Source: Myxococcota bacterium
GTDB lineage: Bacteria > Myxococcota_A > UBA9160 > PR03
DNA length: 55,515 nt
NCBI GenBank assembly: GCA_028284525.1
Contig: JANQRO010000445.1
Span: forward strand, 1-55,515
Direction: 5' to 3'
The notes beneath the pieces were generated by a model. The model did no database searches. It was not told where the DNA came from and saw only the letters and a list, made by a program, of their open reading frames with translations. How positions within the stretch are numbered: the stretch's first letter is position 1; each line of letters starts with the position of its first letter. The position numbers and the translations under genes were made by a program. Below, piece after piece: positions 1-55,515 of the stretch.

Positions 1-1
1 G

Positions 2-88
2 GCGACGGCGCTCTCTGCCGCCGGCGTCCCGCTCCCGGCGCGGCTCGAGGGCCAGCCGATCGCGGCTCTGGAGCGCTGCGACGGCTGA
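2..88 (+). CDS. 3' end of an unidentified CDS entering from upstream of the window (partial)
   Basis: Open frame from the window edge to TGA at 86-88. Nearly every third codon position is G/C, as in the confident genes. Too short to assign a family. Confidence 0.3.
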   Translation, partial: ATALSAAGVPLPARLEGQPIAALERCDG

Positions 89-92
89 GCGA

Positions 93-929
93 CTACGCGA
101 CTGCGGGGGCCACGCGGGAGTCGAGGAACTCGACGACGCGGCGGTACTCGTCCGGGCCCGAGACGGCCTGGGTGTGGACGAGCTCGGTGGCCCCGGCGTC
201 GCGGTAGGCGCGCGCGAGGGCGATGGCCTCGTCGGGGGTCTCGATCGGCAAGGTCTTCATCGCGACGACCTCCATCGGGCCGCGGCCCGATGCGCGCGCG
301 CGCGCCTCGAGCTCCTGGATCTGTCCCTCGAGGTCGGCCGGATCCACGCCGACGGGCATCCAGCCGTCCCCCCGCGCGGCGGCGCGGCCGATCGCCACAG
401 ACGCCGAGCCCCCGATGAGAAAGGGCGGCCGCTCGGGCCGCGGCGCGAACCGGAGCGGCTGGCCGTTGGACTCGATCACGTCGTTCTCGAAGCAGTGGTG
501 GAGGAAGTCGATGCCCTCGTCCATCAGCGCACCGCGCTTGCTGCGATCGACGCCGAGGGCGCGGAACTCCTCCGCCATCCATCCGACACCGACCCCGAGG
601 AGCAGACGCCCTTCGCACAGGGTCTGCACGCTCGCGATCGCCTTGGCGTTGAGGAGCTTCGGCCGGTAGGGCAGCAGCAAGACGGCCGTGCCGAGCTTCA
701 CCCGCTCGGTGCAGCCGGCGAGGAAGCCGAGGGCGGCGAGCGGATCGAGGATCACCGACGCCTCCTCGGGGATGTCGATCTCCCCCGTCTCTCGACGGGG
801 CGGAAAGCCGACGTGATCGTTGATCCAGATCGAATGGAGCGCCGAGTCGTCGGCGGCCCGGGCGCAGGCCATCATCGCCTTGCGGTGGGCCTGCTCTCCC
901 CAGTTGCGCAGATTCATCCCGAGCTTCAT
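93..929 (-). CDS. Luciferase-like (LLM class) flavin/F420-dependent oxidoreductase
   Basis: 278-aa ORF with typical LLM features (..SIWINDHV.., ..LGVGVGW..EEF..G.., ..PPFLIGG..). The start overlaps the upstream GST stop by 4 nt. Confidence 0.85.
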   Translation of the reverse strand: MKLGMNLRNWGEQAHRKAMMACARAADDSALHSIWINDHVGFPPRRETGEIDIPEEASVILDPLAALGFLAGCTERVKLGTAVLLLPYRPKLLNAKAIASVQTLCEGRLLLGVGVGWMAEEFRALGVDRSKRGALMDEGIDFLHHCFENDVIESNGQPLRFAPRPERPPFLIGGSASVAIGRAAARGDGWMPVGVDPADLEGQIQELEARARASGRGPMEVVAMKTLPIETPDEAIALARAYRDAGATELVHTQAVSGPDEYRRVVEFLDSRVAPAVA

Positions 930-1570
930 GGGCGGCCCTCCAGCGGGGACCCGGCCCCGCGATCCGGAAGCGATGTCTGAAACGCCGGCCGGGCGCTGAG
1001 ACGCTGGTAGTAGGCGTTGACACGCGGGAACGCCTCGAGGGCGGTCCAGGCCCGCCCGAGGTGCAGGCTGTAGCCGACCGCGACATCCACGGCGGAGAAG
1101 CCGCTGGCGAGCAGATACTCACGATCTCGAAGGGTTGTGTCGACGACTTCGATCGATTTCTCGAGCCGTTTCGATTCGAGCTTCTGGACCAGCGGCGAAC
1201 GCTGGGCGTCGTCCTGGATGACGATGAACTGCTGGACCAGGCTCGCCCCGTGCACCGCGATCGTCTCGGCGTAGTGGAGCCACTGGAGCCATTCCGCGCG
1301 CTCGGGGTGGTCGGCCGAGCGACCCAGCCCCGCCGGGTCGTAGGTCTCGCAGAGGTACTGGGTGATGGCCCCGGACTCGAAGAGCTTGGTCCCGCCGTCG
1401 ATCAGACACGGCACCCGACCCAGCGGGTGGATCGCGAGGTATTCGGGGGTGCGCAAGGCCCTCGTGTCGAAGGGCATCACGACGAGTTCGAACTCGAGAC
1501 CGAGCTCGTGGAGGAGCCAGAGCGAGCGCATCGATCGCGCTTCGTGGCAGTGGTAGAGGGTGATCGCCAC
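926..1570 (-). CDS. Glutathione S-transferase family protein
   Basis: 214 aa. N-terminal thioredoxin-like GST fold motifs (..YLAIHPLGRVPCL.., ..LFESGAITQYL..) plus a helical C-terminal domain. Confidence 0.85.
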   Translation of the reverse strand: MAITLYHCHEARSMRSLWLLHELGLEFELVVMPFDTRALRTPEYLAIHPLGRVPCLIDGGTKLFESGAITQYLCETYDPAGLGRSADHPERAEWLQWLHYAETIAVHGASLVQQFIVIQDDAQRSPLVQKLESKRLEKSIEVVDTTLRDREYLLASGFSAVDVAVGYSLHLGRAWTALEAFPRVNAYYQRLSARPAFQTSLPDRGAGSPLEGRP

Positions 1571-1577
1571 GTCCGCC

Positions 1578-1946
1578 CTAGCCCCCGGCCCGTTTCACCG
1601 TGTAGCCGCGACGCTGGAGCTCCTCGACCAGGGTGTCGCGGTGATCCCCCTGGATCTCGATCACCCCGTCCTTCACGGCGCCGCCGCTCCCACATCGGCG
1701 CTTGAGCTCGCCGGCGAGCTCGTTCAGTGCGTCCCCGACGAGCGGCACCCCGCTGGCCGTGGTGACGGTCTTGCCGCGACGCCCCTTCGACTCGCGCCGG
1801 ACCCGCACCACGCCGTCGCCCGCGGGCGCGCGATCGCCGCGGGGGTTCTTCCGACATACACAGCGCTTGACCGGATGGCCGCACAGACGACACATCGAAC
1901 CGCGATCGCTCGAGTAGACCAGGTTCCCGGAATTGCGGCGTTTCAC
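1578..1946 (-). CDS. yciH: Translation initiation factor SUI1/YciH family protein
   Basis: 122 aa. C-terminal ..GDGVVRVRRESKGRRGKTVT..CGSGGAVKDGVIEIQGDHRD..KRAGG closely matches my recollection of E. coli YciH. Confidence 0.9.
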   Translation of the reverse strand: MKRRNSGNLVYSSDRGSMCRLCGHPVKRCVCRKNPRGDRAPAGDGVVRVRRESKGRRGKTVTTASGVPLVGDALNELAGELKRRCGSGGAVKDGVIEIQGDHRDTLVEELQRRGYTVKRAGG

Positions 1947-2017
1947 CCTTTGCGCGACCCTTCCTACCGCTCGGTACCCCCTCCCCGAGCCGACGCAACA
2001 CGAGAAGATAGAACGTC

Positions 2018-2818
2018 ATGGCCGACCTGCAGTGGAGCGATGAGCGAGTCCGGGTGGGCGACACCCATCTGGTGGTGCAGAAGGCGGGGAGCGGCCCGCC
2101 CGTGGTGATCCTCCACGAAGAGCTTGGCTGCCCTGGTACCTGCAGCTGGCAGGAGACGTTGGCGGAGAGCCACACGCTGCTCGTTCCCCAGCATCCCGGA
2201 TTCGGACGCACCGACCGCGCCGAGTGGCTGACCGGCGTGCGCGACCTCGCGTGCTTCTACGCCATGTACCTGCGCGAGCAGGGTCTCACCCCGGCGTCGG
2301 TGATCGGCTTCTCGTTCGGCGGGTGGATCGCCGCCGAGATGGCCGCCAACGACCCCTCGCTCTTCTCGAAGCTGGTGCTCGTGGGCGCCTTCGGCATCAA
2401 GCCGCCGGATCACGAAGAGATCCTCGACATGTTCATGCTCACCGCCGACGCCTATTTGCGGCACTCGGTGGTGAATCCGTCGCAGACCGAGGAGTTCGTC
2501 AAGCTCTACGGGGCCGAGATCACCGAGGAGCAGTTCGCCGCCTTCGACGAAGCCCGCGCCGAAGCCGCTCGCCTCGCGTGGAAGCCCTACATGTTCAACC
2601 CGAGTCTCCCGCACCTGCTCGAGGCCGCCGGCGACGTCGACACCCTGCTCTTGTGGGGCGACCGCGACCTGATCGCCCCGCCGAGCATCGGTGAGGCCTA
2701 CAAACACGCGCTCTCGCGCTCGCGCCTGGTGCGCTTCTCCCAGAGCGGCCACCGACCGGAGATCGAGAAGCGAGACGAGTTCATGTCCGCGCTACAGGAA
2801 TTTCTCAGCGCGAGCTGA
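2018..2818 (+). CDS. Alpha/beta-fold hydrolase
   Basis: 266 aa. Nucleophile elbow GFSFGG, a ..VVILHE.. oxyanion region and a C-terminal ..SGHRPEIE.. His motif. Confidence 0.85.
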   Translation: MADLQWSDERVRVGDTHLVVQKAGSGPPVVILHEELGCPGTCSWQETLAESHTLLVPQHPGFGRTDRAEWLTGVRDLACFYAMYLREQGLTPASVIGFSFGGWIAAEMAANDPSLFSKLVLVGAFGIKPPDHEEILDMFMLTADAYLRHSVVNPSQTEEFVKLYGAEITEEQFAAFDEARAEAARLAWKPYMFNPSLPHLLEAAGDVDTLLLWGDRDLIAPPSIGEAYKHALSRSRLVRFSQSGHRPEIEKRDEFMSALQEFLSAS

Positions 2819-2835
2819 GCGAGGAGGACGGTTCC

Positions 2836-4167
2836 ATGCATATGATGTGGTTCACGGAGCGGGCCTATCACGAAGAAGACCCCGCGAAGAGCCGAGCGCT
2901 CGAAGACGAGATCATTCGCAAGCGGAGCTTCTACAACACCCCGAACGATTTCTTCGACCGCCAGACCGGCGCCGACCTCCTCAACATGTACATCGACGAG
3001 AAGGTGTGGTCGGAGGAGAACCTCCCCGAGTTCGACGGGGTGATGCTGAACGAGCACCACGGAACGCCCTTCTGTCTGGGCTCCGTGATGAACGTCGAGG
3101 CGGCCATCCTGGCCAAGGCCACCAACCGCTTCAAGATCGCCCTGCTGGGCAATCCGATCCCGACCGTCCACAGCCCGCTGCGCCTCGCCGAAGAGCTCGC
3201 GATGATCGACCTCTTCTCCGAGGGTCGTCTGGTGCCGGGCTGGGTGCGTGGCGCCGGCTGCGAGCAGCTCGCCAACGGGGCCAACCCGGCCTTCAACCGC
3301 GAGCTCTTCGAGGAGGGCCACGACCTCATCCTCAAGTGCTGGACCTCGCCCGGCCCCTTCCGCTGGGAGGGCAAGCACTACCACTACCGGCACGTGAACC
3401 CCTGGGCCAAGCCCTACCAGGAGCCTCACCCGCAGATGTGGATCCCCGGGTTGGTGAGCCCGGATACCGCCCGTTGGTGCGCGCAAAAGCGCTATCCGTA
3501 CGTGGCGTTGGCTACCTATCCCGAACCTACGGCTGAGCTTTGGAACATCTACGCCGAGGAGGCGGCCAAGGAGGGCTACCAAGCGGGTCCGGAGAACTTC
3601 GGATACCTCCAGCCGATCTTCGTGGGCGACACCCAGGAGCACGCCGAGGAGATGGGCAAACGCTTCCTCTACGGCGGTCATTTCGCCCACTTCGCGCGGC
3701 CCGAGTGGATGTTCCCACCCGGGTACAACTCCAAGGAGGCGACCGCGCGTCTGGCGCGCCAGTTCGCCAACCCGAACCTGCCCGGTCGCTCGATGGTCGG
3801 CGACTGGACCGAGGACGAGAACGTCGACGACGTGCGGGACAAGATCTACGCCCGCTTCCCCGAAGCCCAGGAAGACCTCCAGATGATCGCCGGCACCCCG
3901 GACTACGTGATCCCGCGGGTGAAGAAGGTGATGGAGGTCCTGCGGCCGGGGATCTTCTCGTTCTGGATCGATGGCCCGGTGCCGCGCAAGGATCGTCAGC
4001 GCTGTGTCGAGCTGCTCGGCACCGAGGTGATCCCCGCACTGCGCGAGTACGGCCGCGAGCTCGGGCTGAAGTCACCCTTCGAGCGCAAGCCCGGCTCGGT
4101 GCCGATCAACCCGAGTGGGATTCCCGAGAAGGTCGCCTGGCCGGAGGCCTTCGACGGCAAGTACTAG
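2836..4167 (+). CDS. Luciferase-like (LLM class) monooxygenase, long form
   Basis: 443 aa. ..VMLNEHHGTPF.., ..LAEELAMIDLFSEGRL.. and ..HPQMWIPG.. are typical of LLM enzymes. Confidence 0.85.
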   Translation: MHMMWFTERAYHEEDPAKSRALEDEIIRKRSFYNTPNDFFDRQTGADLLNMYIDEKVWSEENLPEFDGVMLNEHHGTPFCLGSVMNVEAAILAKATNRFKIALLGNPIPTVHSPLRLAEELAMIDLFSEGRLVPGWVRGAGCEQLANGANPAFNRELFEEGHDLILKCWTSPGPFRWEGKHYHYRHVNPWAKPYQEPHPQMWIPGLVSPDTARWCAQKRYPYVALATYPEPTAELWNIYAEEAAKEGYQAGPENFGYLQPIFVGDTQEHAEEMGKRFLYGGHFAHFARPEWMFPPGYNSKEATARLARQFANPNLPGRSMVGDWTEDENVDDVRDKIYARFPEAQEDLQMIAGTPDYVIPRVKKVMEVLRPGIFSFWIDGPVPRKDRQRCVELLGTEVIPALREYGRELGLKSPFERKPGSVPINPSGIPEKVAWPEAFDGKY

Positions 4168-4242
4168 GCCGAGACCGCCACCATCAGAGGGGACCGGGTG
4201 GACGCGCACCGCTCGGCCCCTACTGTCACGAGGGGGCCCATC

Positions 4243-5058
4243 ATGGAGTCGACGACCACCGTCGAAGCCAAAGTCCGGTATATGCACCCGAGATTCGCCG
4301 ACTCCGCGGCGATCCCGGAGATCGGCAACCGGGACACCCGCCGCGCCAATACGGCCGTGCATTTCGTCGATGTCCACGACGCCCGGCCCCTCGCCGAGCG
4401 AGGCTCGCTCGGGCTCGACACGACGGGGTTCGTCCTGGAGTCCTTCGACCCGACGTTGCGGGACTTCACGAGCCCCGACGTCATCGCGCAGCGCTACCAC
4501 CCGGAGATCGTCGAGCTCATGGGCACGCTCACGGGAGCGAGCCACGTGATCATGATGGGCCACGTCGTGCGCACCGAGACGCCCCTCGACTTCAACAACG
4601 CCTACGCGCGCTTCGTCCACTGCGACTACACCCCCGCCAACGCGCAGGCGATCGCCAAGGGGGTGCTCGAGGAGCAGGGCTCCGACCTCGATCCCGACGC
4701 CTGGGACTTCGTCTGGTACAACACCTGGCAGCCCTTCGACCGCGAGGTGCAGCAGAACCCGCTCACGCTGATCGACGTGACGACCCTCGAGGACGGCGAT
4801 CTGCGCGAATACCTCTACACCGGCGACGGTGGGGCCAACGTCTCGCTCATGCCGGTGCACCGCGAGCAGCACCGCTTCTACTTCTTCCCGCGCATGCAGA
4901 CCGACGAGGTCATGGTCTTCAAGCAGCTCGAGACGCGGCCCGGCGCGGGGCTGCCCTGCCCGCACACGTCCTTCGACGACGTCACCGCGCCCGACGATGC
5001 CCTCGGCCGCCGGAGCGTCGAGACGCGGCTGATCTGCGCCTTCCCCAAAGGGGGCTAG
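4243..5058 (+). CDS. CmcJ/NvfI-like oxidoreductase family protein
   Basis: Start taken at ATG 4243, with GAGGGGG about 7 nt upstream; the ORF track starts at GTG 4198. The pattern ..V.FVDVHDAR..LD..GF.L......DF......Y..E...L....TGA..V....H..R.. resembles the CmcJ/NvfI family as I recall it. Confidence 0.7.
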   Translation: MESTTTVEAKVRYMHPRFADSAAIPEIGNRDTRRANTAVHFVDVHDARPLAERGSLGLDTTGFVLESFDPTLRDFTSPDVIAQRYHPEIVELMGTLTGASHVIMMGHVVRTETPLDFNNAYARFVHCDYTPANAQAIAKGVLEEQGSDLDPDAWDFVWYNTWQPFDREVQQNPLTLIDVTTLEDGDLREYLYTGDGGANVSLMPVHREQHRFYFFPRMQTDEVMVFKQLETRPGAGLPCPHTSFDDVTAPDDALGRRSVETRLICAFPKGG

Positions 5059-5125
5059 CCTCGATCTAGGGTCTTCGGCCTAATCTAGGTGTGGCGCCCT
5101 AATTTAGGTTTCGTAACCTAATCGG
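5059..5125 (+). promoter_or_regulatory. Putative operator/promoter: four CCT-N-ATCTAGG-like boxes at 19-20 bp spacing, directly upstream of tetR
   Basis: cctcgatctagg (5059), cctaatctagg (5079), cctaatttagg (5098, a perfect 5-1-5 palindrome) and cctaatcgg (5117, abutting ATG 5126). The region is a local AT-rich island in a GC-rich genome. Confidence 0.4.
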
Positions 5126-5788
5126 ATGGAGCCGCTTCCGGTCCCGGCGGGCCGTCCGAAGACACGGGACCGCATCCTCGACGTGAGCCTCGCCCTCTTC
5201 AACGGGCTGGGCTTTGCCAACACGTCGATCGCACGGATCGCGGAGTCGGCCGGGATCGCGACGGGCAACCTCTGGTACCACTTCCACACGAAGGAAGACC
5301 TCCTCCTCGGCCTGAGCGAGCGCTTCAGCGACCGACTCGCCACCCGTCTCGAGGCCGCGCGCGTGCCCGGGTCGGTGCTCGAGAACTACGTCGCGCTGAT
5401 CCACGGGGTGATCCAGGACACCTGGGCATTCCGCTTCCTCCTGCGCGACCGGCTCCAGTTCGCCGGGTTCGACCCCGCCAAGACCCTCGAGCACGTGGCC
5501 GACGCCCACTACGCCCGGCTCCGCGAGCTGCTCGAGCAGATGCGCGACCAGGGTCGCTTCCGCGGCGACGGCCCCGACCTCGCCGTGCTCGAGACCAACC
5601 TGTGGATCGTGATCCGCTACTGGAGCGACCACCTCCAAGAGCGCGAGGGCGTCGAGCAGATGACCTGGGAGGACCAGGAGCGCGGCTTTCAGCAACACCT
5701 CGCGGTCCTCACGCCCCACCTCGGCGCGGAGGCCCGACGCGAGCTCGACGCGGCGGTGAGCACCATCTCGGAGCGCCACGGTGCGTAG
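5126..5788 (+). CDS. TetR/AcrR family transcriptional regulator
   Basis: 220 aa. N-terminal HTH ..RDRILDVSLALFNGLGFANTSIARIAESAGIATGNLWYHFHTKEDLL... Confidence 0.9.
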   Translation: MEPLPVPAGRPKTRDRILDVSLALFNGLGFANTSIARIAESAGIATGNLWYHFHTKEDLLLGLSERFSDRLATRLEAARVPGSVLENYVALIHGVIQDTWAFRFLLRDRLQFAGFDPAKTLEHVADAHYARLRELLEQMRDQGRFRGDGPDLAVLETNLWIVIRYWSDHLQEREGVEQMTWEDQERGFQQHLAVLTPHLGAEARRELDAAVSTISERHGA

Positions 5789-8099
5789 CCAGGCGCGTCG
5801 CGACGAGCTCGTGGTGGCCTACGCGCGCTGGGTGATCCGCTGGCGTTGGCCGGTGTTGCTCGCGGTGGCGCTCGCCGCCGGCGCGGCGATCTCCGGCGGG
5901 CGATACACCCAGTTCATCGCGAGCTACAAGTACCACTTCGGGCCCGAGAACCCACAGCTCGCGGCCTTCATCGACCTCGAGAACACCTACACGCGAAACG
6001 ACAACCTGCTCTTCGTCGTGGCGCCCACCGAGGGCGACGTGTTCCAGCCCGAGGCCCTCGACGCGGTCCTCTGGCTGACCGAGCAGGGCTGGCAGCTTCC
6101 GTACTCGATCCGCGTCGACTCGATCTCCAATTTTCAACACACCTGGGCGGACGAGGACGATCTGATCGTCGAGGACCTCGTCGAGGACACCGAAGGCCTC
6201 GGGCCCGAGGAGCTGGACCGCATCCGCGACGTCGCCCTCGCCGAGCCACTGCTGCGTGGCAAGCTGGTCGCCCCGGACGCCAAGGCCACCGGCGTGAACG
6301 TCACGATCCAGCTCCCGGAGAGCGGTGGCGAGATCGAAGCCACCGCGGCGGCGTTGGCGATGGTCGCCGAGCTCCGCGAGCGGCACCCGGCGCTCCGCAT
6401 CGCCCTCACCGGGACCGTGGCGCTGTCGAACGCCTTCGAGACCAGTGCCCAGGGCGACATCGCCCGGCTGGTGCCCCTGATGGGCCTCGCGTTGGTGGTG
6501 GCGATGGTCGTCTTCCTGCACTCCCTGTCGGCGACCGTGGTGACGCTCCTCGTGACGGTCCTGGCGACCGCGACCGGGATGGGTCTCTCCGGTTGGCTCG
6601 GGATCCCGATCACGGCGATCTCCGCGAACGCGCCCACCATCATCCTGACGATCGCGATCGCGAACGGGGTCCACATCCTCGTCACCATGACCAAGGAGCA
6701 GGAGCGCGGTCTCGAACACAACGACGCCCTGGTCGAGAGCCTTCGTCTCAACTGGCAGCCGGTCTTTCTCTGTAGCCTCACCACGATCATCGGCTTCATG
6801 AGCCTCAATTCGAGCGACATTCCGTCGTTCCACGACCTGGGCAACATGACCGCGCTGGGGGTGGCCTCGGCCTGGGTCTACTCGGTCACCCTCCTCCCGG
6901 CGTTGACCTCGCTCCTCCCCCACCCGGTCAAGACGCGCCGCGCGCGCGGGGGGCCGAGCATGGAGCGCTTCGCCGAATGGCTCATCGTCCACCGCCGCGG
7001 TGTGCTGGCCTCGTGTGTCGCTGCGATCGTGGTGTCGGTCGCGCTGATCCCGCGTATCGAGATCAACGACATGTTCGTGCGCTATTTCGACCCGGCGATG
7101 GAGTTCCGCCAGGACACGGACTTCACCTCGGCGAACCTCACCGGGATCTACATGGTCCACTTCTCGGTCGGCGCGGGGGAAGACCAGGGCGTGAGCGAGC
7201 CCGGCTATCTCGAGCGGCTCCAGGGCTTCGCCACGTGGCTGCGGGAGCAGCCGGAGGTGAGCCACGTCAGCACCTTGTCCGACACGATGAAGCGGCTCAA
7301 CAAGAACCTCCACGGCGACGACGAGAGCTACTACCGGCTCCCCGAGAATCGGGAGCTCGCGGCGCAATACCTGCTCCTCTACGAGATGTCCCTGCCCTAC
7401 GGCCTCGACCTGAACAACCAGATCGACATCTCGAAGTCGTCGACCAAGGTGACCGCGACCCTCTACGAGATCTCGACCCGCGAGATGCTCGCGTTCACCG
7501 CGCGCGCCGAGGCGTGGCTGCGGGATCACACCCCGGAGGCGATGCACACCCACGGCTCGGGGCTCACCACGATGTTCTCCAACCTGGCGTACCGCAACGT
7601 AGTTAGCATGTTGGGGGGCACCGGGATGGCCTTTGGGCTGATCGCGCTGATCCTGATGCTCTCGCTCCAGAGCCTGCGTCTCGGCTTGCTGAGCCTGGTT
7701 CCGAACATCGTGCCGACGGTCTTCGCCTTTGGCGTGTGGGCGCTCCTCTCGGGCGTCGTCGGGATGTCGGTGGGCACGGTGGTGGCGTCGAGTCTCGGCA
7801 TCATCGTCGACGCCACCGTGCATTTCCTGAGCAAATACCTGCGCGCGCGACGCGAGCAGGACGCGTCCTCCGAGGACGCCGTGCGGTACGCGCTCTCCAC
7901 CGTCGGGAGCGCGCTCTGGATCACCTTTCTGATCCTGATCGCCGGGTTCACGGTCCTCTCGCTCTCGACCTTCAAGATGAACGCGGACTTTGGCCTGCTG
8001 GTGGCGATCACCATCGCGTGCGCGCTGGTCGCCGACTTCCTGTTGCTCCCGACCTTGCTGATGCGTCTCGACCGGCGAAGGAGCGCCTCCCGTGCATGA
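5781..8099 (+). CDS. RND-superfamily permease, MMPL/HAE3-like type (paralog 1)
   Basis: 772 aa. Two repeated halves, each with a soluble loop followed by a hydrophobic block (..APTIILTIAIANGVHIL.. / ..LGIIVDATVHFLSKY..). GTG start overlaps the tetR stop by 8 nt. Confidence 0.9.
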   Translation: MRSQARRDELVVAYARWVIRWRWPVLLAVALAAGAAISGGRYTQFIASYKYHFGPENPQLAAFIDLENTYTRNDNLLFVVAPTEGDVFQPEALDAVLWLTEQGWQLPYSIRVDSISNFQHTWADEDDLIVEDLVEDTEGLGPEELDRIRDVALAEPLLRGKLVAPDAKATGVNVTIQLPESGGEIEATAAALAMVAELRERHPALRIALTGTVALSNAFETSAQGDIARLVPLMGLALVVAMVVFLHSLSATVVTLLVTVLATATGMGLSGWLGIPITAISANAPTIILTIAIANGVHILVTMTKEQERGLEHNDALVESLRLNWQPVFLCSLTTIIGFMSLNSSDIPSFHDLGNMTALGVASAWVYSVTLLPALTSLLPHPVKTRRARGGPSMERFAEWLIVHRRGVLASCVAAIVVSVALIPRIEINDMFVRYFDPAMEFRQDTDFTSANLTGIYMVHFSVGAGEDQGVSEPGYLERLQGFATWLREQPEVSHVSTLSDTMKRLNKNLHGDDESYYRLPENRELAAQYLLLYEMSLPYGLDLNNQIDISKSSTKVTATLYEISTREMLAFTARAEAWLRDHTPEAMHTHGSGLTTMFSNLAYRNVVSMLGGTGMAFGLIALILMLSLQSLRLGLLSLVPNIVPTVFAFGVWALLSGVVGMSVGTVVASSLGIIVDATVHFLSKYLRARREQDASSEDAVRYALSTVGSALWITFLILIAGFTVLSLSTFKMNADFGLLVAITIACALVADFLLLPTLLMRLDRRRSASRA

Positions 8100-11000
8100 C
8101 TACGGCCGGCGCGACCGGCTCGTCGTGGCCTACGCGCAGGGCGTCGTGCGCTGGCGCTGGGCGGTCCTGGTGGCCTCGCTGGTGGTGGCGGGGCTCGCGA
8201 CCTCCGGGCTGCGGCACCTCCAGTTCATCGCCGACTACCGCTACTACTTCAGCCCCGAGAACCCGAATCTTCGGGCCTTCGACCGACTGCAGAACACCTA
8301 CACGAAGATGGACAACATCCTCTTCGTGGTCGCGCCGCGCGAGGGAGACGTCTTCGACGCCGGGGTCCTCGAGGAGATTCTCTGGCTGACGGAGCAATCG
8401 TGGCAGATCCCCCATTCGATCCGCGTCGACTCCCTCAGCAACTTTCAGCACAGCTGGGCCGAGGAAGACGACCTCACGGTCGAGGACCTCGTGGCGGGCG
8501 CGACCGCGCTCGATGCGGCGGAGCTCGAAAGGATCCGCGACGTGGCGCTCCACGAACCGCTTCTGGCGCGCAAGCTCGTCGCCGCCGACGGTCGCGCCAC
8601 CGCGGTCAACGTGACGATCCAGGTGCCGGAGGGCAGCGCGCTGGCGGGCGCCGAATCCGTCGCCCACGCCCGGGAGATCCTGGGTGCGCTCCGAGATCGG
8701 GGCGCCGCCGTCGACGTGGCGCTCACCGGCAACGTCCTGCTGAGCGACGCCTTTGGCGAGTCGATGGCCCGCGACATCCGCACCCTCGTCCCGTGGATGT
8801 ACGTCGCCCTGATCGCGGCGATGCTGCTCTTTCTGCGCTCCGTCTCGGGGACGATCGCCGTGCTCTCCGTCACGGCCCTCTCGGTCGTCACGGCGGTCGG
8901 GATGGCGGGCTGGCTGGGGATCCCGATCAGCCCGCCCGCGGCGACCTCGCCCACGATCATCCTGACCATCGCGATCGCCGACGGCATCCACATCCTCGTG
9001 ACCCTCACCCGGGACATGCGTCAGGGACAGAGCAAGACCGAGGCGTTGATCGACAGCCTGCGGATCAACTGGCAGCCGGTGTTCCTCACCAGTCTCACGA
9101 CCATCATCGGGTTCCTGTGTTTTCGCTTCAGCGTGATGATGGCCTACCGAGACCTCGGGATGATCACCGCGATGGGGGTGGCCGCGGCCTGGTTCTACTC
9201 GGTGACCTTTCTCCCCGCCTTCGTTTCGCTGGCGCCCTACCGGGTACGCCCGGCGCGGCGTCTCAGACGCTTGTCGATGGAGAACTTCGCCGAGTGGCTG
9301 GTGCGCCACCGCAGCCGAATCCTCCCCTCCACGGTGGTGGTGGCGCTGGCCGCGACGGCGCTGATTCCGCGTCTCGACCTCAACGACAGCTTCGTCGAGT
9401 ACTTCGACGAGAGCATCCAGTTCCGACGCGACACCGATTTCACGACCGAGAAACTCTCGGGGATCTACCAGGCCCACTACTCGCTCGACGCCGGCGCCGA
9501 AGCGGCGGTGAACGAACCGGACTACCTCCACGCCGTCGAGGCCTTCGAGACCTGGCTGCGCGGCCAACCCGAGGTGGACCACGTCAGCGCGCTCCCACAG
9601 ACGATGAAGCGGCTCAACAAGAACATGCACGGCGACGACGCCGCGTTCTATCGGCTTCCCGAGTCCCGCGAGCTCGCCGCCCAGTATCTCCTGCTCTACG
9701 AGATGTCGTTGCCCTACGGGCTCGATCTGAACAACCAGATCAACGTCAAGAAGTCGGCCACCAAGGTCACCGCGACGCTCAAGAACATCTCGTCGGCGGA
9801 GCTCCGGCGCTTCGACGCGCGGGCGCAGGCGTGGCTCGCGACGCACCCCGTCACCGAGCAGTCCCAGGGAGCGAGCCTCGCGCTCATGTTCGCCCACATC
9901 GGCCTGCTCAACGTGCAGGCGATGCTCTTTGGCACCGCGCTGGCCTTCGCCCTGATCTCGCTCCTCCTGATGCTCGAACTGCGCAGCCTGCGGCTCGGGC
10001 TGTTGAGTCTGATTCCGAATCTTGTCCCCACCCTCATGGCGTTTGGGGTGTGGTCGCTGCTGGTGGGCGAAGTGGGCGCGGCGCTCGGCGTGATCACCGC
10101 CGCCAGCCTGGGGATCATCGTCGACGCGACGGTCCACTTCTTGAGCAAGTACCTCCGCGCCCGCCGCGAACGCGACGCCTCGCCGGAAGACGCCGTCCGC
10201 TACGCCGTCTCGACGGTGGGCTCGGCGTTGTGGATCAGCTTTCTGATCCTCGTCGCCGGCTTCGCCGTCCTCTCCCAATCGACCTTCAAGGTCAACGCCG
10301 AGTTCGGTCTGTTGATCTCGATCACGATCGGCGCCGCGTTGCTCGCCGATTTCCTGCTGCTGCCGACCCTGCTCATGTGGGTCGACCGCCGCGCCACCGA
10401 AGATGGAGGAACCATGCACCGCAAATCCGCTGCCGCCCTGGCGGTCGCCGCCGCCCTGCTCGTCGCCGGCGTCCCGTCGGCCCACGCCGAGACCCCCGAG
10501 GAAAAGGGTCTCGCGATCGCGATGGAGGGCGACCGCCGCGACCACGGCTTCATCAACTCGACCAGCACCCTCAAGATGGTCCTGGCCAACAAGCAGGGCG
10601 AGACCAGCGAGCGCGAGCTTCGCAGCCGGGTGCTCGAGGTGCCCGAGATGGACGAGGGCGACAAGTCGCTGATCGTGTTCGACACCCCCCGCGACGTGAA
10701 GGGGACGGCCTTTCTCTCCTTCACCCACATCACCGAGCCCGACGACCAGTGGCTCTACCTGCCCTCGCTCAAGCGGGTGAAGCGCATCAGCTCGAAGAAC
10801 AAGTCCGGGCCCTTCATGGGGAGCGAGTTCGCCTACGAGGACATGAGCTCGCAGGAGGTCGCGAAGTACACGTACAAATGGCTGCGAGACGAGCCCTGTG
10901 GTGAATACACCTGCTTCGTCGTCGAGCGCTATCCCGTGTACGAGAACTCCGGATACACCCGGCAGATCGTCTGGGCCGACCAGGAGGAGTACCGGATCCT

Positions 11001-11217
11001 CAAGACCGAGTACTACGACCGCAAGGACGCCCTCTTGAAGACCCTCGTGTTGTCCGATTACCACCGGTACCTGGACAAACACTGGCGGGCCCACGATCTC
11101 TACATGGAAAACCACCAGACCGGCAAAACCACACGGCTGACCTGGAGCGAGTTCCAGTTCCAGATCGACATCGACGAGAACGACTTCGACAAGAACGCCT
11201 TGAAGCGGGCGCGTTGA
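8092..11217 (+). CDS. RND-superfamily permease (paralog 2) continuing in frame into a LolA-like outer-membrane lipoprotein-sorting domain
   Basis: 1041-aa uninterrupted ORF. Residues 1-774 are colinear and highly similar by eye to paralog 1. The C-terminal part carries ..DQWLYLPSLKRVKRISS..FMGSEFAYEDM.., typical of LolA-like sorting proteins. GTG start overlaps the paralog 1 stop by 8 nt. Confidence 0.8.
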   Translation: MHDYGRRDRLVVAYAQGVVRWRWAVLVASLVVAGLATSGLRHLQFIADYRYYFSPENPNLRAFDRLQNTYTKMDNILFVVAPREGDVFDAGVLEEILWLTEQSWQIPHSIRVDSLSNFQHSWAEEDDLTVEDLVAGATALDAAELERIRDVALHEPLLARKLVAADGRATAVNVTIQVPEGSALAGAESVAHAREILGALRDRGAAVDVALTGNVLLSDAFGESMARDIRTLVPWMYVALIAAMLLFLRSVSGTIAVLSVTALSVVTAVGMAGWLGIPISPPAATSPTIILTIAIADGIHILVTLTRDMRQGQSKTEALIDSLRINWQPVFLTSLTTIIGFLCFRFSVMMAYRDLGMITAMGVAAAWFYSVTFLPAFVSLAPYRVRPARRLRRLSMENFAEWLVRHRSRILPSTVVVALAATALIPRLDLNDSFVEYFDESIQFRRDTDFTTEKLSGIYQAHYSLDAGAEAAVNEPDYLHAVEAFETWLRGQPEVDHVSALPQTMKRLNKNMHGDDAAFYRLPESRELAAQYLLLYEMSLPYGLDLNNQINVKKSATKVTATLKNISSAELRRFDARAQAWLATHPVTEQSQGASLALMFAHIGLLNVQAMLFGTALAFALISLLLMLELRSLRLGLLSLIPNLVPTLMAFGVWSLLVGEVGAALGVITAASLGIIVDATVHFLSKYLRARRERDASPEDAVRYAVSTVGSALWISFLILVAGFAVLSQSTFKVNAEFGLLISITIGAALLADFLLLPTLLMWVDRRATEDGGTMHRKSAAALAVAAALLVAGVPSAHAETPEEKGLAIAMEGDRRDHGFINSTSTLKMVLANKQGETSERELRSRVLEVPEMDEGDKSLIVFDTPRDVKGTAFLSFTHITEPDDQWLYLPSLKRVKRISSKNKSGPFMGSEFAYEDMSSQEVAKYTYKWLRDEPCGEYTCFVVERYPVYENSGYTRQIVWADQEEYRILKTEYYDRKDALLKTLVLSDYHRYLDKHWRAHDLYMENHQTGKTTRLTWSEFQFQIDIDENDFDKNALKRAR
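10414..11217 (+). other. LolA-like domain with its own SD, ATG and signal peptide (possible internal translation start)
   Basis: GGAGGA at 10405-10410, then ATG 10414 in frame with the RND ORF. It encodes MHRKSAAALAVAAALLVAGVPSAHA/ETPEE, a classic type I signal peptide with an AHA cleavage motif. Confidence 0.6.
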
Positions 11218-12410
11218 CCCACACCCGCGTCGTCGCAGTGCTCGGGCTCGTGTGTCTCCTCGCCGGCGACGCGCGGGCCCACGAGCTCACGGGCTTTCTG
11301 GCCGCCGACTATCGGGGGTTCTGGCAGTCGTCGCTCTTTACCGAGCAACACACCAACGACCCCTCCTTCGTCGCGCAGCCCGAGTACTACCACGAGTGGA
11401 ACCAGGGCGACGACATCATCACGCTCACGCCCTTCTACCGCTTCGACTTCAACGACTCCAAGCGGCGCCACGGCGACATCCGCGAGTTCTCCTACCTCCA
11501 CGCGGCGGACCAGTGGGAGCTCTACGCGGGCATCGGCAAGGTGTTCTGGGGGGTGACCGAGGTCCAGCACCTGGTCGACATCATCAACCAGATCGACCAG
11601 GTGGAGGACATCGACCAGGAGGACCGGCTCGGCCAGCCGATGTTGCGGCTCTCCTGGATCCAGGACTGGGGGACGCTCCAGTTCTTCACCCTCCCCGGCT
11701 TCCGCGAGCGCACCTTCCCCGGGGCCAACGGGCGTTTGCGCCCCGCGGAACCGATCGACGTCGACGATGCGGAGTACGAGTCGGGCGCGGAGTGGCGCCA
11801 CGTCGACTTCGCGCTGCGCTACGAGCACACCTTGGGCGACTTCGACGTCGGGGTGGCGCACTTCTGGGGAACGAGCCGCGAGCCCCGCATCGTCCCCCGG
11901 CCGACGCTCAAGGGTCTCGACCTCCATCCCTTCTACGACATCATCCACCAGTCGAGCATCGACGTGCAGGCGACCCTCGACAACTGGCTGCTCAAGCTCG
12001 AGGGGATCTACCGCACCGGCCACGGACACGGATTCTCGGCCTGGTCCGGCGGGATCGAGTACTCCTTCTACGGGGTCTTCGAGAGCAACGTGGACGTGGG
12101 CATCGTGCTCGAGGGGATGTACGACCACCGCGACCCCGACAAGGCGCCGCCCAACCTCTTCCAGCGCGACGTCTTCGCCGGGGTGCGGCTGGGCTTCAAC
12201 GACGTCCAGAACACCGAGTTTCTCGGGGGCGCGATCTACGACCTCGAGTTCAACCACGTGACCTACTTCGTCGAGGCGAGTCGCCGCATCGGCGACCGCT
12301 GGAAGGTCGAGCTCGACGTGCGGATCTTCAGCCGCTTCTCGCCCACGGACCCCGGCGCCTTCATCCGCCGGGATGACCACGTCCAGCTGCGGATCGCCCG
12401 CTTCTTCTGA
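11214..12410 (+). CDS. Putative outer-membrane beta-barrel protein (family not identified)
   Basis: 398 aa. Signal peptide ..VAVLGLVCLLAGDARAHE.., alternating aromatic/polar strands and a C-terminal ..LRIARFF ending in Phe (OMP beta-signal). TTG start overlaps the preceding stop by 4 nt. Confidence 0.75.
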   Translation: MTHTRVVAVLGLVCLLAGDARAHELTGFLAADYRGFWQSSLFTEQHTNDPSFVAQPEYYHEWNQGDDIITLTPFYRFDFNDSKRRHGDIREFSYLHAADQWELYAGIGKVFWGVTEVQHLVDIINQIDQVEDIDQEDRLGQPMLRLSWIQDWGTLQFFTLPGFRERTFPGANGRLRPAEPIDVDDAEYESGAEWRHVDFALRYEHTLGDFDVGVAHFWGTSREPRIVPRPTLKGLDLHPFYDIIHQSSIDVQATLDNWLLKLEGIYRTGHGHGFSAWSGGIEYSFYGVFESNVDVGIVLEGMYDHRDPDKAPPNLFQRDVFAGVRLGFNDVQNTEFLGGAIYDLEFNHVTYFVEASRRIGDRWKVELDVRIFSRFSPTDPGAFIRRDDHVQLRIARFF

Positions 12411-12477
12411 GCCGGGACCCTGCGGGGACGGCCGCGCCCCCGTGGTAGCATCGGCCCTCCGATCAGAAGGGAGCGAC

Positions 12478-13428
12478 ATGGCCGAGAGAACGCGATTGCC
12501 GGAGACCCCCGAGCCGATGCACCGCTGGGAAGCCACCGACGGCGTCCTGCTCGCCGGAGACGTCTGGGGCGACCCCGAGGGCCCGCTGGTCCTCCTCCAG
12601 CACGGTGGCGGCCAGACCCGGCACGCGTGGAAGGGCGCCGGGGAGGCGCTGGGCGCGGCGGGCTATCACGCGATCGCCTTCGACGCGCGCGGGCACGGCG
12701 ATTCGGGCTGGTCCCCCGACGGCCTCTACGACCAGGATCACATGATCGCGGATCTGGTCGCCCTGATCGATCGACTCGGGGGCAAGCGGCCCGTGCTGGT
12801 GGGCGCCTCGATGGGCGGCGGGGTGAGCCTCGGCGCCATCGGCGAGGACCACGTCGACGCCACCGCGCTCGTGCTGGTGGACATCGCGCCCCAGATCGAG
12901 CGCGAGGGCGCGGCGCGAATCATGGCCTTCATGCAGCAGCGACCCGAGGGCTTCGACACCCTCGAGGAGGTGGCGGAGGCGATCGCCAGCTATCAGCCCC
13001 ATCGCAAGCGGCCCCGGACCCTCGACGGGCTCGCCAAAAACCTCCGCCTCGCTGAGGACGGCCGCTACCACTGGCACTGGGATCCCGCCTTCCTGAGTCG
13101 GCCCCGCGATCTGAAGAAGCGCACGGATCGGCTCCAGGCCTGCGCCCAGCGGCTCACGCTGCCCACCCTGCTGGTGCGCGGCGGGCTCTCCGACGTGCTG
13201 AGCGAGGACGGGGCCCAGGCCTTCCTGCGCTCCTGCCCGCACAGCGAATACGTCAACGTCACCGACGCCGCGCACATGGTGGCGGGGGACCGCAACGACA
13301 TCTTCTCGGACGCCGTGATCGAGTTCCTGTCGCGCAACGTGCCGGTGGACGGGGAACCGGTGCAGGCGCCCCACGAGACCCACCCGCATCACGAGGGCCC
13401 CGAGGGCGACCTGAACGACGTCCCGTAG
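12478..13428 (+). CDS. Alpha/beta-fold hydrolase
   Basis: Start at ATG 12478, after GAAGGGAG. ..LVLLQHGGGQTRHAW.., nucleophile elbow GASMGGG and C-terminal ..AAHMVAGD... Confidence 0.85.
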   Translation: MAERTRLPETPEPMHRWEATDGVLLAGDVWGDPEGPLVLLQHGGGQTRHAWKGAGEALGAAGYHAIAFDARGHGDSGWSPDGLYDQDHMIADLVALIDRLGGKRPVLVGASMGGGVSLGAIGEDHVDATALVLVDIAPQIEREGAARIMAFMQQRPEGFDTLEEVAEAIASYQPHRKRPRTLDGLAKNLRLAEDGRYHWHWDPAFLSRPRDLKKRTDRLQACAQRLTLPTLLVRGGLSDVLSEDGAQAFLRSCPHSEYVNVTDAAHMVAGDRNDIFSDAVIEFLSRNVPVDGEPVQAPHETHPHHEGPEGDLNDVP

Positions 13429-13433
13429 GGCGC

Positions 13434-14450
13434 CTAGGCCCCTGCGGCGTCGGCGACTCGGACGATGCGCTTGCCGAGGTTCTCCCCGGCGAGGAGCCCC
13501 ACCAGGGCTCGGGGCGCGGCGTCGAGACCGTCGAGGATGTCCTCTCGGGCGATCAACGCCCCGCTCTCCAGCCAGCCCGCCAGGCGCCGGGTCGCGACCT
13601 CGCGCTGGGCGAAGAAGTCCATCACGATGAACCCCTCCATGCGCAGGCGCTTGGTCACGATCAGACCGGGGACGCCGCGCGGACCGGGTGCCGGGCTCCC
13701 GGTGTCGTACTGCGACACCACGCCGCAGACGACGATGCGACCGCCGAGGTTCATGCGCCGCAGCGCCACCTCGAGGATGTCCCCTCCGGTGTTGTCGAAG
13801 AAGACGTCGATCCCGTCGGGACAGTGCTCCTTGAGGGCGCTCGAGAGCGACGCCGTCTTGTAGTTGATCGCGGCGTCGAAGCCGAGCCGCCCGGTGAGCC
13901 ACTGGCACTTCTCCTCGGAGCCCGCGAGGCCCACGACGCGACAGCCGGCGATCCGCGCGATCTGTCCCGCGACGCTGCCGGTGGCGCCCGCCGCCGCCGA
14001 CACCAGAACGGTCTCGCCGGGGCGCGGCCGGCCGACCTCGAGCAGCCCGAAGTAGGCGGTGAGGCCGGTCAGCCCGAGCACCGAGAGATGGTGGGTGAGC
14101 TCGGTGACGGGCTCGATCGGCACCAGCGTCCCGGCGGGCTGGCAGGCGTACTCCTGCCAGCCGTTGTCGCACTCGACGATCTGCCCGGGGCGAAAGCGCG
14201 GGTCTCGCGACGTCACCACCTCGGCCAGGGTGAAGCCCGACATCACGTCTCCGGCCCGCACCGGGGCGCGATAGGTGGCCCCCTGCATCCAGGTCCGATT
14301 GGCCGGGTCGATCGACAGCAGCAGGGTCCGGGTGAGCACCTGGCCCTCCGCCGGCACCTCGCGGTCGACGTGGCGGCTCTCGAAGTGCGTTTCGGCGAGC
14401 CGATCCTCCGGCAGCGCCCGGACCACGATCTGGTGATTTCGCTCGGTCAC
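13434..14450 (-). CDS. NADP-dependent oxidoreductase, medium-chain dehydrogenase/reductase family (alkenal/one reductase-like)
   Basis: 338 aa. ..ETVLVSAAAGATGSVAGQIAR.. Rossmann motif and overall YncB/PTGR-like layout. Confidence 0.9.
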   Translation of the reverse strand: MTERNHQIVVRALPEDRLAETHFESRHVDREVPAEGQVLTRTLLLSIDPANRTWMQGATYRAPVRAGDVMSGFTLAEVVTSRDPRFRPGQIVECDNGWQEYACQPAGTLVPIEPVTELTHHLSVLGLTGLTAYFGLLEVGRPRPGETVLVSAAAGATGSVAGQIARIAGCRVVGLAGSEEKCQWLTGRLGFDAAINYKTASLSSALKEHCPDGIDVFFDNTGGDILEVALRRMNLGGRIVVCGVVSQYDTGSPAPGPRGVPGLIVTKRLRMEGFIVMDFFAQREVATRRLAGWLESGALIAREDILDGLDAAPRALVGLLAGENLGKRIVRVADAAGA

Positions 14451-14687
14451 GGTTCATGTTCCTCCGGGGACGGACGGCCCTGGGGCCCGCGGTGGCGCGT
14501 TTGGACATGCAGTGGCGGGCCCGCCGATGCGGGGGTTTTGACCCGCTCGCGCTGTGCCTACCTGCTCTTCGTCCCAAAAATACCTGGCGATGGCCTTCAC
14601 GAACTCGCAGCTCTAGTGCACAATCCCCTCGATCCTATCGCCCCATCGATAGAAACCGGGAGCGATCCAGACATGGAGGGTGCCGCC

Positions 14688-15494
14688 ATGGTCCGGTTTC
14701 GGTTCACTCGGGTCCGACTCGCCTGCTTGGGTGCCGCATTGGCCCTGGCACTGACGGGCCAGCCGGCTCAAGCATATCTGGTCTTCTTCGGCGAAGACGT
14801 CAACAACAGCGAGACGGTCCCGCTCGACGCGTTCCCTCTTGCTTCGGCGGCCGAGGCGCAGTTCCTCGCCTTCCTGGTCGGCGTCGGCACCGAGAATTTC
14901 GAGGGCTTCGAGGTCAAGCAGGGCCAGCCCCTCGACCTGTTCTTCCCCGGCGCCGGGATGGCGACACTGTCCGGGAGCAGTGGCGAGATTCGGCAGCTCA
15001 ACAAAGGCAACGCGGACTTCGGCCGCTACGGCGTCACCGACAACGGCGACCCCGAGCAGTACTGGCAGGTCCGCGCCGGCACCTCCACGGGTGACTTCGA
15101 CATCACTTTCGACAACGGCCCCGATGGCATCGCGGCCTTCGGGTTCTGGGGGGTCGACCTCGGCGACTTCGGCGGAACCCTGCAACTGAGCATCATGACC
15201 ACCGAGGGGACCATGGAGGACTTCCTGGTTCCCCACACCGTCGGATCGATGGCGAGCAACGGGGGCTCGGTCGTGTTCTGGGGCGTGATCGCCGAAGAGG
15301 GCGACCCGGGCTTCACGATGGTCGACTTCCTCACCACGGAGGTCGACCCGGGCTTCAAGGAGACCTTTGCCTTCGACGACTTCACGATCGGTAGCCGCGA
15401 ACAGATCGAGCCGCCGATCCCCGAGCCCGCGACGGCGCTGCTGATCGGTGTCGGGTTGCTCGGGCTCGGGATGTCGCGACGGCGCACGCACTAG
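14688..15494 (+). CDS. PEP-CTERM sorting-domain secreted protein
   Basis: Start at ATG 14688, with GGAGGG 7 nt upstream. Signal peptide ..LACLGAALALALTGQPAQA.. and C-terminal IPEPATALLIGVGLLGLGMSRRR (PEP motif, TM helix, Arg cluster). Confidence 0.8.
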   Translation: MVRFRFTRVRLACLGAALALALTGQPAQAYLVFFGEDVNNSETVPLDAFPLASAAEAQFLAFLVGVGTENFEGFEVKQGQPLDLFFPGAGMATLSGSSGEIRQLNKGNADFGRYGVTDNGDPEQYWQVRAGTSTGDFDITFDNGPDGIAAFGFWGVDLGDFGGTLQLSIMTTEGTMEDFLVPHTVGSMASNGGSVVFWGVIAEEGDPGFTMVDFLTTEVDPGFKETFAFDDFTIGSREQIEPPIPEPATALLIGVGLLGLGMSRRRTH

Positions 15495-15513
15495 CCACAC
15501 CCCTCCTCCACTC

Positions 15514-15552
15514 GACGCCCCCGCGTTGCGACGCGGGGGCGTCGTTGTTTGT
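15514..15552 (+). terminator. Rho-independent terminator after the PEP-CTERM gene
   Basis: Perfect 12-bp GC stem gacgcccccgcg / cgcgggggcgtc with loop ttgcga, followed by gttgtttgt. Confidence 0.65.
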
Positions 15553-15630
15553 GGGCACCGCCGGCACCGATCGGCTCGGTGGTATGATGCCGACCGTCCG
15601 CGAGCATGCGGCAGAGCGTGGAGGGCGAAC

Positions 15631-16881
15631 ATGGCGGAGCTGGTTGGAGACAGCCCCCGCGGTCTGCGGGGGAAGTACGCGATCGTCGGGGTCGGAGAAA
15701 CGGGGTACAGCCGTGGCACGGACGCGACGACGCGGCACCACGCCACCCGAGCGATTCGCGCGGCGATGGCCGACGCGGGCCTCGGCGCCGGCGACATCGA
15801 CGGCATGCTCTCCTACAGCTACAACGACTCGACCCCGTCGCCGACCGTCGCCGGCGACCTCGGCATCCGGCTCAACTTCCACATGGACGTCTACGGCGGC
15901 GGCTCGAGCACCGAGGCCCTGGTGGGGATCGCGATCGGGGTGATCGAGGCGGGGATGTGTAGCACCGTCGTCATCTACCGCGCGATGAACGGGTACTCCC
16001 AGGTGCGGATCGGCGGCACGGGCAACCGCGGCGCGGTGGCTCCGCTCTCGGGGGAGGGGCTCCTCGGGCGCGGCTACGGCTTCATGAGCGCCGGACAGCT
16101 CTTCGCCCCGACCTTCATGCGTCACATGTACGACTACGGTACAAGGCCCGAGCAGGTCGCGATGGTCAAGGTGATCCACTCGGAGCACGCCTCGAACAAC
16201 CCCAAGGCCTTCTACAAGCAGCGGGTGAGCGTCGACGACGTGCTCGGCAGCCGGATGATCGTGAGGCCGTTGCACCTGCTCGACTGTTGTGTCGAGACCG
16301 ACAACGGCAACGCCCTGATCGTGACGAGCCTCGAGCGCGCCCGGGACTGTCGCGCCCGACCCGCGGTGATCCAGTCGGTCGTCGGGCGCTGTTGCAAGCC
16401 CCGCGCGGACATGCACTACCAGGCGGGCCCGATCTCCACGGTCGCGGGCCACTACGCCAAGGACATCCTGTGGCCCAACGCCGGGGTCGGACCCGAAGAC
16501 ATCGACCTCACGGGCTCCTACGACGCCTTCACCTTCACCACCATGCTCCAGCTCGAGGACTACGGGTTCTGCAAGAAGGGAGAAGGCGGCGACTACGTGA
16601 GCTCCGGGGAGATGCGTCTCGGCGGTCGGCGCCCCAACAACACCAGCGGGGGCCACCTCTGCGAGGGCTACACCCACGGTGTCAACATGGTGATCGAGAA
16701 CGTCCGGCAGCTCCGCGGCGAGGTCGACGACAGCTGTGCCGTGGACGCGGATGGACGGCGCCATCACACCTACCACTACGGCGAAGGCGGCTGCCGTCAG
16801 GTACGCGATGCCGAGCTCAGCGCGAACCTCGGTTGGGGAACACCGGGGATCGGGTCGGCCATGGTGATGGCGCGGGGATAG
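15631..16881 (+). CDS. Thiolase-like protein (SCP-x / lipid-transfer type)
   Basis: Start at ATG 15631, after GGAGGG. ..KYAIVGVGETGYSRG.., ..LLDCCVETDNGNALIV.. and ..NTSGGHLCEGYTHGVN.. are typical of DUF35-partnered thiolases. Confidence 0.85.
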   Translation: MAELVGDSPRGLRGKYAIVGVGETGYSRGTDATTRHHATRAIRAAMADAGLGAGDIDGMLSYSYNDSTPSPTVAGDLGIRLNFHMDVYGGGSSTEALVGIAIGVIEAGMCSTVVIYRAMNGYSQVRIGGTGNRGAVAPLSGEGLLGRGYGFMSAGQLFAPTFMRHMYDYGTRPEQVAMVKVIHSEHASNNPKAFYKQRVSVDDVLGSRMIVRPLHLLDCCVETDNGNALIVTSLERARDCRARPAVIQSVVGRCCKPRADMHYQAGPISTVAGHYAKDILWPNAGVGPEDIDLTGSYDAFTFTTMLQLEDYGFCKKGEGGDYVSSGEMRLGGRRPNNTSGGHLCEGYTHGVNMVIENVRQLRGEVDDSCAVDADGRRHHTYHYGEGGCRQVRDAELSANLGWGTPGIGSAMVMARG

Positions 16882-16889
16882 GAGACGAG

Positions 16890-17411
16890 ATGGCCCTCGA
16901 CGGCGAATACCTCGACATGCCGGTGCGGATCGACGACCTCGATCAGGAGCACCAGGCCTTCTACCGCTACTGCGGGGACCACGAGCTACGGCTCCAGCGC
17001 TGCAGCGAGTGCGGCATGCTCCGCACGCCCCCGACGACCGCGTGCCCGTTCTGCTCGGCGGGAGACGCCACCTGGGAGCGGGTCTCGGGCCTCGGTACGG
17101 TCTATTCCTACGGCGAGGTGCACCACGCCATCCAACCCGCCTTCCGCGCGTTTACACCCTATCTGTTGTTACTGGTCGAACTCGACGAGCAGCGCGGGGA
17201 GCCCGGGGAGTACGACGGGCTGCGGATGATCGGGAATCTCGCAGACGCCACCGGCGTCCTGGCGTCGCCCGAGCAGGTCAGCCAGGTCGGCATCGGCACC
17301 CGACTCAAGGTCGTGTTCCGCGACATCGGCGAGGGCATCGCGCAGCCGCTCTGGACCCCCGACCCCGACGCCGAGCAACCCGCGACGCCCTGGCGCTACC
17401 CCCTCGAGTAG
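16890..17411 (+). CDS. Zn-ribbon / OB-fold DUF35 family protein (thiolase partner)
   Basis: Start at ATG 16890, after GGAGA. Rubredoxin-like CSEC-x11-CPFC followed by the OB-fold ..GTVYSYGEV... Confidence 0.85.
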   Translation: MALDGEYLDMPVRIDDLDQEHQAFYRYCGDHELRLQRCSECGMLRTPPTTACPFCSAGDATWERVSGLGTVYSYGEVHHAIQPAFRAFTPYLLLLVELDEQRGEPGEYDGLRMIGNLADATGVLASPEQVSQVGIGTRLKVVFRDIGEGIAQPLWTPDPDAEQPATPWRYPLE

Positions 17412-17417
17412 CGGTGG

Positions 17418-18401
17418 CTATGCCATCGCGGCGCGGAGCTCGGCCGCGAGTCGATCGAGTACCGCTCGGGCCGGCTCGACGCGGTGGATGCGGTCGCAGG
17501 ATTCGCCCGCGTAGAGCGCGGCCTCCTCGAGGTCGCCGCGGTATCCCCGCACCGGGGGAACCACGCTGTAGCGGGGCAGCGGCGGCGAGTCCTCGTCTCC
17601 GTCGACCGAGCCGATGGTGCGCCCTTCGCCAGGACGTCCGCCCGGCGCCGGCCGGCCGGCCGCTTCCCATTCGGTGAACGCGCGATTGCGCAGCACCCGA
17701 TGCGCCGCGTCCGGCCACCCCTGGTCGAAGAGCGTGGTCATCACGGTGTCCGATGCTTTGGACTCGACGATCCGATCGCGGTAGCTGGAGAGCACGCACG
17801 CTTCGGGAGTCGCGACGAATCGGGTCCCGATCGAGACGGCATCGGCGCCCGCGGCGAGCGCCTCGGCCACCCCGGCGCCGTCCGCGATCCCGCCGGCGGC
17901 GAGCACGGGAATCGCCGGGAGCTCGGCGCGCGTCGCGCGCAGCGTCTCCGCAAGCGGCTCCGTGGCCCGGACGTGGCCACCCGCCTCGCGGCCCTGGACG
18001 ATCACGCCGACGGCGCCGGCTTCCACGGCCTCCACGGCCTGCTCGGCGTTGCCGACCTGGGCGACGAGACGCACCCCCCGAGCGGCCGCGTCCCGGGTGT
18101 AGGGCGCGACGTCCCCCCAGAAGAGCACGAGGAGCGGAACGCGCTCGTCGAGACAGACCTCGACCTCGCCGCCGCGGGTCATCGGGAGGATGAGGTTCAC
18201 GCCGAAGGGGTGTCGGGACATCCTGCGGTACGCGTGGATCTGCGCGCGGACCTGTTCCGGTGGGTAGGCACCGAGCCCGAGGACCCCGAGCCCTCCCGCC
18301 TCGGAGACGGCGGCGGCGAGGGCGGGGCCCGCGATCCCGAGGCCCATTCCGGCGTTCAGGATCGGCACGCGGACGCCAAGCGGGTCGAGCCAGGTGCTCA
18401 T
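17418..18401 (-). CDS. Nitronate monooxygenase (NMO / 2-nitropropane dioxygenase-like) FMN enzyme
   Basis: 327 aa. ..VPILNAGMG.., ..PFGVNLIL.., ..VIVQGREAGGH.. and ..AAGGIADG... Confidence 0.85.
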   Translation of the reverse strand: MSTWLDPLGVRVPILNAGMGLGIAGPALAAAVSEAGGLGVLGLGAYPPEQVRAQIHAYRRMSRHPFGVNLILPMTRGGEVEVCLDERVPLLVLFWGDVAPYTRDAAARGVRLVAQVGNAEQAVEAVEAGAVGVIVQGREAGGHVRATEPLAETLRATRAELPAIPVLAAGGIADGAGVAEALAAGADAVSIGTRFVATPEACVLSSYRDRIVESKASDTVMTTLFDQGWPDAAHRVLRNRAFTEWEAAGRPAPGGRPGEGRTIGSVDGDEDSPPLPRYSVVPPVRGYRGDLEEAALYAGESCDRIHRVEPARAVLDRLAAELRAAMA

Positions 18402-18441
18402 TCCGCCAGGGTAGCTCGCCGCGGCGGAGGCGGTCGCGGGC

Positions 18442-19410
18442 TCAGCCGAGGGCGCCCTTGAAATAGTCGGCGGTGCGCCGCAGTCCGTCTTCGACGGACA
18501 CCGTCGGCGCCCAAGCGTCGAGGACCCGCTGGGCGAGGGAGATGTCCGGACGCCGCACCTTGGGGTCGTCCGGGGGCAGCTCGCGGTACTCGATCCCGCT
18601 CGCGCTCCCGGTGACCGAGAGGATGGTCTGCGCCATCTCGAGCAGGGTCATCTCGTTGGGGTTGCCGATGTTCACGGGGCCCACGTGGTCACAGCGCAGC
18701 AACCGGAGGATGCCCTCGACGAGATCGTCGACGTAGCAGAAGGAGCGGGTCTGGGCCCCGTCGCCGAAGACCGTGAGCGGCTCTCCCCGGATCGCTTGGC
18801 GCATGAAGTTCGGGATGGCGCGGCCGTCGTTCAGCTGCATGCGCGGCCCGAAGGTGTTGAAGATCCGCACGATGCGGACGTCGACCTGGTGGTGCCGGTG
18901 GTAGGCCATCGTCATCGCTTCCGCGAAGCGCTTGGCCTCGTCGTAGACCCCCCGGATTCCGATCGGGTTGACGTTGCCCCAATAGCCCTCGTGCTGGGGG
19001 TTCACCTCGGGATCGCCGTAGCACTCCGAGGTGCTCGCGAGCAGGAATCGAGCTCCCTTCGCCTTGGCCAGACCGAGCGCCTTGTGGGTGCCGAGGGAGC
19101 CCACCTTGAGGATCTGGATCGGCAGCCGTTCGAAGTCGGCCGGGCTCGCGGGGGAGGCAAAGTGTAGGACGGCGTCCAGGTCGCCGGGCACGTAGAGGTA
19201 CTGGGTGACGTCGTAGTGTTCGAAGTCGAAGGCGGGGTGCCCCAGCAGGTGCTGGATGTTGTCCATGCTGCCGGTCAGCAGATTGTCGTAACAGAGCACC
19301 GAGCAGCCGTCGTCGAGCAGGCGCTCGCAGAGGTGGGACCCGATGAATCCCGCACCGCCCGTGACCAGGACCCGTCGGATCGCCACATCACCCATTGCCG
19401 ATGCCCCCAT
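18442..19410 (-). CDS. UDP-glucuronate decarboxylase-like short-chain dehydrogenase/reductase (SDR) (UDP-xylose synthase family)
   Basis: ..[14 protein letters not shown].., ..STSECYGDP.., YDEAKR (YxxxK) and ..[10 protein letters not shown]... The start could be the second ATG at 19395. Confidence 0.85.
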
Positions 19411-19496
19411 CTCGATTGCAAAGGTCTGCGACGGAAGACCCTAGCGTCTCCCCTCCCCGTGTCCTGTCCGCGATATCCTGCCGCCGGGAGGACACC

Positions 19497-19892
19497 ATGA
19501 CGACCCGATCGGACATCATTCCCGCCTCGATGCGTGTGATCAACGAACGCTTCCACTACTCGCCCGGGGTGCGGGTGGGGGACTTCCTCTTCATCGCTGG
19601 GCAGGTGGGTCGCAGCGAGGACCTGACCCCCGTCCTCGGCAAGGAGGCCCAGTTCACCCAGGCCTTCGAGAACGTGAAGACGGTGCTCGAAGAGGCCGGC
19701 GCGAGCTTCGATGACGTGGTGGAGATGGTGACCTACCACACGGACATGCGGGACCTGCAGCTCTTCATCGAGGTGAAGAACCGCTACTTCACGGGCCGCT
19801 ACCCCGCCTGGACGGGGGTCGGAGTGACCTCGCTGGCGATGCCGGGGCTCGAGGTCGAGATCAAGTGCACCGCGTGGCTGGGTGACCGGTAG
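19497..19892 (+). CDS. RidA/YjgF family reactive-intermediate deaminase
   Basis: Start at ATG 19497, after GGGAGGA. ..GDFLFIAGQVG.. and ..PAWTGVGVTSLAMPGLEVEIKC.. are typical of RidA. Confidence 0.85.
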   Translation: MTTRSDIIPASMRVINERFHYSPGVRVGDFLFIAGQVGRSEDLTPVLGKEAQFTQAFENVKTVLEEAGASFDDVVEMVTYHTDMRDLQLFIEVKNRYFTGRYPAWTGVGVTSLAMPGLEVEIKCTAWLGDR

Positions 19893-21435
19893 CGCGACCC
19901 CGGTGCGTGTCGCGGTCATCGGCGGGGGCGTCTCGGGGATCGCCAGCGCCGGGGTGCTCACGCGCACCGGGTTCGATCCGGTGATCTACGAGCGCGCCGA
20001 CACCCTGGGTGGAATCTGGGCCCGCAGCTACCCCGCCGTGCGGCTCCAGAACAGCGCCCACCAGTACCACCTCGCCGACCTCCCCTGGCCGGTCCCCCCC
20101 GACGAGCACCCCACCGCGCTCCAGATCCGCCGCTACTTCGAGACCGCCGTGGAGCACTTCGGCCTCGATCTGCGTTGCGGCCACCGGGTGGAGGAGGTCG
20201 CCCGCGAGGCCGATGGGTCGGGTTGGCGTCTGCGCGTCGAGGCGGCCGGCGAGACGCGCTGGGAGCGTGCCGATCGCCTGATGGTGGCCGCCGGCCAGTA
20301 CAGCGGCGCCCAGACGACCGGGGGATTCGAGGGCGCGGAGCGCTTTGGAGGCGAGATCCTCACCGAGCGCGAGATCGACGACCTCGCCGTCTTCGAGGGC
20401 CGGCGCGTCGCGGTGGTGGGCTTCGGAAAGACGGCCGTCGACTTCGCGAGCTTCGCCGCGTCTCGGGCGGACCGGGTCGTCCACGTCTTCCGCACCCCCC
20501 GCTGGCTGATCCCCAAACACGTGCTCGGCCTCCACTTCTCGCGCCCGTTCTTCGCGCGCGCCAGCACCGCGATGATGCCCTGCTGGTCCCACGCCCTCGA
20601 CTGGGAGCGGCGACTCCACGCGGCCGGCGGCGCCGTGGTGGCGGGCTACTGGCGTCTCGTCGAGACGCTCTTCTCCCTCTCCCGGCACCGGGCCGCCTGG
20701 GGTGCGCCCGCGGGTGCCCGCGAGCGTCTCGCGGCCGTCGCGCCCGCCCACTCGCTGGTGGGCGACCTGCGCTCGGCCCTCGCCCTCGCCCCGGACGGAT
20801 ACTTCGACCACGTCGCCGAGGGGGCCATCGAGCCCCGTTGTGCGGCGGTGGAGCGCTTCGTCCCCGACGGCCTCGCGCTCGCCACCGGCGAGCGCGTCGA
20901 GTGCGACCTCGCGGTCCTGGCCCTCGGCACCCGCCCGCCGACCTTTCCCTTCTTCGCCCCCGAGCTCCGCGCGGCGCTCGAACGCCACGAAGATGGGCTC
21001 CAGCTCTACCGCCACCTCGTCCACCCGGCGCTCCCGGATGTGGGATTCGCGGGATTCAACCACGGCTTTCTCCACCTGCCGGCGGTGGAGATGGGCACGC
21101 TCTGGACGTCGGCGTTGTGGCGGGGTGACCTGACGCTTCCCGCGCCCGAGGTGATGGAGCGCGAGATCGAGACCGTGCGCAGCTGGAAGCGCGCCCACGT
21201 CCACTTCGAACCGTCGCGCTCCTGCGCGGTGAGTACGCGGTTCCAGCAACACCTCGATCTGCTGCTCCGCGACCTGGGGCTGCGCCCCTATCGCAAGCTC
21301 CCCAATCTCCCCGCGGAGCTCCTCATGCGCTACGGACCCCTCGACTACGCCGGTCTGGTGGAGGAGTACGAAGCGCGACGCGAGCGTGTCGGTCGCGCGG
21401 CGGCGCCCCTCCAACCCTTGGCGCTGGCTGGCTGA
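19882..21435 (+). CDS. Flavin-containing monooxygenase (FAD/NADPH, class B)
   Basis: 517 aa. FAD motif VAVIGGGVSGIASA, ..ADTLGGIW.. and a second dinucleotide motif VAVVGFGKTAVDFA. GTG start overlaps the ridA end by 11 nt; an alternative GTG is at 19903. Confidence 0.8.
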   Translation: MTGSATPVRVAVIGGGVSGIASAGVLTRTGFDPVIYERADTLGGIWARSYPAVRLQNSAHQYHLADLPWPVPPDEHPTALQIRRYFETAVEHFGLDLRCGHRVEEVAREADGSGWRLRVEAAGETRWERADRLMVAAGQYSGAQTTGGFEGAERFGGEILTEREIDDLAVFEGRRVAVVGFGKTAVDFASFAASRADRVVHVFRTPRWLIPKHVLGLHFSRPFFARASTAMMPCWSHALDWERRLHAAGGAVVAGYWRLVETLFSLSRHRAAWGAPAGARERLAAVAPAHSLVGDLRSALALAPDGYFDHVAEGAIEPRCAAVERFVPDGLALATGERVECDLAVLALGTRPPTFPFFAPELRAALERHEDGLQLYRHLVHPALPDVGFAGFNHGFLHLPAVEMGTLWTSALWRGDLTLPAPEVMEREIETVRSWKRAHVHFEPSRSCAVSTRFQQHLDLLLRDLGLRPYRKLPNLPAELLMRYGPLDYAGLVEEYEARRERVGRAAAPLQPLALAG

Positions 21436-21629
21436 GGAGACGCCCCGCGCCCCACCGCGCGGTCGACGTGGCGCAGTCGGTGGCGAACCCGTCCGTGTCG
21501 TCGGCGATGCGTTCTTGCCGCCGCGCGCGCACTCCGCCCCGATCGCGATGCCCTAGACTGCCGCGGGCGCACCCACGGCGCCGAGACCCGGGAGCGGCAC
21601 ACGGGCCCTCCCCACCAGGGAGACGCCCC

Positions 21630-21890
21630 ATGCCGCCGTTCCGGATGCTCCTCGTCGTCGCTGTGCTCGGGGCCGGGGGCTGCCTCGGACACCACCACTG
21701 GGAAAAGGAGGGGGCGAGCCACGAGGACTCGCACCGCGAGCTCGAACGCTGTCAGGCGAGCAGCGCCGGCTCTTCGGTGAAGGTCGAGGAGTGCATGGAG
21801 GAGAAAGGCTTCCGGGTGGACCACCATCACTTCGGCCCGCCCGCCCAGCGTCCGGCGCTCGAGGCCCTGCCCCGCCTCCCCACCTACTGA
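21630..21890 (+). CDS. Small His-rich putative lipoprotein
   Basis: 86 aa. MPPFRMLLVVAVLGAGGC lipobox-like signal, then GHHHW and DHHHF clusters. Good G/C third-position bias. No family recognised. Confidence 0.45.
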   Translation: MPPFRMLLVVAVLGAGGCLGHHHWEKEGASHEDSHRELERCQASSAGSSVKVEECMEEKGFRVDHHHFGPPAQRPALEALPRLPTY

Positions 21891-21912
21891 CCACAGACCC
21901 GAGCCGGGTCCG

Positions 21913-22830
21913 TCAGGCGCCGCCGTCGTCGCGCAAGCGGCCCGCCGCATCCCGGCGCTCGGGCCCCCGCACCCGCGCGCGCCCGTCTCCGAACTTCGCA
22001 TCGCGGGCTCGCAGGGTCTCTCGCAGCCCCTTCTCCTTCACCGAGGCGACGTAGTCCCGCGCGGCCCGGGTGTTGTGGCCGCGCACGTCGTTCTCGGCGG
22101 CCATCCGTTGGAGTGTGCGCGCCCCCTGGAGCTCGAGAGCGACGTTGATGATCCGCTTGTTGGCGCTCAGGAGATCCGGGTCGATCAGCGCGAGACGGTC
22201 GGCGAGCTGCTCGACCTCGGCCTCCAGCGCGTCGGCGGGCACCGCCTTGAGGACCAGACCGATCTCCTGGGCCTCCGCTCCGGTGATCGTGTCGCCGGTC
22301 AACATCAGACGCTTCGCCCACTGGGGACCGACGTGGTAGATCCACATGTTGGTCGGGAGGGCACCCAGATCGCGCGCCGGCGGGAACCCGAAGACCGCGT
22401 CGTCGGCGGCGACCACGAGGTCGCAGAGCAGCGCGATGTCCGTCCCGCCGGCCAGACAGTAGCCGTGGACCTGGGCGATGCTCGGCTTGTGCATGTCGAA
22501 GAGGGCCATGCGGTAGCGCTGGGCCCGTTCGAGTTGCCAGGCGTCGTCGTCGATACTCCGCGCGCCTCGGTAGCGCCGCTCGGGGGACTCCACCCGCGAC
22601 ACGGGCACGTCGGCGTCGGCCCCCGAGAGGTCGTACCCGGCCGAGAAGGCGCGCCCCGCCCCCCGCAGGATCACACAGTGCACCGCGCGGTCGTTGTCCG
22701 CCTCCCAGAGTGCCTCGGAGAGCTCCGCCTGGAGCCGCAGCGAGAGCGCGTTCAGCTTGTCCGGTCGGTTGAGCGTGATCCGCGCGCGTCCGTCTTCCAC
22801 CTCGTACCCGATGCTCTCGAATCCCGTCAT
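21913..22830 (-). CDS. Enoyl-CoA hydratase/isomerase (crotonase) family protein
   Basis: Start at ATG 22830, with GGAGG upstream. ..ITLNRPDKLNAL.., ..VILRGAGRAFSAGYDL.. and ..VHGYCLAGG... Confidence 0.85.
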   Translation of the reverse strand: MTGFESIGYEVEDGRARITLNRPDKLNALSLRLQAELSEALWEADNDRAVHCVILRGAGRAFSAGYDLSGADADVPVSRVESPERRYRGARSIDDDAWQLERAQRYRMALFDMHKPSIAQVHGYCLAGGTDIALLCDLVVAADDAVFGFPPARDLGALPTNMWIYHVGPQWAKRLMLTGDTITGAEAQEIGLVLKAVPADALEAEVEQLADRLALIDPDLLSANKRIINVALELQGARTLQRMAAENDVRGHNTRAARDYVASVKEKGLRETLRARDAKFGDGRARVRGPERRDAAGRLRDDGGA

Positions 22831-22958
22831 TGCGGCCTCCTGGAGTGATCCGATCGCCAGGGTACCGCGGGCTCGGGCGAGTTTGCGCTGGCGGGTCGTC
22901 ACCGCGAGCGGCACCTTGTCACGAGCCACGGCTTCGACGACGACGGGGAGGAAGTCCC

Positions 22959-24224
22959 ATGGATGCGCAGGCCGAGCCCACCCGCTCCGCGAGCGACGGC
23001 CCCGTACTCGCCTGGGAGGATCCCTCCCGGATCCCCTACCGCCTGTTCACCGACCCGGCGATCTACCAGCGCGAGCAGGAGCGGATCTACCGCGGGCCGG
23101 TCTGGAACTTCGTCGCGCTTCGCTCCGAGCTCCCGGAGCCGGGGGACTTCAAGTCGACCTACGTCGGAGCGACCCCCGTCGTCGTGACCCGCGACGTCGA
23201 GGGCGAGCTCCACGCCTGGGTGAACCGCTGTGCCCACCGCGGCGCCCTCGTCTGTCGCCAGCCCCGGGGCAACGCCAGCGACTTCACCTGTGTCTACCAC
23301 CAGTGGTGCTACGACGCGTCGGGGAAGCTTCTGGGTCTCCCGTTCCGGAAGGGCGTGGGGGGCAAGGGCGGCTATCCGAAGGATTTCGACCGCGCCGCCC
23401 ACGGTCTCCAGCGTCTCCAGGTCGCGACCCACGCCGACTTGATCTTCGTGAGCTTCGACCCGACGGTGAAACCCCTCGCCGAGTATCTGGGCACCGAGAT
23501 GCGCCGCTGGATCGACCGGGTCTTCCACCGGCCCACCCGAGTGCTCGGCTACGCGCGGCAGTACATCCACGCCAACTGGAAGCTCTATCTCGAGAACGTG
23601 AAGGATCCGTACCACGCGAGCCTGCTGCACCTCTTCCACGCCACCTTCGGGATCTATCGCTCGTCGATGGGGGGCGGCGTGACCCACGACGACGACACCG
23701 GGATGCACTCGATGATCCGCGCGTTTCGCATCGAAGAGGAGGACGTCGGCGAGTACCGCAAAGGCGACATGCGGAGCTACGAGGAGGGCACCCAGCTCCA
23801 CGACCCCTCGCTGCTCGCGGGGCGCGAGGAGCTCGACCCCGTCCTCACCAACCACATCCAACTGCTCTTCCCCTCGGCCGTCGTGCAGCAGATCGAGAAT
23901 ACGCTCGCGGTGCGCCAGGTCCTCCCCAAGGGCGTCGACGAGATGGAGCTCACCTTCATCTTCTTTGGCTACGAGGACGACGACGACGAGATGACTGCGT
24001 TGCGGCTCAAGCAGGCCAACTTCGTCGGGCCCGCAGGCTATATCTCGATGGAGGACGGCGAGGCCATCGAGCTCGTGCAGCGCGCCGTCGGCCAGGCCCC
24101 CGACAGCCGCTCGGTGATCGACCTGGGCGGCAAGGGGACCGCCAACGAGGAGAACCTCCTCACCGAGTCGCTGCTCCGGAGCTTCTGGGGCGGCTACCGC
24201 GACCTCATGGGGCTCGGGGCGTGA
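22959..24224 (+). CDS. Rieske non-heme iron ring-hydroxylating oxygenase, alpha subunit
   Basis: Rieske motif CAH-x17-CVYH. Mononuclear iron motif ..NVKDPYHASLLHLFH... Start at ATG 22959, after GGGGAGGAAG. Confidence 0.9.
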   Translation: MDAQAEPTRSASDGPVLAWEDPSRIPYRLFTDPAIYQREQERIYRGPVWNFVALRSELPEPGDFKSTYVGATPVVVTRDVEGELHAWVNRCAHRGALVCRQPRGNASDFTCVYHQWCYDASGKLLGLPFRKGVGGKGGYPKDFDRAAHGLQRLQVATHADLIFVSFDPTVKPLAEYLGTEMRRWIDRVFHRPTRVLGYARQYIHANWKLYLENVKDPYHASLLHLFHATFGIYRSSMGGGVTHDDDTGMHSMIRAFRIEEEDVGEYRKGDMRSYEEGTQLHDPSLLAGREELDPVLTNHIQLLFPSAVVQQIENTLAVRQVLPKGVDEMELTFIFFGYEDDDDEMTALRLKQANFVGPAGYISMEDGEAIELVQRAVGQAPDSRSVIDLGGKGTANEENLLTESLLRSFWGGYRDLMGLGA

Positions 24225-24703
24225 GCGAGGATCGCCAAGCGCTGCGCTCCCGCGTCGAAGCGCTCCAGGAGGACTACGCCCAGTGTCTCGACGGCGACGA
24301 GATGGAGCGCTGGCCCGACTTCTTCGTCGAGAAGGGCGTCTACCGGATCGTTCCCCGCGAGAACGACGACCTCGGCCTCCCGATCGCGATCATGGCCTGC
24401 GACGGGCGGGGCATGCTCCAGGACCGGGTCTTCTCGATGCGCCACGCCAACATCTACGCCCGCCATTTCTATCGGCATCTGCTCGGGCGCCCGCGCTGGC
24501 TCGATGACGCCGCCGACGGGAGCGTTCGCTTCCAGACGAACTACGCGGTCTTCCGCACCGTCGAGCACGGCGACACCACGGTCTACAGCACCGGGCGCTA
24601 CGTCGATCGGGTGGTGGAGGAGGACGGCGCGCTGCGCTTCGCCGAGAAGCTCGCGATCTACGACAACACGTGGGTCGACACCCTGTTGGTCACCCCGATC
24701 TAG
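24221..24703 (+). CDS. Ring-hydroxylating dioxygenase beta subunit (NTF2-like fold)
   Basis: 160 aa. GTG start in a GTGA overlap with the alpha-subunit stop. ..YAQCLDGDEMERWPDFF.. and ..YSTGRYVDRVV.. are typical of beta subunits. Confidence 0.85.
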   Translation: MSEDRQALRSRVEALQEDYAQCLDGDEMERWPDFFVEKGVYRIVPRENDDLGLPIAIMACDGRGMLQDRVFSMRHANIYARHFYRHLLGRPRWLDDAADGSVRFQTNYAVFRTVEHGDTTVYSTGRYVDRVVEEDGALRFAEKLAIYDNTWVDTLLVTPI

Positions 24704-24753
24704 GGACCCGCGAGCCGCTACACTTCGAGGGCGACTCCCGGAGGATCCGCGAC

Positions 24754-25332
24754 ATGAGCATGGAAGCCGCCGCCCCCTCGACCGCCGATCGAGCGCTTCG
24801 CGTCCGCCCCGCGACGGCCGAGGCGCTACGTCCCTACGGCGAGCTCCTCGGCCCCGACTGGCCGCGCTCCTCCCACATCGCCGACTTCTACGAGGGTGCC
24901 GTCTCGGTGCACCAGCCGCCGTCCTTCGTCTCCGACGACGACACCTGTCTCTCCCTCGCGACGGTGCAGCCGCGGCCCCTCGAGATCGACTACATCGAGC
25001 GCCACTTCAAGCACACCCAGACCTTCATCCCGCTGGGCGGCAAGCCCTTCGTCGCGGTCCTGGGTGCGCCCACCGAGGGCGAGATGCCCGACCTCGACCG
25101 CCTCGAGGCGTTTCGCTTCGACGGCGGTGCGGCCCTCTGTCTCCACCTGGGCACCTGGCACGAGTTCCCGTTCGCCCTCGAGGCCGACACCCAACTCCTC
25201 GTCATCCTGCGCAACGAGACGACGCGAAACCTCGCCTCCGACAACGTGGTGGACGGCGAGGCACACGGCGGCGATCTCGACAAGAAGAACCTGATCAAGC
25301 GGACCGGCGGACGGATCCGCGTGGAGCTCTAG
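24754..25332 (+). CDS. Ureidoglycolate lyase/hydrolase-family cupin protein
   Basis: Start at ATG 24754, after GGAGGA. ..ERHFKHTQTFIPLGGKPFV.. and ..LHLGTWHEFPF.. resemble the ureidoglycolate lyase fold family as I recall it. Confidence 0.7.
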   Translation: MSMEAAAPSTADRALRVRPATAEALRPYGELLGPDWPRSSHIADFYEGAVSVHQPPSFVSDDDTCLSLATVQPRPLEIDYIERHFKHTQTFIPLGGKPFVAVLGAPTEGEMPDLDRLEAFRFDGGAALCLHLGTWHEFPFALEADTQLLVILRNETTRNLASDNVVDGEAHGGDLDKKNLIKRTGGRIRVEL

Positions 25333-25338
25333 CCGGTC

Positions 25339-26454
25339 TCAGACGCGCCGCACCCCGGCTTCGACGAGGAGCGGCATCACCTGGTCGCGCAGCCGGGCGA
25401 TCCCGTCGCGGTAATCGACCCAGCTGAGCGTCACGCCGTCGAGGCCGACCTGGGTGTGGCAAGCGGCGATCTGCTCGGCGACCTGTTCGGGCGTGCCGAC
25501 GATCGGGAACCCGGCGTAGCCCGCCACCAGGTTGCGGAGGATGATCTCCTTGTCCTCGGGAGAGGCGCTCTCGGACTCCACCGCGAGGGTGCGGTAGAGG
25601 TTGCCCGCCGCCTCCCAGTCGCCCTTCTCGTCGACGTAGTAGTCGTAGTAGCGCCGCGCGTCGGCCTCGGTGTCGCGCACGGTGAGTGCGAGCATCGCCC
25701 ACACCATCACGGTGCGGCCGTAGCCCCGCGCCTGCTCTCGCACGTCCTTCACGATCTGGGCTGCCGCGTCGAAGTCCGGAGCGAGCAGGAAGAGGATGTC
25801 CGCGTGGCGCGCGGCGAAGTCGCGACCGGCTGGACTCACCCCCGCGCTCATGATGAGCGGGTGGGGGTGCTGGACCGGCTTGGGCGAGGCGTAGGCGCCG
25901 GGGCACTGGAAGTGCTCGCCCTGGTAGTCGAAGGTCTCCTCCTCGGTCCAGAGCCGCTTCATCAGCTCGATCCACTCCCCGGCGATCGCGTAGCGCTCGT
26001 CGTGCTCGCGCTGGGGCCGCCCGAACATCGCGATCTCACCGGCATTCCACCCCGCGACGATGTTCAGGACGAAGCGGCCCCCGGAGATGTGGTCGATGGT
26101 GACCGCCTGCTTCGCCGCCAGCACCGGGTGGATCGTCGGCACGTGGGAGGTGGAGAAGACCACGATCTTCTCGGTGGCGGCGGCGAGCCCGGCGGCCCAG
26201 GTATAGGTCTCGAAGCAGCGGTGGTTGAAGTTGGTCTCGCCCCCGAACCCCCGCCAGCGCGCCACGGGCACCAGCCCCTCGATACCGGCCTCCTCGGCCA
26301 TCTTCGCCAGCTCGATCGTCTCGGGCCAGGTGACCTCGAGGTGCCCCTCGGCGCTCGAGATGGCGCAGCCGTGGCTCACGTTGGCGCCGAACACGGCGAA
26401 CTTGAGCGGGTTGTCGCCCAGAATCGAGAGGCGATCCACACGGGTCTCGGTCAT
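25339..26454 (-). CDS. LLM-class flavin-dependent monooxygenase (SfnG/RutA-like group)
   Basis: 371 aa. ..KFAVFGANVSHG.., ..VPVARWRGFGG.. and ..ISGGRFVLNIVAGWN... Confidence 0.85.
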   Translation of the reverse strand: MTETRVDRLSILGDNPLKFAVFGANVSHGCAISSAEGHLEVTWPETIELAKMAEEAGIEGLVPVARWRGFGGETNFNHRCFETYTWAAGLAAATEKIVVFSTSHVPTIHPVLAAKQAVTIDHISGGRFVLNIVAGWNAGEIAMFGRPQREHDERYAIAGEWIELMKRLWTEEETFDYQGEHFQCPGAYASPKPVQHPHPLIMSAGVSPAGRDFAARHADILFLLAPDFDAAAQIVKDVREQARGYGRTVMVWAMLALTVRDTEADARRYYDYYVDEKGDWEAAGNLYRTLAVESESASPEDKEIILRNLVAGYAGFPIVGTPEQVAEQIAACHTQVGLDGVTLSWVDYRDGIARLRDQVMPLLVEAGVRRV

Positions 26455-26472
26455 CGGCGGGGTCGGCGCGGG

Positions 26473-27654
26473 CTACGCCGCCTGGCGTCGCGCTTCGTCC
26501 TCCGCGGTGGGGCCCTCCACCCGGTAGAGGGCCTGGGCGTTGTCCCAGAGGATCTTCTTGCGCACCTCCGGGTCGCAGTCGTCGAGTCCACCCGAGATGC
26601 GCTCCGCCACCTCGTCGCCGTAGAGCGAGGTGGGGTGCGGGAAATCGGTCTCGAACAGGATGCGGTCGGCGCCGACCTTGTCGATCAGTCGCCGCGGCGC
26701 GATCTGCTCGAACCAGTAGCAGGCGTAGACGTTGCGCGAGAAGTACTCCGAGGGGAGCAGGTCGAGATCGGGTCGGGTCTCGGGCACCCGGTTGCCGAGG
26801 AACTGGTAGTCGAGGGCCTCGAGGGCGAAGGGGATCCACCCGATGCCGCTCTCGACCGACACGAACTGGATCTCGGGAAAGCGCGCCGGCACGCCCGAGA
26901 CCAGCAGGTCTGCCAGGTGCATCCCGTTCTTGAAGAAGATGTCGACCGACAGCGACGCGAAGGTCGCCATCTTGCCATAGTGCTTCACCTTCTCCCGGGA
27001 GAGGAAGCCGTCCATGTCCCCGGACCCGATGTGGAAGCTCACCGGAAGCGAGAGCTCCTGTGCGACCTCCCAGAGCGGATCCCAGTGGGGGTCGCCGAGA
27101 ATCGGCAGCCCCAGGGACTGGGGCTCGCCGGTGAACAGGATCCCGCGGTGCCCCATCGCGTGACAGCGCCGCACCTCGGCCACCGAGGCCTCGACGTCCC
27201 AGAAGGGGGTCGAGGTGATCGGCAGCAGACGCCGCGAGTCCGCCGAGGCCCACTCGGTCTGCCAGTCGTTGTAGGTCTGGACACAGGCGAGCTTGAGCTC
27301 CGGATCGTCGATCTTCAGGAACTCCTGGTTTCCGAAGCCCCCGACGTTCGGGTACATGACCATCGCCCAGATGCCCATCTGGTCCATGTACTTGAGACGC
27401 TCCTTGGCGTCGTAGGCGCCCGGATGCATGTCCTCGTAGCTCGTCGGCCACTGGAGCATGTCGCCGACCCCGGCGGTCGCCGTGAGACCGGGGTTCGCGA
27501 TCCGGCGGTCGCCCAGGTACCACCACAGCCGGCCTTTGGCGTCCTTGTCGACGTAGGGGACCTTGTCGCGCATCCCGTCCGGAACGCGGGCGGTCCAGAG
27601 GTCGGGGACCTCGGTCACGTGGGTGTCGACGTCGATGATGGTGTAGCCGCTCAT
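26473..27654 (-). CDS. Amidohydrolase-2 family metal-dependent hydrolase/decarboxylase
   Basis: 393 aa. N-terminal ..IIDVDTHV.. (HxH-type metal site), ..SFHIGSG.. and ..LFETDFPHP... Confidence 0.85.
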   Translation of the reverse strand: MSGYTIIDVDTHVTEVPDLWTARVPDGMRDKVPYVDKDAKGRLWWYLGDRRIANPGLTATAGVGDMLQWPTSYEDMHPGAYDAKERLKYMDQMGIWAMVMYPNVGGFGNQEFLKIDDPELKLACVQTYNDWQTEWASADSRRLLPITSTPFWDVEASVAEVRRCHAMGHRGILFTGEPQSLGLPILGDPHWDPLWEVAQELSLPVSFHIGSGDMDGFLSREKVKHYGKMATFASLSVDIFFKNGMHLADLLVSGVPARFPEIQFVSVESGIGWIPFALEALDYQFLGNRVPETRPDLDLLPSEYFSRNVYACYWFEQIAPRRLIDKVGADRILFETDFPHPTSLYGDEVAERISGGLDDCDPEVRKKILWDNAQALYRVEGPTAEDEARRQAA

Positions 27655-27773
27655 GGGTCGGCTCCTCCCGGGCGAGTGTGATGTGGCGAGCGGAGCGGAG
27701 CTCGGCTCGCGCGCTCAGTGTGCCGCAGCGCGCCGCCACGCGCCGCGGTGGGGCGGGTGGACCCGGGTCGGGC

Positions 27774-28688
27774 TCAAGCGCCCATCAGTGCCGCGTGGAG
27801 CTCCCAATCGGGGAGACAGGCGTAGGGCACCTCGTGGCCGTGGACCCGGGGGACGAGGGGCCCTCCGTCCTCGGCGCAGCGGATCGAATTCACCGCGACC
27901 TGGGTGGCGCCCGCGGCGAAGTGCTGGTCGATGCGGGCGCGGATCTGCTCCAGCGAGCCCCAGGCCACCAGGGCGTCGACCAGACGCTCGCTCCCGCCCC
28001 CCTCGAGGTCGCTCTCGTCGAAGCCGTAGCGGAACCAGTTCTTGTAGTAGTTGGGCGCCGCGACGTAGAAGGCGATCGCAGTGCGGGCGATGGCGCGGGC
28101 CCGCTCCGGGTCCTCACAGAGCACGCAGTGCTGCATCGTCGAGATCCAGGCGTCCGGACCCAGGGCCTTGCGCGCCCGCTCGGTGTGCTCGGGCGGGCAG
28201 TTGGCCGGGAGGATCCCCCGGGCGCGCTCGCCCGCCAGCTCCACCATGCGCGGCCCGAGGGCGGCGAGGACGGTGGGCGGGTCCTCGCCGGGGAGCAGTC
28301 CGCGCGCCTGGTCCATTCGGTCGAGGTACTCGCGCATCGCGGTGAGCGGGCGCGCGTAGGCGTGGCCGCGGGCCTCGCGCACCAGCGCGTCGTGGGACAC
28401 CCCGAGACCCAGGATGAAGCGTCCACCGGAGAATTCGTGGAGCGAGCGCGCTCCCTGCACCATGGCCATGGCGTCCCGGGCGTAGATGTTGGCGATTCCC
28501 GCACCGACCTGGATGCGCTCGGTGGCGTCCAGCAGGTGGGCCCCGCAGGCGAAGCTCTCGTAGTGGAGCGCCTCCACGTACCACAGGGCCTCGTACCCCA
28601 GCGCTTCGGCGCGTTGCGCCGCGTCGCGGAGCTCGGCTCCGCGGAGCGCGTCGGAGTAGAGAAAGAGCGCGAGACTGCCTTGTCGCAC
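27774..28688 (-). CDS. LLM-class (probable F420-dependent) oxidoreductase
   Basis: 304 aa. ..GYEALWYVEA.., ..IQVGAGIANIYARD.. and ..GGRFILGLGVSH... Confidence 0.85.
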   Translation of the reverse strand: MRQGSLALFLYSDALRGAELRDAAQRAEALGYEALWYVEALHYESFACGAHLLDATERIQVGAGIANIYARDAMAMVQGARSLHEFSGGRFILGLGVSHDALVREARGHAYARPLTAMREYLDRMDQARGLLPGEDPPTVLAALGPRMVELAGERARGILPANCPPEHTERARKALGPDAWISTMQHCVLCEDPERARAIARTAIAFYVAAPNYYKNWFRYGFDESDLEGGGSERLVDALVAWGSLEQIRARIDQHFAAGATQVAVNSIRCAEDGGPLVPRVHGHEVPYACLPDWELHAALMGA

Positions 28689-28710
28689 GGGAGACCTCCA
28701 GGTCGGTGAT

Positions 28711-28807
28711 GCCGCGGCGCGCGGATCCCCGCCGCTTCGGCGACGCGCCGCGGCGCGCGGATCCCCGCCGCTTCGGTGCTTCGGCGACCCGCCGCGGCGC
28801 GCGGATC
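28711..28807. repeat. Intergenic tandem direct repeat (about 2.7 copies of a ~36-bp unit)
   Basis: gccgcggcgcgcggatccccgccgcttcgg occurs identically at 28711-28740 and 28747-28776. A third partial copy, gccgcggcgcgcggatc, lies at 28791-28807. The repeat sits in the divergent region between the LLM gene and the MerB-like gene. Confidence 0.85.
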
Positions 28808-28858
28808 ACTCCAGTTCGAGCCCGATGCTACCGTCTTCGCGGACCCGGAGGGCCATCG

Positions 28859-29587
28859 ATGCCGCTTCCGACCCGCGAGTTCCCCCCCGGCTTCGCCGAG
28901 TGGCTCGAGCCGCTCTTCGAGAGCCGACGCCGTTTCGTCGCGGGCCTCGCGCCCGTGGAGCGCTGGGTCGCCGGGGCGACGGTCGAGGCCTTCGCGCTCG
29001 AAGGCTGCGGTCCGAGCCTCGCCGCCCTCCAGGCCGCGAGCCCGCACCCGCCCGAAGCGGTCGAGGCGGCGCTCCGTCACCTCGACGAGCGCGACATGCT
29101 GGTCCTCCAGGGCGACCGCGTGCTGGCCTTCTACCCCTTCTCCGATCGGCCCTGCCGTCACCGGGTGTGGGTCGAGGGCAAACGTCTCGACGCGATGTGA
29201 GCGGGGGGCGCGATCGCGATCCCCATCGTGTATGGGGACGGCACCCGGGCCCAGGTGGAGTCGGTGTGTGCGCAGTGCGACGCCGCGATCGGCTTTGGCT
29301 TCACCGTGACGGCGAACGGCGCCCGCAGCGACGACCCCGCGGCCCACGCGCTCCGCGAGTGGGACCCGATCCCCACCGCCGTCGACCGCGCCGAGCCCCA
29401 CATGCTCGACGGCATGTGAACGCGGGTGGAGTTCTTCTGTAGCGAAGAACACTTCGCCAAGTGGAAGGCGCAGCGCCCGGAAGAAGAGGGCTTCTCGATC
29501 GACTTCCACCAGAGCGCCCGGATCTGCTTCGAGTTCTACGGCGGTCTGCGCCGCGAGTTCGCCGACGCCGAGCCGCCCACGCCGTAG
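28859..29587 (+). CDS. Alkylmercury lyase (MerB)-like protein with two in-frame TGA codons (candidate double-selenocysteine protein; alternatively a pseudogene)
   Basis: ATG 28859 follows GGAGGG. One frame stays open to TAG 29585-29587 except for TGA at 29198-29200 and 29417-29419. Motifs KRLDAM-TGA-AGGAIAIP, ESVCAQC and DGM-TGA-TRVEFFCSEEHF line up with MerB RLYAW-C-ALDTLIFP, SSHCAAT and SF-C-CHVHFFAS. Confidence 0.6.
29220..29238 (+). promoter_or_regulatory. SECIS-like hairpin downstream of the first in-frame TGA
   Basis: tccccat-cgtgt-atgggga: 7-bp stem and a 5-nt loop containing GU. The loop begins 27 nt after the last base of the TGA. Confidence 0.4.
29431..29450 (+). promoter_or_regulatory. 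SECIS-like hairpin downstream of the second in-frame TGA
   Basis: gttcttc-tgtagc-gaagaac: perfect 7-bp stem and a 6-nt loop containing GU. The loop begins 19 nt after the last base of the TGA. Confidence 0.45.
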
Positions 29588-29647
29588 CGACGGTCGCGCC
29601 TCCCGCGTCGTCCGCGCGGCTCCGGGGTCCAGGGGGCGGTAGCGGTG

Positions 29648-30874
29648 TCAGCGAAGCCGCCGCGCCTCCGGGTGCCGCCAGGTCCAGAGCAGCAACACCG
29701 CCAACCCGGTCGCGTTGAAGACGATCACCGCCGCGTGGGCGCCGATCGCCTCGGCGAGCTCGCCCAGGGCGTACATCCCCACCGGCAGCGAGCCGATCGC
29801 GGTGCTGAGGAGCCCCAGGGCGCGTCCGCGCATCGTGTCGGGAACGCTGGTCATGATGAGGGCGCCCTGGGTCGAGCCGAAGAAGCCGAGCCCCACCGCG
29901 GCCACGAGCAGCGAGAGCAACACCAGGACGTAGTGCTGGAAGAGCGCAAAGCCCAGCATCACCACCATGGCCGTCGCCGGACCGTAGACGTAGACCCGGC
30001 CGCGGTGCGGGTCCGCGGTGGCCACCCACATCCCGCTCAGCATCATCCCCACCCCGGTTGCCGCCGAGAGCGCACCGATCTGGGAGGGCGAAGCGCCGAG
30101 ACCCTCGCCGATCACCTGCACGATCGGAAAGAACGGGAAGTGGAAGAGGTTCACCGTGACCGTGACGCCCAGGATCGAGACCAGGGTGGGATTGCCCGGG
30201 AGCGAGCGGAACCCGGCCGCGACGCTCTGGAGGAAGGGCTCGGCCTCCCCGCGGTGGGCGGGCGGGCGCCGCGGCACCGTCGCCATCAGGCCCGCGGCCA
30301 CCAGGACCAGCGCCGAGATCGCGAGGTAGGCGGCTCCGACGCCCAGCACGTCGACGACGCTCCCCGCGAGCAGGGACCCCAGGGCGAGACCGCTGGCCAC
30401 CGATACGGTCTCGAGCGCCATCGCGTTGTTGATGCGCTCGGGCCCGACCACGTCGAAGATCAGCGCTCGGCGCGCCGTCATGTCGACCACCCAGCCAAAG
30501 CCAACCAGGAGCATCGCCGCGAAGATCATCCAGGCGCGGAGCTCCCCGGCCAGCTCGAGAGCGCCGATCAGCGCTGCCAGGGGCGCCATGGTGAGGAAGA
30601 GCCCGAGGACCAGGTTGCGGCGGTCGAAACGGTCGGAGAGCGCGCCCCCGGCCAGCCCCGCGAAGAGCAACGGCCCCCACATCACGGTGCCGGTGAGCTG
30701 GACGAGACGCGGCGAGCCGGTCTCCTGGTTGATCACGAAGGCGCCGAGGAAGGCCAAGCCCCAGCGGCTCATGTTGAAGACCCAGCCGCTGGCATAGAGC
30801 GACGCGAAGTGGGGCACCCCCAGCGAGCCGAAGATACGCGCGAATCCCGAAGGCGCGGCGGGGACGTCGCTCAT
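29648..30874 (-). CDS. Major facilitator superfamily (MFS) transporter
   Basis: 408 aa, with about 12 hydrophobic segments. ..GGALSDRFDRR.. is an MFS loop 2-3 signature. Confidence 0.85.
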   Translation of the reverse strand: MSDVPAAPSGFARIFGSLGVPHFASLYASGWVFNMSRWGLAFLGAFVINQETGSPRLVQLTGTVMWGPLLFAGLAGGALSDRFDRRNLVLGLFLTMAPLAALIGALELAGELRAWMIFAAMLLVGFGWVVDMTARRALIFDVVGPERINNAMALETVSVASGLALGSLLAGSVVDVLGVGAAYLAISALVLVAAGLMATVPRRPPAHRGEAEPFLQSVAAGFRSLPGNPTLVSILGVTVTVNLFHFPFFPIVQVIGEGLGASPSQIGALSAATGVGMMLSGMWVATADPHRGRVYVYGPATAMVVMLGFALFQHYVLVLLSLLVAAVGLGFFGSTQGALIMTSVPDTMRGRALGLLSTAIGSLPVGMYALGELAEAIGAHAAVIVFNATGLAVLLLWTWRHPEARRLR

Positions 30875-30947
30875 GGCGTGACCGGGAGTAGCTCAAGTGC
30901 CCCGGCCGGCGCACACTGGCACCGACGGGCCAGGGGAGGACGCGGCG

Positions 30948-31808
30948 ATGACGACCGTGGGACGAGTGGAAGAGATCTGGCGCTACCCGGTGAAGTCGAT
31001 GGGGGGCGAGTCCCTCGACGCCGCCACCCTGGGTGTCCTCGGGGTGCCCGGGGATCGGGGCTGGGCGCTGCGCGACGAGCGCAACGGCGAGTTCCGCGGC
31101 GCGAAGAAGTTCCCGGTGTTGATGCAGTGCGAAGCGCGCTACCGCGACGAGCCGGCCGACGACGCGATCCCCGCCGTGGACGTGACCTTCCCGGCTGGCG
31201 GAGGCACGGCCAGCGATGCCGACGACGCGAACGAGCGGATCTCGGAGCTGGTCGGCGCGCCGGTGAGCCTGTGGGCGCGGGAGCCCGCGGAGAACCGGGA
31301 GCACTACCGACGCCGCGAGCGGCGTAGCCGCGACGAGACCCGGGAGATCTTGGGGCTCGAGCCGGGGGAGCCGCTCCCCGACTTCAGCATCTACCCGGAC
31401 GCGCTGCTGGCGGAGCTCGCCGAATTCACGTCCCCACTCGGCACTTACTTCGACGCGTACCCGATCCATCTGCTCACGACGAGCTGGCTGGACACGCTGC
31501 GCGAGAAGCGGCCCGGCTCGCGTTTCGACGCCCGGCGCTTTCGCCCGAACCTGCTGATCGACGGGGCGGCGCCCGGGCTCGCCGAGCTCGATTGGTGTGG
31601 AAAAACCCTCCGGATCGGAGGCACCGTGCTGCGCTGTGAAGCTCCCACCGTGCGTTGCTCGATGACGGCGCAGCAGACCGGCCCCCTGCCCAAGGACGCC
31701 AAGGTCCTGCGCACGATCGTCGCCGAGACCGCACAGCAGGTGGGCATCTACGCGACCGTGGCGCGGCCCGGTCCGGTGCGCGTCGGCGACCCCGTGGAGC
31801 TGGTCTAG
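30948..31808 (+). CDS. MOSC domain-containing protein
   Basis: Start at ATG 30948, after GGAGGA. N-terminal beta-barrel ..IWRYPVKSMGGE.. and MOSC ..RFRPNLLI.. with the conserved Cys in ..PTVRCSMT... Confidence 0.85.
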   Translation: MTTVGRVEEIWRYPVKSMGGESLDAATLGVLGVPGDRGWALRDERNGEFRGAKKFPVLMQCEARYRDEPADDAIPAVDVTFPAGGGTASDADDANERISELVGAPVSLWAREPAENREHYRRRERRSRDETREILGLEPGEPLPDFSIYPDALLAELAEFTSPLGTYFDAYPIHLLTTSWLDTLREKRPGSRFDARRFRPNLLIDGAAPGLAELDWCGKTLRIGGTVLRCEAPTVRCSMTAQQTGPLPKDAKVLRTIVAETAQQVGIYATVARPGPVRVGDPVELV

Positions 31809-32557
31809 TCGGCCACGCGAGCCCACCAGTTCGCGAACAGGCGCCTCGTGTGGTCCTGGAGTGCCGGGAGCGCCGCCAGGGTCTGCCCCTGAAAGTGCCC
31901 GAGGCCGTCCGGGCCGAAGACCCGGTCGAGCTTCTCCCGCGTCGTCTCGGTCTCGCACCAGGTGGGGAGCATCCCGGCGGCGACTTCGGCGTGGTACTGG
32001 ACCGAGAGCGCGCGATCGCCCACCGCCAGCGCCTGGACCGCGCAGCGCTGGGATCGCGCGAGCACCGTGGCCTCCGCGGGCGCCCGCAACACCTCCGCCT
32101 CGTGCCACTGGAAACGAGCGCCGGTGTCGACACCGCGGAGCCACGGACTGTCCCGCCCGGCGGCGGTGGCCTCGACCGGGAAGAGTCCGACCTCCGGATC
32201 CCGCGCGGGCCCGACGTCGCCACCGAGGGCCGAGGCGAGGAGCTGGTGACCCAGGCAGACGCCGAGAAACGGCACGCCGGCGCCGACCGCCTCGCGGATC
32301 AACCGCTTCTCGCCCACCAGCCACGGGTGCTCTTCCTCCTGCCAGACCTGGGGCGCACCGCCCATCACCCAGAGAGCGTCGAGGTCGACGGCCGCCGGTA
32401 GGGAGTCGCCGCAGTCCGGGCGGACCGAGATGGCGGTGCCCCCGGCCGCCTCGAGGAGCTCGAGAAGGAACCACGGGTGGCCACCCGCCATGTGTTCGAG
32501 GACGACGACCTCCACGGGGGCAGCATAGAAGCTGTGGAGAGGGGTCGGCATACCCAT
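31805..32557 (-). CDS. Class I glutamine amidotransferase-like protein
   Basis: ..PFLGVCLGHQLLA.. nucleophile elbow Cys and ..VQYHAEV.. His. The start is ATG 32557 or 32551. The stop overlaps the MOSC stop region by 4 nt (convergent). Confidence 0.8.
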   Translation of the reverse strand: MGMPTPLHSFYAAPVEVVVLEHMAGGHPWFLLELLEAAGGTAISVRPDCGDSLPAAVDLDALWVMGGAPQVWQEEEHPWLVGEKRLIREAVGAGVPFLGVCLGHQLLASALGGDVGPARDPEVGLFPVEATAAGRDSPWLRGVDTGARFQWHEAEVLRAPAEATVLARSQRCAVQALAVGDRALSVQYHAEVAAGMLPTWCETETTREKLDRVFGPDGLGHFQGQTLAALPALQDHTRRLFANWWARVAD

Positions 32558-32606
32558 GCGATACTCCGCCCGGGTGGGTGAGGCGGAGCGGAGTAGCGAG
32601 CGACCC

Positions 32607-34064
32607 ATGGCGCAGCAGGGCAGCCTCGGAAAGACGGGCTTCGTCGAGACCCACGGCCTCGAGAGCGACGCCCGCCGCGCCGCGGCCGACCGCGTCGAGG
32701 CGGAGATTCGCGAGCGAGGCCTCCGCACCGTCCGGGTGGCGTGGGCCGACCAGCACGGCGTGTTGCGGGGCAAGCATGTGATGGCCCGCGACCTCCCCGA
32801 TGCGTTGCGCGCCGGGGTCGACTTTCAGACCGCGACCCTCTTCATGGACACCGCCAACCACCTGATCGCCCCGATCTTCCAGCGCGAGGCCGGTCTCGGC
32901 TTCGCCGCGTTGGCCGGGGGCCCGGACGCCGTTCTCGTCCCCGACCCGACCACCTTTCGCGTACTGCCCTGGGCGCGAGACACGGGGTGGATGCTGTCGG
33001 ACATGTACCTGGCGGACGGCTCGCCCTGCCCCTTCGACACACGGCTGCTCATGCGCCGCCAGCTCGAAGCGCTGGCCGAACGCGGGCTCGACTATGTGGC
33101 GGGGCTCGAGGTCGAGTTCTACATCACGCGTCTCGAAGACCGGCGTCTCGCACCCGAGGAGGCGGGCTACCCGCCCGACCCGCCGACGGTCTCGGTGATC
33201 GCCCACGGATTCCAGTACCTGACCGACGACCGCCAGGACGAGATCGACGACATCCTCGACCCCCTGGGCCGCCACCTGGAGGCCCTGGGTCTCCCCCTGC
33301 GCACGATGGAGGACGAGTGGGGGCCCGGGCAATGCGAATTCACGTTCGACCCGCAGCGGGGCCTGGACGCCGCCGACGCGATGGTGCTCTTCCGCAGCGC
33401 GACCAAGCAGGTCTGTCGACGCGCGGGGCTCCACGCGACCTTCATGACCCGCCCGGCCCTGCCGAACTTCTTCTCGAGCGGCTGGCACCTGCACCAGTCG
33501 CTCTGCGACGCCGCGAGCGGCGCCAACCGCTTCACCGACCCGGGAGAGCCGCTCTCGTCCCTGGGACGACACTTTGTGGGCGGCCTCCTCGAGCACGCCG
33601 CCGAGGCGTCGGTCTTCGCGACGCCCACCGTGAACGGCTACAAGCGCTTTCGGCCCAACTCGTTCGCCCCCAACCGGGTGACCTGGGCGGTGGAGAACCG
33701 CGGCGCGATGATTCGCGTGGTAGGGGGCGCCGGCGACCCGGGTGCCCACCTCGAGAACCGAGCGGGTGAGCCCTGCGCCAACCCCTTCCTCTACATGGCG
33801 TCCCAGATCGCCGCCGGGCTCGACGGGATCGCCCGGGAGCTCGACCCAGGCCCGCCCGAAACCGCGCCCTATGCCTCCGACAAGGCGCTGCTCCCGGCGA
33901 GCCTGATGGACGCGCTGGAGTCGCTCCGGCGCGGGACGCTCTACCGACGGGCCTTTGGTGACGCCTTCGTCGACTATCTGCTCGCGGTGAAGCAGAGCGA
34001 AGTGTCGCGCTTTCTCGCCCACGTCACCGATTGGGAACAGCGCGAATACTTCGAGGTCTTTTGA
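32607..34064 (+). CDS. Glutamine synthetase-family ligase (gamma-glutamyl-amine synthetase-like)
   Basis: Start at ATG 32607. ..VRVAWADQHGVLRGK.., ..VEFYI.., ..EDEWGPGQCEF.., ..SGWHLHQSL.. and ..NRGAMIRV.. are GS catalytic-domain motifs. Confidence 0.85.
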   Translation: MAQQGSLGKTGFVETHGLESDARRAAADRVEAEIRERGLRTVRVAWADQHGVLRGKHVMARDLPDALRAGVDFQTATLFMDTANHLIAPIFQREAGLGFAALAGGPDAVLVPDPTTFRVLPWARDTGWMLSDMYLADGSPCPFDTRLLMRRQLEALAERGLDYVAGLEVEFYITRLEDRRLAPEEAGYPPDPPTVSVIAHGFQYLTDDRQDEIDDILDPLGRHLEALGLPLRTMEDEWGPGQCEFTFDPQRGLDAADAMVLFRSATKQVCRRAGLHATFMTRPALPNFFSSGWHLHQSLCDAASGANRFTDPGEPLSSLGRHFVGGLLEHAAEASVFATPTVNGYKRFRPNSFAPNRVTWAVENRGAMIRVVGGAGDPGAHLENRAGEPCANPFLYMASQIAAGLDGIARELDPGPPETAPYASDKALLPASLMDALESLRRGTLYRRAFGDAFVDYLLAVKQSEVSRFLAHVTDWEQREYFEVF

Positions 34065-34081
34065 TGCATCAATTCCATAAC

Positions 34082-34110
34082 TTCCGGTATTTCCTTCGGA
34101 ATCTCCTTTT
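34082..34110 (+). terminator. Weak terminator-like hairpin after the GS-like gene
   Basis: ttccg-gtatttcctt-cggaa (5-bp stem) followed by tctcctttt, in a local AT-rich patch. Low predicted stability. Confidence 0.25.
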
Positions 34111-34139
34111 CGCGTACTCAGGCGCCAGGAGGTGGTGAG

Positions 34140-34667
34140 GTGAGCTGGCGCGGTGACAAGCTCGGCGGGATGAGCCCGCAGGAGATCGACGAGTTTCTGG
34201 CGGGTCCCTGGCTGGCACGGCTCGCCTGTCTCAAGCCCGACGGCTCCCCGTACGTCGTGCCGCTCTGGTACCACTGGGACGGCAGCGCCTTCTGGGTGGT
34301 GGGCCGCGCCCGTTCTGAATGGGCCCACTACCTCGCCCGGGACCCGCGTGTCTCCCTCGTCGTCGACGAACCCGAGCCGCCGATCCGCAAGGTCCTCTGC
34401 GAGGGTCGCGCCGTGATCGTCGAGGCCGAGGTGGGTCCGGTGCTCGAGAACGGCGCGAAGTCGCTCTGGAACCGCATCGGCGAGGAGCACACCGGGCCCC
34501 GCTACCTGGGCGAGCGCGCGGCCGAGTACCGCGGCGGGGTGAACGTCGAGCCTTGCTGGACCATCCAGATCGTCCCCGAGAAATTGACGACGTGGCAGGG
34601 ATTCGGTTGGCACAAACGCTACTTCCACCCCGAACTTCACGACGCTTCGAGCTCGGATTCGGAATGA
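34140..34667 (+). CDS. Pyridoxamine 5'-phosphate oxidase (PPOX)-family flavin/F420-binding protein
   Basis: GTG 34140 lies 8 nt after AGGAGG. ..LARLACLKPDGSPYVVPLWYHWDG..FWVV.. is a split-barrel signature. Confidence 0.8.
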   Translation: MSWRGDKLGGMSPQEIDEFLAGPWLARLACLKPDGSPYVVPLWYHWDGSAFWVVGRARSEWAHYLARDPRVSLVVDEPEPPIRKVLCEGRAVIVEAEVGPVLENGAKSLWNRIGEEHTGPRYLGERAAEYRGGVNVEPCWTIQIVPEKLTTWQGFGWHKRYFHPELHDASSSDSE

Positions 34668-34680
34668 GGGGGGCCCTCGG

Positions 34681-35550
34681 ATGGCCAAGGTGATCCTCGA
34701 GGTGCGCTGCAACGAGTACGCGATGCGCGACCGCAACCCCCACGTGCCTTGGAGCGCCGAGGAGATCGGCACCGACGCGGCGGAGTGCGAGGACGCCGGC
34801 GCGGCACTGATGCACTTCCACGCCCGGAATCCCGAGACCGGCGCCCCCTCCCACGAGGCCGGCGACTACGGCGCCGCGATCCGCGCCTGCCGCGAACGCT
34901 CTGCGCTGCTCGTGATGCCGACCCTCGGGGCTCACACGCTGCAGGACCCCCTCGAGCGGGTGGCCCACATCACCGCGCTGGGCCGCGACCCGGCGAGCCG
35001 CCCCGACCTCGCGCCGATCGACCTCGCGACGACCAACCTCGATCCCTACCGGAGCGGGCGTGGCTTTCTCTCGGAGGACACCGCCTATGTCAACACGATC
35101 GCGGGGCTCCGGGCGCAGATCGGCGAGATCCACCGCGCGGGCGTGGCAGTCCACGCGGTCCTCTGGAACGTGGGCTCCACCCGGGTGCTCGGGGCCTTCC
35201 AGGAGCTGGGGGAGCTCCCGCACCGGCTGCCCGTCGAGGTCGTGCTCTCCGACCAGATCCTCGCCTGTCACCCGGAGACCGAGCGGGGCCTCGACGCGAT
35301 CCTCGATTTCCTCCCCGACTCCGGTCTTCCGTGGCTCGCCCTCTGCGCGGGGAGCACCGGGCTCCCGCTCATCGAAGCCGTGGTCGAGCGCGGCGGACAC
35401 CTCTCCTTTGGGCTGGGCGACTGGCCCTACCCCGAGCTCGGCACTCCGCGCAACGCGGACGTCGTCGCCGAGGTGGTGCGCCGCATCCGCGCCGCCGGTG
35501 GGGAGCCGGCGAGCCCGGCGGAAGCGCGGGAGCTCTTGGGCCTGGCCTGA
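34681..35550 (+). CDS. 3-keto-5-aminohexanoate cleavage enzyme family (BKACE / DUF849)
   Basis: 289 aa. ..NPHVPWSAEEIGTDAAECEDAGAALMHFHAR.. is typical of BKACE. Confidence 0.85.
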   Translation: MAKVILEVRCNEYAMRDRNPHVPWSAEEIGTDAAECEDAGAALMHFHARNPETGAPSHEAGDYGAAIRACRERSALLVMPTLGAHTLQDPLERVAHITALGRDPASRPDLAPIDLATTNLDPYRSGRGFLSEDTAYVNTIAGLRAQIGEIHRAGVAVHAVLWNVGSTRVLGAFQELGELPHRLPVEVVLSDQILACHPETERGLDAILDFLPDSGLPWLALCAGSTGLPLIEAVVERGGHLSFGLGDWPYPELGTPRNADVVAEVVRRIRAAGGEPASPAEARELLGLA

Positions 35551-35592
35551 GCCGCGGTCGCGGTATCCTCCGTCGCCTTTGGGGGGGGACCC

Positions 35593-36936
35593 ATGCACCG
35601 ATCGGCACTCCTCGTCACCGCCGCCCTCGCGGCGCTGAGCGTCGCGGGGGCCGGGGGCGCCGCCGCCAACGAGGGCTGGTCCTACGCGGCGACGCTCGAC
35701 TGGATCCAAGGCGAGCGCTTCCCCACTCCGACCTTCCAGCCCGGCGAGACCCTCGGCCGGGGCGATCTGCCGCGGATGGCGCCCTTCGTGCCCCCGGGCT
35801 TCCTGCCCCAGCTCGACTTCCAGGGCTTTGTCGCGGAGATCCAAGCTCCGCGCACCCTCGTCGCGCACCCCCTCTACGAGTCCGCCTCGCTCGCGTACGG
35901 CCGCCAGACCGAGATCGGAGCCGACGGTCGCCTGCTCCACTACGTCGCGGGGCGGCCCTTCAGCGCGGAGCGCGTGCGCGACGCTCCCGCCGACCGGGCC
36001 GCGTATCAGATCGCGTGGAACTACATCTACCGTTGGCAGCACTACGGGTACGCTTCCGACGCGGTTCATTTTGCCTTTCTCCGCCCCGGCACCGCGACCG
36101 GGCGCAACGCCGACACCGACGCGGCGCTCCGCGGTGGGGGGATCGTCGAGCGTCACCTGATCGAGCGCTTCCAGCGGGTGTACCTGAGTCATCTGGCCGT
36201 CGAGGCCGAGAACGACCACCAGCTCGACGTCGAGGGGGCGGGGTCGCTCCACTACAAGGACTACCTCTCCTTCACCCACCCCTTCGAGGTGCGCGGCAAC
36301 ACCTTCGTGATCGAGCGCTCCCTCGACCCCCTCGAGCGCGACCAGGTCAACTCGTACCTGGCTACCGAACGGCGCGTGCGGCGCTTGTCGCCCAAGGAAC
36401 GCGCCGATCGCTTCGTGGGCTCCGAATTCACCCTCGACGACTTCGAGGGCTTCTCGGGACGCGTCCTGGACTACGAATGGGTCTACCACGGCGAGCGGGA
36501 CCTGCTCTACGTCGCGGACGTCCGGGGAGACCACGCGGTGTTCTTCGGTCCGAGCAGCCACGTGCCGTGGGACCGGTGGCAGCTCCGACGCTGTTTCGTC
36601 GTCGAGCAGCGCCCCCATCTCAGCGAGCACACCTACGGGCGAACGCTCCTCTTCGTGGACGTCGAGACGTCGATCATCGCGATGAAACTGATGTTCGATC
36701 AGCGAGACCAGCTTCTGAAAGTCCTCTACCCCCTCTACCGCTGGCCCCTCCGCCCCGAGCAGGTCGCCACGGCCGCGCCCCGCGAGACGGTGCCGCTCTT
36801 CCAGGCCAACGTCGCGATCAACGTCCAGACCGGCGCCTCGGGGGTGGTGTGGAGCGTCGGGACGGAGATCCCCGACGTGAAGCCCTCCGAGGTGCGACGG
36901 CTCTTCAGTGTCACCAACCTGAGCTCCGGGCGCTGA
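35593..36936 (+). CDS. DUF1329 (LolA-like) periplasmic protein
   Basis: Signal peptide ..LLVTAALAALSVAGAGGAAA... ..YIYRWQHYG.. and ..RRVRRLSPKERADRFVGSEFTLDDF.. resemble DUF1329. Confidence 0.8.
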   Translation: MHRSALLVTAALAALSVAGAGGAAANEGWSYAATLDWIQGERFPTPTFQPGETLGRGDLPRMAPFVPPGFLPQLDFQGFVAEIQAPRTLVAHPLYESASLAYGRQTEIGADGRLLHYVAGRPFSAERVRDAPADRAAYQIAWNYIYRWQHYGYASDAVHFAFLRPGTATGRNADTDAALRGGGIVERHLIERFQRVYLSHLAVEAENDHQLDVEGAGSLHYKDYLSFTHPFEVRGNTFVIERSLDPLERDQVNSYLATERRVRRLSPKERADRFVGSEFTLDDFEGFSGRVLDYEWVYHGERDLLYVADVRGDHAVFFGPSSHVPWDRWQLRRCFVVEQRPHLSEHTYGRTLLFVDVETSIIAMKLMFDQRDQLLKVLYPLYRWPLRPEQVATAAPRETVPLFQANVAINVQTGASGVVWSVGTEIPDVKPSEVRRLFSVTNLSSGR

Positions 36937-37004
36937 GCGGGCGTTCCCCCCGCACCCGGCGCTACCCTCCGGCGGTCCCGGCACCACTGCACGAGGAGGC
37001 TCCG

Positions 37005-37544
37005 ATGCTCGAGTATCTGGATCCCCGCGCCGAACCCAGCGCCCCGGTCGAGGCCTACACGCCGCGCATCGATCCGCGCCGGGCGCCGATCTCGATCGGC
37101 ATGCTCGCCAACGGCTTCCCGGACTCGGTGGCGTTTCTCCAGCAGATCGAGGACGCGCTGCGCGCGGAGCTGCCGGAGGCCACCTTCCATCACTACAACA
37201 AAGGCGACGCCTCGATCGTCGTCCCCGACGAGATGTTCGAGAGGATCACCCGGGAGTGTCAGGCGGTCGTCGCCGCCTACGGACACTGAGGCGGCTGCAC
37301 CACCGGCACCGTGCGTGACGGAGCAAAGCTGGCCCGCCAGGGGATTCCCGCCATCGCCCTCGTGACGGAGAAGTTCGTCGACCAGGGAGACTTCGTCGCC
37401 CGCTCGGTCGGGCTCCCGGACCTGCCCCGCGTGCGCCTGCCACACCCCGTCGCGGGCACCGGGAAGGAGTCGCTGCGCGCGATCGCCAGGTCGATCGTGC
37501 CGCAGATCCTGCGCGCCTGGGAGACGGGGGACGACGCGGCGTGA
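37005..37544 (+). CDS. UGSC-type (seleno)protein candidate with one in-frame TGA (motif H-U-G-G-C-T)
   Basis: ATG 37005 follows GAGGAGG. The frame is open to TGA 37542-37544 except for TGA at 37287-37289. G/C third-position bias continues on both sides. Context ..AAYGH-TGA-GGCTTGTVRDGAKLARQGIPAIALVTEKF.., total 179 codons. Confidence 0.65.
37306..37324 (+). promoter_or_regulatory. SECIS-like hairpin downstream of the in-frame TGA of the UGSC-type gene
   Basis: gcaccgt-gcgtg-acggagc: 6 base pairs plus one A.A mismatch and a 5-nt loop containing GU. The loop begins 24 nt after the last base of the TGA. Confidence 0.4.
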
Positions 37545-38596
37545 GCCCCGACGCGGGGCGTCTCGAGGCCCGCGACGAGGCGGAGGCGCTCGAAGCGCTC
37601 CACGCCCTGGGCTGCACCGACGGTCTCCCCGTCGTCGTGCCGACTCCAGAGCGTGTCGACCGACTGGTCCTCGCGACCGTCCTCGATCCGGACCTCGTGC
37701 TGGGCTCGATGGGCCCCGCGCTCGGCGCCTGCACCGTGGAGAAGCTCGCCACGGCGGCGGTGATGGCGGGGTGTACCCCGGAGCACATGCCGGTCGTGTT
37801 GGCGGCGGCCCTCGCGATCCTCGACCCCGCCTTCGACCTCACCGAGATGCAGGCCACGACCCATTGCACCGCGCCGCTCCTCCTGGTGAATGGCCCGGCC
37901 CGCTACGAGTGCGGCGGCATCGCCTCGGGCTACGGCGCCTTGGGCCCCGGTCACCGCGCCAACGCCTCGATCGGGCGCGCGCTGCGGCTCGCGATGATCA
38001 ACATCGGCGGCGGGCGCGCCGGCGTGTCGGACATGGCGCTCCTCGGCCACCCGGGCAAGTACACCTTCTGCCTCGCGGAGGCCGAGGAGGAGAGCCCCTT
38101 CGAGGGCTTCCACGTGAGCCGTGGCTACGACCCGGATGTGTCGACGGTCACGGTGATCGGGACGGAGGCGCCCCACTCCGTGCTCGCCGTGACCGACGCG
38201 GACAACCCGGGCTCCTGTGACCGCCTCCTCGACATCCTCGCCGGCGCCTTCGCCAACACCGCCACCAACAACGCGGCGATCGGCGGCGGAGCGGCGGTGG
38301 TGATCCTGAACCCGGAGCACGCGGACGCGCTCGCCGCCGTGGGCCACACCCGCAGCTCGGTCGCCAAAGCGATCCACGAGCGGGCGATGCGCGACCCCGA
38401 AGGTCCGACGTCCCTGCTCCAGCACCCGAGCCGGCACTGCTTCGACACCCCCGACGATATCCTCGTCTGGGTCGCCGGCGGACCGGGTCTCTACTCCGTG
38501 GTGCTTCCCACCTGGTCCGCCGGACCCCACAAGAATCGCGCGATCACGAAGCCGGTCGCGGTCGGCCAGGCCTGCGAGATCCCCGGGGCCGCGTAG
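37541..38596 (+). CDS. Conserved-looking protein of unknown function, translationally coupled to the UGSC-type gene
   Basis: 351 aa. GTG start in a GTGA overlap with the upstream stop. Strong coding bias, with motifs ..GCTDGLPVVVPTPERV.., ..MQATTHCTAPLLLVNGP.. and ..GPGHRANASIGRALRL... I recognise no family. Confidence 0.75.
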   Translation: MSPDAGRLEARDEAEALEALHALGCTDGLPVVVPTPERVDRLVLATVLDPDLVLGSMGPALGACTVEKLATAAVMAGCTPEHMPVVLAAALAILDPAFDLTEMQATTHCTAPLLLVNGPARYECGGIASGYGALGPGHRANASIGRALRLAMINIGGGRAGVSDMALLGHPGKYTFCLAEAEEESPFEGFHVSRGYDPDVSTVTVIGTEAPHSVLAVTDADNPGSCDRLLDILAGAFANTATNNAAIGGGAAVVILNPEHADALAAVGHTRSSVAKAIHERAMRDPEGPTSLLQHPSRHCFDTPDDILVWVAGGPGLYSVVLPTWSAGPHKNRAITKPVAVGQACEIPGAA

Positions 38597-38607
38597 CCCT
38601 TCCCGCG

Positions 38608-39333
38608 CTAGTGGAATCCGGCGTCGTCCGTCCCGTAGCGGTCGTGGTGGCGGATCCACGCCATCGAGTAGGGAAGCCCCTCCTCGTTTCGTCCCTTGGG
38701 CATGAGATCGAGGAGGTGGTAGGTCCCGATCAGCATGTCGAGGCCACGTCCGTAGGAGGAGTAGGTGTGGTAGACGGCGCCGTCGGCATCTCGCTCGAAG
38801 ACGCTCAGACCGGGACCCTCGAGCTCGGGGAACGCGGTCTCGTGGTAGTTGTAGTAGGCGCTGCCCTGCTCGATCTCTTCCTCGGTGAAGCTCACGTGGA
38901 AGTCGCGGTTGAAGTCGCTGCCACCCGAGGACACCCAGCGGAAGTTCCATCCCATCCGCTTCTTGAATTCCTCGATCTTCGCGAGCGGTGCCTTGGACAC
39001 CGTGACCAGGCTCACGTCTCGCGCGGCCAGGTGCTCCGACGAACCGTTGTAGTTGTCGGCGACCAGCGAGCAGCTCTTGCAGCCCTGCTCCCAATCGGGG
39101 TGGAACATGAAGTGGTAGACGAGGAGCTGGCTCTTGCCGTCGAAGAGCTCGGCGAGGCTCTGCTTCCCGTCCGGGGTCTCGAAGTCGTAGTCCTTCTCGA
39201 TCCGGTAGCGCGGGAGGTCACGGCGCTGGGCGCTCAGCCGGTCGCGCTGACGGGTGAACTCCTTTTCCTGGGCCAGGTGGTCGAGGCGGGCGCGCAGCCA
39301 GGCCTCGCGGTCGACGACTCTTCTCTCGCTCAT
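38608..39333 (-). CDS. DUF899 thioredoxin-like family protein
   Basis: 241 aa. ..LLVYHFMFHPDWEQGCKSCS.. and ..GLSVFERD..GAVYHTYSSYGRG.. are typical of DUF899. Confidence 0.85.
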   Translation of the reverse strand: MSERRVVDREAWLRARLDHLAQEKEFTRQRDRLSAQRRDLPRYRIEKDYDFETPDGKQSLAELFDGKSQLLVYHFMFHPDWEQGCKSCSLVADNYNGSSEHLAARDVSLVTVSKAPLAKIEEFKKRMGWNFRWVSSGGSDFNRDFHVSFTEEEIEQGSAYYNYHETAFPELEGPGLSVFERDADGAVYHTYSSYGRGLDMLIGTYHLLDLMPKGRNEEGLPYSMAWIRHHDRYGTDDAGFH

Positions 39334-39369
39334 GGCATCCCTCCCGGTGGTGTCCAGATATTCAACCGA

Positions 39370-40815
39370 TCAGTTGAGGATACGCCCTCTGCCCTCCTCC
39401 GCCCACCCGAGATCCGGACGGCGGCCGCCGGCGCCGACGGACTGCTCGACCGCGTAGGCGAACTGCAGGACTCCCCAGTCGTCTCCGTGGCGGCCGACGA
39501 TCTGGAGGCCCACGGGTAGCCCCTCGGGCGTAAAGCCGAAGGGCACCGAGATCGCCGGGTTGCCGAGCAGCGAGATGTAGAAGCAGGAACGCATCCAGTC
39601 GATGTAGGTGTCCATCGCGACCCCGTCGATCTCGCGCACCCATTCCTCGTCCACCGAGAAGGGGGGCACCTGGACGACCGGCGCGAGCAGGAACTCGTAG
39701 TCGTCGAGAAAACGGCGGATCCGGTGGTAGAGTGCCGTGCGGTCGAGCTCCGCTGCCGCGACCTCGTCGGCGCTGAGGGCGCGACCCGCCTCGATGTTCC
39801 AGACCAGGGTCTCCTTCAACTTCGCCAGCGCGTCGCCCCGCACGTCGCGGAAGTGCGCGGCGAAGGCGAAGCCCCGCAGGACGTGGAAGATGCGGTCGGC
39901 ACCGCTGAAATCGGGCTCGGCGTCCTCGACCTCGCAGCCCACGGCGTCGAGGGCGGGGCGCGCCGCGGCGGGCGCCTCGCGGACCCGCCGGTCTACGGGG
40001 AGGCCCCCGAGGTCGTGGCTCCAAGCGACCCGCGTCCCGCGGAACTCGCGCCCCAACGGGCGCAGAAAACGCTCTCCCGGCTCCGCGATCGAGATCGGCG
40101 CCCGCGGGTCGGGGCCGGCCATCGCGCCGAGGAGCAGCGCGCAGTCCTCGACGCTGCGCGCCATGGGTCCCAGCACGGCAAGCCCCGCCCAGGCGAGCGG
40201 CGCCGGGTAGTTCGGCACCCGCCCCGGCGACGGACGCAGCCCGACCACGTTGCAGAAGCTCGCCGGGTTCCGCAGCGAGCCCCCCATGTCGCTTCCGTCG
40301 GCGATCGGGAGCAGGCCGGCCGCGAGGGCGGCGGCCGCCCCGCCGCTGCTGCCCCCCACCGTGCGGGTGGGGTCGTAGGGGTTGCGGGTCGCGCCGAAGA
40401 CGGGGTTGAAGGTCTGCGAGCCCGCGCCGAACTCCGGTGTATTGGTCTTGCCCACCGTGATCGCCCCGGCCGCGCGCAGCCGCTCGACGATCAGATCGTC
40501 CTCGTCGGGGACGTGGTCGCGAAAGAGCGGCGACCCGTAGGTCGTGCGGATCCCGGCCGTATTGACCAGGTCCTTGTGGGCGATCGGGAGACCGTGGAGC
40601 GGTCCGAGGGGCGCTCCGCGCAACCGTCGCGTGTCGGCGCGACGCGCCGCCTCCAGGGCGCGGTCGGGGCAACGCGTGACGACGGCGTTGATCGCGGCGT
40701 GGGTCGCCTCGATCCGTTCGAGGGACTCGCGAACCACCTCTTCGGCGGAGAGATCACCGCTGCGCAGATGGCCGGCGAGGAGAACGGCAGAGAGCGGTTC
40801 GGGATTCGCGGGCAT
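39370..40815 (-). CDS. Amidase (amidase-signature family)
   Basis: Start at ATG 40815. ..LHGLPIAHKDL.. and GGSSGGAAAALAAG are amidase-signature motifs. Confidence 0.9.
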   Translation of the reverse strand: MPANPEPLSAVLLAGHLRSGDLSAEEVVRESLERIEATHAAINAVVTRCPDRALEAARRADTRRLRGAPLGPLHGLPIAHKDLVNTAGIRTTYGSPLFRDHVPDEDDLIVERLRAAGAITVGKTNTPEFGAGSQTFNPVFGATRNPYDPTRTVGGSSGGAAAALAAGLLPIADGSDMGGSLRNPASFCNVVGLRPSPGRVPNYPAPLAWAGLAVLGPMARSVEDCALLLGAMAGPDPRAPISIAEPGERFLRPLGREFRGTRVAWSHDLGGLPVDRRVREAPAAARPALDAVGCEVEDAEPDFSGADRIFHVLRGFAFAAHFRDVRGDALAKLKETLVWNIEAGRALSADEVAAAELDRTALYHRIRRFLDDYEFLLAPVVQVPPFSVDEEWVREIDGVAMDTYIDWMRSCFYISLLGNPAISVPFGFTPEGLPVGLQIVGRHGDDWGVLQFAYAVEQSVGAGGRRPDLGWAEEGRGRILN

Positions 40816-40941
40816 AGGGCGCGTGTACCGCAGCTGGTCACGCGACGCTCGTCCCTCGCCGGTGCGGGCGTCCCTCCTCAGACCCGGGGTCGTCTTCGCG
40901 GCGCGCAACCGGTCGCGCGGCCCCCGGCCTCCCAGAGCGTC

Positions 40942-41901
40942 TCAGTGCAGTCGGCGGCGCAGGGCGAGACCGGTCAAGCCGAGCCCCAGCAGGAGGGCGG
41001 TGCCGGGCTCGGGCATCGTGGCGACGTCCGGGGAGAGGTTGTCTTCGGAGGGCGGGAAGTCGCCGGCGACCGGTCCCCCGCCGTCGCCGGGGAAGTCGTC
41101 GCCCGTGCCCGGACCTTCTCCCGGCCCCGGACCTTCGCCGGGCAGGTCGCTCAGGGCTCCGTCGTCGCTCGGCGGGAAGTCACTCACCCCACCGTCGTCG
41201 TCGGACGGGACGTCGCTCATCCCACCGTCGTCGTCGGGCGGGAGGTCGCTCATCCCGCCGTCGTCGTCGGACGGGAGGTCGCTCATCCCGCCCTCGTCTC
41301 CGGGGGGCTCGCCGTCCCCGCCGTCGGCCGGGGGATCGCCCGGCCCCCCACCGTCGCCCGGCAGGTCGCCCGGCCCCCCACCGTCGCCCGGAAGGTCGCC
41401 CGGCTCGCCACCGCCCCCGGGCGGACCGGGGCCGTCGCCGGGGTTCGGGCCGCCGGCCACCCGCATCCAAGACCACTCCCCCTCCGCGCTCGCGAAGGTG
41501 CTGTCGAAGAGCCGAACCGACTGATTGGCGAAGAGCGCCAAGCGCGTCGGGCCGTTGTCCGCCAGCGCCCCGGATCCCGTGTTGATCGATCGATCCTCCG
41601 CCAGGTTCCGATAGAAGACGTGGGCCACGCGGACGATGTCGGCCGTGGTCCAGAACTGGTCGCCGAAGGTGAAGGCGAGGGAGACGATCTCGCGGTTGGA
41701 GACGAACGAGGAGAGGCCGACGGGGATCGCCGCTTCCTGGATCCGCAGGGATCCACTCACCGGGTCTCCCAGCGCGAGTCCGACGGACCCGCACTCGCTC
41801 GTGCACTCGCCCAGGTAGTCGAACTGGATCAGCGAGGCGTTTGCGGTGGCATGGCAAAGCCAGAGCGGCAGCAACAGCATCAGCGGCGCACAGCGCGTCA
41901 T
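40942..41901 (-). CDS. PEP-CTERM sorting-domain secreted protein with an acidic Pro/Gly/Asp tandem-repeat linker
   Basis: Signal peptide MTRCAPLMLLLPLWLCHATA, a globular N-domain, then repeats GGMSDLPSDDD x4 and GDLPGDGGGP x3. C-terminal MPEPGTALLLGLGLTGLALRRR. Confidence 0.85.
   Translation of the reverse strand: MTRCAPLMLLLPLWLCHATANASLIQFDYLGECTSECGSVGLALGDPVSGSLRIQEAAIPVGLSSFVSNREIVSLAFTFGDQFWTTADIVRVAHVFYRNLAEDRSINTGSGALADNGPTRLALFANQSVRLFDSTFASAEGEWSWMRVAGGPNPGDGPGPPGGGGEPGDLPGDGGGPGDLPGDGGGPGDPPADGGDGEPPGDEGGMSDLPSDDDGGMSDLPPDDDGGMSDVPSDDDGGVSDFPPSDDGALSDLPGEGPGPGEGPGTGDDFPGDGGGPVAGDFPPSEDNLSPDVATMPEPGTALLLGLGLTGLALRRRLH
41158..41424 (-). repeat. In-frame coding tandem repeats (33-bp unit x ~4, then 30-bp unit x ~3)
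   Basis: 33-bp units at 41191-41223, 41224-41256 and 41257-41289 are near-identical, with a degenerate copy upstream. 30-bp units run from about 41335 to 41424. Confidence 0.85.
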
Positions 41902-42182
41902 GGACTCTCTCCACGGGGCGCCCGCGTGACACCCGAGAGCGTCGGCGCGGACTCCGGTACTGCACCAGAGCCGCGTGCTCGCTGCAAGACATCATTCGTG
42001 CGCAAGCAATACGCGCAGGGCGTGCACGACGCTCGCACAGAGCGCGTCCTGGTCCGCGCACACGAACGACAAAGCGAATTGTGGCGACACGGTGGCTGGC
42101 CGCCTCGGCGCGCACTTTTTTTGCCGTCGATCCGCCGATCGGGGACGCGCGAACGAGCGCGGGGACCGCGTCGGGCGGCGTG

Positions 42183-43325
42183 CTAGCCGGAGGACCGCAG
42201 CGCGGCACGGGTCGGCGAGAAGAGCTCCACCGGGTGCTCGGTGTGTCCGGCGAGGGTCAGGTCGGCGCAGATCTCGCCGACGACGGGGACGAACTTGAAG
42301 CCGTGGCCGGAGAAGCCCGCCGCCACCACGATGCGGTCGTCTTCGGGATGCGTCCCCAACACGAAATGCTCGTCGGGACTGTCCGTATAGAGACAGACCC
42401 GCGCGTCGAGACAACGGCCCGCCAAGCCGGGCACCCGGGCGGCGAGGTGACGACGCATGGCGTCGACCTCATCGTCGCCCACGACCCGGTCGACTTCGTC
42501 GGGGTCGCATTCGCCACCCGCTCGAAAGAAGGCGACCTTCACGCCGCCCGCCGGATCGCCGTGGGCGGGGAATCCGTAGAGACGCAGACGCTCGGGGTCG
42601 TCCCAGACGTGGACGGGCAAGCGCCCCACTTCGTAGCGAGACCAGTCGTCCGCCTCGAACCAGAACATGGGGACCCGGCGCACCGTCAGGGCCGCGCCCA
42701 AGGCGCCCAGCCACCGCCCCGCCCAAGAGCCGGCCGCCAGCACGAGACGATCGGCGTGGACGTCGCGCTCCGCGGTCTCGACCCGGAAGCCCTGTCCCTC
42801 GCGATGCCAGCCCGTCACCGCCGTCTCGAAGTGGAGCTCCGCGCCGGCCCGCCGCGCCAGCGCCGCGTGGGCGCGCACCGAGGCTTCGGGGGGGACGAAC
42901 CCGCTCCGGTGCTCGTAGAGTCCGACGAGCCCCTCCGCGGGGGTGAGCTGGGGCCAGCGGTGATGGATCTCGCCGGCGTCGAGCACCTCGTGGGCGATGC
43001 CCCAGCGCCGTGCGCTGGCCGTGCTTCCCACGACCACGTCGTCGTCCGGTCGCCCCATCATCAGCCCACCACACAATGTGAGCAGCGTGGTCTGCGACGC
43101 CTTCCCGGTCTCTTCCCACAGGTCGTAGGCGCGCCGCAGGAGCGGGACGTAGGCGGGATCCTCGAAGTAGGCCTCACGGATCACCCGGGACTCGCCGTGG
43201 CTCGAGCCCAGCGCGTGGGCTTCGGGAAAGCGCTCGAACCCCACGACCGTGGCGCCCCGCCGCGCCAGGTGCCACGCGGCCGCGCTTCCCATCCCACCGA
43301 GTCCGATCACCGCGACGTCTGCCAC
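42183..43325 (-). CDS. Monomeric sarcosine oxidase / N-methyltryptophan oxidase-like FAD enzyme
   Basis: 380 aa. VAVIGLGGMGSAAAWHL dinucleotide motif, ..GESRVIREAY.. and ..CLYTDSPDEHFVLG..GFSGHGFKF.. (position of the covalent-FAD Cys in this family). Confidence 0.85.
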   Translation of the reverse strand: MADVAVIGLGGMGSAAAWHLARRGATVVGFERFPEAHALGSSHGESRVIREAYFEDPAYVPLLRRAYDLWEETGKASQTTLLTLCGGLMMGRPDDDVVVGSTASARRWGIAHEVLDAGEIHHRWPQLTPAEGLVGLYEHRSGFVPPEASVRAHAALARRAGAELHFETAVTGWHREGQGFRVETAERDVHADRLVLAAGSWAGRWLGALGAALTVRRVPMFWFEADDWSRYEVGRLPVHVWDDPERLRLYGFPAHGDPAGGVKVAFFRAGGECDPDEVDRVVGDDEVDAMRRHLAARVPGLAGRCLDARVCLYTDSPDEHFVLGTHPEDDRIVVAAGFSGHGFKFVPVVGEICADLTLAGHTEHPVELFSPTRAALRSSG

Positions 43326-43386
43326 GGCGGGACGCTAGGGCTCTCCGGGGACGTGGGCGAGGCCCGGGATCCCCTACCCTCCCGCC

Positions 43387-44571
43387 ATGCTCAGCCCCGA
43401 CCAGATCGACGAGTACGAACGCGACGGCTTCCTCGTGTTGCGCGCCCAGTTCGAGAGCGCGGAGATCGAGCGTTTCGAGCGCGCCTACCTGCGCCAACCC
43501 ATGGACAGCTCGATCCCGGCGGGCCTCCGCTACCCCGAACCGGGCCGCTACACCCTCGCCAAGAGCTGTCTGGCCGATCCGGACCTCGCGGCGATCGCCG
43601 AGCACCCCCGCGTCCTCGATCCCGTGACGACGCTCCTCGACGACGACCCCGTGCTGACCGCCTTCGTCGTCTACGACCGCACCCCCGGTGGCGGGGGTCT
43701 CCCCCGCCACAACGACTACAAACGCTGGCGCCCGGTCGGCTCCTCGATGCACTGGCTCTTCGCGATCGTTCCCTTCACCGACTACGACGACGAGACGGGG
43801 CCGCTCTTCGTGGGTCGAGGCTCCCACCGTCTCGAGCGGGTCCAGGACCGCGGCGGGCGCGCCCTCCACGTCGACCCCGCGGTGCTCCCCGAGGACGATT
43901 CCTTCGTCGACCCGCGTCTCGAACGCGGTGACCTCCTGTTGATGAACATGCACACCTGGCACAAGGCGGGTGCCAACCGGTCGGGTCGTCCCCGCGCCGG
44001 CTTCTTCAACAAGTACGCGGCGCGCCGCTACCCGCCCGCCACCGGCTACTACCTGTTCGACGACGCCGCCTACGGCGCGCTCTCCGAAGCGGGGCGCCGG
44101 GTGGTGGCCGTGCACAGCGACAAAGCGATCGCCACCACCCGGATGCTGCTCCAACGCCAGGGTGGGGACGGCCCCGAGTTTCTGGTCACCCGCGACGAAG
44201 ACGGCGCGCGCACACTCCCGGGTGGCCCCACGTTTCACGAGCGCGCGATCCCGGACTGGGACCTCGGCAACTACATCGCGGCCCTCCACACGGCGATGCG
44301 GGAGCAGGTGAAGGTGGAGACCCCGTGGGCCACCTACGTGGGCGACTACGACGAAGGCGACGCCCTCACCCGGCTCTACGCCTACGAGATGGGCGACCTG
44401 GGCTTCCCCGTCCCCTATGCGGGCGAATGGCTCGGGATCGACGATCTGCGGGACGCCCCCCTCGCCATCGACTACGCGGCCCGGGCCGCCGATACCTGGC
44501 TCGACCCGACGATCGTCCGGGGCAAGGGGCTCACCCAGGCCCAATCGCGCATCGATCAGTACGCGTACTGA
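43387..44571 (+). CDS. Phytanoyl-CoA dioxygenase (PhyH) family Fe(II)/2-oxoglutarate oxygenase with an unassigned ~150-aa C-terminal extension
   Basis: 394 aa. ..QIDEYERDGFLVL.., ..LPRHNDY.. and ..MNMHTWHKAGANRS.. (HxD...H...R). The C-terminal part has a ..LPGGP.. Nudix-like start but no intact Nudix box. Confidence 0.8.
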   Translation: MLSPDQIDEYERDGFLVLRAQFESAEIERFERAYLRQPMDSSIPAGLRYPEPGRYTLAKSCLADPDLAAIAEHPRVLDPVTTLLDDDPVLTAFVVYDRTPGGGGLPRHNDYKRWRPVGSSMHWLFAIVPFTDYDDETGPLFVGRGSHRLERVQDRGGRALHVDPAVLPEDDSFVDPRLERGDLLLMNMHTWHKAGANRSGRPRAGFFNKYAARRYPPATGYYLFDDAAYGALSEAGRRVVAVHSDKAIATTRMLLQRQGGDGPEFLVTRDEDGARTLPGGPTFHERAIPDWDLGNYIAALHTAMREQVKVETPWATYVGDYDEGDALTRLYAYEMGDLGFPVPYAGEWLGIDDLRDAPLAIDYAARAADTWLDPTIVRGKGLTQAQSRIDQYAY

Positions 44572-44643
44572 GATTCCGCCGCCGCTGGCCTCGACTGCCG
44601 GGAGATCGACGCTCGCGAGACGAGGCGCCCAGCGACACGGTCG

Positions 44644-45774
44644 CTAGATCCGGAAGAACTCCGCGGCGTTGGTGCCCAACACGCGGTCGACGGAGTGCGC
44701 CGAGAGGGCCGAGAGGGTCTCGCGGGTCCGCTGCACCGGTTCGGTGAAGCCCTCCATGTGCGGGTAGTCCGAGCCGGTGAAGAACTTGTGATCGCCGAGG
44801 AGCTCGATCGTGAAGGGCAGCGTGCGCTCCCCGGGATCCGCGGAGATCCAGAGGTTGCGCTCGAAGGTCTCGCTGGCGGGGCGCCCCATCTGACAGGTGT
44901 GACCCATGTAGCTGTAGCGGTAGTCGAGACGGTCGAGCCACTCGACGACCCACCCGCTCCCCGACTCGACGGTGGCGACGTGGAGACCGGGAAAACGCTC
45001 GAAGACCCCGTCGTACACCATCGTCGTGAGCGCCATCCGCGGGTCCTGGATCGTGTTCATGCTGAGATACATGAAGCCCGGGCTGCGGTCGCGGTACCAG
45101 TCGTTGCCGACGTAGTGGGGGTGGACGACGAGGTGGAGCGCGATCGCCACCTCGAGCTGGGCGGCGGCGTCCCAGACCGGGTCGAAGTCGGGATGGCCGA
45201 GGCTTCTCCCGTCCGGGGGCAGCGCCGCGACGAAGGCGCCGCGCACCCCCGCTGCGTCGAGGACCTCGAGCTCGCGCACGGCGGCGGCGGGGTCGCGCAG
45301 CGAGATGTGGCCGAGGGGTAGAAGCCGGTCGCGGTAGCCCTCGGTGTGCTCGAGGGCCCAGCGGTTGTAGGCCCGGCAATGGGCCGCCGCGAGGGCCGGG
45401 TCTTCGACCCGTCCCTCCCAGACGAGCCCGAGGGTCGGGAAGATCACCTGCTGATCGAAGCCCTCTTCGTCGAGAAAGGCGATCCGCGCGTCCATGTCGT
45501 CGAGCGAGCCGTCCACCAACGACTGGGTGTCGACCTCGCCCAGGCCGCGCCCGTCGCGTTCCTTCTGCCCGTAGGCGGTGCCCACGCCGAAGAGCTGGAG
45601 GGTCGAATGGGACTGGGAGCGCCGCGTCAGCCGGCCCTCGATCTCGATGTCGATCTCCCCGTCCGGCGCCACCGGGAAACGGATGCAGCGATCGCGGAAC
45701 GCGGGCTCGATGTAGCGATCCCAGACGTCAAAGGGCTCGGCGAAGTGGCTGTCGCCGTCGATGATGCGGGTCAT
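44644..45774 (-). CDS. Amidohydrolase-2 family metal-dependent hydrolase
   Basis: 376 aa. ..IIDGDSHF.., ..IALHLVVHP.. and ..FFTGSDYPH... Confidence 0.85.
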   Translation of the reverse strand: MTRIIDGDSHFAEPFDVWDRYIEPAFRDRCIRFPVAPDGEIDIEIEGRLTRRSQSHSTLQLFGVGTAYGQKERDGRGLGEVDTQSLVDGSLDDMDARIAFLDEEGFDQQVIFPTLGLVWEGRVEDPALAAAHCRAYNRWALEHTEGYRDRLLPLGHISLRDPAAAVRELEVLDAAGVRGAFVAALPPDGRSLGHPDFDPVWDAAAQLEVAIALHLVVHPHYVGNDWYRDRSPGFMYLSMNTIQDPRMALTTMVYDGVFERFPGLHVATVESGSGWVVEWLDRLDYRYSYMGHTCQMGRPASETFERNLWISADPGERTLPFTIELLGDHKFFTGSDYPHMEGFTEPVQRTRETLSALSAHSVDRVLGTNAAEFFRI

Positions 45775-45861
45775 GGGCGCCCTCCCCGCCCCATCTTACA
45801 CCCCTGCATTCTGCGGCGCGGGGACCCTACACTCCCCTGGAACCCGGAGAGGAGACCTGTC

Positions 45862-46992
45862 ATGGCCGAGATCCACGGACGCTGCGACGCCCGTTTCGAC
45901 GAACTCAAGACCCTGCTCGGCGAGAGCCTCGATCGCGGGGACGACGTCGGCGCCTCGGTGGCCGTCGTCCACCAGGGAGAGCTCGTGGTGGACCTCTGGG
46001 GGGGCCATCGCGATGCGGCGCGGAGCGAGCCCTGGGAGGAGGACACGATCACCAATGTGTGGTCCTCCACCAAGACGATGCAGTCGCTCTGCGCGCTCGT
46101 GCTGGCCGATCGCGGCGAGCTCGACGTGCACGCCCCCGTCGCCCGCTACTGGCCCGAGTTCGCGGCGGCGGGGAAGGAAGGCGTGCTGGTGAAGCATCTC
46201 CTCGCGCACACCGCGGGGCTCCCGGCGTGGCGCGAGCCGATGCAGGAGGCGGATCTCTACGACTGGGAGAAGGCGACCGAGCTCCTCGCCGCTCAAGCCC
46301 CCTGGTGGGAGCCGGGGAGCGCCCACGGCTACCACGCCCTCACCCAGGGCTACCTCGTGGGCGAGGTGGTCCGCCGGGTCGCGGGGCAGAGCCTCGGCGC
46401 CTTCTTCGCGAGCGAGATCGCCGGGCCGCTGAGCGCCGATTTCCACATCGGCCTCCCGGCGGACCACGACCCCCGGGTGAGCCTCGTGATTCCGCCCGAG
46501 GAGGCCCTCGAGGTGCCGGAGGACACCGAGAGCGCGCCCTACAAGACCTTCGCCAACCCGCCCCTCGACGCCACCCTGGCCCATCGGTCGGCCTGGCGAC
46601 GGGCGGAGATCCCGGCGGCGAACGGCCACGGCAACGCGCGCTCGGTGGCGACGGTGCAGGCGGTGGTGTCGAACGGGGGGGAGATGCACGGCAAACGGCT
46701 GCTCTCCCAGCCCACCATCGACCTCATCTTCGACGAGCAGTCCCGGGGCGACGACCTGATCCTCGGTATTCCGCTGCGCTTCGGCATCGGCTACGGCCTC
46801 CCCAACGAGACCGTACCCTTCATCCCCGACCGCAAGATCTGCTTCTGGGGCGGTTGGGGGGGCTCGTTGGCGATCGAAGATCCCGAGGAACAGCTCACCT
46901 TCTCGTACGTGATGAATCGGATGGTGGGGCTGTTGGGCGACCCGCGCGGCGCCGCCCTGGTCGAGGCGACCTATCGCGCCCTGGCCCGCTGA
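45862..46992 (+). CDS. Serine hydrolase, beta-lactamase/esterase (class C-like) family
   Basis: Start at ATG 45862, after GGAGAGGAG. SxxK motif ..VWSSTKTM.. and ..GYHALTQGYL... Confidence 0.85.
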   Translation: MAEIHGRCDARFDELKTLLGESLDRGDDVGASVAVVHQGELVVDLWGGHRDAARSEPWEEDTITNVWSSTKTMQSLCALVLADRGELDVHAPVARYWPEFAAAGKEGVLVKHLLAHTAGLPAWREPMQEADLYDWEKATELLAAQAPWWEPGSAHGYHALTQGYLVGEVVRRVAGQSLGAFFASEIAGPLSADFHIGLPADHDPRVSLVIPPEEALEVPEDTESAPYKTFANPPLDATLAHRSAWRRAEIPAANGHGNARSVATVQAVVSNGGEMHGKRLLSQPTIDLIFDEQSRGDDLILGIPLRFGIGYGLPNETVPFIPDRKICFWGGWGGSLAIEDPEEQLTFSYVMNRMVGLLGDPRGAALVEATYRALAR

Positions 46993-47126
46993 GGCCCGGG
47001 CGCCGGGGTCCAGCGAGAACAGGGCGTAGTCGCGGAGCTCGCTCCTCGGGGGCATCGCCGGCGAGCGCGCGTCACCGAGGGACGGAAAGAACACGCTCAC
47101 CGCGCAACGCGTCCGCAACTCGACGC

Positions 47127-48353
47127 TCAGGACGACAAGAAGGGGGCGGGGTCGCTGGCCGCGGTCACCGACATCAGCACCTCGGGGCGTTGGTAGTACT
47201 CCGCCTTCGCCCGATGCGCGGCGTCGCGGGGCGGCGGCCCGATATAGCTGCCGAGGTCGCGTCCCCAGTCGAGGACGGCGCGGCCGTAGCCGAGGCGCTG
47301 CGTCTCCCACGCCTCGACCGCCGCCTCCGGATTCTCTGCACAGAGGGCCTCCGCAAGGGTGGCGGCGTCGTCGGCGGCCTTCGACACGCCCATTCCGACG
47401 TGGGGCCGTGCCGTGAACGCGGCGTCTCCGATCACCGCAACGCGGCCGAAGACGAGCCGTTCGCTGCCGAGCTCGTAGATGGGTTGCAGGAAGGGCGCTG
47501 GGGTGGCCCCGATGACCGTCTGCATCTGTGGCGAGAGCAGCCGAGCCGCTTCGGCGCGCATCGCGTCGCGGAGCTCGCTGCGGATCCGGTCGTGCGGAAT
47601 CCCGGCCGGGTGGTGCCGGCCCGAGGCGTCGGTGAGCAACTCCCGGAGTACCGACTCGTCGCCGCTCCGATACCAGGCCCAGTTGTAGCGGCGCTGCCCG
47701 ACGACCAGCTCGTCCCGCGGCCCCGCCACGAGATAGCCCAGCCAATGCCCTCCCGGCGCCATCCCGAAGACGAGCCGCCCCGCGAGCTCGTCGAGCACCG
47801 CGGGTGGCACGCGCGTCTCGTCGATCAGACCGCGCCAGATGTAGTAGCCGCAGTACATCGGGCCGACCTCGGGGGCCACCAGGCCGCGCAGCGTCGACTG
47901 GACGCCGTCGGCGGCCACCACCCAATCGGCCTCCACCCGCTCTCCGTTGTCGAACACCGCCGTCGCGCTAGCGCGACCCGCCTCGATCCCCCCGAGCGAG
48001 ACTCCGGGGTGGTAGCAGTCCGCCGGCAGCTGCTCGCGCAAGAACCGGTAGATCAAGCCCCAGGACGTCATGATCTGAGGCATGTCGTAGGTGCCGATCA
48101 CGTCGCCTTGCGCATCGAGCATCATCCGACCCACCGAGCGGATCCCCATGTCGGGCCGCAGCGTCACCCCGGCGCGTCGGAGCGCGTCGTAGAGCAGATC
48201 GTGGGTCACGATCCCGGCGCCCCGGTCGGCGAGATCCGGAGCGCGCTCGTAGACGTCGACCCGGAACCCGCGGCGCCGCAAGAACACCGCGGCAAAGAGC
48301 CCCGCCATCGACCCCCCGACGATGGCCACCCGTTGCCGCTGTTCTACACCCAT
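47127..48353 (-). CDS. FAD-dependent aromatic-type monooxygenase
   Basis: Start at ATG 48353. VAIVGGSMAGLFAAVFL dinucleotide motif and ..VAVIGDAAFTARPHVGMG.. (GD motif). Confidence 0.85.
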   Translation of the reverse strand: MGVEQRQRVAIVGGSMAGLFAAVFLRRRGFRVDVYERAPDLADRGAGIVTHDLLYDALRRAGVTLRPDMGIRSVGRMMLDAQGDVIGTYDMPQIMTSWGLIYRFLREQLPADCYHPGVSLGGIEAGRASATAVFDNGERVEADWVVAADGVQSTLRGLVAPEVGPMYCGYYIWRGLIDETRVPPAVLDELAGRLVFGMAPGGHWLGYLVAGPRDELVVGQRRYNWAWYRSGDESVLRELLTDASGRHHPAGIPHDRIRSELRDAMRAEAARLLSPQMQTVIGATPAPFLQPIYELGSERLVFGRVAVIGDAAFTARPHVGMGVSKAADDAATLAEALCAENPEAAVEAWETQRLGYGRAVLDWGRDLGSYIGPPPRDAAHRAKAEYYQRPEVLMSVTAASDPAPFLSS

Positions 48354-48462
48354 TCTTCCGCTACTCCTGTACGCCGCGCGAAGAGTATCCCCGACACCCC
48401 GATTTGCGCACGGGGTACTCACCTCAGGTACGTACGCGCCTGGACCCCGCCCCGGAGTCCGT

Positions 48463-49374
48463 GTGGAGTCGCCGTTGAAGGTCTCGGTCATCGTCCCCGT
48501 CTACAACACCGCCCGCTACCTCGCGGCGTGTATCGAGGGGCTGCTGGACCAGGATTTCGACCCCTCCGCGTACGAGATCCTCGCGGTCGACAACAACTCC
48601 ACCGACGAGTCGGCGTCGATCATCGAGCGCTACCCCCGCGTGCGGCTCCTCCACGAGCCGAAGCAGGGATCCTACGCAGCGCGCAACCGGGGTGTGCGCG
48701 AAGCGAAGGGCGAAATCATCGCGTTCACCGATTCGGATTGCGTGCCGGAACGCGACTGGCTTCGCGAGGGGCTCGCTGGCCTCGACGCTTCAGGGGTCGA
48801 GATCGTGGTCGGACACACCTACTTCGACCCGCGCTCGTGGTGGATGCACCAACTCGGCCGCTTCGAGCGGGCGAAGGGGCGATACGCGTTGTCGTCGGAC
48901 GACCCGGGCGTCTACTACGGACACACGAACAACCTGATCACCCGACGGGACACGTTGGAGATCGCCGGCGGATTCGCCGAATGGATGCGTGGCAGCGACG
49001 TGATCCTGGTCCAGCAAACCGTACGACGCGCGACCTGCGACTCCGTCGTGTACCGCCCTTCGATGCGGGTGCGCCATCTGGAGGTTGCAGACCTTCTCGC
49101 CTACTACCGCAAGCTCTTCACCTACGGCCGCAGTCAGCGCCGCTACCGCAAGGTCGTGCCGGCCCGACCGCTCAACGCGCTCGAGCGTCTTCGCGTCTTC
49201 CGCGACATCTCGGGAGAGCTGTCGTGGCGTGGAGAGATCGCCCTCTTCGCGGTCCTCTGTGCGGGCCTCGTGCCCTGGTCGGCCGGCGTGTTGGCCGCGA
49301 TGGCTACGTCGTCAAGCGGGCAGCCCGCGTCTCGGGCCCATCCTACCAGCTGTTGCGGAGCTCCCGAAGCCTGA
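48463..49374 (+). CDS. Family 2 glycosyltransferase
   Basis: GTG 48463 (alternative TTG 48475). ..VSVIVPVYN.., ..ILAVDNNSTDES.. and ..FTDSDC.. (DxD). Confidence 0.8.
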   Translation: MESPLKVSVIVPVYNTARYLAACIEGLLDQDFDPSAYEILAVDNNSTDESASIIERYPRVRLLHEPKQGSYAARNRGVREAKGEIIAFTDSDCVPERDWLREGLAGLDASGVEIVVGHTYFDPRSWWMHQLGRFERAKGRYALSSDDPGVYYGHTNNLITRRDTLEIAGGFAEWMRGSDVILVQQTVRRATCDSVVYRPSMRVRHLEVADLLAYYRKLFTYGRSQRRYRKVVPARPLNALERLRVFRDISGELSWRGEIALFAVLCAGLVPWSAGVLAAMATSSSGQPASRAHPTSCCGAPEA

Positions 49375-50137
49375 GAAAGACCTCCTTTGGCGAGGGCGAG
49401 TCACCGACCTCGGGGAACGACTCGCGGATCCGCGCGATCACGGTCGGGCTGCTGAGCCGGAAGAAGGTGTTGATCTCCTTCTCGACCGCCAGGGTCGTGA
49501 CCATCGCGCGCGCGGGATCGTGGGTGGCTTCGAGCCGGTCGAGCAGCGCTTTGGCGGCGGCGTTGTCGGGCTCGCGGTCGAGGGTGAACCCGAGGTTGTT
49601 GGTGATGTAGTCGTGCCCGGCGTAGATCTGGGTGGTGTCCGGGAGCTCGGCGAGCTGGTTGACGAAGGTGGCGTAGAGCTCTTCCGGGTGGCCCCCCCCG
49701 TGGCAATTGCCGGCCCCGGCATTGAAGAGCGTATCCCCACAGAACAGCGCCGGTGTCTCGGTCTTGGAGAGCAGGCAGATGTGGCTCATCGTGTGCCCGG
49801 GGGTGTCGAGGGAGAGGAGCTCCACGGTCTTGCCGACCTGCACCACGTCCCCCGCGCTGAGACCCCGGTCCATGCCCTCGATCCGCGGCCCCGCGTTCGC
49901 GTGGGCGAGCAGCTTCGCCCCGGTCGCCTGGACCACGGCGGCGTTCCCACCGGTGTGGTCGAAGTGCTCGTGGGTATTGAGAATCTGGGTGATCTCCCAG
50001 CCCTTCTCGCCCGCTTTTGCAAGACATTTCTTGTGATCGAGCGGATCGATGGCCAAGGCCTCGCCGGACTCTGGGCAGACGATCAGGTAGTTGAAGTTGC
50101 GGTAGTCGTTCCCGGTCCAGATCTGCTCGACGATCAT
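49343..50137 (-). CDS. gloB: Hydroxyacylglutathione hydrolase (glyoxalase II), metallo-beta-lactamase fold
   Basis: 264 aa. ..NTHEHFDHTGGN.., ..TPGHTMSHI.., ..CGDTLF.. and ..EINTFFR... Confidence 0.8.
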   Translation of the reverse strand: MIVEQIWTGNDYRNFNYLIVCPESGEALAIDPLDHKKCLAKAGEKGWEITQILNTHEHFDHTGGNAAVVQATGAKLLAHANAGPRIEGMDRGLSAGDVVQVGKTVELLSLDTPGHTMSHICLLSKTETPALFCGDTLFNAGAGNCHGGGHPEELYATFVNQLAELPDTTQIYAGHDYITNNLGFTLDREPDNAAAKALLDRLEATHDPARAMVTTLAVEKEINTFFRLSSPTVIARIRESFPEVGDSPSPKEVFLRLRELRNSW

Positions 50138-50244
50138 GCCTGCTCCTCGTCCGAGGCGTGGGGCGTCGATCGGGCGGGCGCCCGCCCAAATCGACGTGCG
50201 GCGCCTAGGGTACTGTTGCGCCTGCCGGATTCCTACGGGGAGGA

Positions 50245-50724
50245 GTGCAGATGACGATGCGAGCGGCCCTGGCGGCGCTTGGCGTGTTGATGGCCGCGCC
50301 GGCGAGCTCCGGCGACGACGCGGATGCCCGCGCCGCGATCGACGCCTTCTTCGAGCGCTACTACGGCGCGTTCTCCGGTGACGACTGCGAGCGTATCGCC
50401 CGCGAGATGGTGCGGGCGCCCGCGGTGATGGCGACTCCCGACGGGGTGCTGACCCTGTCCGATGAAGCCTCGGTCCTCGCCACCTACCAGAAGATCCGGG
50501 GCGACCTCGCGGCGGATGGCTACTCCCACAGCGAGCTGCTCGAGAGTCACATCTCGGTGCTGGGCCCGACGACCGCCCTGGTGGCGACGCGTTTCCGCCG
50601 GGTGCGGGGAGACGGCAGTGTCATCGTCGAGGCCGGGGCCACCTACACCCTCGTCTACGAGGGCCAGTGGCGCATCGCCTCAGCGATGGTCCACCCGGGC
50701 GATCGACTGGTGTCGCTGCGCTGA
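50245..50724 (+). CDS. Secreted SnoaL/DUF4440-like (NTF2 fold) protein
   Basis: 159 aa. Signal peptide ..AALAALGVLMAAPASSG... ..IDAFFERYYGAF.. and ..WRIASAMVH.. are typical of the NTF2-like fold. Confidence 0.7.
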   Translation: MQMTMRAALAALGVLMAAPASSGDDADARAAIDAFFERYYGAFSGDDCERIAREMVRAPAVMATPDGVLTLSDEASVLATYQKIRGDLAADGYSHSELLESHISVLGPTTALVATRFRRVRGDGSVIVEAGATYTLVYEGQWRIASAMVHPGDRLVSLR

Positions 50725-50731
50725 ACCGGCG

Positions 50732-51856
50732 CTAGGGCGCCCCGGCGGGAGCGAATACCTCGATCTCCTCGTCGAAGCCCCGTGTCGCGTGACGCCCGAG
50801 CGAGCGCTGGGGACGCGACCCCGACGCCGCAACCGCCGACGACCAGACGAGGGGCTCGCCCAGGGTACGCCCGAGGTTCAAGAGCCGGTCGAGCAGGTTC
50901 ACGTCCGGTCCGATCGCGGTGAAGTCGAGGCGCCGCGGCGATCCGACATTGCCGTACGCGATCTCGCCTTCGTGCACCGCGACCCGCAGCGGATCGACGC
51001 TGGTCTCGAGACAGCCGTGGGCGGCTGCCAAGGCCCGCTCCACCGCCGGATCCTTCCCCGCCCGTTCCGGAAAGATCGCGAACACGCCGTCGCCGATGAA
51101 CTTCAGGATCTCGCCTCCCTGGCCCTCGACCTGGGCGTCTACCGCCTCGAAGTAGCGGTTGAGACACGCCACCACCTCCGCGGCGCTGCGGCGCTGGGAC
51201 ATCGCCGTGAAGCCCACGAGGTCTGCGAAGAGGAGCGCGGCGCGGAAGGTCACGAGGTCGCCGCGGCGGACGGTGCCGTTGAGGATCCGCTCGGCGGGAT
51301 CGCGTCCGACGTACTCGCCGAGCATCGCCGCGCTCATGATCCGCAGCCGTTTGAGCTCGATCACCAGCGCCAAGGGCGCCACCAGGGCGCGGAGCAAGGC
51401 GAGGTCCTCTCCGCCGAAGCCCCCGGCCTGTCGTGTCGCCCAGCTCGCCCCCTGGATCGTGCCGTCGGAGAAGCGCAGTGGGGCCATCACGTAGTGGACG
51501 TACCCCTCGTGTCGCAGGCTTTCGAAGACCGGAAAGTCCCGGGCGTCGCGGTCGAGGTGGACGTCGAGCCAGTCGTCCACGTGGCGCACGTACTGGAGCG
51601 GGCTGTCGCGGTAGTCCCGGGCGGTGTCGCTGTGCACGACACGCCACAGCCGCAGCCCTTCGTCGGGGGTCCAGACCCGGGTGATGCCGACGTAGCGCGG
51701 ATCGAGGATCGAGAAATGGGCTGTCGCTCGGTCGACCGGCAACCCCTCGCCGCGCAGACGTTCGGCGAGGTCGCGGACGATTTCGCCTACGTCGGCCAGC
51801 CGGGACGCCTCGTGGACGATCCAGCGGGAGAGCGCCCCGACTCGGTTGCGCGCCAA
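50732..51856 (-). CDS. Class III adenylate/guanylate cyclase with an N-terminal sensor-like domain
   Basis: 374 aa. ..ALLFADLVGFTAM.. and ..GEILKFIGDGVFAIF.. are cyclase catalytic motifs. Confidence 0.85.
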   Translation of the reverse strand: MARNRVGALSRWIVHEASRLADVGEIVRDLAERLRGEGLPVDRATAHFSILDPRYVGITRVWTPDEGLRLWRVVHSDTARDYRDSPLQYVRHVDDWLDVHLDRDARDFPVFESLRHEGYVHYVMAPLRFSDGTIQGASWATRQAGGFGGEDLALLRALVAPLALVIELKRLRIMSAAMLGEYVGRDPAERILNGTVRRGDLVTFRAALLFADLVGFTAMSQRRSAAEVVACLNRYFEAVDAQVEGQGGEILKFIGDGVFAIFPERAGKDPAVERALAAAHGCLETSVDPLRVAVHEGEIAYGNVGSPRRLDFTAIGPDVNLLDRLLNLGRTLGEPLVWSSAVAASGSRPQRSLGRHATRGFDEEIEVFAPAGAP

Positions 51857-51869
51857 GCCGACGCGCCCG

Positions 51870-52247
51870 CTAGCCGGGAGCCGGTGCGGCGCCGAGCACC
51901 GCCGACGCGTCGACGTAGATCAGGTACTCGCTGATGCGCTCGTCCCGCAATCGGAAGACGTTGGCGAAGGGGGCGGTGACCGTGGCGCCGTCGACGAGGT
52001 AGTAGCTCACGTCTCCGTGGCAAAACACTGCGTCGTCCTGCGACCAGACGGCGTGGACGACGTGCTCGAGTCGCTCGATCCGGCCCGACATGGCCTCCCA
52101 GCCCGCCGCGAAGGAGTCCCGGCCCGTGCCCGCCGGGTAGCTGGCGAAGCGCCAGGTCACGTCCTCGTGGAGGTACGGAAAGAGCGCCGGGACACTTCCG
52201 CGATCGAGCGCGGCGAACATCTCGCGGATCCAGCTCTCGCGATCCAT
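51870..52247 (-). CDS. NTF2-like (SnoaL-type) small protein
   Basis: Start at ATG 52247. 125 aa, ..DVTWRFASYP.. and ..FRLRDERISEYLIYVD... Confidence 0.7.
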   Translation of the reverse strand: MDRESWIREMFAALDRGSVPALFPYLHEDVTWRFASYPAGTGRDSFAAGWEAMSGRIERLEHVVHAVWSQDDAVFCHGDVSYYLVDGATVTAPFANVFRLRDERISEYLIYVDASAVLGAAPAPG

Positions 52248-52315
52248 CGGCGCCTCCGAGTTTGCTACCCATCCGAGGCCACCCGTTGCTCCGCGCTTCA
52301 CCGGAGGACCCCACC

Positions 52316-53212
52316 GTGCCGACGATAGCGGCCCTCGCGGGCATCTCACGCGCGCCCTTTCTCGCGCTCCCGGTCGCCCTGATCGCCACCGCCACCGCCG
52401 CGGCGAGCTGTGCGGGTCCCTGGGTGCCGCTCTACGCCGGACTCGCCCTCGTCGGGCTCCTCGCGCTGCACATCGCGGTCGACGCCATCAACGAGGCCCG
52501 CGACGCCGAGACCGGCATCGACTATCAGACCCAGCGCACGCCCTTCAGCGGCGGCAGCGGCACGATTCCCGAGGGCGGCCTCAGCGTCCGCTTCGCCTAT
52601 GTCTGGGGCCTTGCCTTCGCCGCGCTCGGCGCGGGCATCGGGTTGTGGTTCCTGGTCGAGGTGGGCTCCATCATGCTGCCGATTCTCGCCCTCGGGGCGC
52701 TCTCGGTCCTCGGCTACACCCACCTGCTGCTCAAGATCGGTGTCGGCGAGATCTTCGCCGGCCTCGGGCTCGGCGCCCTCCCGGTGCTCGGCGCGGCGCT
52801 GGTCCACAGCGGGGAGGTGCCCCCGGCCGCCCTCGCCGGGGCGATCCCGGCCTTCTTCATGACCTTCAATCTGCTCCTGTTGAACGAGTTCCCCGACGTC
52901 GAGGCCGATCGCGCCGGGGGCCGACAGCACCTGGTGATTCTGTTGGGCGCCCGGGGCGCCGCTCGGGTCTTCTTTGCGGCGGGAATCGGGGTGCCGATCT
53001 CCCTGGCGGTGTCGGTCTTCCTCGGGTGGCTGCCGCCGCTGTGTCTCCTGGCGGCGCTGCCGACGCTCCTCCTCGTCCCCGCGCTGCGCTGGTCTCTCGA
53101 TCGCCCCGAGGAGCACCCGCCGATTCCCGCGATGGGGGGCAACGTGGCCTGGAACCTCTCCACCCACGCCGTCCTCGCGATCACGCTCGTGGTCTCCTGT
53201 CATTTTCTCTGA
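52316..53212 (+). CDS. UbiA-family aromatic prenyltransferase (MenA-like)
   Basis: GTG 52316 follows GGAGGA. Asp-rich motifs ..AINEARDAETGID.. and ..LLNEFPDVEADRAGGRQHL... Multiple TM segments. Confidence 0.8.
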   Translation: MPTIAALAGISRAPFLALPVALIATATAAASCAGPWVPLYAGLALVGLLALHIAVDAINEARDAETGIDYQTQRTPFSGGSGTIPEGGLSVRFAYVWGLAFAALGAGIGLWFLVEVGSIMLPILALGALSVLGYTHLLLKIGVGEIFAGLGLGALPVLGAALVHSGEVPPAALAGAIPAFFMTFNLLLLNEFPDVEADRAGGRQHLVILLGARGAARVFFAAGIGVPISLAVSVFLGWLPPLCLLAALPTLLLVPALRWSLDRPEEHPPIPAMGGNVAWNLSTHAVLAITLVVSCHFL

Positions 53213-53225
53213 GCCTCCGACGCGC

Positions 53226-53756
53226 CTGCGCAACCCGGCGACGGGCGAGTGGATCCGCGTCGTCCACTCCACGCCCGAGCTCCTGCGCTTCGAGTTCGCG
53301 CTGAACCCGCGTTCGGCGATCCCGGGGACCCACACCCATCCCGCGAGCGAGCAACGCATCGCGGTCTCGGCGGGGGCGCTCCACGTGCGGGTCGGCGGGC
53401 GTCACCGGGTGATCGGACCCGGCGAGGCGATCGCCGTCGCGCCGGGGACTCCACACTTCCAGTGGAACCCCGGCGACACGGCGGTGGAGGCGCTCGAGGA
53501 GTACCGGCCCGCGGGCCGTCTCCACGCGATGTTCGCGACCTTCTTCCGCCTCGCAGACGAGGGCCTGCTCGGACGGAGCGGCCGGGTGGTGTCGCCCCTG
53601 CTGGCCGCGGCCTTCTTCGCCGAGTTCCGGGACGAGGTGCGCGCCTCCCCGCGCGTCGCCCAGTGGGCGCTCGACCTGTTGGCGCCCCTGGCGCGTCTCG
53701 GCGGTCGCCACCACGCGGTGGGTCGGGCGTTGGCCGGCGCCGGGACCGGCCCGTGA
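53226..53756 (+). CDS. Cupin domain protein (start codon uncertain)
   Basis: ..GTHTHPASEQRIAVSAGALHVRVGG...GEAIAVAPGTPHFQWN.. is a cupin motif pair. There is no ATG/GTG/TTG in frame between the UbiA stop and the conserved region. CTG 53226 is a placeholder. Confidence 0.6.
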   Translation: MRNPATGEWIRVVHSTPELLRFEFALNPRSAIPGTHTHPASEQRIAVSAGALHVRVGGRHRVIGPGEAIAVAPGTPHFQWNPGDTAVEALEEYRPAGRLHAMFATFFRLADEGLLGRSGRVVSPLLAAAFFAEFRDEVRASPRVAQWALDLLAPLARLGGRHHAVGRALAGAGTGP

Positions 53757-54652
53757 GCGCCGCTGCGAAGCGGCCGCGCAGTCTCGCCGAGATGGGACAG
53801 GTGCTCCGGGGCCTCGTCACCCCCGAGGCCAGCGCCCACGGCCGCGCCTTCGCCCTCGAGCCGGAGGACGTCGTCATCTCGCCCTTCTCGAAGTGCGGGA
53901 CGACCTGGCTCCAACAGATCGTCCACACCCTGCGCACGCGGGGCGATATGGACTTCGACGACATCTCCCGGGTGATCCCGTGGCTCGAGGTCTCCCTGGA
54001 TCTCGGTCTCGATCTCGGCGCGCCCCAGCGCGGACGTCCGCGGGCCTTCAAGAGCCATCTCTGCTGGCACCAGGTGCCCAAAGGCGGCCGCTACATCGTT
54101 TCCTTTCGCGACCCCCGAGACGCCCTGGTCTCGGCCTTCCGCTTTCTCGAGGGTTGGTTCTTCGAGGCGGGCTCGATCGGGATCGACGAGTGGGCCGAGG
54201 CGCGCTTCCTGGCCGATCGCCGGCACGGCTACTGGCACCACCTGGCCTCGTGGTGGGAGCGGCGCGACGACCCGGAGGTCCTGCTCCTCTGCTTCGAGGA
54301 TATGAAGGCCGACCTCCCGGGAGCCATCGAGCGGATCGCACACTTCCTGGGGCTGGCCCTCGACCCGGCCCTCCGCGAGACGGCGCTCCAGCACGCGTCC
54401 TTCGCCTTCATGAAGGCGCGGGGCGACCGCTTCGACGACCGCATGCTGCGGGAGCGCAGCGAGCGGGTCTGCGGGCTCCCGCCGGGCAGCGACTCGGCCA
54501 AGGTGCGACGCGGACGGGTGGGAGAGCACCGGCACGAGCTGCGCCCCGCGCTGCTCGAGGCCCTCGAGCAGGCGTGGAACGAGGAGATCGCCGCGCCCCT
54601 CGGCCTGGGGTCCTACGAGGTGTTGCGCGCGGCGCTCGCCGAACCCCGCTAG
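53753..54652 (+). CDS. PAPS-dependent sulfotransferase-domain protein
   Basis: GTG 53753 in a GTGA overlap with the cupin stop (alternative ATG 53791). 5'-PSB loop ..SPFSKCGTTWL.. and 3'-PB motif ..FRDPRDALVS... Confidence 0.8.
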   Translation: MSAAAKRPRSLAEMGQVLRGLVTPEASAHGRAFALEPEDVVISPFSKCGTTWLQQIVHTLRTRGDMDFDDISRVIPWLEVSLDLGLDLGAPQRGRPRAFKSHLCWHQVPKGGRYIVSFRDPRDALVSAFRFLEGWFFEAGSIGIDEWAEARFLADRRHGYWHHLASWWERRDDPEVLLLCFEDMKADLPGAIERIAHFLGLALDPALRETALQHASFAFMKARGDRFDDRMLRERSERVCGLPPGSDSAKVRRGRVGEHRHELRPALLEALEQAWNEEIAAPLGLGSYEVLRAALAEPR

Positions 54653-54791
54653 CGCACCGGCCGGCGGGGTGGCGCCCGTCTCCCGCCCGGGCACGACGGT
54701 CTCTCCCCCCGGTTCCAAGCCCTCGGCCGGCGGTTCTCTCCAGGTCGTCCCTGCCGTCCACGGCGTCGACGGGTTGGGCCATACTCCCGCC

Positions 54792-55515
54792 ATGGACGAC
54801 GAGCTCCTGCGCACGAACTGCCCCCGCGACTGCTACGACGGCTGCGGCATGCTCGTCCGGCGCCGCGCCGGGCACATCGTGAACGTCCGGGGCGACCCGG
54901 ATCACCCGATCAGCCGGGGGGCCCTCTGTGCCAAGTGCTCGGTGGCCTACAACGGGGTGTGGCACGACGAGAAGGCGCGTCTGCTGCGACCCCTGCGCCG
55001 CGACGGGCCCAAGGGCAGCGGTTCGTTTCGGCCCGTCTCCTGGGAGGAGGCCCTCGGCGAAGCCGCCGAGCGGCTCGGTGCCATCGCGGACCGCCATGGC
55101 CCCGCCTCGATCGTCCACACCCACTACTCGGGCACCCTCTCGGTGCTCGCCTACCTCTTCCCGATGCGCTTCTTCCACCGGCTCGGCGCCACCGAGGTCG
55201 ACCCGGACACGATCTGCAACATGGCCGGCCACGTCGCGTGGGGTCTGCTCTACGGCACCTCGGCGGTGGGCTTCGACCCGCGCACCGCGGCCGACTCGTC
55301 GGCGCTGCTGATCTGGGGCGCCAACCCCTCCCACTCCGCACCCCACATGCACGAGCACTGGCTCGACGAGTTCCCGGGGCGCGTGGTGGTGGTCGACCCG
55401 ATCCGCACCGAGACCGCGCGCAAGGCGGATCTCCATCTGCAGCCACGGCCCGGGAGCGACGCCGCCCTCGCCTTCGCCCTGCTCCACGCCCTCGACGCGC
55501 GGGGCGCCTTCGACG
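54792..55515 (+). CDS. Molybdopterin (bis-MGD) oxidoreductase family protein, N-terminal part (runs off the window)
   Basis: ATG 54792. N-terminal Cys cluster ..CPRDCYDGCGM...CAKC.. and ..LLIWGANP... Not in the ORF track because there is no stop in the window. Confidence 0.85.
   Translation, partial: MDDELLRTNCPRDCYDGCGMLVRRRAGHIVNVRGDPDHPISRGALCAKCSVAYNGVWHDEKARLLRPLRRDGPKGSGSFRPVSWEEALGEAAERLGAIADRHGPASIVHTHYSGTLSVLAYLFPMRFFHRLGATEVDPDTICNMAGHVAWGLLYGTSAVGFDPRTAADSSALLIWGANPSHSAPHMHEHWLDEFPGRVVVVDPIRTETARKADLHLQPRPGSDAALAFALLHALDARGAFD

What the first reader, a model, noticed from the sequence alone, without database searches (positions are those of the whole stretch)
28859..29587. MerB-like gene with TGA exactly at both catalytic-cysteine positions: candidate double-selenocysteine enzyme
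One reading frame runs from ATG 28859 (SD GGAGGG upstream) to TAG 29587. It is interrupted only by TGA at 29198-29200 and 29417-29419, and G/C third-position bias and family-like sequence continue through all three segments.

Against my recollection of plasmid-type MerB (catalytic Cys96, Asp99, Cys159), three motifs align:
- KRLDAM-[TGA]-AGGAIAIP with RRLYAW-C96-ALDTLIFP
- ESVCAQC with SSHC117AAT
- LDGM-[TGA]-TRVEFFCS with QSF-C159-CHVHFFAS

Both stops therefore replace the two thiols that bind and cleave the substrate. Each is followed by a 7-bp hairpin with a GU-containing loop (29220-29238 and 29431-29450). The spacing fits the roughly 15-40 nt generally described for bacterial SECIS (selenocysteine insertion sequence) elements.

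Two random nonsense mutations landing on exactly these two codons, each with a downstream hairpin, is unlikely. The Asp99 equivalent appears to be Gly, so the chemistry may differ from canonical organomercurial lyase. I do not recall MerB among the commonly listed bacterial selenoprotein families, and proteins with two Sec residues are rare in bacteria.
Basis: partly seen in the sequence, partly recalled or inferred. Interest (0 to 1): 0.85.

Follow-up and report, generated by a model that had tools for sequence, protein, structure and literature searches.

The report
MerB-like enzyme with two selenocysteines
This gene encodes a relative of the mercury-detoxifying enzyme MerB in which both metal-binding cysteines are written as TGA, and comparison with about a dozen relatives shows these are almost certainly conserved selenocysteine codons, defining a previously undescribed two-selenium branch of the family.

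Summary
The frame 28859-29587 is open except for TGA at 29198 and 29417. With U read as C the protein is a clear MerB-family member, and the two TGAs fall on MerB Cys96 and Cys159. The Asp99 position is Gly.

This is not a pseudogene or an altered genetic code.
- Thirteen distinct homologous DNA sequences (42-96% amino-acid identity among them, locus GC 46-70%) keep TGA at both sites and stay in frame to a normal stop. They come from Candidatus Binatia, a 'delta proteobacterium' MAG and other metagenomes.
- dN/dS is 0.06-0.34 in all three segments.
- TGA ends ordinary genes in the window and in the related loci.
- Each TGA is followed by a conserved hairpin with an invariant G-U in the loop. 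Both show synonymous-site freezing (Fisher p=4e-10), and hairpin 1 has two compensatory pair changes.
- In 65 distant full-length homologs the same columns are Cys (62 and 61) and Asp (63).

The only MerB-like selenoprotein I found described is SaoL. It has one Sec in a CU motif, keeps the Cys96- and Asp99-equivalent residues, and sits in a nine-gene locus of anaerobes. This clade fails the SaoL and MerB curated cut-offs and has no conserved operon.

Not tested: selA/selB/selD/tRNA-Sec in the genome (none in the window), selenium incorporation, and substrate.

The parts
28847..28852 (+). Shine-Dalgarno-like GGAGGG, 6 nt upstream of the ATG
   Evidence: Read directly. The same GGAGGG plus spacer is present in L004.
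28859..29587 (+). Coding sequence of a 242-residue MerB-fold protein (ATG to TAG) with two in-frame TGA codons
   Evidence: Purifying selection acts in all three segments. An AlphaFold2 model of homolog P0001 (pLDDT 94.3) matches MerB/MerB2 structures at TM 0.62-0.69.
29198..29200 (+). TGA-1, codon 114: predicted selenocysteine at the MerB Cys96 position
   Evidence: Aligned to Cys96 of 3f2g. TGA in 11/11 family sequences in the codon alignment and in all 20 loci read. The column is Cys in 62/65 distant homologs.
29207..29209 (+). Gly117, the MerB Asp99 (proton donor) position
   Evidence: alignment. Gly is invariant in the family. The column is Asp in 63/65 distant homologs.
29220..29238 (+). 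Hairpin 1 (putative SECIS-1): 7-bp stem TCCCCAT/ATGGGGA with loop CGUGU. Loop G and U lie at +31 and +32 from the U of UGA. A possible 2-bp lower stem is at 29217-29218 / 29240-29241.
   Evidence: The core 5 bp pair in 12/12 sequences. Two pairs show compensatory double changes (CG to UA, AU to GC). Loop G-U is invariant. Codons CCC ATC GTG and GGG are frozen, and TAT is a 10%-usage codon here.
29267..29278 (+). Cys137-x-x-Cys140, invariant CxxC; Cys137 aligns with MerB Cys117
   Evidence: With Cys194 and His198 it could form a structural metal site; this is inference only.
29399..29410 (+). His181 and Asp184 (motif P-H-x-L/I-D-G/R/H-x-U), family-specific invariants just upstream of Sec187 and candidate replacement proton donors
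   Evidence: Invariant in 11/11 family sequences. No such motif precedes the Cys159-equivalent in the distant Cys-type homologs shown. The functional role is inferred, not tested.
29417..29419 (+). TGA-2, codon 187: predicted selenocysteine at the MerB Cys159 position
   Evidence: Aligned to Cys159 of 3f2g. TGA in 11/11 family sequences in the codon alignment and in all 18 loci whose frame reaches it. The column is Cys in 61/65 distant homologs.
29431..29450 (+). Hairpin 2 (putative SECIS-2): 7-bp stem GUUCUUC/GAAGAAC with loop UGUAGC. The stem starts 11 nt after UGA, and loop G and U lie at +23 and +24.
   Evidence: 100% paired in 12/12 sequences. Codons TTC TTC TGT and GAA GAA are frozen across 46-70% GC, although GAA is a 16% and TGT a 34% codon in this window. 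Two Cys-type homologs with the same FFC[SN]EEH peptide do not keep these codons.

Best explanation
The gene encodes a genuine selenoprotein of the MerB (organomercurial lyase) fold.

Decoding. Both UGA codons (114 and 187) are decoded as selenocysteine. Each is served by its own hairpin inside the coding sequence, 19 and 11 nt downstream. These act as bacterial SECIS elements that recruit SelB carrying Sec-tRNA(Sec). The product is a 242-residue protein with an N-terminal winged-helix-like domain and a MerB core. The two residues that in MerB bind mercury (Cys96, Cys159) are both selenolates.

Shown here:
- MerB family membership and fold.
- Exact column correspondence of the two TGAs with the catalytic Cys positions.
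- Conservation of both TGAs and of the downstream reading frame across a whole clade.
- Conservation of the two hairpins.

Inferred:
- The two Sec residues form a bis-selenolate site for a soft metal or metalloid. The protein then cleaves a carbon-metal bond, with methylmercury or other organomercurials as the default candidates.
- Because selenols are already deprotonated at neutral pH, the MerB Asp99 base is dispensable and is Gly here.
- The proton for the leaving carbon would come from elsewhere. The family-specific invariants Asp184 and His181, next to Sec187, are the best candidates.

The selenoprotein part is near-certain. The lyase chemistry and the substrate are a working hypothesis at roughly one in three.
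For: Family and fold
- Pfam MerB E=8e-17.
- Alignments to 3f2g and 5c17 place the TGAs on Cys96 and Cys159.
- An AF2 model of homolog P0001 (pLDDT 94.3) hits only MerB/MerB2 in the PDB, with E 1.7e-11 to 3e-7 and TM 0.62-0.69 to the crystal structures.

Conservation of the TGAs
- All full-length homologous loci keep TGA at both positions and a single frame to a normal stop. These are L001-L005 and L008-L019, with pairwise identity of 42-96% and locus GC of 46-70%.
- Protein databases hold only fragments cut exactly at the two sites. About 31 N-terminal clusters of 98-122 aa were found, the ones inspected ending in ..AM or ..GM. Middle pieces of 63 aa end in ..LDGF/M/L. C-terminal pieces are 51-54 aa.
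- Two gene-caller products show W at both sites, which is a table-4 translation of TGA.

Translation continues past both TGAs
- dN/dS is 0.06-0.34 in the N-terminal, middle and C-terminal segments alike for the divergent pairs.

Standard genetic code
- TGA ends about half of the window's coding-like ORFs.
- TGA also ends neighbouring genes in six homolog loci.

Cys/Sec pair test
- In 65 distant full-length homologs the columns are C 62/65, C 61/65 and D 63/65.

SECIS evidence
- In the six-sequence alignment, 9 of 9 invariant-residue codons inside the hairpins are codon-identical, against 2 of 66 elsewhere (p=4e-10).
- Hairpin 1 has two compensatory pair changes and one C-G to U.G change.
- Hairpin 2 is 100% paired.
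- The loop G-U is invariant in both.
- RNAalifold predicts the same hairpins independently.
- The codon choices have probabilities of 0.0065 and 0.0068 under the window's own usage.

Precedent
- SaoL is a MerB-like selenoprotein with Sec at the Cys159 position.
Against: - No selA, selB, selD or tRNA-Sec lies in the 55 kb window. The rest of the genome could not be searched.
- No literature on Sec use in Binatia was found.
- The hairpins are not statistically unusual on this sequence alone.
- Hairpin 2 shows no covariation, only invariance. It also overlaps a conserved peptide (FFCxEEH).
- For the functional part, Asp99 is essential for MerB protonolysis (established knowledge, from memory) and is missing here.
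- No mer genes or any other metal-related genes are conserved next to the gene. Neighbourhoods differ between clades.
- Very tight Hg-Se binding could make product release slow. That would favour a binding or sequestering role over turnover.
Confidence: 0.85

Rival explanations
1. The protein is a true double-Sec protein but not a lyase. The bis-selenolate site acts as a very high-affinity binder, chaperone or sink for Hg(II) or other soft metals and metalloids, or as a selenium-handling protein, with no carbon-metal bond cleavage.
For: - The Asp99 position is Gly in 11/11 family sequences.
- No merA, merR or merT partner is present to accept a released metal.
- From memory: the D99S MerB mutant and the natural MerB2 show altered metal binding (PDB entries 5c0t and 5c17 appear).
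- UxxU 'metal-binding' selenoproteins are listed in the 2026 review.
Against: - The whole MerB core, including the substrate-pocket architecture, is retained at high model confidence.
- Family-specific invariant His181 and Asp184 sit next to Sec187 and could replace Asp99.
- Maintaining two Sec codons is costly and in known cases usually accompanies catalysis.
Confidence: 0.3
2. The protein is a true double-Sec protein acting as a redox enzyme. The two Sec residues cycle between a diselenide and two selenols, with no metal involved.
For: - Most prokaryotic selenoproteins are redox proteins, and UxxU or diselenide-type motifs exist.
- A GSH-dependent disulfide oxidoreductase-like GST lies two genes away in the Binatia clade.
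Against: - The fold is MerB, not thioredoxin-like.
- The GST association is confined to one clade.
- No redox partner is conserved.
- The Sec residues sit at the positions that bind Hg in MerB crystal structures.
Confidence: 0.1
3. The gene is a pseudogene. Two nonsense mutations inactivated a MerB-like gene and the downstream frame is decaying.
For: - Gene callers split it into fragments.
- The Candidatus Entotheonella serta copy carries a 1-nt frameshift.
Against: - TGA sits at both sites in every homolog across 42-96% identity.
- dN/dS is 0.06-0.34 downstream of both stops for the divergent pairs.
- No other stops or frameshifts occur in 18 of 20 loci read.
- The stops sit exactly on the two catalytic Cys columns.
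Confidence: 0.01
4. The organism uses an altered genetic code or generic read-through. UGA would be read as Trp, Gly or Cys in these organisms rather than as selenocysteine.
For: Database translations P0001 and P0136 show Trp at both sites.
Against: - TGA terminates 24 of 43 coding-like ORFs in the window. It also terminates neighbours in L001, L003, L006, L008, L014 and L019.
- The only other in-frame TGAs flanked by coding-like sequence in the window are junctions between adjacent or overlapping ORFs.
- The Trp residues come from short contigs where a table-4 model gives a longer ORF.
- A dedicated conserved hairpin with a G-U loop follows each site, as Sec decoding requires.
Confidence: 0.04

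Closest known systems
SaoL, the MerB-like organometallic lyase selenoprotein (NCBIfam NF040728; Haft & Gwadz 2022, bioRxiv 10.1101/2022.07.06.499078)
   Same: Both are MerB-fold proteins recognised by PF03243. Both have selenocysteine at the MerB Cys159 position and are truncated in databases at the UGA. Both are inferred to act on organometallic compounds.
   Different: - SaoL has one Sec in a CU dipeptide. It keeps the residues aligned to MerB Cys96 and Asp99 (Cys99 and Asp102 in C. difficile SaoL).
- SaoL occurs only in anaerobes, inside the nine-gene SAO locus.
- The window protein has two Sec, M/F-U instead of C-U, and Gly at the Asp position.
- It has no conserved operon.
- It scores 34.7 bits against SaoL's 140-bit cut-off, and only over residues 64-144.
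MerB and MerB2 organomercurial lyases (EC 4.99.1.2; PDB 3f0o, 3f2g, 5c17)
   Same: They share the same two-domain fold over about 190 aligned columns (TM 0.62-0.69). The metal-ligand positions and the Cys117 position correspond.
   Different: - Both ligand Cys are Sec, and Asp99 is Gly.
- An extra CxxC and an FFCxxxH motif are present.
- Identity is only 15-19%.
- The protein scores below the NCBIfam MerB cut-offs: 42.6 against 193, and 39.7 against 200.
- There is no mer operon.
Cys-type MerB-like proteins from metagenomes (P0005-P0097; for example P0013, next to a MerR gene)
   Same: These are the nearest full-length relatives, at up to 33% identity. They share the YPFS, CxxC and FFCS..H motifs.
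   Different: They carry the canonical C..D...C triad (62, 63 and 61 of 65). They do not keep the hairpin-forming codons even when the peptide is the same.
Escherichia coli fdhF-type bacterial SECIS element
   Same: Both are hairpins inside the coding sequence just downstream of UGA. The apical loop carries G-U. In hairpin 2 the stem starts 11 nt after UGA, with loop G and U at +23 and +24, which matches G23/U24 of fdhF (numbering from memory; geometry).
   Different: - There are two separate elements within 220 nt of one mRNA.
- Hairpin 1 sits 8 nt further from its UGA.
- No bulged U was identified.
- SelB binding is untested, and Rfam holds no matching family.
Predicted two-Sec metal-binding selenoproteins (for example NF041115 'putative mercuric reductase', UxxU; listed in PMC13188914)
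   Same: Two selenocysteines are presumed to chelate one soft metal.
   Different: In those proteins the two Sec are three residues apart in one motif on a different fold. Here they are 73 residues apart, each has its own SECIS, and the MerB fold is presumed to bring them together by analogy with Cys96 and Cys159.

Membership tests
MerB family (Pfam PF03243) | Score above the Pfam gathering threshold | tested here: met
   61.8 bits against a cut-off of 27, E=8e-17, profile positions 1-123 of 126 (TGA read as Cys).
MerB family (Pfam PF03243) | MerB three-dimensional fold over the whole protein | tested here: met
   Tested on homolog P0001 (47% identical), not on the window protein itself. The AF2 model has pLDDT 94.3. 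The only significant PDB matches are MerB and MerB2, at TM 0.62-0.69 to the crystal structures over 183-195 columns.
Organomercurial lyase MerB proper (NCBIfam NF033555 / NF009710, EC 4.99.1.2) | Score above the curated equivalog cut-off | tested here: not met
   39.7 bits against 200, and 42.6 bits against 193.
Organomercurial lyase MerB proper (NCBIfam NF033555 / NF009710, EC 4.99.1.2) | Catalytic thiols Cys96 and Cys159 | tested here: not met
   Both columns are occupied by TGA (predicted Sec), not Cys. The positions are conserved, but the chemistry is selenol rather than thiol.
Organomercurial lyase MerB proper (NCBIfam NF033555 / NF009710, EC 4.99.1.2) | Asp99 proton donor | tested here: not met
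   Gly117 in the window and in 11/11 family members. The column is Asp in 63/65 distant homologs.
Organomercurial lyase MerB proper (NCBIfam NF033555 / NF009710, EC 4.99.1.2) | mer operon context (merR, merA, merT/P) | tested here: not met
   None in the 55 kb window or in the flanks of the related loci.
Organomercurial lyase MerB proper (NCBIfam NF033555 / NF009710, EC 4.99.1.2) | Hg-C bond protonolysis activity | not testable with these tools
   Needs purified selenoprotein and enzyme assays.
SaoL (NCBIfam NF040728) | Score above the curated cut-off | tested here: not met
   34.7 bits against 140, with only residues 64-144 aligned.
SaoL (NCBIfam NF040728) | CU dipeptide at the Cys159 position, with the Cys96- and Asp99-equivalent residues retained | tested here: not met
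   The window has M-U (F-U, Y-U or T-U in relatives). It has U at the Cys96 position and G at the Asp99 position.
SaoL (NCBIfam NF040728) | Location in the nine-gene SAO locus (ABC transporter, SaoE, SaoC and others) | tested here: not met
   The window neighbours are an F420-dependent LLM oxidoreductase, an MFS transporter and a MOSC protein. Other clades have different neighbours.
Bacterial SelB/SECIS-dependent selenoprotein | In-frame UGA conserved among orthologs and aligned with Cys in homologs | tested here: met
   TGA at both sites in all intact homologs. Cys in 62/65 and 61/65 distant homologs.
Bacterial SelB/SECIS-dependent selenoprotein | Coding constraint continues downstream of the UGA | tested here: met
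   dN/dS is 0.06-0.34 in the middle and C-terminal segments for the divergent pairs, no higher than in the N-terminal segment.
Bacterial SelB/SECIS-dependent selenoprotein | Conserved hairpin 16-37 nt downstream of UGA with G in the first two loop positions (bSECISearch-type criteria, recalled from memory) | tested here: met
   The distances are 26 and 18 nt, the loops CGUGU and UGUAGC, and the stems 7 bp. Both are conserved, with synonymous freezing and compensatory changes. bSECISearch itself was not available.
Bacterial SelB/SECIS-dependent selenoprotein | selA, selB, selD and tRNA-Sec present in the same genome | not testable with these tools
   None in the window or in the loci scanned for tRNAs. 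The only literature support found is for Entotheonella, reported to have a full Sec gene set (PMC11703216).
Bacterial SelB/SECIS-dependent selenoprotein | Selenium actually incorporated at the UGA positions | not testable with these tools
   Needs 75Se labelling or mass spectrometry.

The most novel reading that the evidence does not exclude
This would be the founding member of an undescribed selenoenzyme clade. It is found in Binatia, in marine 'Myxococcota' (including Tara Oceans contigs) and, as a frameshifted copy, in a sponge symbiont. In it the MerB active site has been rebuilt around two selenolates, and the proton donor has moved from the Cys96 side (Asp99 to Gly) to the Cys159 side (Asp184/His181). 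The clade would give organisms without a mer operon a mer-independent, selenium-dependent route for demethylating methylmercury or cleaving other organometal(loid)s.
Probability: 0.3. Interest if true: 0.8.

Novelty: new variant of a known kind. Interest (0 to 1): 0.66.

Why it matters
- Selenoproteome. If confirmed, this adds a distinct subfamily to the roughly 119 catalogued prokaryotic selenoprotein (sub)families. It would be one of the few with two Sec residues, each with its own SECIS in a 730-nt gene.
- Active-site chemistry. I am not aware of another predicted enzyme in which both ligating cysteines are replaced by Sec while the general acid is deleted. That makes it a natural experiment on how selenium changes carbon-metal bond chemistry.
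- Mercury cycling. Selenium-mercury antagonism and methylmercury demethylation outside the mer operon are open questions. The clade occurs in ocean, sponge-associated and MAG data sets that include the Microflora Danica survey.
- Annotation. Every database copy is currently split into two or three 'hypothetical' fragments or mistranslated with Trp. The clade is therefore invisible to merB surveys.

Tried and rejected
- A first word-indexed protein search with the U-to-C protein found only one homolog, P0001. It had Trp at both sites, which briefly suggested a real Trp family or genetic code 4. Its DNA could not be fetched. The idea was rejected after five loci showed TGA and TGA proved to be a normal stop.
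- Single-sequence folding energies of the regions downstream of each UGA were not significant. A rule-based scan showed a 9.3% background rate. I therefore did not rely on the window alone.
- A gathering-threshold Rfam scan of the window gave nothing. ARAGORN found no tRNA-Sec in the window or in five loci.
- A Pfam scan of 41 of the 44 coding-like ORFs in the window, with ten of the neighbours nearest the gene read by eye or by NCBIfam, found no Sec-machinery or mer genes. One MMPL-like ORF (8062-11217) was left out by mistake.
- The search for a conserved operon failed. Synteny holds only within close clades. NCBIfam naming of neighbours gave only generic functions.
- Literature searches for Sec use in Binatia/Binatota found nothing relevant.
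The single-sequence model of P0001 was useless, at pLDDT 35. Only the alignment-based model was used. No coordinates are returned, so the Sec-Sec distance and the position of Asp184/His181 could not be measured.
- I ran no further search on SelA/SelB/SelD. Without a Binatia-like query, the word-based candidate filter would return mostly relatives of the query organism.
Full report
**1. The observation**

ATG at 28859 lies six bases after GGAGGG. The frame runs to TAG at 29585-29587 and is broken only by TGA at 29198-29200 (codon 114) and 29417-29419 (codon 187). Third-position GC stays at 0.89-0.96 through all three segments.

With both TGAs read as Cys, the 242-residue product matches Pfam MerB (PF03243) at E=8e-17, 61.8 bits against a gathering score of 27. 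HMMER alignments to crystallised MerB (3f2g) and MerB2 (5c17) place codon 114 on Cys96 and codon 187 on Cys159. Cys137 falls on Cys117, and Gly117 falls on the proton donor Asp99.

The two 7-bp hairpins are present at 29220-29238 and 29431-29450. On this sequence alone they are not remarkable. MFE z-scores are -0.19 and -1.88. In addition, 9.3% of all TGA triplets in this 70%-GC window are followed by a hairpin meeting the same rules. The case therefore rests on comparison with homologs.

**2. Not a pseudogene and not a different genetic code**

- TGA terminates 24 of the 43 complete coding-like ORFs in the window, and TAG terminates the other 19.
- TGA also ends neighbouring genes in six loci that carry a homolog.
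- The only other in-frame TGAs with coding-like sequence on both sides are junctions between adjacent or overlapping ORFs.

A word-indexed search found a single full-length relative, P0001, with Trp at both positions. Scans of genome and metagenome collections, plus look-ups of encoding contigs, then produced 19 loci.

| Loci | Source |
|---|---|
| L001, L002 | Candidatus Binatia MAGs |
| L003 | a 'delta proteobacterium' MAG |
| L004, L005 | metagenome contigs, syntenic with the window |
| L006, L007 | Candidatus Entotheonella serta assemblies |
| L008-L013 | contigs of up to 4.09 Mb |
| L014-L018 | low-GC clade; its protein cluster includes MCH2410828.1 'Myxococcota bacterium' and Tara Oceans contigs |
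| L019 | metagenome contig, syntenic with the window |

In the window and in 17 of these loci both positions are TGA, the frame is otherwise open, and it ends at a normal stop. Pairwise identities among the 11 distinct sequences analysed run from 42% to 96%, and locus GC runs from 46% to 70%. The Trp residues in P0001 and P0136 are best explained as table-4 translations chosen by gene callers on short contigs.

An exhaustive HMMER search and a profile search of the protein collections returned only fragments for the close family. About 31 N-terminal clusters were found, the ones inspected ending in ..AM or ..GM. The 63-residue middle pieces end in ..LDGF/M/L, and the C-terminal pieces are 51-54 residues.

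Nei-Gojobori dN/dS is 0.06-0.34 in the N-terminal, middle and C-terminal segments alike for the divergent pairs. Translation therefore continues through both TGAs under purifying selection.

**3. Cys/Sec pair test**

I aligned 65 distant full-length MerB-like proteins (up to 33% identity) to the family.

| Column | Distant homologs | This family (11/11) |
|---|---|---|
| Sec-1 (Cys96 position) | Cys in 62/65 | U |
| Sec-2 (Cys159 position) | Cys in 61/65 | U |
| Asp99 position | Asp in 63/65 | G |

No member of the close family with Cys at either site was found. One 818-bp contig product, P0142, has Ser at site 1.

**4. The hairpins as SECIS elements**

*Synonymous-site test.* In a codon alignment of six sequences, 77 columns have an invariant, degenerate residue. 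Leaving out the two TGA columns, 11 of the remaining 75 are also codon-identical, and 9 of those 11 lie inside the two hairpins. That is 9 of 9 hairpin columns against 2 of 66 elsewhere (Fisher p=4e-10).

*Codon choice.* The frozen codons include ones that are rare in this window. TAT is 10% of Tyr codons, GAA 16% of Glu, TGT 34% of Cys and GGG 30% of Gly. The joint probability of the codon choices is 0.0065 for hairpin 1 and 0.0068 for hairpin 2.

*Pairing across 12 distinct sequences.*
- In hairpin 1 the five core pairs are always formed. Two pairs change on both sides (C-G to U-A in L019 and L003; A-U to G-C in the L016 lineage). One pair changes from C-G to U.G.
- Hairpin 2 is paired in 100% of cells. 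It is invariant except for one U-A to U.G change.
- The loop dinucleotide G-U is invariant in both.
- RNAalifold predicts the same two hairpins without guidance.

*Geometry.* The stem of hairpin 2 starts 11 nt after UGA, and its loop G and U are at +23 and +24. As I recall, this is the arrangement of the E. coli fdhF SECIS. Hairpin 1 lies 8 nt further out but is still inside the 16-37 nt range used by bacterial SECIS predictors (from memory).

*Control.* Two Cys-type homologs encode the same FFC[SN]EEH peptide with different codons: TGC ... GAA GAG, and TGT ... GAG GAG. The freezing is therefore not a simple consequence of the peptide. This control has only two sequences.

**5. Fold and active site**

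An AlphaFold2 model of P0001, built with a 93-sequence alignment, has pLDDT 94.3. Its only significant PDB matches are MerB2 and MerB, with E from 1.7e-11 to 3e-7 and TM 0.62-0.69 to the crystal structures over 183-195 columns. The protein is thus a full-length MerB homolog, with a winged-helix-like N-terminal domain followed by the catalytic core.

Family-invariant residues include:
- U114 and G117.
- C137-x-x-C140.
- E167-W168-D169-P170.
- P180-H181 and D184.
- U187.
- F192-F193-C194, E196-E197-H198, and C223.

No Asp or His is seen three or six residues before the Cys159-equivalent in the distant Cys-type homologs shown. This makes D184 and H181 candidates to replace the missing Asp99. That is an inference, because the tools return no coordinates.

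**6. Context**

The window contains no Sec-machinery and no mer genes. The immediate neighbours are a divergent F420-dependent LLM oxidoreductase, a convergent MFS transporter and a MOSC protein. This arrangement is shared only with L004, L005 and L019.

Other clades have different neighbourhoods:
- The Binatia clade L008-L013 has a YfcG-like GST, then a divergent class I SAM methyltransferase, then the MerB-like gene, then a proline-iminopeptidase-family hydrolase, then EthD.
- The low-GC clade has a divergent enoyl-CoA hydratase and an intradiol dioxygenase.
- L001 and L003 differ again.

The gene behaves as a stand-alone unit.

**7. Most likely mechanism**

*Shown or strongly supported.* There are two UGA codons, each with its own in-frame SECIS-like hairpin, consistent with SelB-dependent decoding as Sec. 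The product is a MerB-fold protein whose two metal ligands are selenolates.

*Inferred.* The bis-selenolate site binds a soft metal or metalloid centre, and the enzyme cleaves a carbon-metal bond.
- In MerB, Asp99 deprotonates the thiols and then protonates the leaving carbon (established mechanism, from memory).
- Selenols are ionised at neutral pH, so the base function is unnecessary.
- The proton could come from Asp184, His181 or solvent admitted by the Gly-Gly segment.

I put the selenoprotein claim at about 0.9 and the lyase function at about one in three. The main functional rival is a high-affinity metal binder or sink, and a diselenide redox role is a lesser rival.

**8. Comparison with what is known**

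The only MerB-like selenoprotein I found in the literature and in NCBIfam (June 2026) is SaoL. The 2026 inventory of 119 families, PMC13188914, lists it as 'CU, 1 Sec'. SaoL keeps the Cys96- and Asp99-equivalent residues, occurs in anaerobes and marks a nine-gene locus.

The present clade fails the SaoL cut-off (34.7 against 140 bits) and the MerB cut-offs (42.6 against 193, 39.7 against 200). It lacks the CU motif, the Asp and the locus. It is therefore a member of the MerB superfamily, but not of MerB proper or of SaoL.

I rate it a new variant of a known kind. I cannot exclude that it appears among unpublished or non-indexed candidate lists, such as large MAG surveys cited.

**9. Limits**

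The only supporting literature is for Entotheonella (PMC11703216), and the copy there carries a 1-nt deletion.
- No read-level data, protein-level data or coordinates were available.
- Hairpin 2 has no covariation.
- The codon control uses two sequences.

Noticed in passing
window 28711-28820: Three copies of a 30-nt direct repeat (GCCGCGGCGCGCGGATCCCCGCCGCTTCGG) lie in the divergent intergenic region between the F420-dependent LLM gene and the MerB-like gene. Two copies are identical and one is 73% identical, with spacings of 36 and 44 nt. The repeat is absent from the 88%-identical locus L004. Tandem Repeats Finder did not report it.
   Followed up: partly
L006 5349-5400 and L007 1615-1666 (Candidatus Entotheonella serta): This copy has a 1-nt deletion in the C-run of the 5' arm of hairpin 1 (ATCCCCATC to ATCCCATC). 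The rest of the gene, including TGA-2 and FFCSEEH, is intact in the shifted frame. The gene region is identical in two assemblies. It is either a recent pseudogene or a homopolymer sequencing error.
   Followed up: partly
P0001 (JGI 3300067032, 987-bp contig) and P0136 (997-bp contig): Public protein collections hold full-length versions of family members with Trp at both Sec positions. This is apparently because gene callers chose a table-4 model on short contigs. Such entries could mislead homology-based annotation.
   Followed up: partly
P0142 (818-bp ENA contig; member of the P0120 cluster): This variant has Ser at the first Sec position (GMSAAG) and Cys for the nearby Trp, and it ends at TGA-2. 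It is either a natural Sec-to-Ser variant or a low-quality contig.
   Followed up: no
window, whole: None of the 43 complete coding-like ORFs ends in TAA; 24 end in TGA and 19 in TAG. The window is dense in LLM/F420 oxidoreductases, amidohydrolases, a Rieske oxygenase, two adjacent MMPL-type transporter ORFs (the second judged by eye from its sequence, not scanned) and other catabolic genes. It has no housekeeping markers apart from a SUI1-like gene.
   Followed up: no
L008-L013 (for example L008 3154-7311): One Binatia clade has a conserved neighbourhood: a YfcG-like GSH-dependent oxidoreductase, a divergent class I SAM methyltransferase (with weak ArsM-like hits), the MerB-like gene, a proline-iminopeptidase-family hydrolase and EthD. 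Pairing a methyltransferase with a putative demethylating lyase is suggestive, but the arrangement is confined to this clade.
   Followed up: partly
L020 367-1715 and L021 674-1537: Cys-type MerB-like relatives carry CxxC plus FFCxxxH, a possible structural metal site that canonical MerB lacks. One sits next to a MerR-family regulator. Another has a C-terminal Fer2_BFD-like extension.
   Followed up: no
window 54414-55514: A molybdopterin oxidoreductase gene (Fe4S4 and Molybdopterin domains) runs off the end of the window. Whether it is a formate-dehydrogenase-type selenoprotein could not be judged from the fragment.
   Followed up: no
window 35548 and 39372: Two other in-frame TGAs have coding-like sequence on both sides. 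Both are junctions between separate adjacent genes that happen to share a frame. One separates the 34588-35550 ORF from a signal-peptide-like protein. The other separates an amidase from DUF899. They are not read-through candidates.
   Followed up: yes
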